Below are positions 1-64,000 of a stretch of DNA of 64,000 bases, one piece after another (positions within the stretch are counted from its first letter, which is position 1; the number at the start of each line of letters is the position of its first letter). Made by a program: the position numbers and the translations under genes. This DNA is from the human T2T-CHM13v2.0 reference genome, Homo sapiens: the NCBI RefSeq assembly GCF_009914755.1, contig NC_060936.1; one strand, written 5' to 3'. Below the pieces are notes generated by a model that was not told the origin of the DNA, made no database searches, and was given only the letters and a program-made list of their open reading frames with translations.

Positions 1-709
1 ATATTTATGAATGATTAAAAAGCAATTACTGAAACTTTTGTTAACAATCATAAATTTTAAAATAATTAATATAATCCCATTCTTAAGTCAATTACTTTTT
101 CAAACTATTTTTAGATTTCAATTCAATAAGTGGTACTTTTAGTTTTGTTCTCTCATTTCTTTTGAGTTGGATTGGATTTTTAGTTTATTGTTATTCTCTT
201 TAAAGTTTTCTAAGTGGAATCCAAACTTTTATTATTTCTTTTTTTGGGCAGGTTCTGTCTGCAAACTGGCAAATAAACCAGTTTTAAATTAGGCTAGTTT
301 TTCTAAATGAAAACTTTTCTTGGAAAATTGCTCTTTTTTTAGGTCATAAGGTGGCAAAATACCTTGGATTTTTATCTTAAAGTAAATGGCCAGTGTAAAC
401 TTAACCTCTACAATTTCTTTATATTATCTCCTTCAATTAATACATACCCCAAAAGTTCCTATCACAAAAAGGTTAACTCCAATTGTGTTTGATCTGCTTA
501 GGAATTTTGTCAGAAAAAGCCCTTCAGGATTGAGTCTAGACATTCAACGTTTCGTCTCTAGCCTTCTACTAACTCTTTATTACTGCCCATAACAGTAGTT
601 GAAGGAAATATTATTTTGTGAATGTTTAGCCATAATTGTTTCAAACTTTCCAGAAGTGTGTGACGTTTAGAAGACCATATTTTTCATGTAATTGATTTTC
701 TCTTCACAG

Positions 710-862
710 ATTTCTTTAAGGGAAAAACAGTATTTAATCACTGGCTGCCAGGAATGTGTTATAGTAATATCACCTTTCAGCTGGTATCTGAGGCAACTTT
801 TAATAAAAGTACCCTTGTTGAGTACAGTGGTGTCAGTCACGAACCCAAACAGCACAGAACTG
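710..862 (+). CDS. PTPRO: PTPRO exon 4 (FN3 region): [51 protein letters not shown]
   Basis: ttttctcttcacag|AT ... ACTG|gtaagt; 153 nt, phase 1-1; missed by the ORF track. Confidence 0.96.
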
Positions 863-1308
863 GTAAGTCTCCTGAAGAATCAAATACAGTGAAAAAATAA
901 TTCAGTTATATTTTGCTGTACATTTATTTTTTATCCTAAGAAATATTCTGATCCAGAGCAAAGAAAGAAAATATATATGTTTAATAACCTAAAACAGATT
1001 TTCTATCAATATAAAAAGAACTGGGCAAAATATTCAATAAGAAAAATCTAAAATATGTCAATGTAATCATAGATTTCTAATCTTTGAATAAAAAGCTACT
1101 ATACTATTACCAAAGGTTATAATTAACTGACTTACCCAGATCTAGTAGACATCAGTTATTGCTGACAAGTGACCCTATGGCAGAAAACAGAGTGAAGACA
1201 TTCTAGTACAGATTATCAGATTATTAAAGGAAAATATTGAAATTCAAATGTATCTAAAACTTGCGGTGCTTGATTTTAGTAGCACCACTAATATGAAGCA
1301 CTATTGTA

Positions 1309-1402
1309 GGATGGATGGATAGTTGCATGGATGGATGGATAGATGGATGGGTGGGTGGATGGATGGATGGATGGATGGATGGATGGATGGATGGATGGAT
1401 GG
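1309..1402. repeat. (GGAT)n tetranucleotide microsatellite
   Basis: direct run of ggatggatggat with a few interruptions. Confidence 0.95.
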
Positions 1403-1679
1403 AATAATGAATGGATAAAATAAGCATATATCTACTAAGTACCCATCACCAATATAAGCAAAATCGTATGTGCCTAGTATGCCTGAATACTCAATAGGAA
1501 TGCTGGAGAGGCCATTCTGATGAGCATCAGGAAGGGATTATGATAGATTACTTCTAAGGTCTTGACAATTTGAAATTCTAAGATGTCATGATTCTTATTC
1601 ATTAGTCTAAGACCAGGAAACTATTTCAGCTAAATCACTAATTCACCTAATGTCAACAGTTAAGATTCTATTTATGTTT

Positions 1680-2290
<611 letters not shown>

Positions 2291-2898
2291 ACGCAGTGCG
2301 TCTTCATAATTTTCTCCCTGTAAGTAAAGTGTGCTTCCATAATTTGTAAACTCATTTTGAGTTTATATGTTTCATTTTAGAGAGGTGAGGAGTGAAGCTA
2401 TATTTCTAACATGTGTGTTAACATCTCTAAAGGCAACACATGTATGCAACTCTTGTAGGTGCAACTATGTCACATGGAGTATTTTCATCTTCATAGCTAT
2501 AAGTACACTATACTTGTTTTGTTTTGGTTTTTTTGTAATAAAAATCCAGGAACAGAGATACATTTTTTGTAAGTGGAATTACGATAAACTGAAAAATATT
2601 TATATACTCTGCTTTTAGAAGTGGTTGAATTACCACTTCAACAAGCATAATATTGTAAGTTAATATATTTGAAGTGTGACTAGTGGTATGTTGATAGGTA
2701 TACATCATCCACAAAATGTTAGAAGTATGTATACGGAAAAAAACACAGCTTATCTTGATGTAAATTTGTCTGTGTATCAGAAGTAAAATTAAATTCCACT
2801 TTTAAAAATCTGCTTGTGTACCTGACTCATTAAGAGATTAAGTATTCACTCTAATTGAATTAAAAAATACTTGAAAATGAAAATTCTCTCTCTTACAG

Positions 2899-3342
2899 CC
2901 CCTTATCCACCTCAAAATATTTCCGTTCGTATCGTAAACTTGAACAAAAACAACTGGGAAGAACAGAGTGGCAATTTCCCAGAAGAATCCTTCATGAGAT
3001 CACAAGATACAATAGGAAAAGAAAAACTCTTCCATTTTACAGAAGAAACCCCTGAAATTCCCTCGGGCAACATTTCTTCCGGTTGGCCTGATTTTAATAG
3101 CAGTGACTATGAAACTACGTCTCAGCCATATTGGTGGGACAGTGCATCTGCAGCTCCTGAAAGTGAAGATGAATTTGTCAGCGTACTTCCCATGGAATAC
3201 GAAAATAACAGTACACTCAGTGAGACAGAGAAGTCAACATCAGGCTCTTTCTCCTTTTTCCCTGTGCAAATGATATTGACCTGGTTACCACCCAAACCAC
3301 CCACTGCTTTTGATGGGTTCCATATCCATATTGAACGAGAAG
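2899..3342 (+). CDS. PTPRO: PTPRO exon 5 (FN3 with long acidic Ser-rich insert): [11 protein letters not shown]...[11 protein letters not shown]
   Basis: ctctctcttacag|CC ... GAAG|gtaaag; 444 nt; inside ORF 2871..3371. Confidence 0.97.
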
Positions 3343-5186
3343 GTAAAGCAGTAGGAAATCAGAGGAAATAAGAACTGATACAAAGGAAGGGGAATTGAAA
3401 TGTTTTTAAATTTGAGTTTAGAAAGACTGATCATAGACAGTTATTAGTCAAAGAATAATGGTAATGAAAGGGGAGAATTTAATTGAGTATCCAATGCAGA
3501 CTGAGAGCAGAAAACCCAAATGAATAGACTGGATAAGAATCAGAAGGTTTGGGTGATTCACAAGTTGTAAGTACTGCCAACTGTATACATTTGACTGCCC
3601 ACTATTTCTCATGTCTCAGAACAATGAGGAAAACATCATATTTGGAAATATTTTGAATTAAAGATCTAACTATCCCAGAATATTACAACATAACCTAGAG
3701 AAATTTTCTGTTTTCTCATATGCAAATTTTTAAACATGGCAGCAAAGTAATACTTATGAAAACATTACTACTTCCTCAAGAATATGAGGCATGTGTCCTG
3801 CTAACCAGCCGCTCTTGTTCCCTTTAGGGTGTGCCCCTCTAGAAAAAGCACCACAGTTTTCCAAAGAGAAGCTGATAGTAAAATGGAAAATACACAGCTG
3901 CTGACATTTCCATATAGCTACTATATTATATTTTGCATTGACTAACTCAGGATCTGAGGTTCATTCTTTATATTTTAGCCACTAACTTAGGAAAGTAGAG
4001 CCATGACTTTCAACAAGTTTGGGTCATGATACCTATCTCAATTGTTGTTTGGTAGATTTTTATGGTTATTTGTTGTTTGTTTAGTTTTTACAGTAATATA
4101 CTTCATTTTCCATTTTCTGATCTAGTAGTTTGAGTGGCAGAGGTTATAATTTGTAAAAATTTGAAGTTACAGTGATAGCCTTATTTTTAGGGTGAGAGTT
4201 TAAGGCCCATGTAGTCTCATATACTGACATATTGTTTACTCCTATTTTACTTAATAGCATGAGATACAAAATCTGTGGATTCTTCTATACAAGATGATAC
4301 AGCATTCAACCATACCCAAATATTACATAAAATGAAAATTCTTAATTATTTGAGTCAAAAGTCATTTTCCTGGAATTTCCTATTTTTTTTAAAGTTTCCT
4401 TAATCTATCATTTATTTTTCTGTTCCTAAATATGTTCCTACGGCAAATAGGATCTTGTCATTACAAAAATTTTTTACTGCCTCTTCTCATGAAGGTTCTA
4501 TTATGCATTTATCTGACTCAGTGTCTTCTTTTGAAGGCTGTTGTAGTCACCAACTGATGATAATGACTTCAAATGAAGTAATAAGCAGCAGAGGATGGAT
4601 GGACTGTGAAGCAATGTGAAATAATTCTTTCTTTAAGAAGATCTGAAAGCAAATGGATAAAGGAAAAATATTACCATGATTATTATTTTTTTAATTTTAC
4701 TTTAAGTTCAGGGGTACATCAGAAAATATACCTTAAAAATTAGATGTATTTTAAATAAATGTTAAAGCACTTCTGGATGGTTAATACTACCACAAAGAAC
4801 TTACAAGATATTTGATCCTGGTTATTTTTTAGCCCTTACCTCGTGATGAGAAAGCCAACAATTGTTAACTTTTCCTGATTATCTACTTCTATTTTGTACA
4901 CATAATTTTGTTGGGTAGGAGTACATAAAGATACACAGTGTAGACCCATCCCTAGTTTTATTGATTTGAATGCCGTATTTGAGTTTTGTTATTTGGAAGA
5001 CTGTAAAAATACTGAACTCTTATTTATTATTCTTTAATGGTACCTTTAGTTTAGAGGTGTAATTGAACTTGACAAAAGGAGGGAACATTTAAAACACCTA
5101 ATTTTTTTTCATTAATCGACTTGTCTATACCCAGGGCCTTTCCAGGTGTCTATTCATGTATCTTCTCTTTTTTATAAATGATTTAG

Positions 5187-5348
5187 AGAACTTTACTGAA
5201 TATTTGATGGTGGATGAAGAAGCACATGAATTTGTTGCAGAACTGAAGGAACCTGGGAAATATAAGTTATCTGTGACAACCTTTAGTTCCTCAGGATCTT
5301 GTGAAACTCGAAAAAGTCAGTCAGCAAAATCACTCAGCTTTTATATCA
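5187..5348 (+). CDS. PTPRO: PTPRO exon 6: [12 protein letters not shown]...SLSFYI
   Basis: atttag|AG ... ATCA|gtaagt; 162 nt; inside ORF 5156..5356. Confidence 0.96.
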
Positions 5349-7694
5349 GTAAGTAACAAAGAGATCATTTTACACTTACTGGGGAGCTAGAACAATGGAA
5401 CTGGTGGGATTAATGATGCTCAGATGTCAATTATTCACAAACCTTAGGGATGATGAGAAGTCTTCAAGATCAGGAGAGGCTGAGATCCACAAGCTTTGGA
5501 TAGCAGAGGAAATGAATGCTTGTTTAATAGTAGCAATCCTATCCAGGGGTTTAACTTGAGGATTTTTTTTTTACTATTGTGATAATTGAACATTTATTAA
5601 ACTGACCTTTCACATTAGCCATAACAAAGCCTCCAAGGATGTGGACATACAGTTTGGGAAATACGACATTTGTTTGAGCCCATAACGAAATGATATTATA
5701 GGACTGTGAAAAATCTCATTAGAGTATTGAGCTTGTGAGGCTCAAAAGAAAGACAAAGATTCAAGTGTGGGTACACCCCGATGGTCTCAATAAAACTGGT
5801 GGAAAAAGTCATAGCTAGAGCAACCTGAAAGTCCCAGTGTCAAGTCCTAGGGTGGCCTCTACCATTCCATAAGGGTAACAGGACAGCAAAAGCTAGCCTC
5901 TGAAGGTTGCACAAACAGTGCCTGCCTCTATAACGTGTTTAGCTAAACTGACTATGTTTACTGGAAGTATAGAGGTCAAAAATCAGTAACCTACCCTATC
6001 AGGAGTTATATGTGCCTCCGATCAGTAGAAAGAAAAACCAGAAGGCAAAGAATAAAAATTGCTTTCAGAAAAGGATAACCACCACATATCCTATTGCCAT
6101 CTGGAAAGGCAAATACCACCTTTCGTTGAAGGACGGATGAGAGCAGAAGAGGAGCTCAGCTTATGTAGCAGCTTAAAAATGTTGAAAATATCCCAGATAA
6201 TATTTTTACTTAAAAGAAAAACCAAAAATGTCACCTCTGGCAAAAGAAAGGCCTTAAAGATTTATCAGATGCGTAGAAAGGGTATTCCCAACTGCCTTGT
6301 GTGTCTTTCAAGTGTGAGAGACCTTGGACATGTGATTACTTAAGAAAGAGGACAAAGTCGAGTATTTCATTCTTCCCATAAGACTAAAAATGCCTCACTT
6401 ACCAAATAGTTTCTTTCTGCACCAGTACAGATCCACCGCACATGTGAACAGCCTCCACGAAAACTCCACAACAATTCTGTTCTTTCTGACTTTTCTCTTC
6501 TCTGAATTCCTATTCTGTCTCATAGTAGACAGCACAAAACACATAACTTATTAGTGTGTGGTATTTTTCTAGATTTATTTTATGTACATCTTGCTTCTCA
6601 TGTCAAGTTGTAAAATCCCAGGCTGGAGTTATACTGTTTGCATATTTATTCATTCTTTTGTACATTCAAGAAATATTTATGGAACCACTTATATCTTTCA
6701 TGCACTCTGCTCTATTCTTAGAGTATCTAAAGCGACTAGTGCCATTGAGAATATGTCGGAATTGCTCAAAAATGCAATTACTTTAAAGAGATGCATCTTA
6801 ATATTTATCTAGAAAAATATAGGCTCCTAGAAGTTTTGTTTTTTCTCTGTTGCTAAAAGAATGACTTTTTAAGGAGATTCTGTTCTGTGGTAATGAGCTA
6901 TTCAGATGTACCATGTATACTTCTTTGGTTTAAAAAATGGATACCGCAGACATAAATACTTACACCTAACTGGGTAAATGAGCAAAAATTAGGGTGGCTT
7001 ACGTTTGCTCAGTATAATGTAGTCACACACCAGCAAAAGTATATTTGCAGCCTGTTTTTCCTGACCAAACTGTTTCACATATTCTGGTGTTGAGCTGTTA
7101 CATTACAATTTATTATATGTTTATGTCGTTGCATTATAATTTACATTTATGTAGCTTTGAATGCCTTCCCAGAGATGAGAATTCAGGTAGGAATTTGCAC
7201 TAGACTGCCAATAGCCTTATGAAGAAAACACTTTTATTACCCCCATTTTTCACATTAAAATACATACTGAATCGCAGAAATTTCAGTGACTTCCCCAAGT
7301 GTCAAAATTAAGATTATAACTCAGGAATATTTGATAACAAAACCCATTTTCATTTAGCCTGCCATGACCCATGTCCTTGGGTTGATTATCAAGTCAGTCA
7401 TAAGGTAAAACTATTAAATAATTGAATTTGTTTTGCTTACTCCAACCTCCACCCTCTGTGCCCCCACTACACTAGTACTCTTCAGAACAGTAGTAACACT
7501 TCACGTTTATGTAGTTCTCTAACACATATTATCTCATTTGATCCCAACAACAACCTTATGAGGTAAATTAATCAGATTTTCAAAAGCAATGACTCAAGAG
7601 ACAGGAGGTCTGGGTTAGGTCACAAGCACTTACTAGCTCTATGACTTCAGGCAGCTTGTTTATATCTCTGGGCCTCAGTTTCCTCATCAGCAAA

Positions 7695-8059
7695 TGTGTT
7701 AGTCCATATTTACACTACTATAAAGAACTACTTGAGACTGAGTAATTTACAAAGGAAAGAGGTTTAATCGACTCACAGTTCTGCATGGCCAGGGAGGTCT
7801 CAGGAAACTTACAATCATGGCAGAAGACGAAGGGGAAGCAAGCACCTTATTCAGAGGGTGGCAGGACAGAGAGAGAGAGCAGGGGAAACTGCCACTTTTA
7901 AACCATTAGATCTCATGAGAACTCGCTCATTGTCTTGAGAACAGCATAGGGGAAACCACCTCCATGATCCAATTACCTCCCATCAGGTCCCTCCCTCGAC
8001 AAGTGGGGATTACAATTCGAGATGATATTTGAGTGGGGACACAGAGCCAAACCATATCA
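7695..8059 (-). mobile_element. Solo MaLR LTR (THE1D/MSTA type) inserted in a MIR
   Basis: TG...CA ends, terminal gccaaaccatatca, perfect 5-bp TSD GCAAA (7690-7694/8060-8064); MIR core ggcctcagtttcctcatc on the left. Confidence 0.9.
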
Positions 8060-8409
8060 GCAAAATAAAGCAGTGGGTCTCTAAAGTTCTCTTCAATTCT
8101 AAAATTCCATGATTTATCCATTTCACAGATGCAATGACTGAGATTCAGAGAGGTTAACTCATTTGTCCAAAGTTGCACCACTAATAATGACCAAACTGAG
8201 TCTTAGTGCAATTATCGTATCTCCAAATTTTTACTATTTCATAGTGCTCCAGGAAGTCTCATGCAGGGTTGAGAGCATGGATTTTGGAATCAGACTTCCT
8301 GTGTGTGAATCCTAGCTCGACTTACTCTATCTCTACCTCAGTTTTCACATCTGAAAAGTGAGATTTAATAAAAGTACTTATTTCATTGGCTTGTTATAAA
8401 AGTTAAAGG

Positions 8410-8692
8410 GGCCAGGCACGGTGGCTCACACCTATAACCCCAGCACTTAGGGAGGCCAAGGCGGGCGGATCACCTGAGGTCAGGAGTTCAAGACTAGCCT
8501 GGCCAACATGGTGAAATCTTCTCTCTACTAAAAGTACGAATATTAGCCAGGCATAGTGGTGGGCACCTGTAATCCCAGCTACTCGGGAGGCTGAGGCAGG
8601 AGAATCGCTTGAACTCAGGAGGTGGAGGTTGCAGTGAGCCTAGATAAGGCTGCACTCCAGCCTGGGTGACAGAGTGAGACTCCATCTCAAAA

Positions 8693-8735
<43 letters not shown>
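8410..8735 (+). mobile_element. AluS with (AAAT)n tail, inside a MIR (~8260-8770)
   Basis: ggccaggcacggtggctcac ... (aaat)n. Confidence 0.95.
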
Positions 8736-8819
8736 CAAGGAATGAAATACGTAACACATAAAAACTTAAAGAAGGTTATATGCTAAAAAACAGTTTACAT
8801 GCTGAAAAGCAGTTTATAT

Positions 8820-8930
8820 GTGAGCATCCGTGTTTTAAGCTCAACCACTACTGTGATGTCCTAGACATCTTCCCAAGAGAACTACGGTAGCATCCTTGTG
8901 TCTGTGGTGTCACTGACCTGCCAGGAACAA
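8820..8930 (+). pseudogene. Degenerate partial duplicate of PTPRO exon 7 (pseudo-exon fragment)
   Basis: Ungapped alignment to 9904-10014, 96/111 identical by hand count; TGG>TAG stop; native splice sites absent. Confidence 0.93.
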
Positions 8931-9856
8931 ACGTATAAATATGTAATGGGTTCCATATCTCTTTACTATAATTACTATCATTTTGTATTATCATTTCCCT
9001 TGCACCATTTACACCAAACCTTAGTCTGTCCTCCCCAGTAGAGCGACTTGCTCCTTTTCCTCTCCTGGATCTCAGCTTAGGAATACAGCATCAAATTAAG
9101 GAGCTGAGAATGCATCCTAAGCAAATAAATGGAAGTTTCACATTTGCATTTCAGCAGGGAATTTCTGTAGATAATAATCACCTTAACATGTCTTGAGTCC
9201 TTACTAGGTGTCAGGCACTGTGTTAAGAACCACTTTAGGAACATAAGAGAACAAAGCTAAGGATGGGCACTTCTGTGGAGACATTTTATGGTAAGGATCC
9301 TGTTGTGTTCCTCAAATTATCACCCAGGTTTTAGCCAGCTTCTTTAATTGAGCCAGCCTGTTGTGTGTTTCTTCTCTAATATAATCACAGCCTGCCTTTT
9401 CGTTCTCACTGTTGCCAAATTCAAATGTTTGCACAGGGTAGTAGTCGAGGCTGATTTGAATCTCAAAGTAATTATTCCTAGAGATCAAAGATCCTAGTAG
9501 CAAAGGAATAATAAGCCCTGATGAAATGCCACACTGCCACGCTCACTCTTTGTTAAAAGAGAAGTAAGTTTTCTCAGGTGAAGAATTTACCAGGATACTC
9601 TCACATGCACACGATGATTGAAGTGACACTTTTGTTTCTGCTGTTATTGCCGAGGCTGCTGTTTAGATCAAGGTGAGGTCAAGGAGTAGAGGGTTGCAGC
9701 TGGGCAGAGGACCTGAAGAGTTGCCAGTCCGACCGCCAATCTTTCTTTGAATCTCATTGTAAGGGCAAAAAGAAAACATGATTTTTTAAACCGGAATCTT
9801 TTATCTCAATCAGTGTAACGTGCAGCCTCCCCTGTGTTCCAATTTGAAATGTGCAG

Positions 9857-10053
9857 GTCCTTCAGGAGAGTGGATTGAAGAACTGACCGAGAAGCCGCAG
9901 CACGTGAGTGTCCACGTTTTAAGCTCAACCACTGCCTTGATGTCCTGGACATCTTCCCAAGAGAACTACAACAGCACCATTGTGTCTGTGGTGTCGCTGA
10001 CCTGCCAGAAACAAAAGGAGAGCCAGAGGCTTGAAAAGCAGTACTGCACTCAG
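9857..10053 (+). CDS. PTPRO: PTPRO exon 7: [19 protein letters not shown]...EKQYCTQ
   Basis: gtgcag|GT ... CAG|gtaaag; 197 nt, phase 1-0. Confidence 0.96.
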
Positions 10054-10677
10054 GTAAAGGAGAGGAAATGAGAATGGGCTCGCCGGTCCTTCCTAAGCAC
10101 AACCTTACAGGGCAATGCCAAGGAGGCAATTGTAGGAAGCCAGGCTGAGGTCTGCTGGGATGGGTGTGTTCTGTGACTGTTCCCAAGAGCCAGAGGGGCC
10201 AGAAATGACTGGCAATGGCTTTTTGATGGCACTGTCATCTCCCTTTCTCTTCAGAGGAGGGTCATGTTCTTTTTCATTCATTATTCAAGGGAATTTGCTG
10301 AGCATCTATGATGTGCCAGGTTCTAAGATAGATGTTGGAAATTTTTAAACATCCTGCTCTTGCAGAGCTTGTAATCTAATGAGAACAATAGATAAGTGAA
10401 CATATAATGACTGCACTGTATAGAATAAGGCCTCAGCTTAAAATGAATGATGAGAGTCCAGAGGAGTTCACGGAAGAAGGAGCTGAGCGTGAGTAACATG
10501 GATGAAGGGGAAAGAGGATTTGGAAACTGGTTGGAAAAAACATCACAGAGCAGGAGACAACCAAGCAGAGGGTTGGAGGGTTTTTTGTTTGTTTGTTTGT
10601 TTTACTTTTTTCCATTCTTTTAATTTTCATTTTTACTGTAAAAGTAACGCATTCTTGCTGAAAAAAAAAAAAACTTA

Positions 10678-11022
<345 letters not shown>

Positions 11023-12180
11023 CTACCCCCTCACCAGTCACAACTGAAAAGAGCTTTGAAGAATATATGGGAGACAGCTGTGCACAGAGGAGAGTGAGGG
11101 GCAGGCAGAGACGGTGTGCAACTCAGTAGTCCTGTGAGTGGCTAGCAGAAGGAACGCATATGCCAGACCAAACCCTAGTGAAACCGTGCAACTGGAGCCC
11201 AGAGTGGACCTTGCTCTCAAATGCCCTGAGAACCTGGGGCCCAGTCCTATATTTCTAAATTCTGGCCTTATGTTTTTACAAGGTCAAATGTGGTGGTTCT
11301 TGGTGTCTTACAAACACATTTTCTTCCCTAAAGGCAAAAGGAAAAAAGTAATTATCAATTCGTGTGGAGTACGTTGGAAATGTAATGCACAGAAAAGATG
11401 TTTGCTGTATGACAGCAATTTGGGATGTTTCCATTCCTCCCAGGAAAATTAAGCATTTAATGAAATTCAAACAATGATAAATTGTAAATTGATAAGATGA
11501 ATTCAGGAATCGTGTTCTTTGGAGCACTAGAAAGCCATAGAATGCTTGAGAATGAGGTGCCCCTTGAGTTGAATTAAATTAAGGAATAAATATGCTAAAC
11601 CGATTAACTAGTAATCACAGTTCATTGTGTAACTTATTAGCTTCCTTTCCTGAGCATACCCAAGATGACTGACTCATTACATTGACAGAAAAACGTGTTT
11701 TCCCCTACAGACCTTGACCTAGAACTCAACTGCTTCAAGGTACATTTCTCCCCTTGCCCTACTTAATGTACACATTATATATCTTTCACATAAGAATACA
11801 AAGGCTAAAGGTAGAGACAGATATTGTAAATTATCAATGAGCCAGAAAAGACTAGTCCAAATGTACTTTTACAATATCTTCTCAAAATGCAAATAGGAAA
11901 ACAGAACATGAAATATCCTATTCAGGATTATAAGCAAGAAGACCAATATTTAAAGGGGAGTGCAGGAAAGAGACCACCATGCTAGGCATCATCTCAGTTA
12001 CCACAAGACCTTTTTGAGATTTGTATAATATCATACCACTATAGTCCATTATGCCACTAAATAAATGTGTAGAAAAGCACCAATGGAAAGAAGATTACAT
12101 AAAGTGGAAATAAGACCATCTCAGGCTCAAAGGAACCTACACTATCATCTAGTTCAACCCTATTATTTAAGAGTCCATCA

Positions 12181-12339
<159 letters not shown>

Positions 12340-12829
12340 TTACTTCAATTAGCTATGCTGTCTAGTACATTTTTCTCCTTATTCCTTTAGCTGAAGAGGA
12401 ATAGAACTGGTATCCATTTGGAGGGACATTGGACTCAACTAAATTCTCAGGAATGAAGATTAAGACAGTCAGGAAAAATATTGGGATGCTAAATGAGTGG
12501 AAATTAAGGGGGAGCAGAGTGTGGAAGTATTTTGTAAAAAATAAAACACATTACTTAACATGCAGAATGCAGAGGCATTCCACTTTTCCTACTCCAACAC
12601 ACACCCAAGGAGGTCCAGGAGAAATAAAAAGGCATGGAGAAACATAGAAGTGTAAATATAGGTTAGCAGCTCAGTAAATATTCAGAAATTGGGGAGGATG
12701 GAAATTAGTGTTTTTAATTTATTACCAAGTCAGGTAATCTGTAATCCAATTACCCCTTTGTCATTTTTTAAGTAATATGATGTATATGCCCATAGCTACT
12801 TCTTATTTTAAAAAGTATAATATCCCTAG

Positions 12830-13164
<335 letters not shown>

Positions 13165-13337
13165 TATAATGGCGTATTTAAACAGCTATGATTCCAGGTA
13201 GTCATTTGAATAGTTAGAATCAACTCATAAAATATTATCAAAAGAAAGGAACCTTAACATCACCATGAAACAATCTATACTCCTTATGCCCTTTATTATT
13301 CTAAACATTCTAAATAGGCAAAATGGGTGATTAATGA

Positions 13338-13763
<426 letters not shown>

Positions 13764-13956
13764 TTATTTATGTGTATATGTTAGAAGAAGGTCTAGAAGA
13801 AGGCATATCAAAATGTCAGGATTTGTGGGAGGAGGAGAACAAACAAGACTTCCAATTTACTTCATTTGTTCTTTTATTGGGTGAGCAATTTTTACAATAA
13901 GCATATATGTTGTATCATATAAAGTGTATTTTAAATAAATAAAATAATATTGCTTA

Positions 13957-14304
<348 letters not shown>

Positions 14305-14310
<6 letters not shown>

Positions 14311-14529
14311 AAAGAAAAGAGAAGAAAGAAAGAAAGAGAGAGAGAGGAAGGAAGGAAGGAGAAAGAGAAAGAAGGAAAGAAAGAAAGAAGAAAGAAAGAA
14401 AGAAAGAATGAAAGAAAGAAAGAAAGAAAGGAAGGAAGAAAGAAAGAAAGAAAAGAAAGAAAGAGGGAGGGAGGGAGAGAGGGAGGGGGAAGGAAGGAGG
14501 GAGGGAGGGAAGGAAGGAAGGAAGGGAAA
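14305..14529 (+). repeat. Purine-rich (GAAA)n/(GGAA)n/(GGGA)n tract from the Alu tail
   Basis: ~225 nt almost entirely A/G. Confidence 0.95.
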
Positions 14530-15389
14530 CTCTCTATCAGATGAAGAGATATAGTTGACTAAATCTGCCTATACGGCTTCCAGCAGAATTAAAAATCTAA
14601 AACTTGTGCAAGAAACCCTGATATGAAAGAGTATAAATATGAAAGAAAGAATGAAAATCCCAATTTATTAATTCAATATAATCTTATTTTGTTTAAGTCA
14701 GTGGGAAATAAATTTTGGTATATGGCTCCTTTTACTTACACGCAGAGGAAGTTGTACCAATTCAGATTACATAATTTCTACTGTGTATAATCAGTTTCCA
14801 GTGTGAAAAGGTTTAAAATTCATATCATATCACCAGTTCTGTATGAATCCTTAAAATCTTAATGGGACTCTAAAAAACACCTTACAGCATAGATAAGCTG
14901 TAAACAACATTGTTCTCCATTGATTCATGTTCCTCCTTGGAGTAATTCCACAATTTTATGTATCCAAAAGGCCAAAAAGTTAATAAGATGAATAAAGATT
15001 AATATTTATTGATACTCTGGTTTAAACATTCTCAAACTCTATGAGGTATATAATTTTATTACCTATATCTTAGCAATGAAGTAACCAAGGTAAGAATTTT
15101 AATTAAATTATAAAGCATAAATAAACCCCCATGCTAATAATGAGTAGAGTCAGGATTTGATTCCAGGTAGTCCAAAAAAAGAATGTGTGTTCTTTCCACC
15201 AAGCAATACTGTCTTAAATATTAGAGACACTGAAGGTCAAAGCAGCACCTTAAGCTTTTAGTTGAATTATCAATTCTTGTGTGTGCCAACATTCAAATTT
15301 AATAAATGCATTTTATTCATCTATACGTTCTCACTATTTTTCTCTATATGGTATTTGTTACGTATCCAAATTTTTTTTAAAAAAAGCAG

Positions 15390-15750
<361 letters not shown>

Positions 15751-15960
15751 TTAGGGGGCTACAACAGCCTGGCAGGGTGCTTACCAGGATATCTCGATGC
15801 TTAGCACAGTGACTTGCCCATAGTGTAGATTAAAGGTCCCAACACTAGGCTTCCAGTCCCAACACTGCATCTAAATATATGACCTTGGCCATTCTCTGGC
15901 TTTACTTTATTTATTAAATGAGCACTTTGGACTAGGTAATCTCTAAGGTCATTTCCATTT

Positions 15961-16301
<341 letters not shown>

Positions 16302-16718
16302 TAATTAGATATTATATGCTTCTAAGTGACAAGAGACTAAAGACATTTCTGTACTGACCTTTGTATGTAATCAGCTGACACCACAATTTAGAATGTCAAA
16401 CTATCCTCATGGTATTGCTGATTTGATTATGGTTAGAGACTGATGTGTCTCTAGTGTGCATAGTTATAATTGACACTGATGGGTATAAAGCAGTTCACAG
16501 GGCTTAGAACAGACAAAATTTGAATCTTCTAGGTTCCCTTCAATGTTCACATAAACTATAAATCATCCTAATTTTGGAATCTGACAGCTTCAGTAAAGCC
16601 TTCTGGATTTCAAAGTCATCTGTGATTCCAAAAAGAGTCTCTGAATATTATACCAGCCTCTGTGTAACATTCTGAAATCCCAGCTCTAAATAAATCTTAT
16701 TGGGTGTTTGGTTTAAAG

Positions 16719-16839
16719 GTGAACTCAAGCAAACCTATTATTGAAAATCTGGTTCCTGGTGCCCAGTACCAGGTTGTAATATACCTAAGGAAAGGCCCTT
16801 TGATTGGACCACCTTCAGATCCTGTGACATTTGCTATTG
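16719..16839 (+). CDS. PTPRO: PTPRO exon 8: [40 protein letters not shown]
   Basis: tttggtttaaag|GTG ... ATTG|gtaagt; 121 nt; FN3 L-x-P-x-x-x-Y motif. Confidence 0.96.
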
Positions 16840-17073
16840 GTAAGTTGCTAGCCACAAGAAGAATGACTGACCTATATATTAGGGTATTGACGGAGGGGTG
16901 CAATGTGCGAGCTCAAATCATTATCATCGTATTTGGAAGGTCCATATTAGTTCATCCAATATGCTACCTTCAGAGTAATAAATAACAAGAATTGTATACT
17001 TGGAAAACATTCTTAATATTTATTACTTGGGGAAAAAATCAGAGGCAAACATTCTTACTTTAGTTTTCAATGA

Positions 17074-17556
<483 letters not shown>

Positions 17557-17570
<14 letters not shown>

Positions 17571-17884
17571 GAAAAGAAAGAAAAGAAGAAAGAAAGAATG
17601 AACGAAAGAGAGAGAGAGAGAAAGAAAGAAAGAGAGAAAGGAGAAAAAGTGAGAAAGAGAGTGAGAAAGAAGAGAGTGAGAAAGAGAGAGAAAAAGAAAA
17701 AGAGAGAGAAAGGAAAGAAAGAAAAGAAAGAAAGAAAGAAAAAGAAAAGAAAAGAAAAGATGAAAGGAGGGAGGGAGGGAAGAAGGAAGGGGGAGGGCAG
17801 GGGGAGGGAGGAAGGAAGGGGAGGAAGCAAGAAAGGGAGGAAGGGAGGAAGGAAGGAAGGAAGGAAGGGAGGGAGGGAGGGAGG
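17557..17884 (+). repeat. Purine-rich GA/GGA low-complexity tract
   Basis: ~330 nt nearly all A/G, ending ~110 nt before the exon 9 acceptor. Confidence 0.95.
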
Positions 17885-17996
17885 TAGGTATTGTATCAGA
17901 GAGTGAAAACTCGGGTCATTAAGTAGAAGTTTGAGGCCATTGCTAAGACATTCCTTCTTAACTTTCTTTTTCTACCCCCTGCCCTCTTCTTTCTAG

Positions 17997-18190
17997 TTCC
18001 CACAGGAATAAAGGATTTAATGCTCTATCCTTTGGGTCCTACGGCCGTGGTTCTGAGCTGGACCAGACCTTATTTAGGCGTGTTCAGAAAATACGTGGTT
18101 GAAATGTTTTATTTCAACCCTGCTACAATGACATCAGAGTGGACCACCTACTATGAAATAGCAGCAACTGTTTCCTTAACTGCATCCGTG
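17997..18190 (+). CDS. PTPRO: PTPRO exon 9: [22 protein letters not shown]...SLTASV
   Basis: long pyrimidine tract ttctag|TT ... GTG|gtaatc; 194 nt. Confidence 0.96.
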
Positions 18191-18306
18191 GTAATCTTCC
18201 CTTAACCAACTGTCAGTCTTTCCTATGGGAACAGGCAAACCTTTATGTACCAAATGTGTCTTTAAGAAATTATCTATAAATTTGATTATTTTGTAAATAC
18301 ACATAG

Positions 18307-20602
18307 TGTGTTAGTTCATTTTCACACTGCTGATAAAGAAATAGCCAAGACTGAGCAATTTACAAAAGAAAGAAGTTTAATTGGACTTACAGTTCCACGT
18401 GGCTGGGGAAGCCTCACAATCATGACAGAAGGCAAGGAGGAGCAAGTCATGTCTTATACAGATGGCAGCAAGCAAAGAGCGCTTGTGCAGGAAAACTCCC
18501 TCTTATAATAGCCATCAGATCTCATGAGACTTATTCACTATCACAAGAACGGCATGGGAGAGACCTGCCCCCAGGATTCAGTTACTTCCCACAGGGTCCC
18601 TCGCACAACACTTGGGAATTCAAGATGAGATTTGGGTGAGAACACAACCAAACCATATTATTCTGCCCCTTGCCCCTCCCAAATCTCATGTCCTCACATT
18701 TCAAAACCAATCATGCCTTCCCAACAGTCCCGAAAAGTCTTAACTAATTAACTCGAAAGTGCACAGTCAAAAGTTTCATCTGAGACAAGGCAAGTCCCTT
18801 CTGCCTATGAGTCTGTAAAATCAAAAGCAAGTTAGTTACTTCCTAGATACACTCGGGGTACAGGCATTGACACAGCTGTTCCAAATGGGAAACATTGACC
18901 AAAACAAAGAGGCTACAGGCCCCATGCAACTCCAAAATCCACTGGGACAGTCAAATCTCAAAGCTCCAAAATGATATCCTTTGACTCCGTGTCTCACATC
19001 CAGGTCATGCTGATGCAAGAGGTGGGTTCCCATGGTCTTAGGCAGTTCCACTCCTGTGGCTTTGCAGCATATATCCCCCCTCCTGGCTGCATTCACAGGC
19101 TGGCATTGAGTGTCTGCAGCTTTTCCAGGTGCACAGTGCAAGCTGTCAGTGGATCTACCATTCTGGGGTCTGGAGGATGGTGACCCTCTTCTCACAGCTC
19201 CACTAGGCAATACCCCAGTAGGGACTCTGTGTGCAGTCTCCAGCCCCACATTTCCCTTTTACATTGCCCTAGCAGAGGGCATGAGGTCCCTGCCCTGCTG
19301 CAGCAAACTTTTGCCTGGGCATCCAAGTGTTTCCATACATTTTCTGAAATCTAGGTGGAGGTTCCCAAACCTCAGTTCTTGACTCCTGTGCACCCACAGT
19401 CTCAACACCACGTGGAAGCTGCCAAGCCTTGGGGCTTGCACCCTCTGAAGCCACCAAGCCTTGGGGCTTGCACCCTCTGAAGCCACCACCTGATCTCTAC
19501 GTTGGCCCCTTTCACCCACAGCTGCAGCAGCTGGGATGCAGGGCACCAAGTCTCTAGGCTGTACACAGCACAGGGACACTGGGCCTGGGCCACAAAACCA
19601 CATTTTCCTCCCAGGCCTCCAGGCCTGTGATGGGAGGGGCTTCCATGAAGATCTCTGACTTGACCTGGAGACATTTTCCCCATTGTCTTGGGGATTAACA
19701 TTCAACTCCTCATTACTTATTCAAATTTCTGCAGCCAACTTGAATTTCTCCTCAGAAAATGGGATTTTCTTTTCTATCACATTGTCAAGCTGCAAATTTT
19801 CCAAACTTTTATGCTCTGTTTCCCTTTTAAAACTGAATGCCTTTAACAGCACCAAGTCACCTCTTGAATGCTTTGCTGCTTAGAAATTTCTTCTGCCAGA
19901 TACCCTAAATCATCTCTCTTAAGTTCAAAGTTCCAAAATCCCTAAGGGAGGCACAAAATGCTGCCAGTGTCTTTGCTAAAACGTAACAAGAATCACCTTT
20001 GCTCCAGTTCCCGACAAGTTCTTCATCCCCATCTGAGACCACCTCAGCCTAGATTTCATTGTCCATATCATTATCAGCATTTTGGTCAAAGCCATTCAAC
20101 AAGTCTCTAGGGAATTCCAAACTTTCCCACATTTTACTGTCTTCTGAGCCCTCCAAACTGTTCCAGCCTCTGCCTGTTACCCAGTTCCAAATTGCTTCCA
20201 CAGTTCTGGGTATCTTCTCAGCAGCACTCCACTCTCGGTACCAATTTACTGTATTCATTCGTTTCCATGCTGCTGACAAAGACATACCCAAGACTGGGCA
20301 ATTTACAAAAGAAGGAGGTTTAATTGGGCTTACAGTTCCACGTGGCTGGGGAAGCCCCACAATCATGGCGGAAGGCAAAGAGGAGCAAGCCATGTCTTAC
20401 ATGGATGGCACCAAGCAAGAGAGCTTGTGCAGGAAAACTCCCCCTTACAATAGCCATCAGATTTCATGAGATTTACTCACTATCATCAGAACAGCACGGG
20501 AAAGACCTGCCCCCATGATTCAGTTATCTCCCACTGGGCCCCTCCCACAACACGTGGGAATTCAAGATGAGATTTGGGTGGGGACACAGCCAAACCATAT
20601 CA
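18307..20602 (-). mobile_element. Full-length THE1 (MaLR) element: LTR 18307-18660, internal 18661-20249, LTR 20250-20602
   Basis: two ~354-bp LTRs in direct repeat, THE1-int sequence between them, perfect TSD CATAG (18302-18306/20603-20607). Confidence 0.96.
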
Positions 20603-21436
20603 CATAGGTATGGCTATTTTCAAGTTTTTTTCATTGTTTTTGCTTTTAGGTTTTGGGATTCTCTTTTGTTTTGAGAGGGAGAGAAAGAGATAATTGTGTG
20701 AAGCTAGCTGTCAACTCTAATTGAATGTATTTGTTAATCAACATTTTTTCCTAAGCACAGAATAGAGCAATCAAGTGCTTACTGCTTCTCCTGGATCCTG
20801 GGGAGGAACACAAAGAGATTTCCCTTTGGCATTCCATAGTTAGTTGACACTGCCTAATTTTAATGATGACTTTTCATGGCATCTACAGATCAATTAAATA
20901 CCTCTAATGTCAGGCTTTTAGAGGATGTTTTTTAAGAAAACAGGTAAAAATTGCTCTTTCTGAAATTGAGATAATTTTGAAAAGTGTGGGTTACCCATGG
21001 GCTATTCACAAAGTACACAATTACCCTCTACCCAGTTGAAGACTCTGAAGGACTCCTGTTCGTGGTTTACACTGAAAAAACACTGAATTGTGAGAGGTTA
21101 CTTGTCTTAGAAATAGGGAGAAATGTATGTACAGTCACTTATAAATAAGGACTGTTTCGCATGTGTAATATTAGGAAATTGCAAAATCAAACAAATATTG
21201 GAAATCTTTGGCTCTATATCTTTAAATCACTTTTAAAAATTTATATTTTTGTATTTTACTTTATGTCTCATTTCATTCTAGAAAGAATATTTTATTATAG
21301 TAAATTTAGGAAACACAAAAAGACAATATAAAGGAAAATTAAAATTACTTATTAATTTTTTATGAAAGTAAGTCTACTCCAAAAATAGTACTTTCTCCCA
21401 CAGTCTTTTGTCTCCTTGCTTGCTTTTCTCATTCAG

Positions 21437-21548
21437 AGAATAGCTAATCTGCTGCCAGCATGGTACTACAACTTCCGGGTTACCATGGTGACGTGGGGAG
21501 ATCCAGAATTGAGCTGCTGTGACAGCTCTACCATCAGCTTCATAACAG
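21437..21548 (+). CDS. PTPRO: PTPRO exon 10: [37 protein letters not shown]
   Basis: ttttctcattcag|AGA ... ACAG|gtgagg; 112 nt. Confidence 0.96.
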
Positions 21549-21984
21549 GTGAGGCATGTGTGGGGAACAGTTCCACAAGGAGAGAGCATTATTGTGAGGA
21601 GTTACCAAGGTTCCAAATCTCTAGAAAGTGCCAGTCATTCACCCAGCACTGGGTGAGCATCAATTTCATGGGAGATAATATTGATTCTGATCATTCATTA
21701 TTTTGTTTAGTTGATAATCTTTAGAAATCAAAATACCATTTTTATTTTGTGTTACCACCGTTGACTTATTTTTATTCTGAGGCACTGACCTTGATTAATG
21801 TACTCTCCGGCTGGGATTGATTAGAATAGAAATATGGCAGGCACAGCCATCAGCTTCACACTGCACAGTCGATTGATTTTACCCATATGATGATTATATT
21901 TGTTAGAGTGCCTCCATTTTCTTATTAATTAAGCCATTTTTAAAGTCATAGGCTGACTGTAGTAGGGTCCCTTGTGGAAATTAA

Positions 21985-22200
21985 AAAATAGGGTTTAGAG
22001 ACAGATAGATCTGGATTTGAATAGACCCTCCGCATACCACATATAACCTTGAGCACGTTAACTTTTCTAAATATGTTTTTTTTAATGTGGAAAATGGGGA
22101 TGATAATAGTATCAGTTATCTGTTATTATTTATTACAACTTCATTATTATATAAGCTACTTTGCAAAATACACGACACAAAGTTTAAGCACTTAAAAAAC
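21985..22200 (+). mobile_element. MIR
   Basis: agacagatctggatttgaat...taaccttgagcacgttaactt...aaaatggggatgataatagta. Confidence 0.6.
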
Positions 22201-23485
22201 AATTAGTCTTAGATCCTCGGAAACCTTAAATTATGTAGTTGCATCATCAGTAGTCAGAGATAGCAATGAAACGGGGAAATTCATCAAAGAAACACTAACC
22301 CTTGTGGTTTGAACTAAGACGTTTCAAGAACCTTTTATCGAACGACAAGGTTGTAATTAGAGTTGTCCTGAGAAAACAGAGGAGAAAAATACCGCTTAGA
22401 GGAATAATTTTGGCAAATAGTTTCCTCAGTAGACATCTAGTTTACTCTGTTGAAATGTATGAGAAAAAAAAAAAGTGGAAAGAAATCAATCATCTGTGAA
22501 TTCTTACACAATTAACTTACATAAGCATGTCTCTTTTCTTTACTAGCCAATATCCAGAGCACTTTTTGTTCCAGATTTTAATAGTAATATTAGAGCAGAA
22601 AAGTGAAAGAATACCCAAAAAGGAGAAAATAGCAGTTACTTGGCAAGCGCTGTTAGTCTTTTGCCTATAATGATAATCACATATTTAATTATAAGTAAAC
22701 TTCACTGTATCAATAATTCTTATAATTTAACTATATTGATGTAAACTTTCTGAGAATGCTCTTTCCTTCTCACCAGGACAGTTGTCTGGAAAAAGCTCAG
22801 ATGTAACATCTCAACCTGGGACTGCTCAATTCTAGCTGTCAAACTTTGAATTATCTTAACGATTCTGGGCTTCTATTTTCTCACCGGTAGAACCCCCTAA
22901 AATGTCAGCTAAATAGGCACTAAAGCCTACTTAGAGACAACTGATTAGTAGAGCAAAACTTAATATATTGAACACCACCCTGACAGTCTTTGCACTGTCT
23001 TTTAAGGGGGAACAAAAGAAATGAAATATTAATAGGATTTGGCTTCCTGGCTCAAGTGGTTTAAGGTATGCCTTTCAAGATGGAAAACTGACTAGGATTG
23101 GGCATAGTTTATAACAGTTTAAATGGACATAGCAAGTGTGGATCAATAAACTATGGTTAATAGACAAGCTACTTACCTGGTAAGCAGTCTGTTGTCACCA
23201 ATGTATTGATGTTGATGATTTTCTATCTTTTCCTGGGTCAAATAAATAAGTGATGCTGAACCAGCAGTCTACAGGTATTGTCTCAGCATATTGACAGAGA
23301 TGGTCTCAATTTTCACATCTATAAAATGGGTATAATAATAATAAATACATAATAATAAATACCTCACAGTATGTGTGAGAATTAAATCATGTAATGTAAG
23401 TCACTATTATAATAGATTATTGTCATTTTTATACTTATTTTCTAAACCAATTGAAAATTCTAGTAGGTTTTTTTTTAACCTTCTT

Positions 23486-23782
23486 TTTTTTTTTTTACTT
23501 TTACTTTAAGTTCTGGGATACATGTACAGAACATGCAGTTTGTTACATAGGTATACATGTGCCATGGTGGTTTGCTGCACCTATCAACCTGTCATCTAGG
23601 TTTTAAGCCCCGCATACATTAGGTATTTGTCCTAATGCTCTCCCTCCCCTTGCCCCCACCCCCCGACAGTTCTCATGTGATGCTAATACTTATAACAAAC
23701 ATTCATAACTAGGTATGCTTTCAAAAATAATCATTCACTGAAGAATTTGTAATATATAAAGTAAAAACGCATGTGTGTGTGA
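23486..23782 (-). mobile_element. 5'-truncated L1PA (about PA7-10) 3' end fused to an inverted local genomic copy
   Basis: polyT, then tactttaagttctgggatacatg...ccccgacag (to ~23669), then 23675-23772 = reverse complement of 24371-24464; TSD tttttttt(a)accttctt. Confidence 0.9.
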
Positions 23783-24727
23783 TTTTTTTTACCTTCTTAT
23801 TTAAAGCAAATAAGAATCTCATGCTTAACTTTCCTATGCTTTGAATTTTCCAAATTGTGTGGTGTAAAAGAAAATAGGAACAAAATATTTGAATTAGGTG
23901 TGATTTATTAGGAACTCAAGTCTACCATCTTTGTTAGGCAATTCAGTTGGCTAGCCCTCAATCATAGTAATTATGCGGAGGGGCCAAAGTATTAATAAAC
24001 AAATAGTGACATCTTGTGGCCTTCCAGCAATATGCTAGGTTTTAAAGCAACAACATGGAAATAAAAATCTGACATGTGAGAGGAAAGATATATACTTCTG
24101 GGTTTGCAATTTTAAAGATGTTTCTTTTCCTCACTAAAATTAGGACATGAGAAAATACCCTTTGAAGAAATATATGCATAGGTTCTTGTATATGACGAAA
24201 TATGTTGGAATATATTAGGAGGCTATAAGGAAGCCAAGGTTATTTTCCTTTAGTAGAATATTCTGAAATATGATGTAGATTTGTGTTACTTGTTAGATGC
24301 ATTGATGATCTTTCAAGATTTTATTGCTAAGCATACTATATAAGTGCTACTCGTATTTCACATGAAACAAATGCATTTTTACTTCATATATTACAAATTC
24401 TTCAGTGAATAATTTTGAAAGCATAGCTAGTTATGAATGTTTGTTGTAAGTATTAGCATCACATTAGGGGAAATGATTCTTTATAGAAAATTTCCATAGA
24501 TTTTAGTTGACATTGTGCTGTATCTCAGAATGGAACACCGACTGTCTTCAAACCAACATACACCTGGAATTTAAATTCAATTGTGTATTTGTTTTTTAAA
24601 ATAATCAGAGTTAGCAGTTACTTTAAAAAGGTAATTAAAATGTTTTCAGAGCCTATATAGTATAAAGCTTGTGATGAATTCTCTTCCCTCGTTGGCAAAT
24701 TTTTTATTTTATTTATTTACGTTTTTT

Positions 24728-25311
<584 letters not shown>

Positions 25312-26051
25312 TTCCCTGCTTAAATTTTTAAAAATTTAAATGCATAAGATGATAAAGTAGCAAGCTCAGTGTTAGAATTTAGCTTCGTGGCTAAAAAAAA
25401 AAAAAAAAAAAAAAACTTGTTCTTCCCTTCTTTCTCTCTCTCACTACTCACTCAGCAACATTTATTAAGAGCCTGTTTTCTGCAAAGCACTGGGCTAGAC
25501 ACTGTCAAAAATAATGTCTTGTTATTTTATGCAAATAACATTTGTCTTCTATCCTGCTTGTAGTACTATGATCTTCTATCTTCCTACCCTTGTATCCTAC
25601 TGTTCTTTATTCCCATAAACACCTTTGCTGCAAGTAAATGAAAGAGACTTAGTTTACAGGACTCTAAGTTTTTTAATCCTACTTGGCTAATAACTCCACT
25701 GATACCTATTAATATTAATTGGTTGATGTAACAAAAATATACCCAAACAAGTGAACTTTTTAGGAATTTTGTAATGGTGACATTTATCCAAAAGACTTTG
25801 ATATCCTCAGGTACAGATGGGTCTGGGGGTCTTGTATCTTAGATATACAAGATGTGGGATCCCATTAAACAAGTGCCCATCCTGTATCACCATCCTTCAC
25901 TGTTATTGAGAGGTCCTGAAGTTACCGGGACTATCGTGTGCTGTGAATTCTAATTCGCTAAGTTGACTCTATATGGGATTTCATGCTCTGCTGGTAAGTA
26001 CTTTATTTATCCATCTATTATACTAAATTGTGCCTCGTTTCTCCCTTGTAG

Positions 26052-26203
26052 CCCCAGTGGCTCCGGAAATCACTTCTGTGGAATATTTCAACAGTCTGTT
26101 ATATATCAGTTGGACATATGGGGATGATACAACGGACTTGTCCCATTCTAGAATGCTTCACTGGATGGTGGTTGCAGAAGGAAAAAAGAAAATTAAAAAG
26201 AGT
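26052..26203 (+). CDS. PTPRO: PTPRO exon 11: [21 protein letters not shown]...KKKIKKS
   Basis: ctcccttgtag|CC ... AGT|gtatgt; 152 nt. Confidence 0.96.
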
Positions 26204-26609
26204 GTATGTTTCTTTGAATGCCAGCATTGTGTGTCTGTAAATTTAGTTTTATGAACTATTGAAAACCACTAAGCAATCATTTATTGACACGTCAATTGTT
26301 TGCATACCAGTTGTCTGTTTTAGGCTCTGGAGATAAGACAGTGAACAAAAATTGAATTCTTCCTTTCATAGAGCTTACCGTTTAATCTTTAACAGTGAGA
26401 TGTAAGAGCTCCAACTATTGATTTCATTTATATTTAGAATTGTGATTTGAGCTTTTTCTTCAGGATGCCAAACATTTTCAAGAAAACTACAATTAACGTG
26501 TTTCCCATTTTTTCCCATATATCACCGACACCTAAAGATTTGGGGACCTTGGGACTACTGATTTCTTTTCTCCAAAATACGCTTTTGGATGTTTATTGAT
26601 AAGGGGACA

Positions 26610-27010
26610 GACTAAACTACTGTAATAAAGAAACAAACAAAAAGAGAGTGGCTCAAACAAAATAGAAGTTTATACCTCTCCCATGATAGCACAGGACTAA
26701 CCAGGCACTTCTGCTTTAAGGGGTCACCCAGGGAGGCAAATTCTGTTTTGTTGTTCCATCTGCCACTATGCATAGTCCTTGTCTCTAGAGAGGAAGCTTT
26801 ATCACCATTACATGCATGTCCCAGCCTGCAGGAAGGGGAAAAGAAAAGGGATGATGTGGAAGCCCGGCACTTACAGGATGTGAACTGAACTGTCATTTGT
26901 CCATGTGACTTCTACTTACAATCCACTGATCAGAGCTGGGTCACATCATCCCCTCTAGCTGTAGGAGAGGATGGGAAATAACAATGGCTGTTAGGTAGGA
27001 AGCCACACGT
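26610..27010 (-). mobile_element. Old MLT1-type (K/L-like) LTR
   Basis: agtggctcaaacaaaatagaagtttat; acttctacttacaatccactgatcagagctgggtcacat; aggatgggaaat. Confidence 0.55.
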
Positions 27011-27379
27011 CTACAGATATGGGTAGGTTTCTTTTGAACGTCTTAGAATGTACATATCAGTAGCAACTCAGTAATTGTCTTTTCTAAAACCTGTTATCAA
27101 TATGTGAGAAAATGTCAGAATGAGACCCATTCCAAATAAGGGAATTCATTGCAAAATTTTTCTGATGTATATAATGCATTATTAAGGCTACCTCACATTG
27201 GGCCCAGCTGAGGAATTTATAAAATTTTCAGAAGATATAACGTATCTATAATATAATCAATTGCAGACTGCTGCATAGAACAGAGAGGGAATGTGTCTGC
27301 TATAGTCCTTTAGTTGTTTGGGGTGGTGCACTGATTCATTCACTAAAAGTTTAAACCCTTGATTTTGATGATCTTGCAG

Positions 27380-27500
27380 GTAACACGCAATGTCATGACT
27401 GCAATTCTCAGCTTGCCTCCAGGAGACATCTATAACCTCTCAGTAACTGCTTGTACTGAAAGAGGAAGTAATACCTCCATGCTCCGCCTTGTCAAGCTAG
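27380..27500 (+). CDS. PTPRO: PTPRO exon 12: [40 protein letters not shown]
   Basis: atcttgcag|GTA ... CTAG|gtaaga; 121 nt; missed by the ORF track. Confidence 0.95.
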
Positions 27501-29472
27501 GTAAGAAGAGTACACAGAGATGGGTGTGAAATAATCACTAATGTTTGCATCATTCGATTCAGCAAGAGCTCCTCAATTCAATGAAATAATAACAGAAAAA
27601 TGGCTAATTTTTTATGAGTAGAAAATAGACATTTGTACTAGCAAAAGGGTATGTTCAACTTGGTACAAGTTTCTGTGAGTGGGTTGTATACTGTTCTGGG
27701 AAACAGTGGTGTTCGCTGTTCTTTGTAAGGTTAAAGAAACCAGGTAGTCATAGGATTTTGGAGATGGAAGCACATTAGAGATTATCTAATGCAGTGTTCA
27801 CAACCCTATAAGACAACATTCTATTTTCATATTAATATTATGTAATGCTCTCTTTAATATCTTAAATAGTAATGGATTTAAAAATCTACATATTGATTTT
27901 TTAAATTTTATATAGTTTCCCAACTCCAGAATAAAATCAAGACAAAAAGAAACTAATTTATAATAAAATAATATGGATTTCCTAAATATATGGTCAGACA
28001 CAACTACTCTAAAAGACATAATGAAATTACCTGATGCCTAGATATAATTAAAATGAATAAGTTGGGGTTTATAAGAAATAAAAAGATCATTAGTCCTTCA
28101 TATAAGAAGTATAAAAATAAGCAAAGAAATGAACAAGTTAATATAAATTGATAACAAATAACTAAACAAGCATAGATACAGGTAGATACTAGAATAAAAA
28201 CTAGAGTTAAAATAAGTACTAAAAGATGAGATATATTTTCATATAATGAGAGAAAGATGGAAATAATTTTAATTAAAGTAGGGACAACACACCAAAAGTT
28301 TATAAATGGCAGCATAGAAGCAAGCTGGCTTCACTCCCCTCTACCCAACAGAAAACCAAAAGCAAATATACACTCTGAGATTTTCACCAGCAACAACCCA
28401 GAACTCAAATACGAGGATGCGACCGATTCCAGAGCCATAGAGAAGTGAAAATACTCTGGGCAGATGGTAGGAGAATCAGGCTTCCACATTCGTGACGCCT
28501 CCCCCGCGATTCTGCCTGGCAACAAGTGTGCAGAAAATCTTCTGCCAACTCATGTTTCTACACTGGAAAAAGTGAGGTTGAGGTAGTCAACTAGTTTCCC
28601 CACTATCTTGGGCTCCCTGGCAGGAAATCTGTCCTTGCCTTAACCCACAGGAAGCATCGTGACTGCCTGAAGGGAGAAATAGCTTGAGGATAGGCAGAAA
28701 CAAAGAGATGAGATGGAACTACCATTCCCAGTCCCAGCAACTCTGCTCTGTAACTTGGCCAAAGGAGACACCAAATCAGAGTGGCTGTTCAGCAGCACCA
28801 TACTGTAGGAGGTACATTTCACAGGTCCCTTGGGCATGAGCCCCCCAGCTAACTTTGACACACTGCCAGGATAATTCCTTTAAGACCTTTCTTTTTCAGG
28901 ACAGGCAGAGCCAAGGCAAATCTGGACTTAAGGTGCCACCTAGAGCTGAAATGTAGGCAGTGATCTAGTGGTAAATATTTGCTAGGCAAACATAGCCAAT
29001 AAAAGACAAAACAAGGCAAGGCAGACAAAGGAAAGTGGACTAAATAGTTAATTATTTAATGCAAAGACATAGTTCTATGCCCATAAGAAACAACATCAAA
29101 CAGGGAACTGTGACCCGCCCACGCTACCCAGGAAAAGGACAAAGCAAAAATCCAATGACTGACCCTAACAAGATGGTGATCTGTGAGCTCTCTGAACAAG
29201 AATTCAAAATACAGTTTAAGGAAAATCAGTGATGTCCAGGAAAACACAGAAAAGCAATTCAGAAATTTATCAGAGAAATTTTTAAATCAAACAAATTCTT
29301 GGTACTGGAAAATACGTTTGCTGAACTGAAAAACACATCACAGCAGAATGGACAAAGGAGTGGAATGATTCAGGGAGCTAAAAGCCTATCTGAAAATACA
29401 CCATTGGAGGAGAAAAAAGAAAAATAAGACTGAAAGTAAGTGAAGTCTGACTATAAGATATTAAAAAAAAAA

Positions 29473-29795
<323 letters not shown>

Positions 29796-30609
29796 TCAAA
29801 CATAAGAATTATTAGTATTCAAGGGGGAGCTGAATAAGGAAGTTTACTGAAAGAAATAATAATAGAAAACATTCCAAAACTTGAGACAGGTACAAATAGC
29901 CAGGTTCATGAGGGTCTGAGAATACCAAACAGATACCACTCAAATAAAATCACCCCAAAGCGTATAATACTCAGACTCTCAAAGGTCAAGGACAAAGAGA
30001 AGATCCTGAAAGCATCAAGAGAAAAGGAGCAAATAACAGGTAAACAAGCTGCAATTCACCTGGCAACAAACTGTACAGGCCATGAGGAAGAACATTTTTA
30101 CAGTGCTCAAAGAAAAAAAACTGCCATCCAAGAATAATGTATCCAGCAAAATTGTCCTTCAAATATGAAGGAAAGATAAAGTATTTCTCAGAAAAACAAA
30201 AGATGAAAGAATTCACCACTACCAGACCTGTCATACAAGAAATGCAAGAGAGTTCTTCAATCTGAGAGAAAAAGACACATGCGAAAAGAAAACTTTTCAA
30301 GGTATTAGACCTTTGGGAAAATTAAATGCATGGACCAACCCAGGATATTCTGTTACTGTGATTGTGGTGTACAATCCATCCATAACTCTGGTATAAAGCC
30401 CAAAAGACAAATCTTTTAAAAATAATAATAGCTACAGCAACCTGTTAAGAGATAGGTAATGTAAAGCATGTAAATTGAGGCAACAAAGTCAAAATTGGGT
30501 GGTGGAGAGAGATGAAGTTAAATTTTTAGGTGTGGTAGTTTTGCTTTTGTTTCTATTCTTTTGCTCATGATCTAAGATAAGTTGTCATCTCTCTAAAGTA
30601 ACTTGTTAT

Positions 30610-30912
30610 GGCCAGGCATGGTGGCTCATGCCTGTAATCCAGCACTTTGGGAGGTCAAGGTTGGTGAATCGCTTGAGCCCAGGAATTCAAGACCTCATCT
30701 CTACTAAAAAAAAAAAAAAAAGGAAAAAAAGAAAAGCTGGGTATGGTGACACATGCCTGTGGTCCCAGCTACTTGGGAGGCTGAGGCAGGAGGATCACTT
30801 TAGCCCAGGAGATTGAGGCTGCAGTGAGCTGTGAGCTGTGATTGTAACACTGCACTCCAGCCTGCATGACAGAGCAAGACCCCCATCTTAAAAATAAGCA
30901 AATAAATAAATA
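30610..30912 (+). mobile_element. AluJ inside the L1, with a left-arm internal deletion
   Basis: J-type right arm; TSD aacttgtta. Confidence 0.9.
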
Positions 30913-33649
30913 AACTTGTTAAATCTATAAGATTTTTTATAAGCCTTGTGGTAACCACAGCACAAAATCATATAATCAGTTCATTAAAAATAAAAAGCAA
31001 CAAATTAATACGTAACACTTAATAATCACTTAACCACAAAATATGAAGAGAGGATTCTCAAAACAATCTGAAAACAGGCAACAAAACGGCAGTAGTAAAT
31101 CCGTACTTAGCAATAATAACACTGGATGTATATGGTCTCAATTCTCAATTAAAAGTCACAGTGTGGCTGAATGGATAAAGAAATAAGACCCAACTATATG
31201 CTGCCTTTAAGAAACCCACTTCACCTGTAAAGACACACAGGGACTGAAAGTGAAGGGGTGGAAAAAGATATTCCATGCAACTGGAAAACAAACAAGCAAA
31301 AAAGCAGATGTAGCTATGCTTATATTAGATAAAATGGACCACAAATCTAGAATTGTAAAAACAGACAAAGAGGGTTACTATATAATGATAAAGGGATCAG
31401 TTTAGCAAGAGGATATAACAATTATAAATATCTATGCACCCAACACTGGAGCTCCTAAGTAAATAAAGTAAACATTAATAGATCTAAAGGAACAGATAGA
31501 CTTAATTACAGTGATAGGAGGGGACTTCAACACCCCACTCTCAGTAACGTATAGATCTTCCAACAGAATAACAACAAAGAAACAACAGAGTTAAACTACA
31601 CATGAGACCCGATAGGCCTAATAGACATTTAAAGAACATTTCACCCAACTGCTATGGAATACACATTGTTTTCACTGCACATGGAACATTCTCCAGAATA
31701 TATCATATCTTAGGACACAAAACAGGTCTCAACAAATTCAAAAAGTACATATCATATCAAGTATCTTTTCTGACCACAATGGAATAAGACTAGAAAGTGG
31801 TAACAAGAGAAATCTCAAAAAATAAACAAACACATGGAAATTGAACAACATGTTCCTGAACAACCAATGAGTCAATGAAGAAATTAAGAAAGGAATTTTA
31901 AAAATTCTTGAGACAAATGAAAATGAAAATACAACATACCAAAATCTGTGGGATATAGCAAAAGCCATAGTATGAGGGAATTTTATAGCAATAAATGCCC
32001 TTAATATAAAAAAGTAGAAAGTTCAAATACACAACCTAATGATGTACCTCAAGGAACTAGAAAAGCAAAAGCAAACCAAACACTAAATTAGTAGAAGGAA
32101 AGAAATGTAAAGGTCAGAGCAGAAATAAATGAAATTGAGACTAAAAATAAATACAGAAGATCAACACAACAAAAAGTTGGTTATTTAAAAAGATAAAATC
32201 AACAAACCTTTAACTAGACTGAGAAAAAAAGAGAGAAGACCCAAAGAAATAAAATCAGAAACAATAAAGTAGGCATAATAAGAGACCTCATAAATACAAA
32301 GAATCATGAGAGACTACTATGAACAGCTATAAACCAACAAATTGGAAAACTAGAAGAAATGGATAGATTCCTGAACACACCTAATGAGACTGAACAATTA
32401 AGAACAAGAAAACCTTAATGAACCAATAATGAGCAGTGAGATGAAAGTCATAATAAAGTCTCCTACCAAAGAAAGCCCAGGTCCTGATGGCTTGACCCCT
32501 GAATTTCACCAGACATTTAAAGAAGGACTAATGCCAATCCTGCTCAAACTTTTCAAAAAAGCTGAATAGGAAGGAATACTTCCAAATTCATTCTGTAAGA
32601 TAATATGCCAAGAAAAATAATAGGCTGTGGATAAGGAAAAACAGATACTTTAACATTCTTGCAAATGAACTGGATCTTTTTGTGTAGTGTAATGTCAAAA
32701 TAATTCTTTATATTATGACATACAGCTGGAAAGTGACTGTGTAGCATACAACTGGAAAGTGACTGTGTAACACAAAACACATCTTCTACATTCAAAAATT
32801 GACCATTTATTGCGGTATACATTTAGTTTCTGATACTTATAGGGAAACTCGAAGACAGTATCCTAAAATCTGCCACAGACAATGGAGGATGGATTGACAC
32901 AAAGTTGTGTGATAGACCTTTAGAGACAGTATGACCGAAAGAGTGGCAACCCAAAACTAAATGCATAATTTCAATATGTAATTTTCACAGCAGAGATTTT
33001 ATAATTTTCATATTTCAAAAATTAAGTTTATCTAATGGCAATAAAAGTGTTTTCCACATAGTTAATGCAATTTAGTGACATCATTTTTTAAGATGTCTGC
33101 TAATTTTTGTGTCTGAATTTGTTCATAACAGTCTCAAGCCATCTCTGTTATTACATGTGTTCATATTAGCAGCTGTAAGTAAAGACTAATTCGTGGTTGT
33201 TTTATTAGTAGCTTAAATACCATGGGTAGTATCGTTGACAGTGATGTACTTTTAGAAAAATTTTAGAAAATCTAAAAAACAAAAAATACGATCTTTCCTC
33301 AATTTACCCAGTAATTGCATTTCTCCAGAACTCAATGCATAGGTCACTGAGTCTTAAATTTCTTTGTCTCCTATTTGCCATGACAAAAGCTAAGTTTTTG
33401 TGCTGAAATACTTTAAAATTGTATAGGTAATTTGGAAATATGTGATGTGTTGATTAGACACTATGGAAGTAAAAATTATAATATTGAATAATTTATAATT
33501 TTAAATACTATCTTAATTGGATTTAAATATGCCTTTTCGTGACAACTTTCTTCTAAATTATTTTACTTAATTTCTTTTTAAAAACTTTCAATATTATGTA
33601 GCAAAGTACTTGCAATTTACACTTATGGTGGATTTTCTCTGGTATGACA

Positions 33650-33845
33650 TTTGAAAGTCATGTGGGATGTGGGACATGGGACAATTTGTCTTTTGGTGTC
33701 CTCTTAATAATTCCAGGACGGCTAGCATTTCTAAGTCCTGACCACAAAAGAACAGCTAATTCCCTCTGCTGTGACTAATAAAAACATTCCTCCAAACTTT
33801 CAAACACCCTCAAGGGGGCACTAGTGCCCCAATTGAGGATCAAGG
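33650..33845 (-). mobile_element. MER20-like hAT DNA transposon end
   Basis: tgtgactaataaaaacattcctccaaac...aagggggcac...ccccaattgaggatca resembles the MER20 terminus. Confidence 0.5.
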
Positions 33846-35604
33846 GTTGTCTCTTACCTTTCCTGCACTGAAGGCAATCTGCTCTTCCTCCCTTGTGGTC
33901 TATACTTAAATTCTACGAATGTGGAGAGCACCAACTTCCAACTTTGCATAATCTTTCTATTAAGAAAAAAGTTGCCTGTCTACCAATTCCAGCCATTATC
34001 TCTGACTCTGACCTCTGTGGGTGTAAAGGGCCGTTCAAAAACTCATTTCCAGGTAACTGTAATTACTTGAAGATTGAGCTCATATTCCCAATGTCTTCCT
34101 TTTTCCAAGCTTTACTAATACAGGAAGCTATTAAGTGTTTCTCAGGTCCTAGCAGCTTTCTCCAACTCATTTGGTTTTTCAGTCTCCCTTAAAATTTAAG
34201 TTCAGAGGTGGTCTTATCAAAGTAGCATTTAGTGGGCCTATTGGATACTTCACTGAAATTTCTATGTGACATCATGGTCGAAGGTGCCTCAGGAGTATGA
34301 GTCAAAGTCATGAACTAGTACAACTGTATCTACATAGGACTGTGAGTTAAAACCATGATAGTTTCCCAAACTTATCAAAATGTTTGGAGTCTCCATGTCT
34401 CCCTGATAATAGAATGGACTATGTAAACCAGCTTGGAAAATTTATTTAAACTTTACAAGAAGGAAAGTTGAGTTTTCATGGAAATTATTTCTAGTTAATG
34501 TAACCCTTAGGATCAATAACCTTTTTCTTATTGGTATCTTAAATATCAAATGGAATATTGTTTCTATCTTATTCCTCTCTGTAGACAAGACAATCTTTTT
34601 ATGATGTGCCTTTCTTATTTTCTTGAAAACATATAATGTTGGTTTTTATCCTTTAGTCAAAAGATCTGTTCTACTAATCATGTTATTGTGTATATAAGCC
34701 CTTTCCATTTTATATAACACAATGCCTGAACACCTATAACTGCTTAACAGATACTGTTGAATGAATTGAAATTGCGGACCTCAAAGTTGAACATAGTATT
34801 GCAGTTAATATTTAATCGGAACAAGTTTAACCTTTCAGAGAAGTGAAATAATATCTTGCTTTAGTAGTACCTGAATTGCAGGTTTTGTGTGTGTTTGTGT
34901 GTGTTTTTTACAGAACTTTCATTCTAGTTGTTTTATGTTTCTTCCCAGCATTCATTTTGATATATATAGAAGTCATAGTCATTCTCCTTTAAAGAAAAAT
35001 ACAACTTTGGCACAGATTTTTCAGAGCATGTTTGAATCAGAATGCCATTGTTAAAGCTGGGGCCGTAACTGGTTGGGCTAACCTGCAGTCCAATTTATCT
35101 ATAATAGAGGCCTCTTTAGAATGCCTCTGAATGACTCCTGTGTCGTGGAGGGTAGGTTCTACCTCTATAGAAAGAAACCAAACTACCAATGAGTCCAGTA
35201 TCATATAAATTAATCTAATGTGTCATGTGCAAGGGTAGAGAGCCCTCAAACAGTTGCCAATAATTCTCAACATTGTATCATCAATAAACATCCATAAAAA
35301 GAAATGCACCAATAATGGTGCTTTTCCCAGGATGTTGAACCAACCATCCCATTAGGAATTTTAGGTTGCCAGCAGTTTCACGAAACTTTGGTGGTATGTG
35401 ATGACAGGTCCCTTTGACAGTCAGTCATTACTATCTTCTAGTCTTGGTGAATCAACCTGGATCCCTGGGCCAACTTTAAGAGGACATGTTAAGTCTACAT
35501 AAGATAATCAGTTTCCCAACCTTAAAAAAAAGAAAAAGAAAGGAAAGAAAAAACAGGAATGAGACGTGTTGGACACATCACAAATAGCTCTCTGGTAATA
35601 GAAT

Positions 35605-36660
35605 ATCCATTCATCAATCCATTTAACTAATATATATTAAGAACCTTCTAAGTACTACTCAGATGCCAGAGTACTTGTGGTAGTCGTGATGGTAATGAAC
35701 CCAGAGCGCTACTTTCACTTTCTGTTCACAAGGAGCTTATGATCTAGTGAAGGGGAAGATGGTAATAGTGCTGTACAGTGCTCTACAACAGGGAAATGTG
35801 GTGCAGAATGACTGTGTGGTCAAAGCTTTCTTTGAGGAAGCCATGGAGGCTATGGTCTGAATAACAAGAAGAACCAGCCACAAAAAGGCCAAGAAGGAGG
35901 ATGCCAGACAGAGGGAACAGGCAGGCCTGAGTATAGATCTTTTAAGGCATGCAGTTGGAATATTATCTTCAGAGTAATGAAGGGCCATTTAGAGAACTTA
36001 AAATAAACAGTCCGATTTACATTTAAAACAATCCCTCTGGTTGCTTAATGAGAAAGGGATTATTGTATCAACAATGAAAGTAGGGGAACTAATTAAGGGG
36101 CTATTTGTGCCAGCTTTAAAAATTATATTCTAATTCAAAGAAGTTGCAAGAGAGTGATGGTAACTTTGACTACGGTGGTTGTAATGGAGATGAAGAGAAG
36201 TGGACAGAATTCAGGAGCTCTTTTGGAGGTTGTGTCCACAGAACTTTCTGATACGGCAGAAACACGAAGTGAGGGAAAGGGAAATTAATGACTCCCAGGC
36301 TTCACCCTTGAGCAACTAGGACAAATGGTGGCGCAATTCACTGAGATTGAGATGACTAGTAAAACTACAGGAGGAGGACATTTAGGGTGAAGTAAGAATC
36401 AAGGATTCTTCTTTGGATGTAAACAAATTTAAAATGATTATTGGATATCCCGGTGCAGATGTGAAGGCCAGGGGAGAATTCTGGGCTGGAAATATAAATT
36501 TGGAAGTGTCTGGATGAAATCACCAAGTAGTAAGTAAAGACAGGGAAGAAAAGAGAAGCCCTGGATCAACTCTAGAGGAGCCACCCCAGCAGTTAGAAAT
36601 TCAGCTTAGCAGGAAGCATCAGAAAGAGAGAGTGGAAAGGAACAGCTAAGGAGGTCAGAG
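35605..36660 (-). mobile_element. L2 fragment
   Basis: cattcatcaatccatttaac...; gagatgaagagaagtggacagaattc; aatgactcccaggctt; ggctggaaatataaatttggaagt. Confidence 0.7.
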
Positions 36661-37294
36661 AAAACAAAACAAAACAAAACAAAAACAGAATTGCACACCA
36701 CCATCATCAAACTTATGCTTTATCCTGACCACAGACATGTTCGGGCACGTTCGAGATAAGGAATCATATAACTTTAGTGCTAGGAGAGCTTTTGGAGATA
36801 ATTCAGTGCTATGTCCTCATTTGAACAAGCTGGCGCTTAGAGAAATGTGACACGCTTTATACATTGCTAGGTCTTGGTCCAGAAACAGTCATTTCGTACT
36901 TTTTATCCATCTGCTGCTTCTATTCCTGGACTGGGGTGTGGCCTTTTTCCTTCAAACTTCATTTTTTCTATTAAAAAATTTAACAGAACAGGGAGGAGCC
37001 TCATACCCACTTTTGTGACTTTCCGTTCCTCTTTGGAATTTGGTCTTAGGGACATTGGCTTGATTTTCTTAATCTTACTCATACAAACCTTTATAGAGAT
37101 TAGAAATCTTTAAAACATAATTTGGCTATGGACAAGAAAAAAATCAAAATACTTTGAAATGTTAAGTATTTGGGGGATAGTAGGCTTTTTCTCTCTGTCT
37201 CTCTCAAATATGGTTATAGATACATAGAAATCTGTAGGCTGCCAGTCAGCTAGAAAGAAGCTAATAAAATGCTTAAGGTCTTATACTTTTTTTA

Positions 37295-38830
37295 AAAATT
37301 ATTCATCCTGTGAATCAGAGAATATTTACTTAGCATTTACTATATGCCACACACTATTCTTGGTTCTGAGCATACAGAAATGAACAAAACTGACAAAAAT
37401 GTCAACCCTCATTCTAATGGAGAAAAGGAGATGATAAACATAAATATAAGAATGTTAAATGGTGATAAGTGTCATGGAGAAAAGTGAAAGAGGAAAAGAG
37501 GATAGGAAGTGCTGTGGGGGATGGGTGCAATTTTTGTGAGGAGTAGAGTAAGTGTCACTGTGAAGGTGATGTTTGAGTCAGAGCCTAAAGGAGATGAGGG
37601 AGTAAACCAAAGAGATCACTGGGATGAGATTCTGTAGGCAGAAGGAACCACAGGTGCCCAGCTATGGAAGCATAGTGTTCCTGGCAAGTTCAAGGAAAAG
37701 TCAGGCAGGCAGTGTGGCTGCAATGGAACAAACAAGGTAGAGAGCCATAGATACAGGGCAGAGAGGTAGCAAGGGAACAGACCGTGTAGGGTCATTGAAA
37801 AGACACTTTCCTGTGAGTGAGATGATTCTCCATTGCATGCTTTAAGCAGAGGCGCATAACCTAACGGGTTTCACTGGGTCACTCTGGTGATAATAGATTG
37901 TTCAGGGCAAGGATAAGAGCAGGAAGGAGCCAATTAGGTAATATGACCATACATCCCTGTTGCCTTAGACAATACCACTTTGCAACTCTTATGGATTATT
38001 TAAAAGGCAGTAATCCTCTTTAGGATTTGGGGCAAGGCTTTTCTGCCCCAAAAGTGTTCCCGTGTGGACATTTTTGATAAATTACATGGTCACCTTAAAG
38101 TTTAGAGAACACTGAGTCTGTCCAGATAAGAGATTATACTTGTTTAGGTCAGACTGGGAGCCACAGAGGCGATGAAAAGTGGTCAGATTCAAAATTTATT
38201 TTGAAGGTGTTGCTGAGAAAATCTGCTGATGGACTTAGATGTTGTCTATGAATGAGTAAAAGCAGCCTAGAGACACAGCAAGATTTGCGGCCTGAGCAAT
38301 TGGAAAGACAGAGGTTTGATTTATTAACTTGGAAAAGATTATGGGACAGGCTGGTTTGGGGCAATGTCAGAAGTTCAGGTCTGGGTGGGTCAACATTTTG
38401 AAGGTTCCTATGAAACCATTAAATAAATACTGAGCAGGCAGTTAGATAAAGGAGCTTGGATTCAGTGAAGACTTCAGGACTAAAAATATAAATTTGAGTG
38501 TAGGCAGGCGACAGATGTGATGAGTTAACAAAGACTCAATAAAGAAAAAATAATGCTATCCAGGAACTAAGCCCTGGGCCACTCCAACTTTAAGACATGG
38601 AGATGGTGAGTAAAAACCAGCAAAAGAGACTGAGGAGCATTGGCCAGGGAAGCAAGAAAGAGCACAGAAAAGTGTCCTGTCCCAGGAGCCAAGGGAAGAG
38701 AAAGCCTCAGCGAGTGGAGATTGTCCAGGTCAAACCTGTGAACAAATCTGGTAAGATGAGGAATGAGAATTGACCACTGATCTTAGCAGCCCAGAAGTCA
38801 CTGGTGATTTTGAGAAGAGGCATTTGGGTG
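37295..38830 (-). mobile_element. L2 fragment(s)
   Basis: atatttacttagcatttactatatgccacacactattct...gaacaaaactgac; gagaattgaccactg. Confidence 0.7.
37940..38096 (-). mobile_element. MER94/MER81-like hAT (Blackjack) MITE
   Basis: inverted ends tatgaccatacatccc ... gataaattacatggtcacctta. Confidence 0.5.
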
Positions 38831-39478
38831 CCATGGTGACGGGAAAAAAAAATCTAAAATGCACAGGAGCTAAAGAATAGAAGAATCCAAGAATTTTTGG
38901 TAGTTTTTTGTTTTTATTTTGTTTTCTTTAAGTGAGTGAAAACAGCTTGTCTGTAGACTAAGCAAAATGATCCAACAAAACAGAGAAAACTGTTGATGCA
39001 GCATAGTTAGAGGTGAGACTTGGTGTGATGTCCTTGACTGGAGCAGAGGAGATGGAACCCGGGGATCCAGTGGAAGGATTGGGTCTGGATATATCTTCAG
39101 GAAGACAATGACAGACAAACAGACAGTATGGGCATTAATGGGATAGTGAGCAGAGTGAAGATCATGATAGCCGCTTGTGGATGGTTTCTTCTGATTGACT
39201 TCTTGTAAGATAAACACATGCATGTTCTTTAGGTTTGCAGGGGGCAATACCTGCCATGCTACTCTTCTGATATATACCTCCATGGCCAGCAGCCCCATGC
39301 AAGCATTGTTTTCTGATTTAGGTTCTCAGTGACAGCCATGCCACAGTCCCATGGCTCTGTACCTGGGCCTGACACTAACCAATCCCTCGCCTCAATATAC
39401 CCCTCCTCACTGCAGTCTTCTGAGTGTCACCATGGTTTGTCAACTGCCCAGAGGCATACCAAACCACTTTAGTGCTTC

Positions 39479-39762
<284 letters not shown>

Positions 39763-40393
39763 CACTTTAGCACTTCTCTAAAGGCATTTCTCCTGCCCAT
39801 CATAAGGTACTGCATATTCTGCAGGTACATGATTCTCTCCAATGTATTGGAAGAATCTGAAGGAGGGACACATAGGGCAATGACTGTGAAGTCTGGCATT
39901 GACCTAAATACACAAGCAAGTGCCCACTCTGGAAAAGTTGGTCTTCTAAGCAAAGGAATTTTTCTGGAGGCCTGGTCATCCCCACTTATATGCAACTGAC
40001 TGGGTAACTCGCTGATTGGGAGGAAAACAGGTGTAATAAGGACCCTTGATTAGGAGTCCAGAGGTGTGGATCCCAGTTCTTGCCCTCACAAACAAATTGT
40101 GTTACCATAGCAAAGTAACTCAGACCCTCTGAATTCCAGCTTCCTATCTATAAAATGAGTCTGGGCTAGATGATCTTTTATGCTCCTTCAACTTTTAGAA
40201 TTTCATTCCATACCTGAGTTCAGAATAAAAGCAGCAAGATTAATGATGCAATGAAAGTGCTGATCTTATTCTAAGAATTTTGCAATATATGACTCCTAAC
40301 AAAATAAAAATGCTAAGTAAAAGCACATGCTCCTGGAACCACTGAAAAGGAGGTATTCAGATATTTGTTTTGAAACTAAGTGAAGAGAATCAG

Positions 40394-40575
40394 AAGGGTG
40401 AGGGGGTGGGAAGTGGGTGGATGATGAGAAATTATTTAGTAGGTACAATGTATGTTATGTGGGTAATGAATACCCTGAAAGACCTGATTTCACCACTATG
40501 CAATCTATGCATGTAACGAAATTACACTAGTATCCCATAAACATATGCAAATTTTTAAAAATTTAAAAAAAAGAA
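40394..40575 (+). mobile_element. L1MB-type 3' end
   Basis: gatgagaaattatttagtaggtacaatg...caccactatgcaatctatgcatgtaac, then an A-rich tail. Confidence 0.75.
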
Positions 40576-40718
40576 AGTAATGTTAAATGGGAGCTTTCTC
40601 TGAAAAACTCTATTGATCTTTAGAAGTTACTTAAGGTACTAAAACTATCAACCCATCTAGTGATTCACAGAAGAAGATATTATACTTGCTATCTCTAAGC
40701 CTTAAAGAATATAGGTAA

Positions 40719-41034
<316 letters not shown>

Positions 41035-42662
41035 ATATAGTTAAAAAGTAATGCAAATGACAGACATTTCTAACTCCTGAGAAAATTTTATTTTTATATA
41101 TAGGAAAAAGGCCTCATAATTTAATGTGTTTTCAGGTGCTAAATATTTGCCTGAATTTTTTTTTTTATTTCCTGGTTTTTTTTTTAAATGTTCAAATTAC
41201 TTGTTAAATGTATCTAGGAAAAGAATTTCCCTAAGTCAACAAGACAAGGTCTAATAAACTTCAGGTCTAACAAAGACTTCTGCTGTTTAATGTAAATATT
41301 TCTCTCCTTAATTTCATTGCATATCAATCTTAACTCACCCTGAATAATTTCTATACCTCTTGTTTATTTTCCTTTCAGACAGTGCTTTCTTTTGCAGATG
41401 TTATTTCACCAACTTGAGCATAGTTTCTGCAGTCCACACTGCTTACATTGCAGATGCTTCCTTTGGCCAAGTCGAATATACTATATGACTTACGCTGCTT
41501 AACATAGAGTTGCTTGAGTTGAGGAAAATAAAAATAAATTTAAAAGACTTATGACAATATAGATGTTAACATTTATGCTTTGCATATGAAGAGCATTCTA
41601 AAAAACTGTTATCAGTGAGGCTAAAGATTGAAAATAAATGTTGTTATGTGGATCATGGATTAAGATAATTTTAACAATACTTTTCTACTTAATTTTCCTT
41701 ATTACCAATGTTGCACATTTGTAAAATGACTCACCACGCTGGTCCTTATGGATATAATCTTGGCCTCATAAACATCATTCTCTAGGCAGCTAAATTAATG
41801 AGTCACATTAAAAGAAGAAACAATGTAATAGCTATCAGAGAAAGATGGGTTTTAGACAATAAACACATTACATTCTGCTCCTAGGCTAAATATTACATCT
41901 GACTATTCCCTTTGGAATTCCTGAGAAAAGGAAGAGATTTGCTGCCAGAGCACAGAATAAGAATCAGACACTAGCTCACACTTCAGGAAGGTCACTTTCA
42001 CTCCCCAGAGATCCTAGGCAACAGCTTGAGCCTCTCATAATCCAATCTAAATTAAATGGTAGAGATGGCCTTGCAGCCTTCCAGTCTGCCCATATTCTAT
42101 GCATTGTACTTGATTTTCTTATAAAATTAGATTGGATTCTCAGTCCAAACCCGGAGAGGCATGGAATGAGAGAGAAGAAAAGAAAATAGGGAAGGCCAGC
42201 TAGTTGAGTGGAACGCCAGCAATATTAGAAAGCTTTTAGAGGGTATTTAAAAGCAAACAACCCTATATCTATACCTCATTTTATGAAAATGGTATGTCTA
42301 TCCCCCTTACCCATATACATAGGTACTCACACCAAATATCATGGACTGTGAAGTTATTTTAAACAAAAGGAAATTTGACCTTTTGGAGCATGAGAATATG
42401 GAAAATGTTATGATTGAAAATGTCATTTAGAGAGATAAAAAGCAATAGCCAGGAGATGTTCCATAACTAATATCTACATGACTTTACATTATATAAAGTG
42501 TTTGTGTATGCATTGTCTTAAATTTCATTTACTCTTCTCAACATTATTGGTTTTTTCCTATCCTTCTGCTTTAGAAGACTGACTGTATTTGATATTTTAT
42601 AGGGTTTTTTCATCCCTCATGTGCAGAAAGGGACATATTTGGTATTTTGAATAGTAAGAGAC

Positions 42663-43337
42663 TGTATTAGTTTGCTAGGGCTGTCATAGCAAAATACCAC
42701 AGACTGGGTGGCTTAAACAACAGAAATTTGTTTTCTCACAGATCTGGAGTCTGGAAGTTCAAGGTCCAAGTGTGAGCAGAGTAGGCTTCTCCTGAGGCTT
42801 GCAGATGATCACTTTGTAACTGTGTCCTCACACGGTCTTTTCTTTGTGCTTGTACATCTCTTTACTGTTTATATTTCCTCTTCCTATAAGGACACCAGTC
42901 TGATTAGATTAGAGCACGTGCTAACAGCTTCATTTAATTTAATCACCTCTTTAAAGGCCCTATTCATCCTGGGTGTGGTGGCTTACGCCTGTAATCCCAA
43001 AACTTTGGGTGGCTGAGGTGGGTGGATCACTTGAGGTGAGGAGTTCGATACCAGCCTGGCCAACATGGTGAAACCCCGTCTCTACTAAAAATACAAAAAT
43101 TAGCCGGGTGTGGTGGCAGGCACCTGTAGTCCCAGATACTCAGGAGGCTGAGTGGGAGGATCGCTTGAATCTGGGAGGTGGAGTTTGCAGTGAGCCAAGA
43201 TCATGCCACTGCACTCCAGCCTGGGTGACAGAGCAAGACTCCACCTCAAAAAAAAAAATAGTCACATTCTGAGGTACTAAGGGTTAGGGTTTCAGCATAT
43301 GAATTTAGGCGGAGGGGATATAATTCATCCCATAACA
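42663..43337 (-). mobile_element. MLT1A/B-type LTR interrupted by an Alu
   Basis: tgtattagtttgctagggctg...accacagactgggtggcttaaacaac ... cacattctgaggtact...cccataaca. Confidence 0.85.
42968..43259 (+). mobile_element. AluS inside the MLT1 LTR
   Basis: two-arm Alu. Confidence 0.93.
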
Positions 43338-43468
43338 AAGATAGAAAGCAATCAAAATGCCTTTGATGTCATTGTATTCCCTATCATATGCAATTGCCTA
43401 ATTAATATTTAGCCACTATCTACTTTAATCTTGTGCTTGTGAGAATGGAAAACATGAGTCATGTAAAC

Positions 43469-43686
43469 CAGGGGTGTCCAGTCTTTTGGCTTTTGGCTTC
43501 CATGTGCCACACTGGAAGAAGAATTATCTTGGGCCACACATAAAATATGCTAACACTGATGAATCAAAAAAATTTCACTAAAAATATCTCACAATGTTTT
43601 AAGAAAGTTTATGAATTTGTGTTGGGCTGCATTCAAAGCCATTCTGGGCAGCATGCGGCCTACGGGCCATGGGTTGGACAAGTTTG
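43469..43686 (+). mobile_element. MER30 (hAT-Charlie MITE)
   Basis: caggggtgtcca...ttggacaagtttg TIRs; 8-bp TSD at(g/c)taaac. Confidence 0.9.
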
Positions 43687-43815
43687 ATCTAAACCATCTT
43701 AGGCTGTGGCACTGAGCTGGCCTTGACTTCTCATGAGAAGTGGGAACCCCCTAGCCAGTTTTTGCCAGAAATTTCCAGACTTCTACTCTAGGCAATAAGA
43801 AGAAATGCTCTAACT

Positions 43816-44132
43816 CAGTACTATTCATTTGAAACATAATAAGGGCCACATGTATAACTTTCAATTTTCTAGTAGCCACATTAAAAATTAGTAAAAAGAA
43901 ACAGGTAAAATTGAATTCGATATACTTTATATAACCAAATATATCCAAGGTCATATTGTTCCAACATATAATCAATATAAATAATTATTAATAAGATATT
44001 TTATTCTTTTCTCACACTAGGTCTTTGACATTCTGTCTGTATTTTACATTTGCAACACCTCTCAATTTGGACTAGCCACATTTCAAGTACGCAACAGCTA
44101 CATGTGGCTAGTGGCTGTGTTGGACAATTCAC
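43816..44132. mobile_element. MER33/MER3-type hAT MITE
   Basis: ttttctagtagccacattaaaaa...aaacaggtaaaatt; ggactagccacatttcaagt...catgtggctagtggct. Confidence 0.8.
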
Positions 44133-45452
44133 ATTCCAATTCTTACATTTTAAAACATTTCCTGGGACAGTTGTTGTCTTGAGTAGGAAAATCTAATTAT
44201 AAGCACTCCCAATTCAATTATACTTTCACTTGTGAAATCTTGTAATAGTAATAAGTTCATAATTATAATAACAATAAATTGTAATAACTTTCTTTGTTTC
44301 CTTTGGGATACCAGAGTTAAATTTCTGCCTGATTAATTTAGGGAAGCACACCAATCACGAAGATCCTGAACAGTCCTCAAGCAGGTGATTTATGTATGTA
44401 TTCATTGACCTATAGAGCTGACATGTAAACGTCTTCCAGAAAAGTACACAGTGATCACAGGTGCAGGGACCTTGAAATAATCTATTGCCCTCATATTCCA
44501 CCCAAAAAGAAAAATTTGTTACGTGGTTGTTAGATGTCCCAGACCTTTAGGAGATTTTCCTGAGGATCTTATCACCTAGAGCCACATTCTCAGCCAGAAC
44601 AAAGGAAACCCTCACTGCAGTATTCATGTCGTATTCCTTGGACCACTGGGAGCTCTTGCAGTAATTCATGATAGTTCTTGACTTTGCCCCTGAAATTGGA
44701 TAATTTTACCTACATAAAAACAGAAGAGAACATTAAGATACAACCTCAGCGTGTCTGGTCTTGCCTGGTGCTTGAATCCTCCTCTTTTGGTTGATGAATC
44801 TTGACTCATGTTTTAAATCAGCCGATAAATAAGATTTTTTGAGTACCTATAGGTGGCTACTTCAAATGAAGACAAAGTCATTTATAACACATGACCCTTG
44901 TTCTTAAAGAATCTAATAGGATCTACTAGAATCAGGCCTTCACTCACATAGATTATATAGGAAATAATTAAAGGCAGTAGAATGTCAGAGAAGGGATAAA
45001 TCATTAAGAGAAAGAGTCACCAAATGAGACTTCAAGGAGGAGGTAAGACTTTTTCTTGACCTTCGAATGAGCAGAATAAAGAGCATACTGATTGAAGGCA
45101 AACATGGGCTGACATAGAGCACTGCCCTGAAGTTCAGTGAGAAGACTGTCTTTCCCAGGAGGCAACACATCTGTGTGTCAGGAATGGTGGTGAAGCTGGT
45201 TGGATAGCATGCAGCCAGTTTAAGCAGGATCTTAAAGACATGGTATGTTTGGATGTGATACCACAGACAATGCACAGATAGGATTTAACATGAGTGAAAT
45301 GGCATTTTAAGGTGATTTTAATCCGTTGTTGACAAAATGAAGAAAGAATTGATTAGAGCCAGGGAAAAAGAGGCACAGCAAGTTTGTGATGATCAATGAA
45401 TGTGATCACAAAAGTCTAGACATGCAATATAATTTAAAAATAGATTAAAGGA

Positions 45453-45872
<420 letters not shown>

Positions 45873-46981
45873 TTAAAAAAGAAAAGCCTAGGCTCAGCCT
45901 AACTAATCATTCATCTATGCCCCCAAACAACTTCACACTTGGTTCTATAGATTCAAGTTCCACATGAGTCAGAATCCCTAAAGGACATAATCCTATTAGC
46001 AAAGGCAGTTATAAAGGAAGTGAGAAGTGGAAATTGACCTCTGTGTTTCATTAGCAGTCTTCCTCAGAGCAGAAGTGGGACAATACAATGCCTGGAGGAC
46101 TGGACAATTCATTGCAAGTGAAAAAGGGCTCCTGACACCTATTGTGAATTTTGCTTGCCTAAGAAGAACTCATCTCTTTCCTCCTTCAACTCTTCTGCCT
46201 AACCTTGTCAAGTTGCTGCAGGAAAGAAACATGCTTCTTTTTAGTTGGACACAAGTTTAGGAGATCTGTGATAAATCATGGCAAGAATGATTTTGACATA
46301 CTTCTTGGTCCTGGGCAGAGTCACAATGATGATATTCTAGAAACAAGGTTCAAATCTTTCCACACAAAGATGTGTACCTGTCAAAGCAGTGAAATGGCTG
46401 ACAGGACTTTTTCAAGCACCTCTAAAGGACAGGAGCTGGAGAACAGACTTAGGAGAGTGGGGCAGAAAATGAAAAATCCAAGTAACAAGCAGGAAGAAAC
46501 CTACAACAGTGGGTAGTCGTCTGACAGGCGCATATAGGTGGATGGAGGATGCTGTTATGTGAACCTAGCAGCAAGGTACAATATGTCCAAATAAGCAATG
46601 TCAGGGGGTCTGAGAGCAGGTAACAGGGACCCCAGCTTAAAACCTTGAGTTCAGGCACAGCACTCTGCATACTGGGGGACCTAGAGGGAAAGACAACATC
46701 CAAAAGACAGGGTCACAAGCAGAAGACCAGGAGACATTCAGGAATGGAGAATGAGACAGCAGATGACTATTAGAATTGAGGAACAGGCAGGGTTTTTTGG
46801 TCTCAAGAGAGCAATGCCAGTGACTCAATTACTAGAAATAAGTATGAAAAGGACAGACAACACAGCTTCCTTTACGAATGGATTTATTTATTATTAAGAT
46901 AAAATGTCTAAGATAAAAAATTTATCTAATGTTTTATTAATCTTCCAATCCCCTCCTATCAATTCTTTTCTTAAAAAATTA

Positions 46982-47267
<286 letters not shown>

Positions 47268-47472
47268 TGATACTATCTGTTTAGCTTTATCTTTTTAAAT
47301 TTTGACTAAATTTTCAAGCAGCCATTTTTCTGTCTGAATTGTTCCAGATAGTTTCCAGAGAAAGGAAGACAGGTTGTTGGCTAAATACCAAACTGCATCT
47401 CATCATTAGAAGGAAGCACACCAAATTTCATTTTTCTCCACCTTTATTAAGTGCAGATTTTTGTTTCTCATC

Positions 47473-47805
47473 CAGGAAGTTCTGTATTATCAGGGCAATG
47501 CTAACTTCAGTATAAATGACACAGAAACTATTAATAGATTATGACTATGATGAAACTGAAGTAGAAAACAGAAGTGTTCTGAAAAGAGAAGTAAAAAAAT
47601 GGAAGGGGGAAAAGGCAAAGTATTCTGCCTTCCAAGTTAGATAGCTATCTTTATGAAAGGACATATTTCAAAGGCAATATAAAGTCTTTATGGTGCTCTT
47701 ACCTACCTATATTTGAATTGGGGGATGCTTCACCTGCTTATTAGTGAAAGAAGAAAGAATACACTTAGTAAATTAAATTTTTTTTAAAACTTTGTCTTTG
47801 CTCAG
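47473..47805 (+). promoter_or_regulatory. Candidate intron-12 internal promoter and 5' leader of PTPROt/PTP-oc
   Basis: Known isoform initiates in intron 12 (recalled). Seen here: ETS CAGGAAGT 47473, TATAAAT 47511, TGAAACTGAA 47551, PU.1-like AAACAGAAGTG and AAAAGAGAAGT 47566-47592. The exact TSS cannot be read from sequence. Confidence 0.55.
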
Positions 47806-47945
47806 AACCAGCTCCACCCAAATCACTCTTCGCAGTGAACAAAACCCAGACTTCAGTGACTTTGCTGTGGGTGGAAGAGGGAGTAGCTGATTTCTTTGAA
47901 GTTTTCTGTCAACAAGTTGGCTCCAGTCAGAAAACCAAACTTCAG
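47806..47945 (+). CDS. PTPRO: PTPRO exon 13: [47 protein letters not shown] (5' UTR in PTPROt)
   Basis: tttgtctttgctcag|AA ... CAG|gtactg; 140 nt. Confidence 0.96.
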
Positions 47946-49299
47946 GTACTGTACCTTTTGATCTACCTTTTCTCAGTTAACTTAAGTAAGGCTAATTATC
48001 TGGGCAAAATAAGAATCTTCTATTTCTTTGAGCTATATAAAATGAAAACTGTTTATTTGCTCTTTTGTGTTTCACTGATAGAAATTAACAGCAGGCTTAG
48101 ACCAAGCCCAAAAGTTGTTATGAGAACTTTTATCTTTGTCTGTATCACTTGTTCCTAATTCATAAGTCACTCCAGGTCAGACAAAGGAATAAAGGTAGTA
48201 GGCCATTGAATTGATCAAGGGAAGAAAGACCCTACAATATAAAATATAATTTAACAAATATGAACCATTTGCCAAGTATATAAAGGCACTGAATAGAACA
48301 CACATGATAGAATCAATATTTGCCTTCAAAACATTTTTATATGGTGTAGACATTGCATAAGTATAGAAAAAAGTAAAGTAAAATATAAGTACCACAAGAC
48401 AGGTCCATTCGACCAAGAGAATTTAAAAGAAACGTGCATATCTAGTTTGTAAGGGGGACAGTCTTATTGCAAAATGAAGACTGAGAGAAGGTTATTGCTA
48501 AAGCTCTAGAATTACAAATGGCAGATACGATAAACAGAGTTATTCACCAGGTCAGAATGAATGAAAGGAAAGAGATGAACCTGCAGTTCTATGAGTGGCA
48601 ACGCCACAAGGAAAAAATATTTCACAGCCAGAAGTGAAAGGAAAAGGACAGATTTGTTAGGGATTTTACATAATATAGTGTGTAGACTAATACTGCGAAC
48701 ATAAGTAATTGATCTTTTTTAAATAATGAAGTTCATGAGATTGAGAAGAAAAAAGGAATGCTGGGAGTGCAAATCTTTTCATATTGAATGCTAAGATAAT
48801 TTGCTTTGATTCCTTTCTCCTTTTGAGATTCCCTTCTATGAATGTATCTCTTGTTGATTTGTACTGAACAGCTGAATTTTCTCTATTCTAAGAATCCTTT
48901 TGGAAAATAACTGCTCTGCCAATAATGGATTTTCTTCTCTATAACTACAGTGATGCCTTCCTTTAAGAAAACAATGGTTAGTTAGCTACTTACTACAACT
49001 GAGTCCTGTTAGCAAAAGTCTTTCCTTAGAATAATTCTTTTATAGAATAGTGAAAGAGAAGGAAGTGGAAGAAAATGCTGATGGCTCTCATTTCTTTATG
49101 CAAGGGTGTTTCAAAATCTTGTTTTGAAAAAAATGCTGGCTCATCTTTTGCTGTTGTACAGTAGTACTTGTCACTAGTCTGGCCATGGGTCCACCAAGTT
49201 AGCAACTTCTTTGACTCAAGAATAAGTTAATACTAAATGTTTCTTAGTGCGGATAGTTGCCATGTTTTAGTGGATGTTATATAAAAGCTAAGAATGCAG

Positions 49300-49757
49300 A
49301 CAAAGGTGTAGTGTCCTTAATATATAAAGAATTGCTACAAGTCAAAAAAGGTAAAGGTCAACAACCCAAAACAAATATTTCATAGAAAAATACAGAAATC
49401 TCTTGAACAGATGAAAACTTCAGCAACCTCACTTACGGTAAAAAAAAAATGCAAAATAAAACTACAATATACAATTTTCACTAGTAATAATGGGAAAGCT
49501 CAGAGTTTGCAAATGTATGGTACTGGAAAGAATGTAGGGAGGCAGGCATTGTCACGCATTGATGCCAAAGGTGAGTAACTTGCAAAATGTCTGTAGAGAA
49601 CTATTTTTCTATAGCTTTCAAAATTTTAAATGTACACTTTTTGACTCAGCAGTTCAAAGAATGTGACACTAGCAAAGAATATATGAGTATATGTGTATGT
49701 GTGTACGTTCACACATATATACATATTACATGCATATATTGTGTGTATATATGTGTG

Positions 49758-49790
<33 letters not shown>

Positions 49791-50240
49791 CTATATGCAT
49801 ATGTGTGTGTCTTCCCAAATTTGTGAAATGAAGTTCATTGTAGCATTGTTTGCAATAGCAAAAAATCAGAGACCATTTACACATTCATCAACCGGGGCTC
49901 ATTAAATAAATTATGGTATGTCCTTTCAACGGATTTCTGTCCAGCTCTTAAAAAGAATAAAACAGCTTAATCTGTACTGATATGGAAAAAGCACCAAAAT
50001 ATATTGATAGCTAAGGTAAAAAAATTAGCAGAATAATGTGTAGGCTAAGCCATCACTTATGTTTTTTAACTGTGTCATATATGTTCATACATCCATAAAA
50101 TGCATATGGGAAGAAAAATAATGCCTGACAACATGGAATAATGCTGCTTCCATGGAAGGGAATTGGTCAGATGGGGAATGGGGAAAAAAGGAAACATTTT
50201 TCAATGCTATTCTTTGTCATCTTATACATTTTTTACTCTG
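49300..50240 (+). mobile_element. Old L1 (L1ME-like) 3' fragment
   Basis: aatatataaagaattgctacaagtcaa; gttcattgtagcattgtttgcaatagcaaaaaa; taaataaattatggtat. Confidence 0.65.
49681..49810. repeat. (TA)n/(TG)n compound microsatellite
   Basis: atatgtgtgtgtgtgtgtgtgtgtgtgt. Confidence 0.9.
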
Positions 50241-50330
50241 TCAATCTATTACCAACTCAACTATGAAATATATTTTTAAAAAATATAGATGAAGTTAACC
50301 TAAAATTTACCTTATTTTCTGAAACCCCAG

Positions 50331-50463
50331 GAACCAGTTGCTGTTTCTTCCCATGTCGTGACCATCTCCAGCCTTCTTCCTGCCACTGCCTACAATTGTA
50401 GTGTCACCAGCTTTAGCCATGACAGCCCCAGTGTCCCTACGTTCATAGCCGTCTCAACAATGG
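50331..50463 (+). CDS. PTPRO: PTPRO exon 14: [44 protein letters not shown]; contains the PTPROt start ATG (50460-50462)
   Basis: aaccccag|GAA ... ATGG|gtaatt; 133 nt; ACAATGG has a strong Kozak context. Confidence 0.95.
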
Positions 50464-50559
50464 GTAATTATACACATTAGTGTATAATTTTCTCACTTTT
50501 TTTGAATATATATATATATATGTATTTGTATCAATATTCCACCAAGAAATCCCAAGCTT

Positions 50560-50755
50560 CGGAGTCAGAGAGTCCTTAATTTCAATCCCAAAGTGCACTT
50601 ACTAGCTATGGAGTTAGAGAAAGACATTTGGTGCCTCTGAGCTTTTCTTTCATCTGTAAAATTGGAATAATAATATGTAACTTTCTGAGTTGTTTTGAAG
50701 CTTAGAAATAAAATACTTAAATCCTTAGTATATGCTGTCTAAATGCTAGTTGCTA
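50560..50755 (+). mobile_element. MIR
   Basis: ggagtcagag...cacttactagct...catctgtaaaattggaataataat. Confidence 0.7.
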
Positions 50756-51275
50756 ACTCATCTCATCTTCTTCAGTAATAGGCACAGTACTCTTATCAAT
50801 CCAATTTCATCTATTTAGCCTTGGTCTTCATCTGTCACCGATCAGAGAATGACATAATTGATAACTGGGTCAAAGCAAGAAAGTTTCCAATCCAGCCAAA
50901 AGTATAAGTGGGAAAATTAGAGGTTAATGAAAGGTCTGGAATGATGCTGTTTATTTCCTTATTCTTTTCTTAGTTGTATTACATGTGTTACTCCTGGTTT
51001 GTTAGAGTCTGATTCTGCAACCTGAGACCCTCTATGAAGCCTCTTGTAATAAAGTCACTCATAACTTCACTGGTTTAGTTCCATTTCTGTAATATTAGTC
51101 ATATATTTAGCTGCTAAATTCAGGGATGACTGGAGCGGACTGTTTTCTTTTTTCTTTTTCTTTTTGGTTTTCTGTTTTTAATTTTTGTTTTTTCAGAAGA
51201 GAGGACAAAAAATATACCTGCAAAGTATTTTAATGGTCTCTCATTCCTACATCCTTGTACACTTTCTAAAATATA

Positions 51276-51713
51276 CAGTTGACGATGAATAATGAGAGAC
51301 TTAGAAGTGCCAACCTCTGCATAGTTGAAAATCCATGTATAATTTTTGACTCCCTCAAAACTTAACTACTCATAGGCTACTGTTGACCTGAAGTCTTACC
51401 AATGATATAGACAGTTGATCAACACATTTTTGTATCTTATACTTATTATATATTGTATTCTTACAATAAAGTAAGCTAGAGAAAAGAAAATGTTATTGAG
51501 AAAATCGTAAGGAAGAGAAAATATATGTACTATTCATTAAGTGGAAGCAGATCTTCATAAAGATCTTCCTCATGGTCTTCACATTGAGTAGGCTGAGGAG
51601 GAGGAGGAAGAGGAGGGTTTGGTCTTGCTGTCTCAAGGGTGGCAGAGAGTAAAGATAATCCATATATATGTGAACCTGCACAGTTCAAACTCATTTTGTT
51701 CAAGGGTCAACTG
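51276..51713. mobile_element. Tigger2a-type DNA transposon
   Basis: TIRs cagttgac...gtcaactg with TA on both sides; 438 bp; gagtaggctgaggaggaggaggaagagg interior. Confidence 0.9.
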
Positions 51714-52787
51714 TACCTTAATGTCCATCATTCCTTGTCAGCTCCATGACAATGTAGCATAACAGGTGATATTATTAAACTTATTTATAAATGAGGAAAA
51801 TGAGGCCCATAGGGCAGATGAAATGGCTTCTCTCCAAATAGCAGTACTCAAGCGAAAAAGCTCTTCTGATCATGCGTCCATTGTTCTTTCTGTTTAAGCA
51901 CTCTACTCATAAACTGGAGCCAAGCTGGCCCAAATGGGAAGTGGTAAATACCCAGAACCTTAGGGATCAGATGCACCTGCTCATTCTGTGACTTTATGAT
52001 CAATGCAAAAGATGGTATGAGTCCTCAGGCCCATTTTAAAGAGTTTTATAAGAATATTAAACCTATGTTCCTGCCTTTGATATCCTGTTCTTCCGTGTAG
52101 TATGAAGAAGTAGACAATGTGTAAGTGCCACAGGAGACAAGTCTTTATATAGAGTACATGAAAAGGACGTGACCCCTGTTCTTCAGGGCCCTACAACCTA
52201 TTAATAGGTTTTATCTCTTGAGCTGTGCAGATGGAAAACCCCTAAACATATGGCCACGGATCATCAGAATGTCTGCTTCTAGTAATGTGTTAAGTGCTTC
52301 AGCAGATGGTAGTTTGCTAATGTCTTTTTGATATACATTATTAGTTGTAAGCAAAGTATACAGTTGTGCTTTCTGACTTCAAAATCATGGGCGTAAAATA
52401 AGAGGTTGCCACCCTCTAAGCTTGTGAAAATGTTAAAAAACGATAATGCATGATAATGACTTCCACATTTTTAGCTTTCAAATGAATTTAAACTGTGGCA
52501 CAGGTATTCTTCATTCTTTAGTTTCCCTATGTAAGAATATCCTGAATGTTGTAGGCCTTTGAAAGGGACTCAATTCTTCCAGACACCTCAATACCACTTA
52601 TCAGTCTAGTTTGCTAAGTTACAGTTGACCAGGAAGAGGTCATTGCTGGCTTGGGGAACATGATTGTTACTATTATTGGTATCATCGTAAGCTCACTGCC
52701 CTTAAGACTAGATGAAAAGCAATGAATGGTTCTGTTTGGTTCCCTGTAAGAGAACCTATGATGAAAATGCACAACTTATCTCTTTAG

Positions 52788-52908
52788 TTACAGAGATGAA
52801 TCCCAATGTGGTAGTGATCTCCGTGCTGGCCATCCTTAGCACACTTTTAATTGGACTGTTGCTTGTTACCCTCATTATTCTTAGGAAAAAGCATCTGCAG
52901 ATGGCTAG
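52788..52908 (+). CDS. PTPRO: PTPRO exon 15, transmembrane helix: [41 protein letters not shown]
   Basis: atctctttag|TT ... CTAG|gtaagt; 121 nt; 25-residue hydrophobic run followed by the RKK stop-transfer motif. Confidence 0.97.
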
Positions 52909-54032
52909 GTAAGTTAAGTTTTACTAATATTTTATCCGGAATCTTTAAAATATCTTTATCTGCCATATATATATTGTTTTTGCACACCTAAGTTGTATAG
53001 CGGTATATTGGATTTTAGTTTTCAGTGTCTGTTTCTATTGTGTGTGTTTTCTAAATAGACTTCGAAACATTATATTGGAAAATATTACCATTGAAATGAG
53101 AAAGCAAAGGATTGCTTGTTTACACAAAGTCAGACCTCTTGCTATCAATCTTGGCATTTGAAGTAGCCCATATATGGAGATCCATTACATTTGGGTACTT
53201 TCATACACATTTGGAATAAAAGAAATATCTATGACAGTTCAGTATAGTTAATGAAAAAAGTTAATAAAAATGGAGATGACAAGAAAGAACGGGGTGGGGG
53301 GCGGGAAATCCTCTCCATAATTTTAAGCTGTTCTATTGGAAAATATTTGTACAGTTTATGATTAGGTCCATTAGCAGTCTCTATTAGTTTTATTCCTATT
53401 ACTCAGAGTTGCAGCCAGCTTAGTTTTTCTTGCAATTAGAAAAGCCTTTGATTTATGATTTCAGCTCTTCCCTGTTCCTTTGACCACTGATGCATTGCTC
53501 ATCAGAGCACATTCTCAAGTAGTTTCTGTGGCCCCCTGTATTATCAGAATAATCTATCAATTCCCTTAAAAACTGTTGCTTATTTGAATACTACTTGGTT
53601 TGGGAAATTTTGTTAACATTTATATTTGCCCAATATTAACCTGCTGAATTATAAATTAACATTCTTCTCCTGTCTCAGAGTTCTATCACTCACATATTTA
53701 TAAATAAATTCATCTATCCAATAGTGATCTAATCAGTGCCTGACATGGCATATCCAAAGAAAAATCAGACATCAAAGCTGTCCACTAGGAGCTTACTTAC
53801 CTAACTGGATATATGAATAGATAGATATATTTAAAGGCATAAGCTGACATGTAGCATAAAGGGGATTAAAAACAGGATGCCATGAAACTAGAGAATAAAG
53901 ACTAATTCTGAATGTGAAAATAAGCTTCTTGAAGGTTGGCATTTGAATAATCTTAAAAGGATAAGAAGAGATGTGGGATTGCACTGTAACTACAGTGGAG
54001 AGCTCTGAAATTACACTCCTTGAGGTCAAATC

Positions 54033-54338
54033 TTTTTTTTTTTTTTTTTTTTTTTTGAGACAGAGTCTCACTCTGTCGCCCAGGCTGGAGTGCAATGGTG
54101 CCATCTTGGTTCACTGCAAGCTCTGCTTCTCAGGTTCAAGCGATTCTTCTGCCTCAGTCTCCTGAATAGCTGGGATTACAGGCACGCACCACTAGGCCTA
54201 GTTAATTTTTGTATTTTTAGTAGACACAGGGTTTCACCATGTTGGCCAGGCTTGTCTCGAACTCCTGACCTTAAGTAATCTGCCCACCTCAGCCTCCCAA
54301 AGTGCTGGGACTATAGGCGTGAGTCACCATGCTCGGCC
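54033..54338 (-). mobile_element. AluS
   Basis: TSD tccttgag(g/a)tc(a/g)aatct. Confidence 0.95.
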
Positions 54339-55176
54339 TCCTTGAGATCGAATCTTGACTTCCAACTTGCGTGAATTTGTGTAGGTCACTGAAACTTCAT
54401 GCGTTCATATTACAAATATTGCTACATATATGACAGTATATGAAACAGACAAAAATATGTGCCTTCATGGAGCTCATATTCTAGTGGGAGAAATAGACAA
54501 TAAACAATAAAGATATAAGTAAAAGGACTGCCCCTTAAGTTAGCAGGTGATAAGGAAAGGAAACAAGGTCAGGTAAGGGAGATAAGCAGTACCAGTGTGG
54601 TGTTAGGGGTCCTAGGAGGTGGGTAGGCTTCACTGAAATAATGGCATTGGAGCAGAGACTTGAAGCACATGAGGGAGGTAGCCTGTGTTATCTGTGGGAA
54701 GAGTGTGCCCAGTGGCAAGAACAGCTGGTGTAAAGGCCCTGGGGTAGGAGCACGACTGGGATGTTCAAAGTGTAGCAGAGGGGCCGTTGTGACTAAAGCG
54801 GAGGAAGACAAGAGTAGAAGGAGATGTCAAGTTATGCAGGGCTTCGTATGCCTTTGGAAGGACTTTGGCTTTTACTCAGTAAAATGAGCAGGCATTGCAG
54901 GCTCTGGAGCAGAAGATTAACAGCATCTGACTTAGATTTAACACTTTCATTTTGACTTTTATGTAGAAAACAGGCTGTATTGAGGCAAGGACAGAGACAG
55001 GCATATCAACTGTGGTAGCCAGGAATCCAGGCAAGAGATGCTAATAGTTCAGTCCAGAGCAGCAACACTGAAGGCAGAGAGAAGCCATCAGATTCTGGAC
55101 ATATTTTGAAAATAGGAGCAACAGGATTTGCTAATAAGTTGATATGGAATGGAAATGAAAAAAGGAGTTGAGGCTA

Positions 55177-55436
<260 letters not shown>

Positions 55437-55556
55437 GAGAGTTGAGGCTAACTCCTGGGTTTTTGGCCCAAGCACTTGAAAGGATGGAGCTGCCATCAAC
55501 TGAGAGAGGATTCCAGGTCAGAGTTGGGGGAACATCAAGACTTCAGTTTTGGAAAT

Positions 55557-56084
55557 TGTATTAGTCAGAGTTCTCTAGAGGGTCAAAACTAATAGTACAT
55601 AGTAGTATATATATATCCTATTAGATATTATATATAGATATAGTGTGTGTGTGTATATATATATATATCTCCTATTATATATTATACATAGATATAGGTA
55701 TATGGGAGTTTATTAAGTATTAACTTCCACGATCACAAGGCCCCACAGTAGGCTGTCTGCAAGCTTGAGGAGAAAGGAGAGCCAGTCTGAATCTCAAAAC
55801 TGAAGAACTTGGAGTCCAATGTTGAAGGGCAGGAAGCGTCCAGCACAGGAGAAAGATGTAGGCTGGGAGGCGAGGCCAGTCTCTCCTTTTCACATTTTTC
55901 TGCCTGCTTTATATTCACTGGCAGCTGGTTAGATTGTGCCCACCCAATTAAGGGTGGGTCTGCCTTTCCCAGCCCACTGACTCATATGTTAATCTCCTTT
56001 GGCAACACCTTCACAGACACACCCAGGATCAATACTTTGTGTCCTTCAATCCAATCAAGTTGACCCTCAGTATTAACCATCACA
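55557..56084 (-). mobile_element. MLT2A (MLT2A1-like) HERV-L solo LTR
   Basis: reverse strand begins TGTGATGGTTAATACTGAGGGTCAACTTGATTGGATTG; internal (TA)n/(TG)n; perfect TSD GAAAT (55552-55556/56085-56089). Confidence 0.92.
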
Positions 56085-56198
56085 GAAATGTTAAGTTTGA
56101 GATAACTTGCAAGTGCAGGTGCAGAGTAGCCACCTGGACATAAAAGTCTAATGTTTGAAAGAGAATTTTTGGTTGAAGATATAAATTTGAGAGTTGTT

Positions 56199-56526
<328 letters not shown>

Positions 56527-56951
56527 TTAGACTGGATGAAATTCAGGGAGTAAATGTAAAAGAAGGCCCTGCATTAATCACTGGAACAATCAATATTAAG
56601 GTTTTCAGGGAGAAAAGAAGATAACAGTAAGCGACTGACAAAGAGGCAGCCAGTGAAGTATAAGGACAACTAAGGGAGTGTGGTGGCCTGGAAGCTAGGG
56701 GAACAATGTGTATGCAGAAGAGATGATAATTGCCCCTATATTAGTGGATACTTAGGAGCATTAACGCAGTAATAACATAGCGTAATACTCAACTCATAGG
56801 AAGTGTGCAGTAAATGTTAGCTCATAATAGTAATGGTGGAGGAGGTGGTAATAGATGTAATGCAAGTAGTGGTATTTCTGAGCATTTTTTGTGGTACATA
56901 CCAAAGATATTTAGGAGAGGTGGTTCTGATTCTTTCAGCTAGTTATTAAAG

Positions 56952-57407
56952 CATAGATTCTCATCATTTTTCATGCTATGATCCTTTTTGGCAGTCTGGT
57001 GAACTCTTCTAAGAATAATGCTTCCATTTTCTGTGCCTAAAATAAAATACATAGGATTATACAACTATATTGAAATATGATAATCATAATATTTAAAAAG
57101 CAAATGTGTTGTACACTTTTTAATTAGTATATTCAATGTCAATATGTAATAGTCTAACAATTTCATCATGGTGATGCATATGACCAATATTTCAAGATAT
57201 CTGCAGCAAGTCTATTATTAAAAAATATGTAATCTCTATTGTTAGCAAATCATCCATGTGGATATTCTGATGGTTTGGTACCTACTTTAATGATAGAAAG
57301 GACTGCTAAGTTTAGTCACAGGTTGTGAAAATAAATATGTACCCTTTTCCCACATATGTTCATAGAGTCCTAAATTCTATCTTTGGAACTCCAGATTAAA
57401 ACCCTTG
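56952..57407. mobile_element. Charlie4a-like hAT fragment
   Basis: ttttggcagtctggtgaa...agaataatg...aaataaaatacataggatta; ccagattaaaacccttg. Confidence 0.55.
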
Positions 57408-58162
57408 AGTTACAGGTAAAATAAATCCCATATATAGGAAATTGACATAGGAAAATTCATTAATGATGTGTAAATTATAATACACTATGATATTATATTA
57501 GTGTATTTTTCAAAAGAAGAAAATTGTTCTTGGAACACCTTAATAAGAACAGGTAGATAATTCAAGTAATTAGCACATTGTGCCAGTAATGTTAAAATCT
57601 CTGCTTCAGTTCTGAGTATTAAATCCATTAATTCCGTATAAAGAAAAAATGAGATACATGAGCCCCAATGAGCTGTTATTCATGCATGAAATTAGCCAAA
57701 AGATAGAGAAGGCATGAGAATATGTTTACTTTTTCTCTACTTCTGGAAAAAAAAAAAAAACTTCAACAGTGTTTTTACTAGCAGATTAATAGGCCACATT
57801 CCGGACAGTAGGCACACCAGAAGCTTGCCTATTTCAATACATTCCACTCTTTTATTCTAATCTCCAGTGATGAATAATACGGGCATCACAATATAAGAGA
57901 AAGATTTTGGAGGAAGTAAACAATCCACTTGATCCACTATCATTGTAGGGAGGAAATCAAAATGCCATAAACAAAACCCTACAAAGAATTTTTGCTAAAG
58001 ATGGAAAATGCTCAGTTCATCTAGGAGAGTTTCTATGTTACTATTAAAGGCTTTGTAAAAAAATAAATAAATATTATACCCCAAATAGTTCAAATATTTC
58101 TTTTAGAATCATGAATGCCCTTTGGAAAGGATTGTGAAGTGAATTCTTTTGGCCTCAAATAA

Positions 58163-58568
<406 letters not shown>

Positions 58569-58693
58569 TAGCTTCTTCTTTTTTTTAATTTAATGCTGTG
58601 ATGATAAGCTGGTAAAGACTCTCTTTACTTTTAGGTCAACGTAAGAATGCTTTGTCAAGCAGTAACCTTGATTTTGTGGTTCCTTTAAAACAG

Positions 58694-58762
58694 GGAGTGT
58701 GGAGCTGGTACATTTGTCAATTTTGCATCCTTAGAGAGGGATGGAAAGCTTCCATACAACTG
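58694..58762 (+). CDS. PTPRO: PTPRO exon 16, juxtamembrane: ECGAGTFVNFASLERDGKLPYNW
   Basis: ctttaaaacag|G ... ACTG|gtgagt; 69 nt, phase 2-2. Confidence 0.95.
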
Positions 58763-59141
58763 GTGAGTATTGTTTTGGAACAAGCTTCTACATAGTTTAA
58801 CTATGCTGTGTGTGCTCCAAAGTCGATTTTACTATCCTTTGGGGATAGTTTTGTCTGATTATCCTTTTGTAATTTCGGTGATGGTAGACTTTCAATGGCT
58901 AGATCTTCACAGAATATAATGGTTTATATAAGCTCAGTGCAGTTCTGAAGTAGGGAAAGCATCATGGTCTGCTCTGTATTTACAATACTAAACAAGGGAC
59001 TGAAACAGTGGTGCACACGCAGGAGCCCATACCTGTGCTGAAAAAGGGCTTAAATGCAGGAGCGCCGCTGAACAAGTGGTGGCTAAAGGCACGAGAAGAG
59101 ATTCCAATGAAGCAGCTTGCGACAGATCGGCTTCTCCATTT

Positions 59142-59475
59142 TATTTTATATTTTATTTTATTTTATTTTTTATTGTTTTGTATTTTTTGAGGAGACAGAA
59201 TCTCCCTCTTTCGTCACCCGGGCTGGAGTGCAGGATGATCTCAACTCACTGCAATCTCTGCCTCCTGGGCTCAAGTAATCTTTCCACCTCAGCCTCCCGA
59301 GTAGCTGGGACTACAGGCGCGCACCACCAAATCTGGCTAATTTTTAGATATTTGTAGAGATGAGGTCTCACTATATTGCCCAGGCTGGTCTCGAACTCCT
59401 GGGCTGAAGTGATCCTCCCACCTCGGCCTCCCAAAGTGCTGGGATTACAGGCCTGAGCCCCCATGCCAACCCAGC
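59142..59475 (-). mobile_element. AluJ
   Basis: TSD tctccatttta; gaactcctgggctgaagtgatcctccc. Confidence 0.93.
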
Positions 59476-61431
59476 ATCTCCATTTTAAACTCACATTTCA
59501 GTGCCTGAGGCAATAAGAGCCACCACTTCTGTTAAAAAGTTGTACAGCCCAGTATTCAGTTCTCATGCTTACAGATAAATAAATATCAAAGCCAGTGAAG
59601 TTTCATAAGAAAACATGGCTTCATTTTTCTTTATGCTTGAGTATTAAGGACCCGGAAGGAGGAAGTGTTCGAATTTTAAAGAGCATTGTCAAGAGATTAA
59701 ATTGGTTGACATTATACCTGACAATGATAGATGAAGATTAACAATCCTATCCAGTTCAATCAATGCCCAACAAAAGTACTAATTAAGTAAACATTTAACA
59801 TGAAGCTAACATGTACTACTTACATGGTCTAGTTTGTTTCTTTTGCAAGAAACTATGCAAAGTATATGTAAATGAATATATGTCATATTAATCATTGTTC
59901 AGTTATTTCTTTCTGTTTACTAACTCCCTAAAATGGTTAATCTTAAAGAAATACACATGGGAGACTGGAAATTTTACAGAATCAATGAGGGAGGGAGAAC
60001 TTTATTTAGGATATAAATTTTACTTCCCTCAGTGTAGCTGATACTCACTCTAGTTGAAAATCTAGTTGAAACCAGATTTCTTTTAATAAGGCAATATGTT
60101 GTGCCATTTAAAAATTTTAACATGAGTAGAATTTTGCTATTAAAAAACAACCCAACTGTGAAGAAAAAGAAATCCATCAACCCTTGATGGTGAAAAGTTA
60201 GGAAACGTTACTAGGTTTGTTCAAATATATTAGCACTCTTTCCAAAATTAAGAGGTTGACTCACTGATACTTGTTTCATGCCTGGTTCACCCTTGGGAGG
60301 CCCAATGGGAGATCAGTGATGAGTGGCCCATCTAGGAACCAATCCAATTATATGTATTTAATACTTGTGACTCATGAGAGATAGATATTAACTAACTTCA
60401 CAGCCAGTCACAATTCATGGAATTTATGGGAGACCAGTCATGGGAGAGCTGAAGCAAAAAAGAATTCACTTCAGGATCTTTCTATAAAATCAAGCACATT
60501 TTGCAGCTCTTCACAAAGACAGTTTTGCCGACTCTAGCATTTTCTAGCTGACTGAGAATAGATATCTCAGTGAAGATTTGTAATAACTGAAGTGACAAGG
60601 TGACAGTATTTTTCCCCCTAATTCTCAGAATAACTATAGATGCAGTCACAGGATATTTTAAAATCTATATTAATGGGTGTTCTATTTGACAAGTGGTTTG
60701 AATATCTGAAACCAGGCATTTAAATCAACAGTCTGAATTAGAATTGAAGTGAAGCTAAACTATTTTGCTCCTACTTAGCTGAATATCAGTGAGGTCACAG
60801 ACTAAGTAGTTGATGAGCTACTTATCTTGAATGAATGATATCCTTGTATCATCCATACCTCTGTTTTAAGGGTTATATTTATAAATTTTATAGTAATTTA
60901 AAAACAATACAGAAAGTCACACCTAGTAGTGCAGCTTTATTAAGAATGTCTCTTAAAAGCTTAGTCTTCACCGGAATCAGTATATGTAAACTGACCATTT
61001 TTATTTTCTCACACAAGCTGCTGTTTAGCTGTCAAATGATGTTACAGAGGTTTCTTAAAATAGGCTTAAGCATAGGAAGAATAATATCCAAGAATAAGCT
61101 TCAAGATAACTAATGAGGCATATAAGTGCTTCATTTAACTGAATGCAAAATGTAATCACCTGGTAGCAGACTAATTAACACAAAGTAAGTTGAAAGAAAT
61201 ATATCTGATTACAATAAGGTCATGTGTGAATAAAAACTGATTTTGTCAATATTGTAGCATTTAAGCCCGCACATTTATATTTCACAGAATGGATTAATAT
61301 TTAATTGTAATTAAGGTGCTTGTCATATTAATTAATCCCAATAGGTAATTTACTGATATCTATTCACAGTTTATATTACTAACTCTTGCAACTTTTTCAT
61401 CTTTCCATCTGTTGTCTATTAATGCACACAG

Positions 61432-61515
61432 GCGTAGGAGTATATTTGCTTTCTTAACCCTGCTACCCTCATGTCTTTGGACTGATTATCTTTTGGCATT
61501 TTATATTAATCCTTG
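61432..61515 (+). CDS. PTPRO: PTPRO exon 17, 84-nt alternatively spliced cassette: [28 protein letters not shown]
   Basis: TACTAAC branch point 61377-61383; atgcacacag|G ... CTTG|gtaagt; phase 2-2, frame-preserving; matches the 28-aa insert of the long isoform as I remember it. Confidence 0.93.
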
Positions 61516-61959
61516 GTAAGTGATTTTTTTTTACTGTTTAACACAAACTCTTTAAAAGTTAGCTTTCAAGAAGTAAACAAAAAGGAAAGTTTCTTTTTAA
61601 CTATTTTGTATGTTCAGTAACATCTAAAGTTATTAATCATGTATTGAAGTGAATTAAAGCAGTTACCGGTACAAAGATATTAACTATAAGGTTTTCCGTT
61701 AAATTTTTTTCCGTGATGTTGTTGGCAAGCGTTTTTTCCCATTTAGTACTAGTTATTTGTTTCTTCATTGAGTCAATCCATTGGCCTCTCATCTTTGCAA
61801 ATAATGCTTTCCATTTTCCATTATCATCTTCATCCATTAGAGAGCTCCAAATTTCCAAGAAGGTAGAAATGCATTAAGATGGAGAAATCAGAGTCTATAC
61901 AATCCTCTGTATCTGAGGCCTCCTTGTTTTTATAATAATGCTAACTCAGTGACTATTAA

Positions 61960-62165
61960 ACAGCTGACTATACGCAAGCCTCTTTGTATGATTATCTGAT
62001 TTAATTTTCCCCCGCAATCCTGCAGAGAGTATTACTAGTCCCATTTTAGAAATGTGGAAATAGGGGCTTACGGAGATTTACTGTCTTAGTAGCACATTCC
62101 ACTATGTACAGAATCCAGGTTCCAAACTCAGGTCTCTCTGAAATCTATTCTTTCCTCTGTAAAGA
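61960..62165 (-). mobile_element. MIR
   Basis: atctgatttaattttcccccgcaatcctgc...tcccattttagaaatgtggaaat...aaactcaggtctctctg. Confidence 0.6.
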
Positions 62166-64000
62166 GCAGACTCCTTTAATTTCTTATTTTCTTAACTTCT
62201 GGATCATTTTAATAATCAAATCTTGAAGTGTTCCTTTTGACTTTTTAATATGTAATGATAACAGTAACCTTGAATTCTGAGACTAAAGAATTAAGAACTC
62301 TTTCTTTTCCTGTGCTATAAGATAAAAGGTAGCAGTTTCCAGGGGAACTGACAAGAAAATCATTGTCCTTAAATATTAATACCTAGTGTTTAGGTACTAA
62401 ATTATGTACAGACAGATCCATAAATGTGGACAACTTGAAAAGGTCTCAGAAGAAAACAATAAAAATATCTCATAGACTGGAAAAAAAATAGCTTATGGGG
62501 TGGTGGTGCGGGTATGAAAAGCAATCTGGAGCATTTATTTATTCAAAAAGACAATTGACCAAATGTTCTCCAGCTCCTCCAAGGACAGAATAAATACAGC
62601 TGGCAGAATTTAGGATTTCAAGTTGCACTGGAAGGAACATAAAAAAGGATTTCCTCAAAATAGAGATTGTTAATTCCAGAATTCATATCTTCTTTTAAAA
62701 AAAGAGACTAGAGGAAAGCTTTTGAAACAAAGTAGACATGATGTGTAGGTAATAAAGTCAGAGGAATGTGCTAGATGCTGAGGACCCATTCACTGTTATT
62801 CTAAGTTCATTGTTACAGTTTTTAGTATAGGGCTTCAGCACAGTCAACTCCGTATTTTCAGTATTTGACATCAAATAGTTTTCAGGTATGAATAGCACAC
62901 ATAAATTCCATTTCAACCTTCAAAATATACATTTACTTTTAACTGAACATCTACTAATCATCCTCAAATAGTGTGCCTACCATTAAAATACTAACAGCAA
63001 ATACCCATAAAGTATCCCAGATTGCAAATAAAATGAAAGAAAGATGCATATATCATTTCCTTGCTTAATTCTCTGAGACTTTCTCATTTTCCACAGTGCG
63101 TTTTTAAGCTTCTGTAAGGTAGGCCTGTGCAAGTAAGCATGTATTCCTTAATAGGCCTCATTGATGAACATATGCTCAAATTTCAGCAACCCTCACAAGG
63201 TCTGCTATTTCTAATACCAATCAAATAGCACGAGGCCCAACTTATGGGGAGAAAATACCCTTCAGTAATTTTTAGAAGAATCACCTTGAAACTGTAAATG
63301 GTTGTCTCCAGTTGAGAAGAGAAGGTAAAACATAGAGCTGCATGCTTTCTGTAACTTCAGTAAATTTCACACATATCAACTAGTAAAAACATACTGGATA
63401 TAAACTATGTTCTCAGCCCTTTTGTACAATGCCAGATACAAAAGAAGTGAAATTCATGCTCCCCGCTCGTGGAAATACAGCTTCTACTCACACAACCACT
63501 CCAATTCCCTGTTTGCTTCATCTAATAACTTGTGGTTATTTTCCCCTGCTTTCATTGGCTAAAGAGTCATTTTTAATCCTCCTAATGATGTGTTTGTCTT
63601 CATATTTCACCTACCCTGTGAACAACAGCTGCAAATAACAAGAGCCATCTCCCCAGACGCACACTGCCTAACACACTGTCCAACTTCCTTTCTAAACTGT
63701 CGGTTTCTTGGAAATATATGTTCCTGTTGATTTTCTAAAACCCATCTGATGCCACTAGTGGTTTGTGTGGAAATCAAAAAACTCTTTCTCTCTCTCATAG
63801 TGTTGCTCGAATCTCTTCCTGGGGTGGTAGCAGAATCAGTGTGGAGCACCAGTACCCAGTTAGGTTGGTCTCAGGATTGTGTTCTGCAAGGATTTCTGAC
63901 TTTCAGAACTTAAGAGTATGTTTCCTATTGAAAGAAATCATCTAAGTTGAACTAGCTATATCTAGATTCAGTGTTAAATCTTTTTTTTTTTTTTTTACTG

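What the first reader, a model, noticed from the sequence alone, without database searches (positions are those of the whole stretch)
8776..8930. Hidden degenerate copy of exon 7 in intron 6, 1.08 kb upstream of the real exon
Seen: 8820-8930 aligns without gaps to exon 7 positions 9904-10014, 96/111 identical by hand count. It translates [36 protein letters not shown] against [37 protein letters not shown], so the conserved FN3 Trp is now TAG. Weak homology runs back to ~8801 (GCT GAA AAG CAG vs ACC GAG AAG CCG). The 5' junction has a 19-bp tandem repeat (8776-8794/8795-8813), and the copy abuts a MIR. Only exon-internal sequence is copied, with neither splice site and no flanking intron. Inference: a local templated insertion during break repair, possibly RNA-templated, rather than a tandem exon duplication. 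It could also mis-recruit exon-7 reads, primers or guides, or act as a gene-conversion donor of a nonsense codon.
Basis: partly seen in the sequence, partly recalled or inferred. Interest (0 to 1): 0.75.

Follow-up and report, generated by a model that had tools for sequence, protein, structure and literature searches.

The report
Decayed exon-7 fragment inside PTPRO intron
A 112-base piece from the middle of PTPRO exon 7 was copied long ago into the intron 1.1 kb upstream and has decayed since; it is real, but looks like an inert repair scar of a known kind.

Summary
The whole assembly holds only these two places (E 2.6e-29). Homology stops sharply at both ends. No intron flank, splice site or neighbouring exon is copied, and no diagonal near offset 1084 shows extra similarity. 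This rules out a simple tandem or whole-exon duplication and a processed retrocopy.

The 15 differences are 13 transitions and 2 transversions, spread evenly over codon positions. Eight of the nine changed residues, including Trp to TAG, sit where 117-120 of 120 tetrapod PTPRO orthologues agree with the exon, so the changes fell on an unconstrained copy. The copy carries the placental-type Tyr, so it postdates the marsupial split. It is more diverged than 16 of 22 Alus in the window.

Best reading: an old, in-cis templated patch insertion that is now neutral. DNA versus RNA template stays open.

The hazards named (gene conversion, mis-mapping) look small, since the longest identical run is 22 nt. 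The kind is known; this instance appears undescribed. Modest interest.

The parts
8820..8931 (+). Decayed copy of the interior of PTPRO exon 7 (112 nt; possibly to 8933 if C8932 is a substitution). In-frame TAG at 8862-8864.
9904..10015 (+). Source segment: positions 48-159 of the 197-nt exon 7 (9857-10053). It encodes residues 290-326 of the human protein P0012, at the N-terminal end of an FN3 domain. It starts at the exon's only GTRAG (GTGAGT, 9904-9909).
8776..8820 (.). 19-bp tandem repeat, 2.4 copies, directly left of the copy. The third, partial unit ends where the copy starts.
   Evidence: the right flank does not continue the array (589 of 1000 shuffles reach the score)
8803..8813 (+). 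Exact 11-mer TGAAAAGCAGT, shared with exon 7 at 10031-10041. That site lies 3' of the copied segment, so the match is out of order. Marginal.
   Evidence: 7 of 300 shuffles reach the score
8932..9160 (.). Right flank. It is unique in the genome at the sensitivity of the search, has no homology to the sequence after the source, and carries no poly(A).
8270..8402 (.). Old dispersed repeat (MIR-like by recall), split by the Alu and continuing at 8743 to about 8775.
   Evidence: 4 paralogues at 77-83% identity
8403..8742 (+). Alu with an (AAAT)n tail (8690-8735). It is younger than the exon copy and is not part of the event.
   Evidence: 6.8% non-CpG divergence from the local Alu majority consensus

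Best explanation
A single old mutational event copied 112-114 nt from the interior of PTPRO exon 7 into a break or stalled fork 1,084 bp upstream in intron 6, in the same orientation. The donor stayed intact. This is a templated patch insertion made in cis: a broken or nascent 3' end switched to the nearby exon-7 template, copied about 112 nt, and was rejoined. The template was either the DNA itself, which I favour slightly, or the nascent PTPRO transcript.

The patch never had splice sites or an open frame. It has since drifted neutrally and is a non-functional relic.

Shown: the pair, its uniqueness in the genome, the sharp ends, the absence of flank homology, and the unconstrained substitution pattern.

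Inferred: the mechanism, the date (after the placental-marsupial split; divergence between that of the younger and the older Alus in the window, roughly 50-100 Myr by recalled rates), and neutrality.
For: 1. Reality and uniqueness. 97 of 112 bases match, and there are only two places in the genome.

2. Sharp ends. 20-nt windows at offset 1084 score 14-19 of 20 inside the copy and 0-11 outside, against a background mean of 5.2. Gapped tests of both flanks are at chance: left 202 of 300 shuffles, right 111 of 300, 900-nt right side 15 of 60, 300-nt left side 171 of 300. Diagonals 1074-1094 show no excess, with identity 0.250 on diagonal 1084 against a null of 0.257 +/- 0.015.

3. Expected flank identity. 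If both intron flanks had drifted at the copy's rate (JC 0.148 per lineage), I would expect about 74% identity. That would be easily seen, and it is absent.

4. No retrocopy marks. No neighbouring exon is joined on, the 16 nt after the copy are not poly(A), and the only shared flank 6-mer is not flush with the copy and is at chance level (16% of shuffles; 40 of 360 control pairs).

5. Neutral decay on the copy. Differences fall 6:4:5 over codon positions, 13 transitions and 2 transversions, and both source CpGs are hit. Eight of the 9 changed residues are V, A, L, W, N, T, I or K in 117-120 of 120 orthologues.

6. Date. The copy keeps Tyr at the position where 34 of 120 rows have Y. All named rows among those are placental mammals; marsupials, birds and reptiles have other residues. 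Non-CpG divergence is 13 of 108 = 12.0%. That is above all 16 younger Alus in the window (5.1-9.7%) and just below the 6 older ones (13.2-19.6%).

7. The kind is known. Class 2 templated sequence insertions lack TSD and poly(A) (PMC5110952, passages read). Germline templated insertions from nearby templates are also described (PMC8421209, passages read).
Against: - There is no direct evidence of an insertion. No empty site or orthologous sequence could be examined.
- Junction microhomology cannot be read after this much decay.
- At 112 nt and 1,084 bp from its template, the patch is longer and more distant than the MMBIR-type insertions described in PMC8421209 (template searched within 100 bp; synthetic test insertions of 20-50 nt).
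- It is far nearer its donor than the experimental RNA-derived insertions, which mapped across 18 of 24 chromosomes (PMC5110952).
- The differences are mildly clustered: 7 of 14 gaps are 2 nt or less, p about 0.02. Plain neutral decay does not predict this.
- The out-of-order 11-mer is unexplained.
Confidence: 0.75

Rival explanations
1. RNA-templated patch from a splicing intermediate. The template was PTPRO RNA cut at a cryptic 5' splice site inside exon 7, or an excised cryptic intron ('exitron'). Reverse transcription ran off at the RNA's 5' end, or the piece was reverse-spliced into intron 6 of the pre-mRNA and then copied back into DNA.
For: - The copy starts exactly at the only GTRAG in the 197-nt exon (GTGAGT at 9904; 1 of 197 positions; any GT is 13 of 197).
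- If C8932 is a substitution, the homology ends at G8933 = G10017. The source is then GT...AG and 114 nt, which is 38 codons.
- A branch-like CTGAC lies at 9997-10001.
- The copy has the same orientation as the transcript, no TSD and no poly(A).
- Class 2 insertions are reported to be RNA-derived (PMC5110952).
Against: - This is a post-hoc coincidence.
- The left boundary is ambiguous by 1-4 nt, because G8820 and TGA 8821-8823 could belong to the third unit of the 19-bp array.
- A 3-nt end window contains an AG end at 29% of exon positions.
- The stretch before the putative 3' site is purine-rich, so the acceptor would be poor.
- No annotated transcript in the hub's table uses such a site.
- No paper holds both 'exitron' and 'PTPRO'.
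Confidence: 0.1
2. Remnant of a larger local duplication (period 1,084 bp, or a whole-exon tandem duplicate). Its other parts were later deleted or overwritten, leaving only the exon interior recognisable.
For: - Tandem exon duplication is common in animal genes, and thousands of intronic exon-like targets exist in human genes (PMC9013439, passages; PMC12343006, passages).
- The same orientation and the short distance fit.
Against: - A period-1,084 duplication predicts homology of 8932-9903 to 10016-10987. None is seen.
- The 47 nt and 38 nt of exon 7 on either side of the source are constrained on the donor side, so they should still match at about 87%. They do not.
- Two deletions would have to end precisely inside the former exon copy.
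Confidence: 0.08
3. A functional element: a cryptic or poison exon, a splicing decoy, or a regulatory sequence kept because it resembles exon 7.
For: It lies in the same pre-mRNA as exon 7. Some intronic exon-like targets show expression (PMC9013439).
Against: - There is an in-frame TAG, and 9 of 37 codons are changed at positions that are otherwise near-invariant.
- Differences are spread evenly over codon positions.
- Upstream of the copy lies A-rich sequence with no pyrimidine tract.
- The hub table annotates no exon here.
- The genome holds no inverted partner.
Confidence: 0.03

Closest known systems
Class 2 templated sequence insertions / TSIPs (Onozawa and Aplan; PMC5110952, passages read)
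   Same: A short block is copied from elsewhere while the donor is retained. There is no target-site duplication, no poly(A) tail and no L1 target motif, and the event is read as a patch at a double-strand break. Exonic, intronic and intergenic templates are all described.
   Different: Those donors are 'distant' and scattered over the chromosomes. Here the donor is 1,084 bp away in the same gene and the same orientation. This one is fixed and very old, not polymorphic. Junction features cannot be read.
MMBIR / template-switch templated insertions (MMB-TI; PMC8421209, passages read)
   Same: Copying from a nearby template in cis. Germline examples, direct-orientation examples and multi-template 'complex' events exist; the out-of-order 11-mer would fit a complex event.
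   Different: As defined there, templates lie within 100 bp and insertions are tens of nt. Here the insertion is 112 nt at 1,084 bp. Microhomology at the junctions could not be demonstrated.
Intronic exon-homologous segments / degenerate duplicated exons (PMC9013439: 4,027 intronic targets in human genes; Exonize 'intronic match', PMC12343006)
   Same: An unannotated intronic stretch homologous to an exon of the same gene, at over 80% identity and outside annotated repeats.
   Different: Those surveys frame such hits as tandem exon duplications. Here only the exon interior is present, without splice sites or flanks. PTPRO is not mentioned in the main text of PMC9013439 (0 occurrences); I did not see its supplements.
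Processed pseudogene fragment / L1-mediated retrocopy (class 1 TSIP)
   Same: Exon-only content in sense orientation.
   Different: No exon-exon junction, no poly(A), and no flush TSD.

Membership tests
Class 2 templated sequence insertion | The inserted block is a copy of another genomic sequence that is itself retained | tested here: met
   copy 8820-8931, donor 9904-10015 intact in the functional exon.
Class 2 templated sequence insertion | No target-site duplication of 5 bp or more flanking the block | tested here: met
   the only shared 6-mer (ATATGT) starts 10 nt after the end of homology. It occurs in 16% of shuffles and in 40 of 360 control pairs.
Class 2 templated sequence insertion | No poly(A) tail or cryptic poly(A) signal at the 3' end | tested here: met
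   the 16 nt after the block read as mixed AT-rich sequence, not an A run.
Class 2 templated sequence insertion | NHEJ marks at the junctions (microhomology, microdeletion, non-templated bases) relative to the empty site | not testable with these tools
   No orthologous or ancestral empty site was available. The tandem-array model for the target was not supported.
Class 2 templated sequence insertion | RNA template | not testable with these tools
   The block holds no exon-exon junction. The only hint is its start at GTGAGT.
Tandem exon duplication (mutually-exclusive-exon type) | The whole exon with both splice sites is duplicated | tested here: not met
   Only exon positions 48-159 of 197 match.
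Tandem exon duplication (mutually-exclusive-exon type) | The flanking intron is co-duplicated, giving a contiguous repeat unit | tested here: not met
   flanks and diagonals 1074-1094 are at chance.
Tandem exon duplication (mutually-exclusive-exon type) | The reading frame is kept | tested here: not met
   TAG replaces the Trp that is W in 120 of 120 orthologues.
MMBIR-type templated insertion | The template lies close by on the same molecule | tested here: inconclusive
   The distance is 1,084 bp in cis. That is local on a genome scale, but beyond the 100-bp search radius used in PMC8421209.
MMBIR-type templated insertion | Microhomology at each template switch | tested here: inconclusive
   At most 1-4 nt are ambiguous at the left junction (G, TGA) and an A-rich run at the right. 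There is no empty site to compare.
Processed retrocopy (L1-mediated) | Spliced exons joined, with poly(A) and TSD | tested here: not met
Exitron / excised cryptic intron as source | GT...AG bounds, and evidence that the segment is spliced out | tested here: inconclusive
   The GT bound is met. The AG bound holds only if one mismatch is allowed at 8932. Splicing cannot be tested here. No paper holds both 'exitron' and 'PTPRO'.

The most novel reading that the evidence does not exclude
The block is a fossil of an RNA-processing product written back into DNA. One route is a 114-nt GT...AG cryptic intron (38 codons) excised from exon 7 and reverse-spliced into intron 6 of the same pre-mRNA. The other is a cDNA that ran off at an RNA 5' end created by cleavage at the cryptic GTGAGT. 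In either case the product was fixed in the germline. That would be a rare natural trace of intron transposition or of splicing-intermediate-templated break repair in a mammal.
Probability: 0.05. Interest if true: 0.75.

Novelty: new member of a known kind. Interest (0 to 1): 0.27.

Why it matters
- It is a clean, datable example of a partial-exon patch insertion made in cis. Exon-duplication surveys would list it as a 'tandem exon duplicate' although it is not one. That is a useful caution for such catalogues and for gene predictors.
- Because the donor exon is almost frozen (97-100% protein identity among the placental rows), nearly all change lies on the copy. The copy therefore works as a small internal neutral clock and as a presence/absence marker for mammalian phylogeny.
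- If the boundary at the cryptic 5' splice site is not coincidence, the locus would give a testable case for RNA-templated repair or intron transposition.
- Practical risk for exon-7 assays is small. It is confined to oligos that lie inside the 22-nt identical run at 8864-8885 / 9948-9969.

Tried and rejected

2. A period-1,084 tandem duplication: no similarity on diagonals 1074-1094, nor in gapped tests of up to 900 nt.

3. My idea that the block interrupted a longer 19-bp tandem array, so that the right flank would continue the array and give the empty site: 589 of 1000 shuffles and 59 of 102 control 60-mers reach the score.

4. A target-site duplication (ATATGT): at chance, and not flush with the block.

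5. Using paralogues of the left-hand old repeat to reconstruct the pre-insertion site. The 4 paralogues align only to about 8775 and then diverge, so the repeat ends before the junction. blastn of the flanks against the window gave only weak hits.

6. Finding the orthologous region in other species. All of these gave nothing usable:
- protein search with the 80-aa minus-strand frame across the right junction: no candidate;
- HMMER search of 1.84 billion representatives with the 58-aa plus frame: 0 hits;
- scans of genome contigs and viral contigs for exon 7, in the hope of host-contaminant contigs: 1 unrelated bacterial locus, and none.
No mammalian genome other than the window's own was available.

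7. Earlier findings of this scan were not open.

8. Literature on this locus:
- 'exitron' + 'PTPRO': 0 papers;
- 'PTPRO' + 'exon duplication': 1 paper, on a haematological cancer, seen in the listing only;
- 'PTPRO' + 'pseudoexon': 1 review, which mentions only the splice-site mutations of nephrotic syndrome.

9. ADAR- or APOBEC-like bias in the differences: none evident. Exon-to-copy changes are A>G 4, G>A 4, C>T 4, T>C 1, plus 2 transversions, by my count.

Full report

The match extends one base further, to 112 nt at 87% (family D3, E 3e-34).

A search of the whole 3.1-Gb assembly with 8743-9100 returned only two places: the query itself and exon 7 (87%, E 2.6e-29). So this is not a repeat family, not a PTPRO paralogue and not chance.

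At 13% divergence it cannot be an assembly duplication artefact.

The replaced Trp is W305 of the human protein P0012, inside the Pfam fn3 match at residues 287-378. It is W in 120 of 120 aligned orthologues.

The 19-bp tandem repeat is real: 8776-8820, 2.4 copies, 84% matches.

**2. Where does the homology end?**

At the fixed offset of 1084, 20-nt windows score 14-19 of 20 inside the block and 0-11 outside. The background mean is 5.2 and the 99.9th percentile is 12.

Gapped local alignments of the flanks, tested against shuffles, are all at chance:

| Test | Shuffles reaching the observed score |
|---|---|
| Left 60 nt against the exon's 5' part plus intron | 202 of 300 |
| Right 100 nt against the sequence after the source | 111 of 300 |
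| 300 nt on the left (Alu removed) against 9500-9903 | 171 of 300 |
| 900 nt on the right against 10016-11500 | 15 of 60 |

A scan of diagonals 1074-1094 found no segment above the null 95th percentile on the right. Overall identity on diagonal 1084 was 0.250 against a null of 0.257 +/- 0.015.

The 'weak homology back to 8801' is therefore not supported.

The 47 and 38 exon bases on either side of the source are as constrained as the copied part, so their absence from the copy is real and not a product of decay.

**3. What it is not**

- Not a tandem duplication of period 1,084. That predicts homology of 8932-9903 to 10016-10987. Even if both sides had drifted at the copy's rate, I would expect about 74% identity. 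What is seen is chance level.
- Not a whole-exon duplicate. There are no splice sites and only exon positions 48-159 of 197 are present.
- Not a processed retrocopy. None of the 14 PTPRO exons in the window has any other non-self hit, and there is no poly(A) after the block.
- No supported target-site duplication. The only shared flank 6-mer (ATATGT) begins 10 nt past the homology and is at chance level: 16% of shuffles and 40 of 360 control pairs.

**4. Which lineage changed, and when?**

The 15 differences are 13 transitions and 2 transversions. They fall 6:4:5 over codon positions, and both CpGs of the source are hit.

A protein search with the 65-aa exon-7 peptide found 175 PTPRO relatives among 190 candidates. 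I aligned the 120 that were listed. The exon is remarkably frozen: 97-100% identity in most placental rows, 86-89% in marsupials, and 75% in an axolotl protein.

Eight of the nine residues changed in the copy are at positions where 117-120 of the 120 rows carry the exon's residue (V, A, L, W, N, T, I, K). So essentially all first- and second-position change, 10 of 75 sites (JC 0.147), lies on the copy. The copy evolved without coding constraint.

At positions that vary between vertebrate classes, the copy carries the placental combination. In particular it has Tyr where 34 of 120 rows have Y. All named rows among those are placentals; marsupials have N/R/S, and birds and reptiles have G/S and others. 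The block was therefore copied after the placental-marsupial split.

One weaker site points the same way. The copy has AGC (Ser) where the primates and rodents listed have S, while bat, seal, camel, cattle, pangolins and armadillo have G. The narwhal also has S, so this is weak evidence.

As a local yardstick I measured 22 Alus of the window against their own majority consensus. Sixteen show 5.1-9.7% non-CpG divergence and six show 13.2-19.6%. The copy shows 13 of 108 = 12.0% (my binomial SE about 3%), counted. It is thus older than the bulk of the Alus, including its neighbour at 8403 (6.8%), and close to the oldest ones.

Converting this to years rests on recalled Alu ages and primate rates. 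My estimate is roughly 50-100 Myr.

**5. Surroundings**

Left of the block lies the 19-bp array. Left of that is an old dispersed repeat, split by the Alu at 8403-8742. Four genomic paralogues at 77-83% identity align from about 8302 across the Alu site to about 8775.

I recognise a MIR-like motif there from memory. No repeat library was available, so the name is not a tool result.

The right flank 8932-9160 is unique in the genome at the sensitivity of the search.

I tested whether the block had split a longer tandem array, which would have given the empty site. It had not: 589 of 1000 shuffles reach the score.

**6. Mechanism**

What remains is a non-tandem, partial copy made in cis, with the donor retained and with no TSD or poly(A). 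This is the signature of a templated patch at a double-strand break or a template switch at a stalled fork.

The closest described kinds are two:
- class 2 templated sequence insertions (PMC5110952, passages);
- MMBIR-type templated insertions (PMC8421209, passages).

The block differs from the first in that the donor is only 1,084 bp away. By my arithmetic a random donor would fall that close with probability of order 1e-6, so proximity mattered. It differs from the second in being longer and farther from its template than the events defined there.

I cannot separate a DNA template (strand invasion or fork switching to the nearby exon) from the nascent PTPRO transcript. I lean slightly towards DNA.

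**7. Odd details**

(a) The block begins exactly at the exon's only GTRAG (GTGAGT, 1 of 197 positions). If C8932 is a substitution, the source is a GT...AG segment of 114 nt, or 38 codons, with a CTGAC 17 nt before the AG. This suggests an RNA cut at a cryptic 5' splice site, or an excised 'exitron', as the template.

I rate this low, about 5-10%, for these reasons:
- it is post hoc;
- the left boundary is ambiguous by up to 4 nt;
- 29% of 3-nt end windows contain an AG end;
- the acceptor would be poor.

(b) An exact 11-mer (8803-8813) matches exon 7 at 10031-10041, out of order. Only 7 of 300 shuffles reach the score. It could be a second small templated patch, or chance.

(c) The differences are mildly clustered, p about 0.02.

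**8. Known or new?**

Intronic segments homologous to exons of the same gene are catalogued in bulk: 4,027 intronic targets in human genes (PMC9013439, passages), and the 'intronic matches' of Exonize (PMC12343006, passages).

PTPRO does not occur in the main text of PMC9013439. I did not see its supplements or its genome-browser track, which may well list this hit.

Searches for PTPRO together with 'exitron', 'exon duplication' or 'pseudoexon' found nothing on this locus.

So this is a new member of a known kind.

**9.

With 87% identity and longest identical runs of 22, 18 and 16 nt, mis-mapping of reads and gene conversion of the TAG into exon 7 are unlikely. This rests on inference from general knowledge and was not tested. 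Only oligos or guides lying wholly inside 9948-9969 would see both sites.

**Verdict**

The block is an ordinary, though neat, molecular fossil. Interest 0.27.

Noticed in passing
window 9904-10017: The copied source segment is bounded by the exon's only GTRAG (GTGAGT). If one mismatch is allowed, it ends in AG. It is then 114 nt (38 codons), with a CTGAC 17 nt before the AG. This makes it a possible cryptic intron inside exon 7.
   Followed up: partly
window 8803-8813 and 10031-10041: Exact 11-mer TGAAAAGCAGT, shared between the left flank of the copy and the 3' part of exon 7. It lies out of order relative to the copied block. 7 of 300 shuffles reach the score.
   Followed up: partly
window 8820-8931: The 15 differences are clustered: 7 of 14 gaps are 2 nt or less, permutation p about 0.02. 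One whole codon is changed at all three bases (AAC in the exon, GGT in the copy).
   Followed up: partly
window 9859-10053 (exon 7 peptide): Exon 7 is unusually conserved for an FN3 segment. GEW.EELTEKP and [15 protein letters not shown] are nearly invariant from human to birds, turtles and axolotl. Possibly more than fold constraint acts on it.
   Followed up: no
window 9056-9075 and 10049-10068: A 20-nt inverted repeat, 80% complementary. An intron-6 sequence can pair with the exon-7 donor-site region (pair I3). It may be chance.
   Followed up: no
window 8270-8402 / 8743-8775 and 8403-8742: An old dispersed repeat (MIR-like by recall, with 4 paralogues found) is split by a younger Alu. The Alu tail is an (AAAT)11.5 microsatellite at 8690-8735.
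   Followed up: partly
one search hits P0002-P0007, P0025, P0033, P0036-P0038, P0041-P0043 and others: Short 'proteins' of 119-209 aa from metagenome sources carry vertebrate PTPRO exon 7 exactly. They look like host-DNA contigs called as bacterial ORFs.
   Followed up: no
L010 10001-10129: The only genome-contig hit for the exon-7 peptide is a 44%-identical stretch in a Marinicella litoralis contig (E 2e-5 relative to the candidates only). It is probably an unrelated FN3-like or chance match.
   Followed up: no

What the first reader, a model, noticed from the sequence alone, without database searches (positions are those of the whole stretch)
23468..24464. L1 chimera that captured an inverted copy of the host intron 600 bp downstream, leaving a ~95-bp stem-loop
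Seen: between TSDs tttttttt(a)accttctt (23468-23485 / 23783-23798) lie a poly(T), ~170 nt of antisense L1PA 3' end, and then 23675-23772. That last part is the reverse complement of unique intron sequence 24371-24464, with 4 substitutions and one small indel by hand alignment. The right TSD ends TCTT/AT, like an L1 endonuclease site. Established: for a minus-strand L1 the top strand is first-strand cDNA. Inference: the second template had PTPRO sense polarity, so ORF2p switched from L1 RNA onto nascent PTPRO pre-mRNA, or displaced top-strand DNA, at the site being invaded. The junction TGTGATG resembles the next L1 bases as I recall them (possible microhomology). The result is a non-Alu ~95-bp duplex with a ~600-nt loop in intron 10 pre-mRNA. 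With the exon-7 copy, this makes two local self-templated insertions in 16 kb.
Basis: partly seen in the sequence, partly recalled or inferred. Interest (0 to 1): 0.8.

Follow-up and report, generated by a model that had tools for sequence, protein, structure and literature searches.

The report
L1 insertion carrying inverted local intron copy
An old, truncated L1 retrotransposon in a PTPRO intron carries, inside its own target-site duplications, a roughly 100-base inverted copy of unique DNA lying 570 bases away, which is a fixed germline example of a side-product of L1 integration already described in cultured cells and tumours.

Summary
T12 and 172 nt of antisense L1 3' end sit between 16-18-nt target-site duplications (TSDs). 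They are followed by a ~102-nt segment (23675-23776) that is the reverse complement of 24367-24464, with 6 mismatches in 98 columns and one 4-nt indel. The arm sequence has only these two places in the 3.1-Gb assembly, so it is not a transposon terminal inverted repeat (TIR). No control box matched the TSD score (0 of 9,025). As RNA, the arms form 95 long-range pairs around a 590-nt loop.

The best reading is one L1 target-primed integration that also copied nearby sequence. This class is already in print: "templated insertions" in tumours, and extra sequence templated from DNA near the integration site in L1-expressing cells.

Snap-back synthesis from the opposite break end gives the same product without a sense-polarity template. 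RNA and DNA templates cannot be told apart from this sequence. I favour local DNA.

The proposed TGTGATG microhomology is real in L1 copies but lies 10 nt past the breakpoint, so it is not a simple junction. The primate presence/absence test could not be run. This is a new member of a known kind, of modest interest.

The parts
23468..23485 (.). Left target-site duplication (T9 AA CCTTCTT)
   Evidence: The TSD box score is 14 and 0 of 9,025 control boxes reach it.
23486..23497 (-). L1 poly(A) tail, read as T12 on the + strand
   Evidence: The other L1 copies align from query base 1, which includes the T run.
23498..23669 (-). 5'-truncated L1 3' end (172 nt), antisense to PTPRO. The + strand is the first-strand cDNA.
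   Evidence: 39 other genomic copies at 92-95% identity, with homology ending at window 23669 in 30 of them. Private divergence is about 0.02, against about 0.038 for the other copies.
23670..23674 (.). Ambiguous junction bases TTCTC. They could be filler. They could be partly arm, since CT matches the source. With the next AT they could also be the L1 word TTCTCAT, which lies 39-45 nt further into L1.
   Evidence: TTCTCAT sits at offset +39 in 20 of 29 copies.
23675..23776 (+). Left arm: inverted copy of 24367-24464. It may extend to 23782.
   Evidence: 6 mismatches in 98 columns plus a 4-nt indel. The genome holds only this place and the source.
23777..23782 (.). GTGTGA. Either filler or a diverged, (TG)n-altered end of the arm whose last 5 bases match the reverse complement of 24358-24362.
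   Evidence: Read by eye. Neither the strict nor the lenient alignment includes it.
23783..23798 (.). Right target-site duplication (T8 A CCTTCTT), followed by AT. The inferred first-strand nick is TCTT/AT.
23799..24366 (+). Unique intron sequence between the insertion site and the source. It forms the loop of the predicted RNA stem-loop.
24367..24467 (+). Right arm: the source sequence that was copied. It may start at 24358.

Best explanation
One endonuclease-dependent L1 integration (target-primed reverse transcription, TPRT) took place in the PTPRO intron between the exons at 21437-21548 and 26052-26203.

The + strand was nicked at TCTT/AT and primed on the L1 poly(A). It was extended by T12 and about 172 nt of L1 cDNA. 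Before the two break ends were joined, about 100-110 nt were copied from local genomic DNA lying 560-670 bp away on the side of the L1 5' junction, and this copy was built in inverted.

Two DNA-templated routes give exactly this product:
- The cDNA 3' end leaves the L1 RNA and primes on the + DNA strand at 24463-24467, then copies back towards the break. This resembles synthesis-dependent strand annealing.
- After 5' resection, the 3' overhang of the reciprocal end snaps back on its own strand near 24358 and copies away from the break. Its new 3' end then pairs with the cDNA.

The structure and the single-event origin are shown. The template being DNA, and which of the two routes was used, are inferred.

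The by-product is a 95-pair intronic inverted repeat that should fold as double-stranded RNA (dsRNA) in PTPRO pre-mRNA. It lies within a single intron and flanks no exon, so no splicing effect is predicted.
For: - Position: the arm lies between the L1 5' end and the right TSD, and the TSD is significant (0 of 9,025 control boxes).
- Uniqueness: the arm sequence has 2 of 2 genome matches at this locus.
- Age: arm divergence (Jukes-Cantor 0.064 between arms, about 0.03 per arm) is of the same order as the L1 copy's private divergence (about 0.02; other copies about 0.038). This fits a common age.
- Junction: if the L1 cDNA ended in the word TTCTCAT, 4 of its last 5 bases can pair at the source (CTcAT against CTaAT).
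- Precedent in tumours: 22 'templated insertions' among 3,598 somatic L1 insertions (81 unclassified). Templates were under 250 bp, and the authors explain them, citing Gilbert et al. 2005, by cDNA pairing with nearby DNA (10.1101/2024.08.27.596794, passages).
[quoted passage not shown] - Availability: local DNA is always present at the break, whereas a local RNA template requires PTPRO to be transcribed in the germ line.
Against: - Nothing in the sequence excludes an RNA template. The copy is in the same transcriptional orientation as the L1 relative to PTPRO sense RNA, which is the orientation expected for reverse-transcriptase template switching between RNAs (PMC13174262, passages).
- The snap-back route has no microhomology at its start: the overhang ends in A8, while the source is preceded by TT/ATT.
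- The strand-switch route has none at its end.
- The L1/arm junction has three competing parses, and one of them needs an extra 38-nt internal L1 deletion.
- The tumour preprint prints 'within 15 bp of the insertion site' for typical templates. Here the template is 560-670 bp away.
- Single-event origin was not checked in other primates, because none were available.
Confidence: 0.6

Rival explanations
1. Reader's RNA version. During TPRT, ORF2p switched from the L1 RNA onto nascent PTPRO pre-mRNA held at the locus and reverse-transcribed about 100 nt of intron. It then jumped to the reciprocal DNA end.
For: - The geometry fits. The copy continues the cDNA strand and needs a template of + (PTPRO sense) polarity.
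- Same-orientation chimeras are the signature of reverse-transcriptase template switching (PMC13174262).
- ORF2p template jumping has been shown in vitro (PMC10830420).
- Possible 4-of-5 pairing at the switch point.
Against: - It requires PTPRO transcription in the germ line or early embryo at the moment of insertion. This was not tested, and from recall PTPRO is mainly expressed in kidney, brain and myeloid cells.
- The source lies on the reciprocal-end side within resection distance. DNA routes predict this; the RNA route does not.
- Two searches and the catalogue passages I read showed no described case of host pre-mRNA from the integration site used as second template.
- The experimental papers attribute comparable events to DNA.
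Confidence: 0.2
2. Pre-formed chimeric RNA. A PTPRO intron fragment was ligated or trans-spliced to an L1 3' fragment, and the chimera was then retrotransposed.
For: RNA ligation and trans-splicing are proposed routes for U6/L1 and exon/L1 chimeras. The orientation fits.
Against: - A free chimeric RNA would have to land within 600 bp of its own source in a 3.1-Gb genome.
- No splice-site features are evident at the junction by eye.
- The captured piece is internal intron sequence.
Confidence: 0.03
3. Two independent events. An ordinary truncated L1 insertion was followed later by an unrelated replicative inverted duplication that happened to land exactly between the L1 5' end and its TSD.
For: Small inverted duplications arise without L1. 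277 were found, with a median length of 284 bp, in 1,019 long-read human genomes (PMC12350158, passages).
Against: It needs a breakpoint within a few bases of the L1/TSD boundary. Arm and L1 divergence are of similar order.
Confidence: 0.03
4. The two arms are terminal inverted repeats of a DNA transposon or MITE, and the L1 inserted next to it.
For: None beyond the inverted-repeat shape.
Against: - Only 2 matches exist in the whole assembly, and both are these arms.
- The left arm lies inside the L1 TSDs.
- No duplication flanks the pair of arms (read by eye).
Confidence: 0.01

Closest known systems
L1 'templated insertions' / chimeric L1s that duplicate a nearby genomic segment (Zumalave et al. 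preprint 10.1101/2024.08.27.596794, which cites Gilbert et al. 2005 Mol Cell Biol)
   Same: A non-L1 segment under 250 bp is copied during integration and built into the L1 insert, and the source is retained. The explanation offered is that the cDNA leaves the L1 RNA and pairs with nearby DNA.
   Different: - Those events are somatic tumour events, whereas this one is fixed in the germ line and old.
- The preprint prints a typical template distance of 15 bp. Here it is 560-670 bp.
- The orientation of their copies was not visible to me, because the supplements were closed and Gilbert 2005 was not held.
[quoted passage not shown]
   Same: L1-mediated insertions carry extra locally templated DNA. 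The authors attribute them to processing of the reciprocal break end before ligation.
   Different: These were 3 + 3 events in an L1 over-expression cell model. Their geometry is in Figs S9/S10, which I could not see.
Twin priming (5'-inverted L1; Ostertag and Kazazian 2001, as cited)
   Same: An inverted segment lies at the 5' side of a truncated L1, within normal TSDs. Both break ends take part.
   Different: In twin priming the inverted segment is L1 sequence copied from the same RNA. Here it is unique flanking DNA.
RNA/L1 chimeras made by template switching or RNA ligation (U6/L1, Alu/L1, mRNA/L1; PMC13174262)
   Same: The structure is 5' foreign part, then 3' L1, then poly(A), all within TSDs. 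The foreign part is in sense orientation relative to L1.
   Different: In those chimeras the foreign part is an abundant cellular RNA whose gene lies elsewhere. Here it is intron sequence from 600 bp away.
Polymerase-theta 'snap-back' templated insertions at repaired breaks (recalled, not from any call)
   Same: An inverted copy of nearby flanking DNA is made when a 3' end folds back on its own strand.
   Different: As I recall, these are usually only a few to tens of bases, copied from within tens of bases of the break.

Membership tests
Endonuclease-dependent L1 TPRT insertion | Target-site duplications of about 7-20 bp flanking the whole insert | tested here: met
   16-18 nt TSDs at 23468-23485 and 23783-23798. 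0 of 9,025 control boxes score as high.
Endonuclease-dependent L1 TPRT insertion | Poly(A) tail at the L1 3' end next to one TSD | tested here: met
   T12 on the + strand at 23486-23497.
Endonuclease-dependent L1 TPRT insertion | T-rich/purine cleavage site resembling TTTT/AA on the primed strand | tested here: met
   TCTT/AT, read from the empty-site reconstruction. Comparable motifs TTCT/A and TTTT/A are quoted.
Endonuclease-dependent L1 TPRT insertion | Homology to the L1 3' end | tested here: met
   39 other genomic copies at 92-95% identity over 172-184 nt.
L1-associated templated insertion of local DNA | Non-L1 segment inside the TSDs, contiguous with the L1 5' end | tested here: met
   23675-23776 lies between the L1 end (23669) and the right TSD (23783).
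L1-associated templated insertion of local DNA | Template short (under 250 bp) and retained at its source | tested here: met
   About 100-110 nt. The source is intact at 24367-24467.
L1-associated templated insertion of local DNA | Template close to the insertion site | tested here: inconclusive
   It lies 560-670 bp away. One preprint prints 'within 15 bp' and the other only says 'near'.
L1-associated templated insertion of local DNA | The template is DNA rather than RNA | not testable with these tools
   The product sequence is the same for both.
RNA/L1 template-switch chimera (U6/L1 type) | Foreign part in the same transcriptional orientation as the L1 | tested here: met
   On the L1 sense (-) strand the arm reads as PTPRO sense sequence.
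RNA/L1 template-switch chimera (U6/L1 type) | Foreign part derives from a cellular RNA whose gene is elsewhere | tested here: not met
   The source is unique intron DNA 570 bp from the insertion. There are only 2 genome matches, both local.
Twin-priming 5'-inverted L1 | The inverted segment is L1 sequence | tested here: not met
   The segment matches the flanking intron and not the L1 copies.
DNA transposon / MITE with TIRs | Multiple dispersed copies | tested here: not met
   Both of the 2 matches in 3.1 Gb are the two arms. The tool warns that its counts are lower bounds.
L1 5' transduction | Full-length L1 preceded by sequence upstream of its source element | tested here: not met
   The L1 is truncated to 172 nt.

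The most novel reading that the evidence does not exclude
The second template was nascent PTPRO pre-mRNA, or the non-template DNA strand laid bare by PTPRO transcription, at the very site being invaded. Such L1 junctions would then be fossil records that a host gene was being transcribed in the germ line at the moment of integration. They would also show that ORF2p can switch onto host RNA held in cis.
Probability: 0.2. Interest if true: 0.65.

Novelty: new member of a known kind. Interest (0 to 1): 0.3.

Why it matters
This is a cleanly resolved, fixed germline example of an L1 integration that also copied nearby host sequence. The event type has so far been documented mainly in cell models and tumours. 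Both junctions, both TSDs and the source are preserved.

Cases like this one, collected genome-wide, could decide which end of the L1-made break does the copying, and whether RNA or DNA is the template.

It also shows that L1 integration can create long non-Alu inverted repeats inside introns. Here that means 95 predicted pairs and a 38-bp perfect run. Such repeats are potential ADAR or dsRNA-sensor substrates that repeat-based annotation would miss. For PTPRO itself, no effect on splicing is expected.

Tried and rejected
- TIR or repeat-family reading: rejected. The arm query found only the two arms in the genome.
- Simple TGTGATG microhomology: rejected as stated. In L1 copies the word starts 10 nt past the breakpoint, and the 9 bases in between are missing from the window.
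- Three parses of the L1/arm junction were left unresolved:
  - a 5-nt filler TTCTC;
  - a 2-nt filler, with the arm starting at 23672 and carrying one mismatch;
  - L1 continuing to the word TTCTCAT after a 38-nt internal deletion.
- Extension of the arm to 23782 / 24358: suggested by eye (TGTGA). Neither alignment scoring recovers it, so it stays 'possible'.
- Twin priming and 5' transduction: rejected on defining features (see the membership test).
- Control for chance: no comparable non-repeat inverted pair in 92,344 bases of 29 L1-bearing control loci or elsewhere in the window.
- Gilbert et al. 2005 is not held. The supplementary figures of both preprints were not opened because preprint supplements are closed, so I could not compare the orientation and side of their templates with this case.
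- A pilot scan of the rest of the PTPRO gene for further local copies could not be run.
- No primate genomes were available, so the presence/absence test was not done.
- A-to-I editing could not be examined because there were no RNA data.

Full report
**What is there**

Reading 23300-24700, with the repeat finder, gives this order on the + strand:
- left TSD, 23468-23485 (T9 AA CCTTCTT)
- T12, 23486-23497
- 172 nt of antisense L1 3' end, 23498-23669
- five ambiguous bases, 23670-23674
- a segment, 23675-23776, that is the reverse complement of 24367-24464
- six bases GTGTGA
- right TSD, 23783-23798 (T8 A CCTTCTT)
- AT and then unique intron sequence

A gapped alignment of the arms gives 23672-23776 against 24467-24367. 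From the first exact base (23675) there are 6 mismatches in 98 columns and one 4-nt indel, for a Jukes-Cantor distance of 0.064.

**Is it more than chance?**

- The two TSD boxes score 14 in a local alignment. None of 9,025 control boxes drawn across the window reaches that; the maximum is 11.
- A self-comparison of the whole 64-kb window finds only one low-copy inverted pair of 50 nt or more, and it is this one.
- In 92,344 bases of 29 control loci there are 13 inverted pairs of 60 nt or more. Twelve are 63-308 nt at 73-91% identity, which by size are ordinary repeat pairs, and one overlaps the L1 match itself.

**Not a repeat family**

A search of the window's own 3.1-Gb assembly with 24340-24490 returned two places only: the query itself and the left arm, at 90% identity. 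The tool warns that its counts are lower bounds, but for a 150-nt unique query this is strong.

**The L1 part**

The query 23486-23674 had 4,282 first-look candidates, of which 40 were scored: the locus itself and 39 other copies at 92-95% identity. In 30 of the 39, homology ends at query base 184, which is window 23669. I could not name the subfamily because no repeat library was available.

I built no consensus and used pairwise distances instead. The window copy's private divergence is about 0.02 and that of the 29 fetched copies about 0.038. The first figure is biased low, because the 29 were chosen as the copies most like the window copy. Each arm has diverged by about 0.03. The L1 and the duplication are thus of similar age, within wide error.

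**The junctions**

Of the 29 fetched copies, 24 continue as L1 past the breakpoint.
- They read nine bases and then TGTGATG. That word is at offset +10 in 17 of the 29 copies, and at +12 in one more.
- Further on they read TTCTCAT, at offset +39 in 20 of the 29.
- The window reads TTCTC after the last L1 base, and the arm then starts with ATGTGATG.

The nine L1 bases before it are absent, which rules out a plain microhomology junction.

Three parses remain:
- a 5-nt filler. Extra nucleotides were found at 14.6% of 5'-truncated L1 junctions (PMC2912911, Table 4);
- a 2-nt filler, with the arm starting at 23672 and carrying one mismatch;
- L1 cDNA that ran on to TTCTCAT and carries a 38-nt internal deletion. 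In that case 4 of its last 5 bases could pair with the source.

I cannot choose between them.

At the other end, the last five bases before the right TSD (TGTGA) match the source at 24358-24362 across a (TG)n-like stretch. The arm may therefore run to 23782 with no filler, but neither alignment scoring recovers this.

**How it arose**

Under TPRT, which is established, a minus-strand L1 has its first-strand cDNA on the + strand. That strand was primed here from the 3'-OH at TCTT/AT. The arm lies between the cDNA and the right TSD, so it was added before the two break ends were sealed.

Three routes give the identical product:
- (A) The cDNA 3' end switches to PTPRO pre-mRNA.
- (B) The cDNA 3' end switches to the + DNA strand at 24463-24467 and copies towards the break.
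- (C) After 5' resection of the + strand, the 3' overhang of the reciprocal end folds back on its own (-) strand near 24358 and copies away from the break. Its new end then pairs with the cDNA.

That matters, because C needs no template of sense polarity. C lacks microhomology where it would start (A8 against TT/ATT in the source). B and A lack it where they would end. This does not decide between them.

I favour DNA (B or C together about 0.6) over RNA (about 0.2) for four reasons:
- Local DNA is always at hand.
- The source lies on the reciprocal-end side, within ordinary resection distance.
- A free or ligated chimeric RNA would not be expected to land 600 bp from its own source.
- The RNA route needs PTPRO transcription in the germ line, which is untested.

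Two independent events are very unlikely, since the second would have to hit the L1/TSD boundary to within a few bases.

**What is known**

This type of event is in print.
- A long-read tumour study reports 22 'templated insertions' among 3,598 somatic L1 insertions, of which 81 were unclassified. Templates were under 250 bp. The authors explain them, citing Gilbert et al. 2005, by the cDNA leaving the L1 RNA and pairing with nearby DNA. [quoted passage not shown] It attributes them to processing of that end (PMC11702581, section 7 read in full, plus passages).
- Purified ORF2p shows DNA-directed synthesis, non-templated addition and template jumping (PMC10830420, passages).
- In the passages I saw, a comparative-genomic catalogue of L1 chimeras covers RNA partners only. 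It states the orientation rule: same orientation means a template switch or RNA ligation, and opposite orientation means twin priming (PMC13174262 and its preprint, passages).

Two searches aimed at the RNA-in-cis idea or at inverted flanking copies, and one on templated insertions, turned up no description of host pre-mRNA from the integration site serving as second template. Subscription papers and closed supplements were not searched. Gilbert et al. 2005 was not held.

**Consequence**

Folded as RNA, 23640-24500 closes a 590-nt loop with 95 long-range pairs. Two of them are G-U, and the longest perfect run is 38 bp. The minimum free energy is -266.4 kcal/mol with z = -10.2 against 20 shuffles, and the arms alone give -132.8 kcal/mol. 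This is a plausible editing substrate. It lies within one intron and brackets no exon, so I predict no effect on exon choice. Editing could not be checked.

**The 'exon-7 copy'**

A 112-nt direct copy of part of the exon at 9857-10053 lies at 8820-8931 (86.6% identity, 973 nt upstream). It too is unique to this locus. I found no tail or TSDs tying it to a retroelement insertion, so the claim of two self-templated insertions is not established.

**Verdict**

The template (RNA or DNA) and the route remain open, with DNA favoured. This is a fixed germline member of a known class of L1 integration by-products. Interest is modest, and would be higher only if a genome-wide census showed a host-transcription strand rule.

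Noticed in passing
window 8820-8931 (source 9904-10015); also 8803-8813 (source 10032-10042): A 112-nt direct copy (86.6% identity) of the inner part of the PTPRO exon at 9857-10053 lies 973 nt upstream of it, and the genome has no other copy. Just upstream of the copy, an exact 11-nt word matches a later part of the same exon, so the order is permuted. An Alu with an (AAAT)n tail ends at about 8735, but the copy does not lie inside any TSD pair that I could see.
   Followed up: partly
window 18304-18658, 20247-20600 and 7695-8057: Three direct copies of a roughly 350-nt element (87% identity between the first two, 70-72% to the third). It appears at low copy number within the window and is probably an interspersed repeat family. 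It was not identified.
   Followed up: no
L016 and L017 (G000 contig C23, about 53 kb apart, opposite strands): These two L1 copies are identical over the 90 bases printed around the junction region and have the same identity to the query. This suggests they lie in a large inverted duplication.
   Followed up: no
L012, L019, L027: Three of the 29 fetched L1 copies stop being L1 within 8 nt of the point where the window copy stops, at query bases 176-182 in the C-rich tract. This hints at a favoured truncation point.
   Followed up: no
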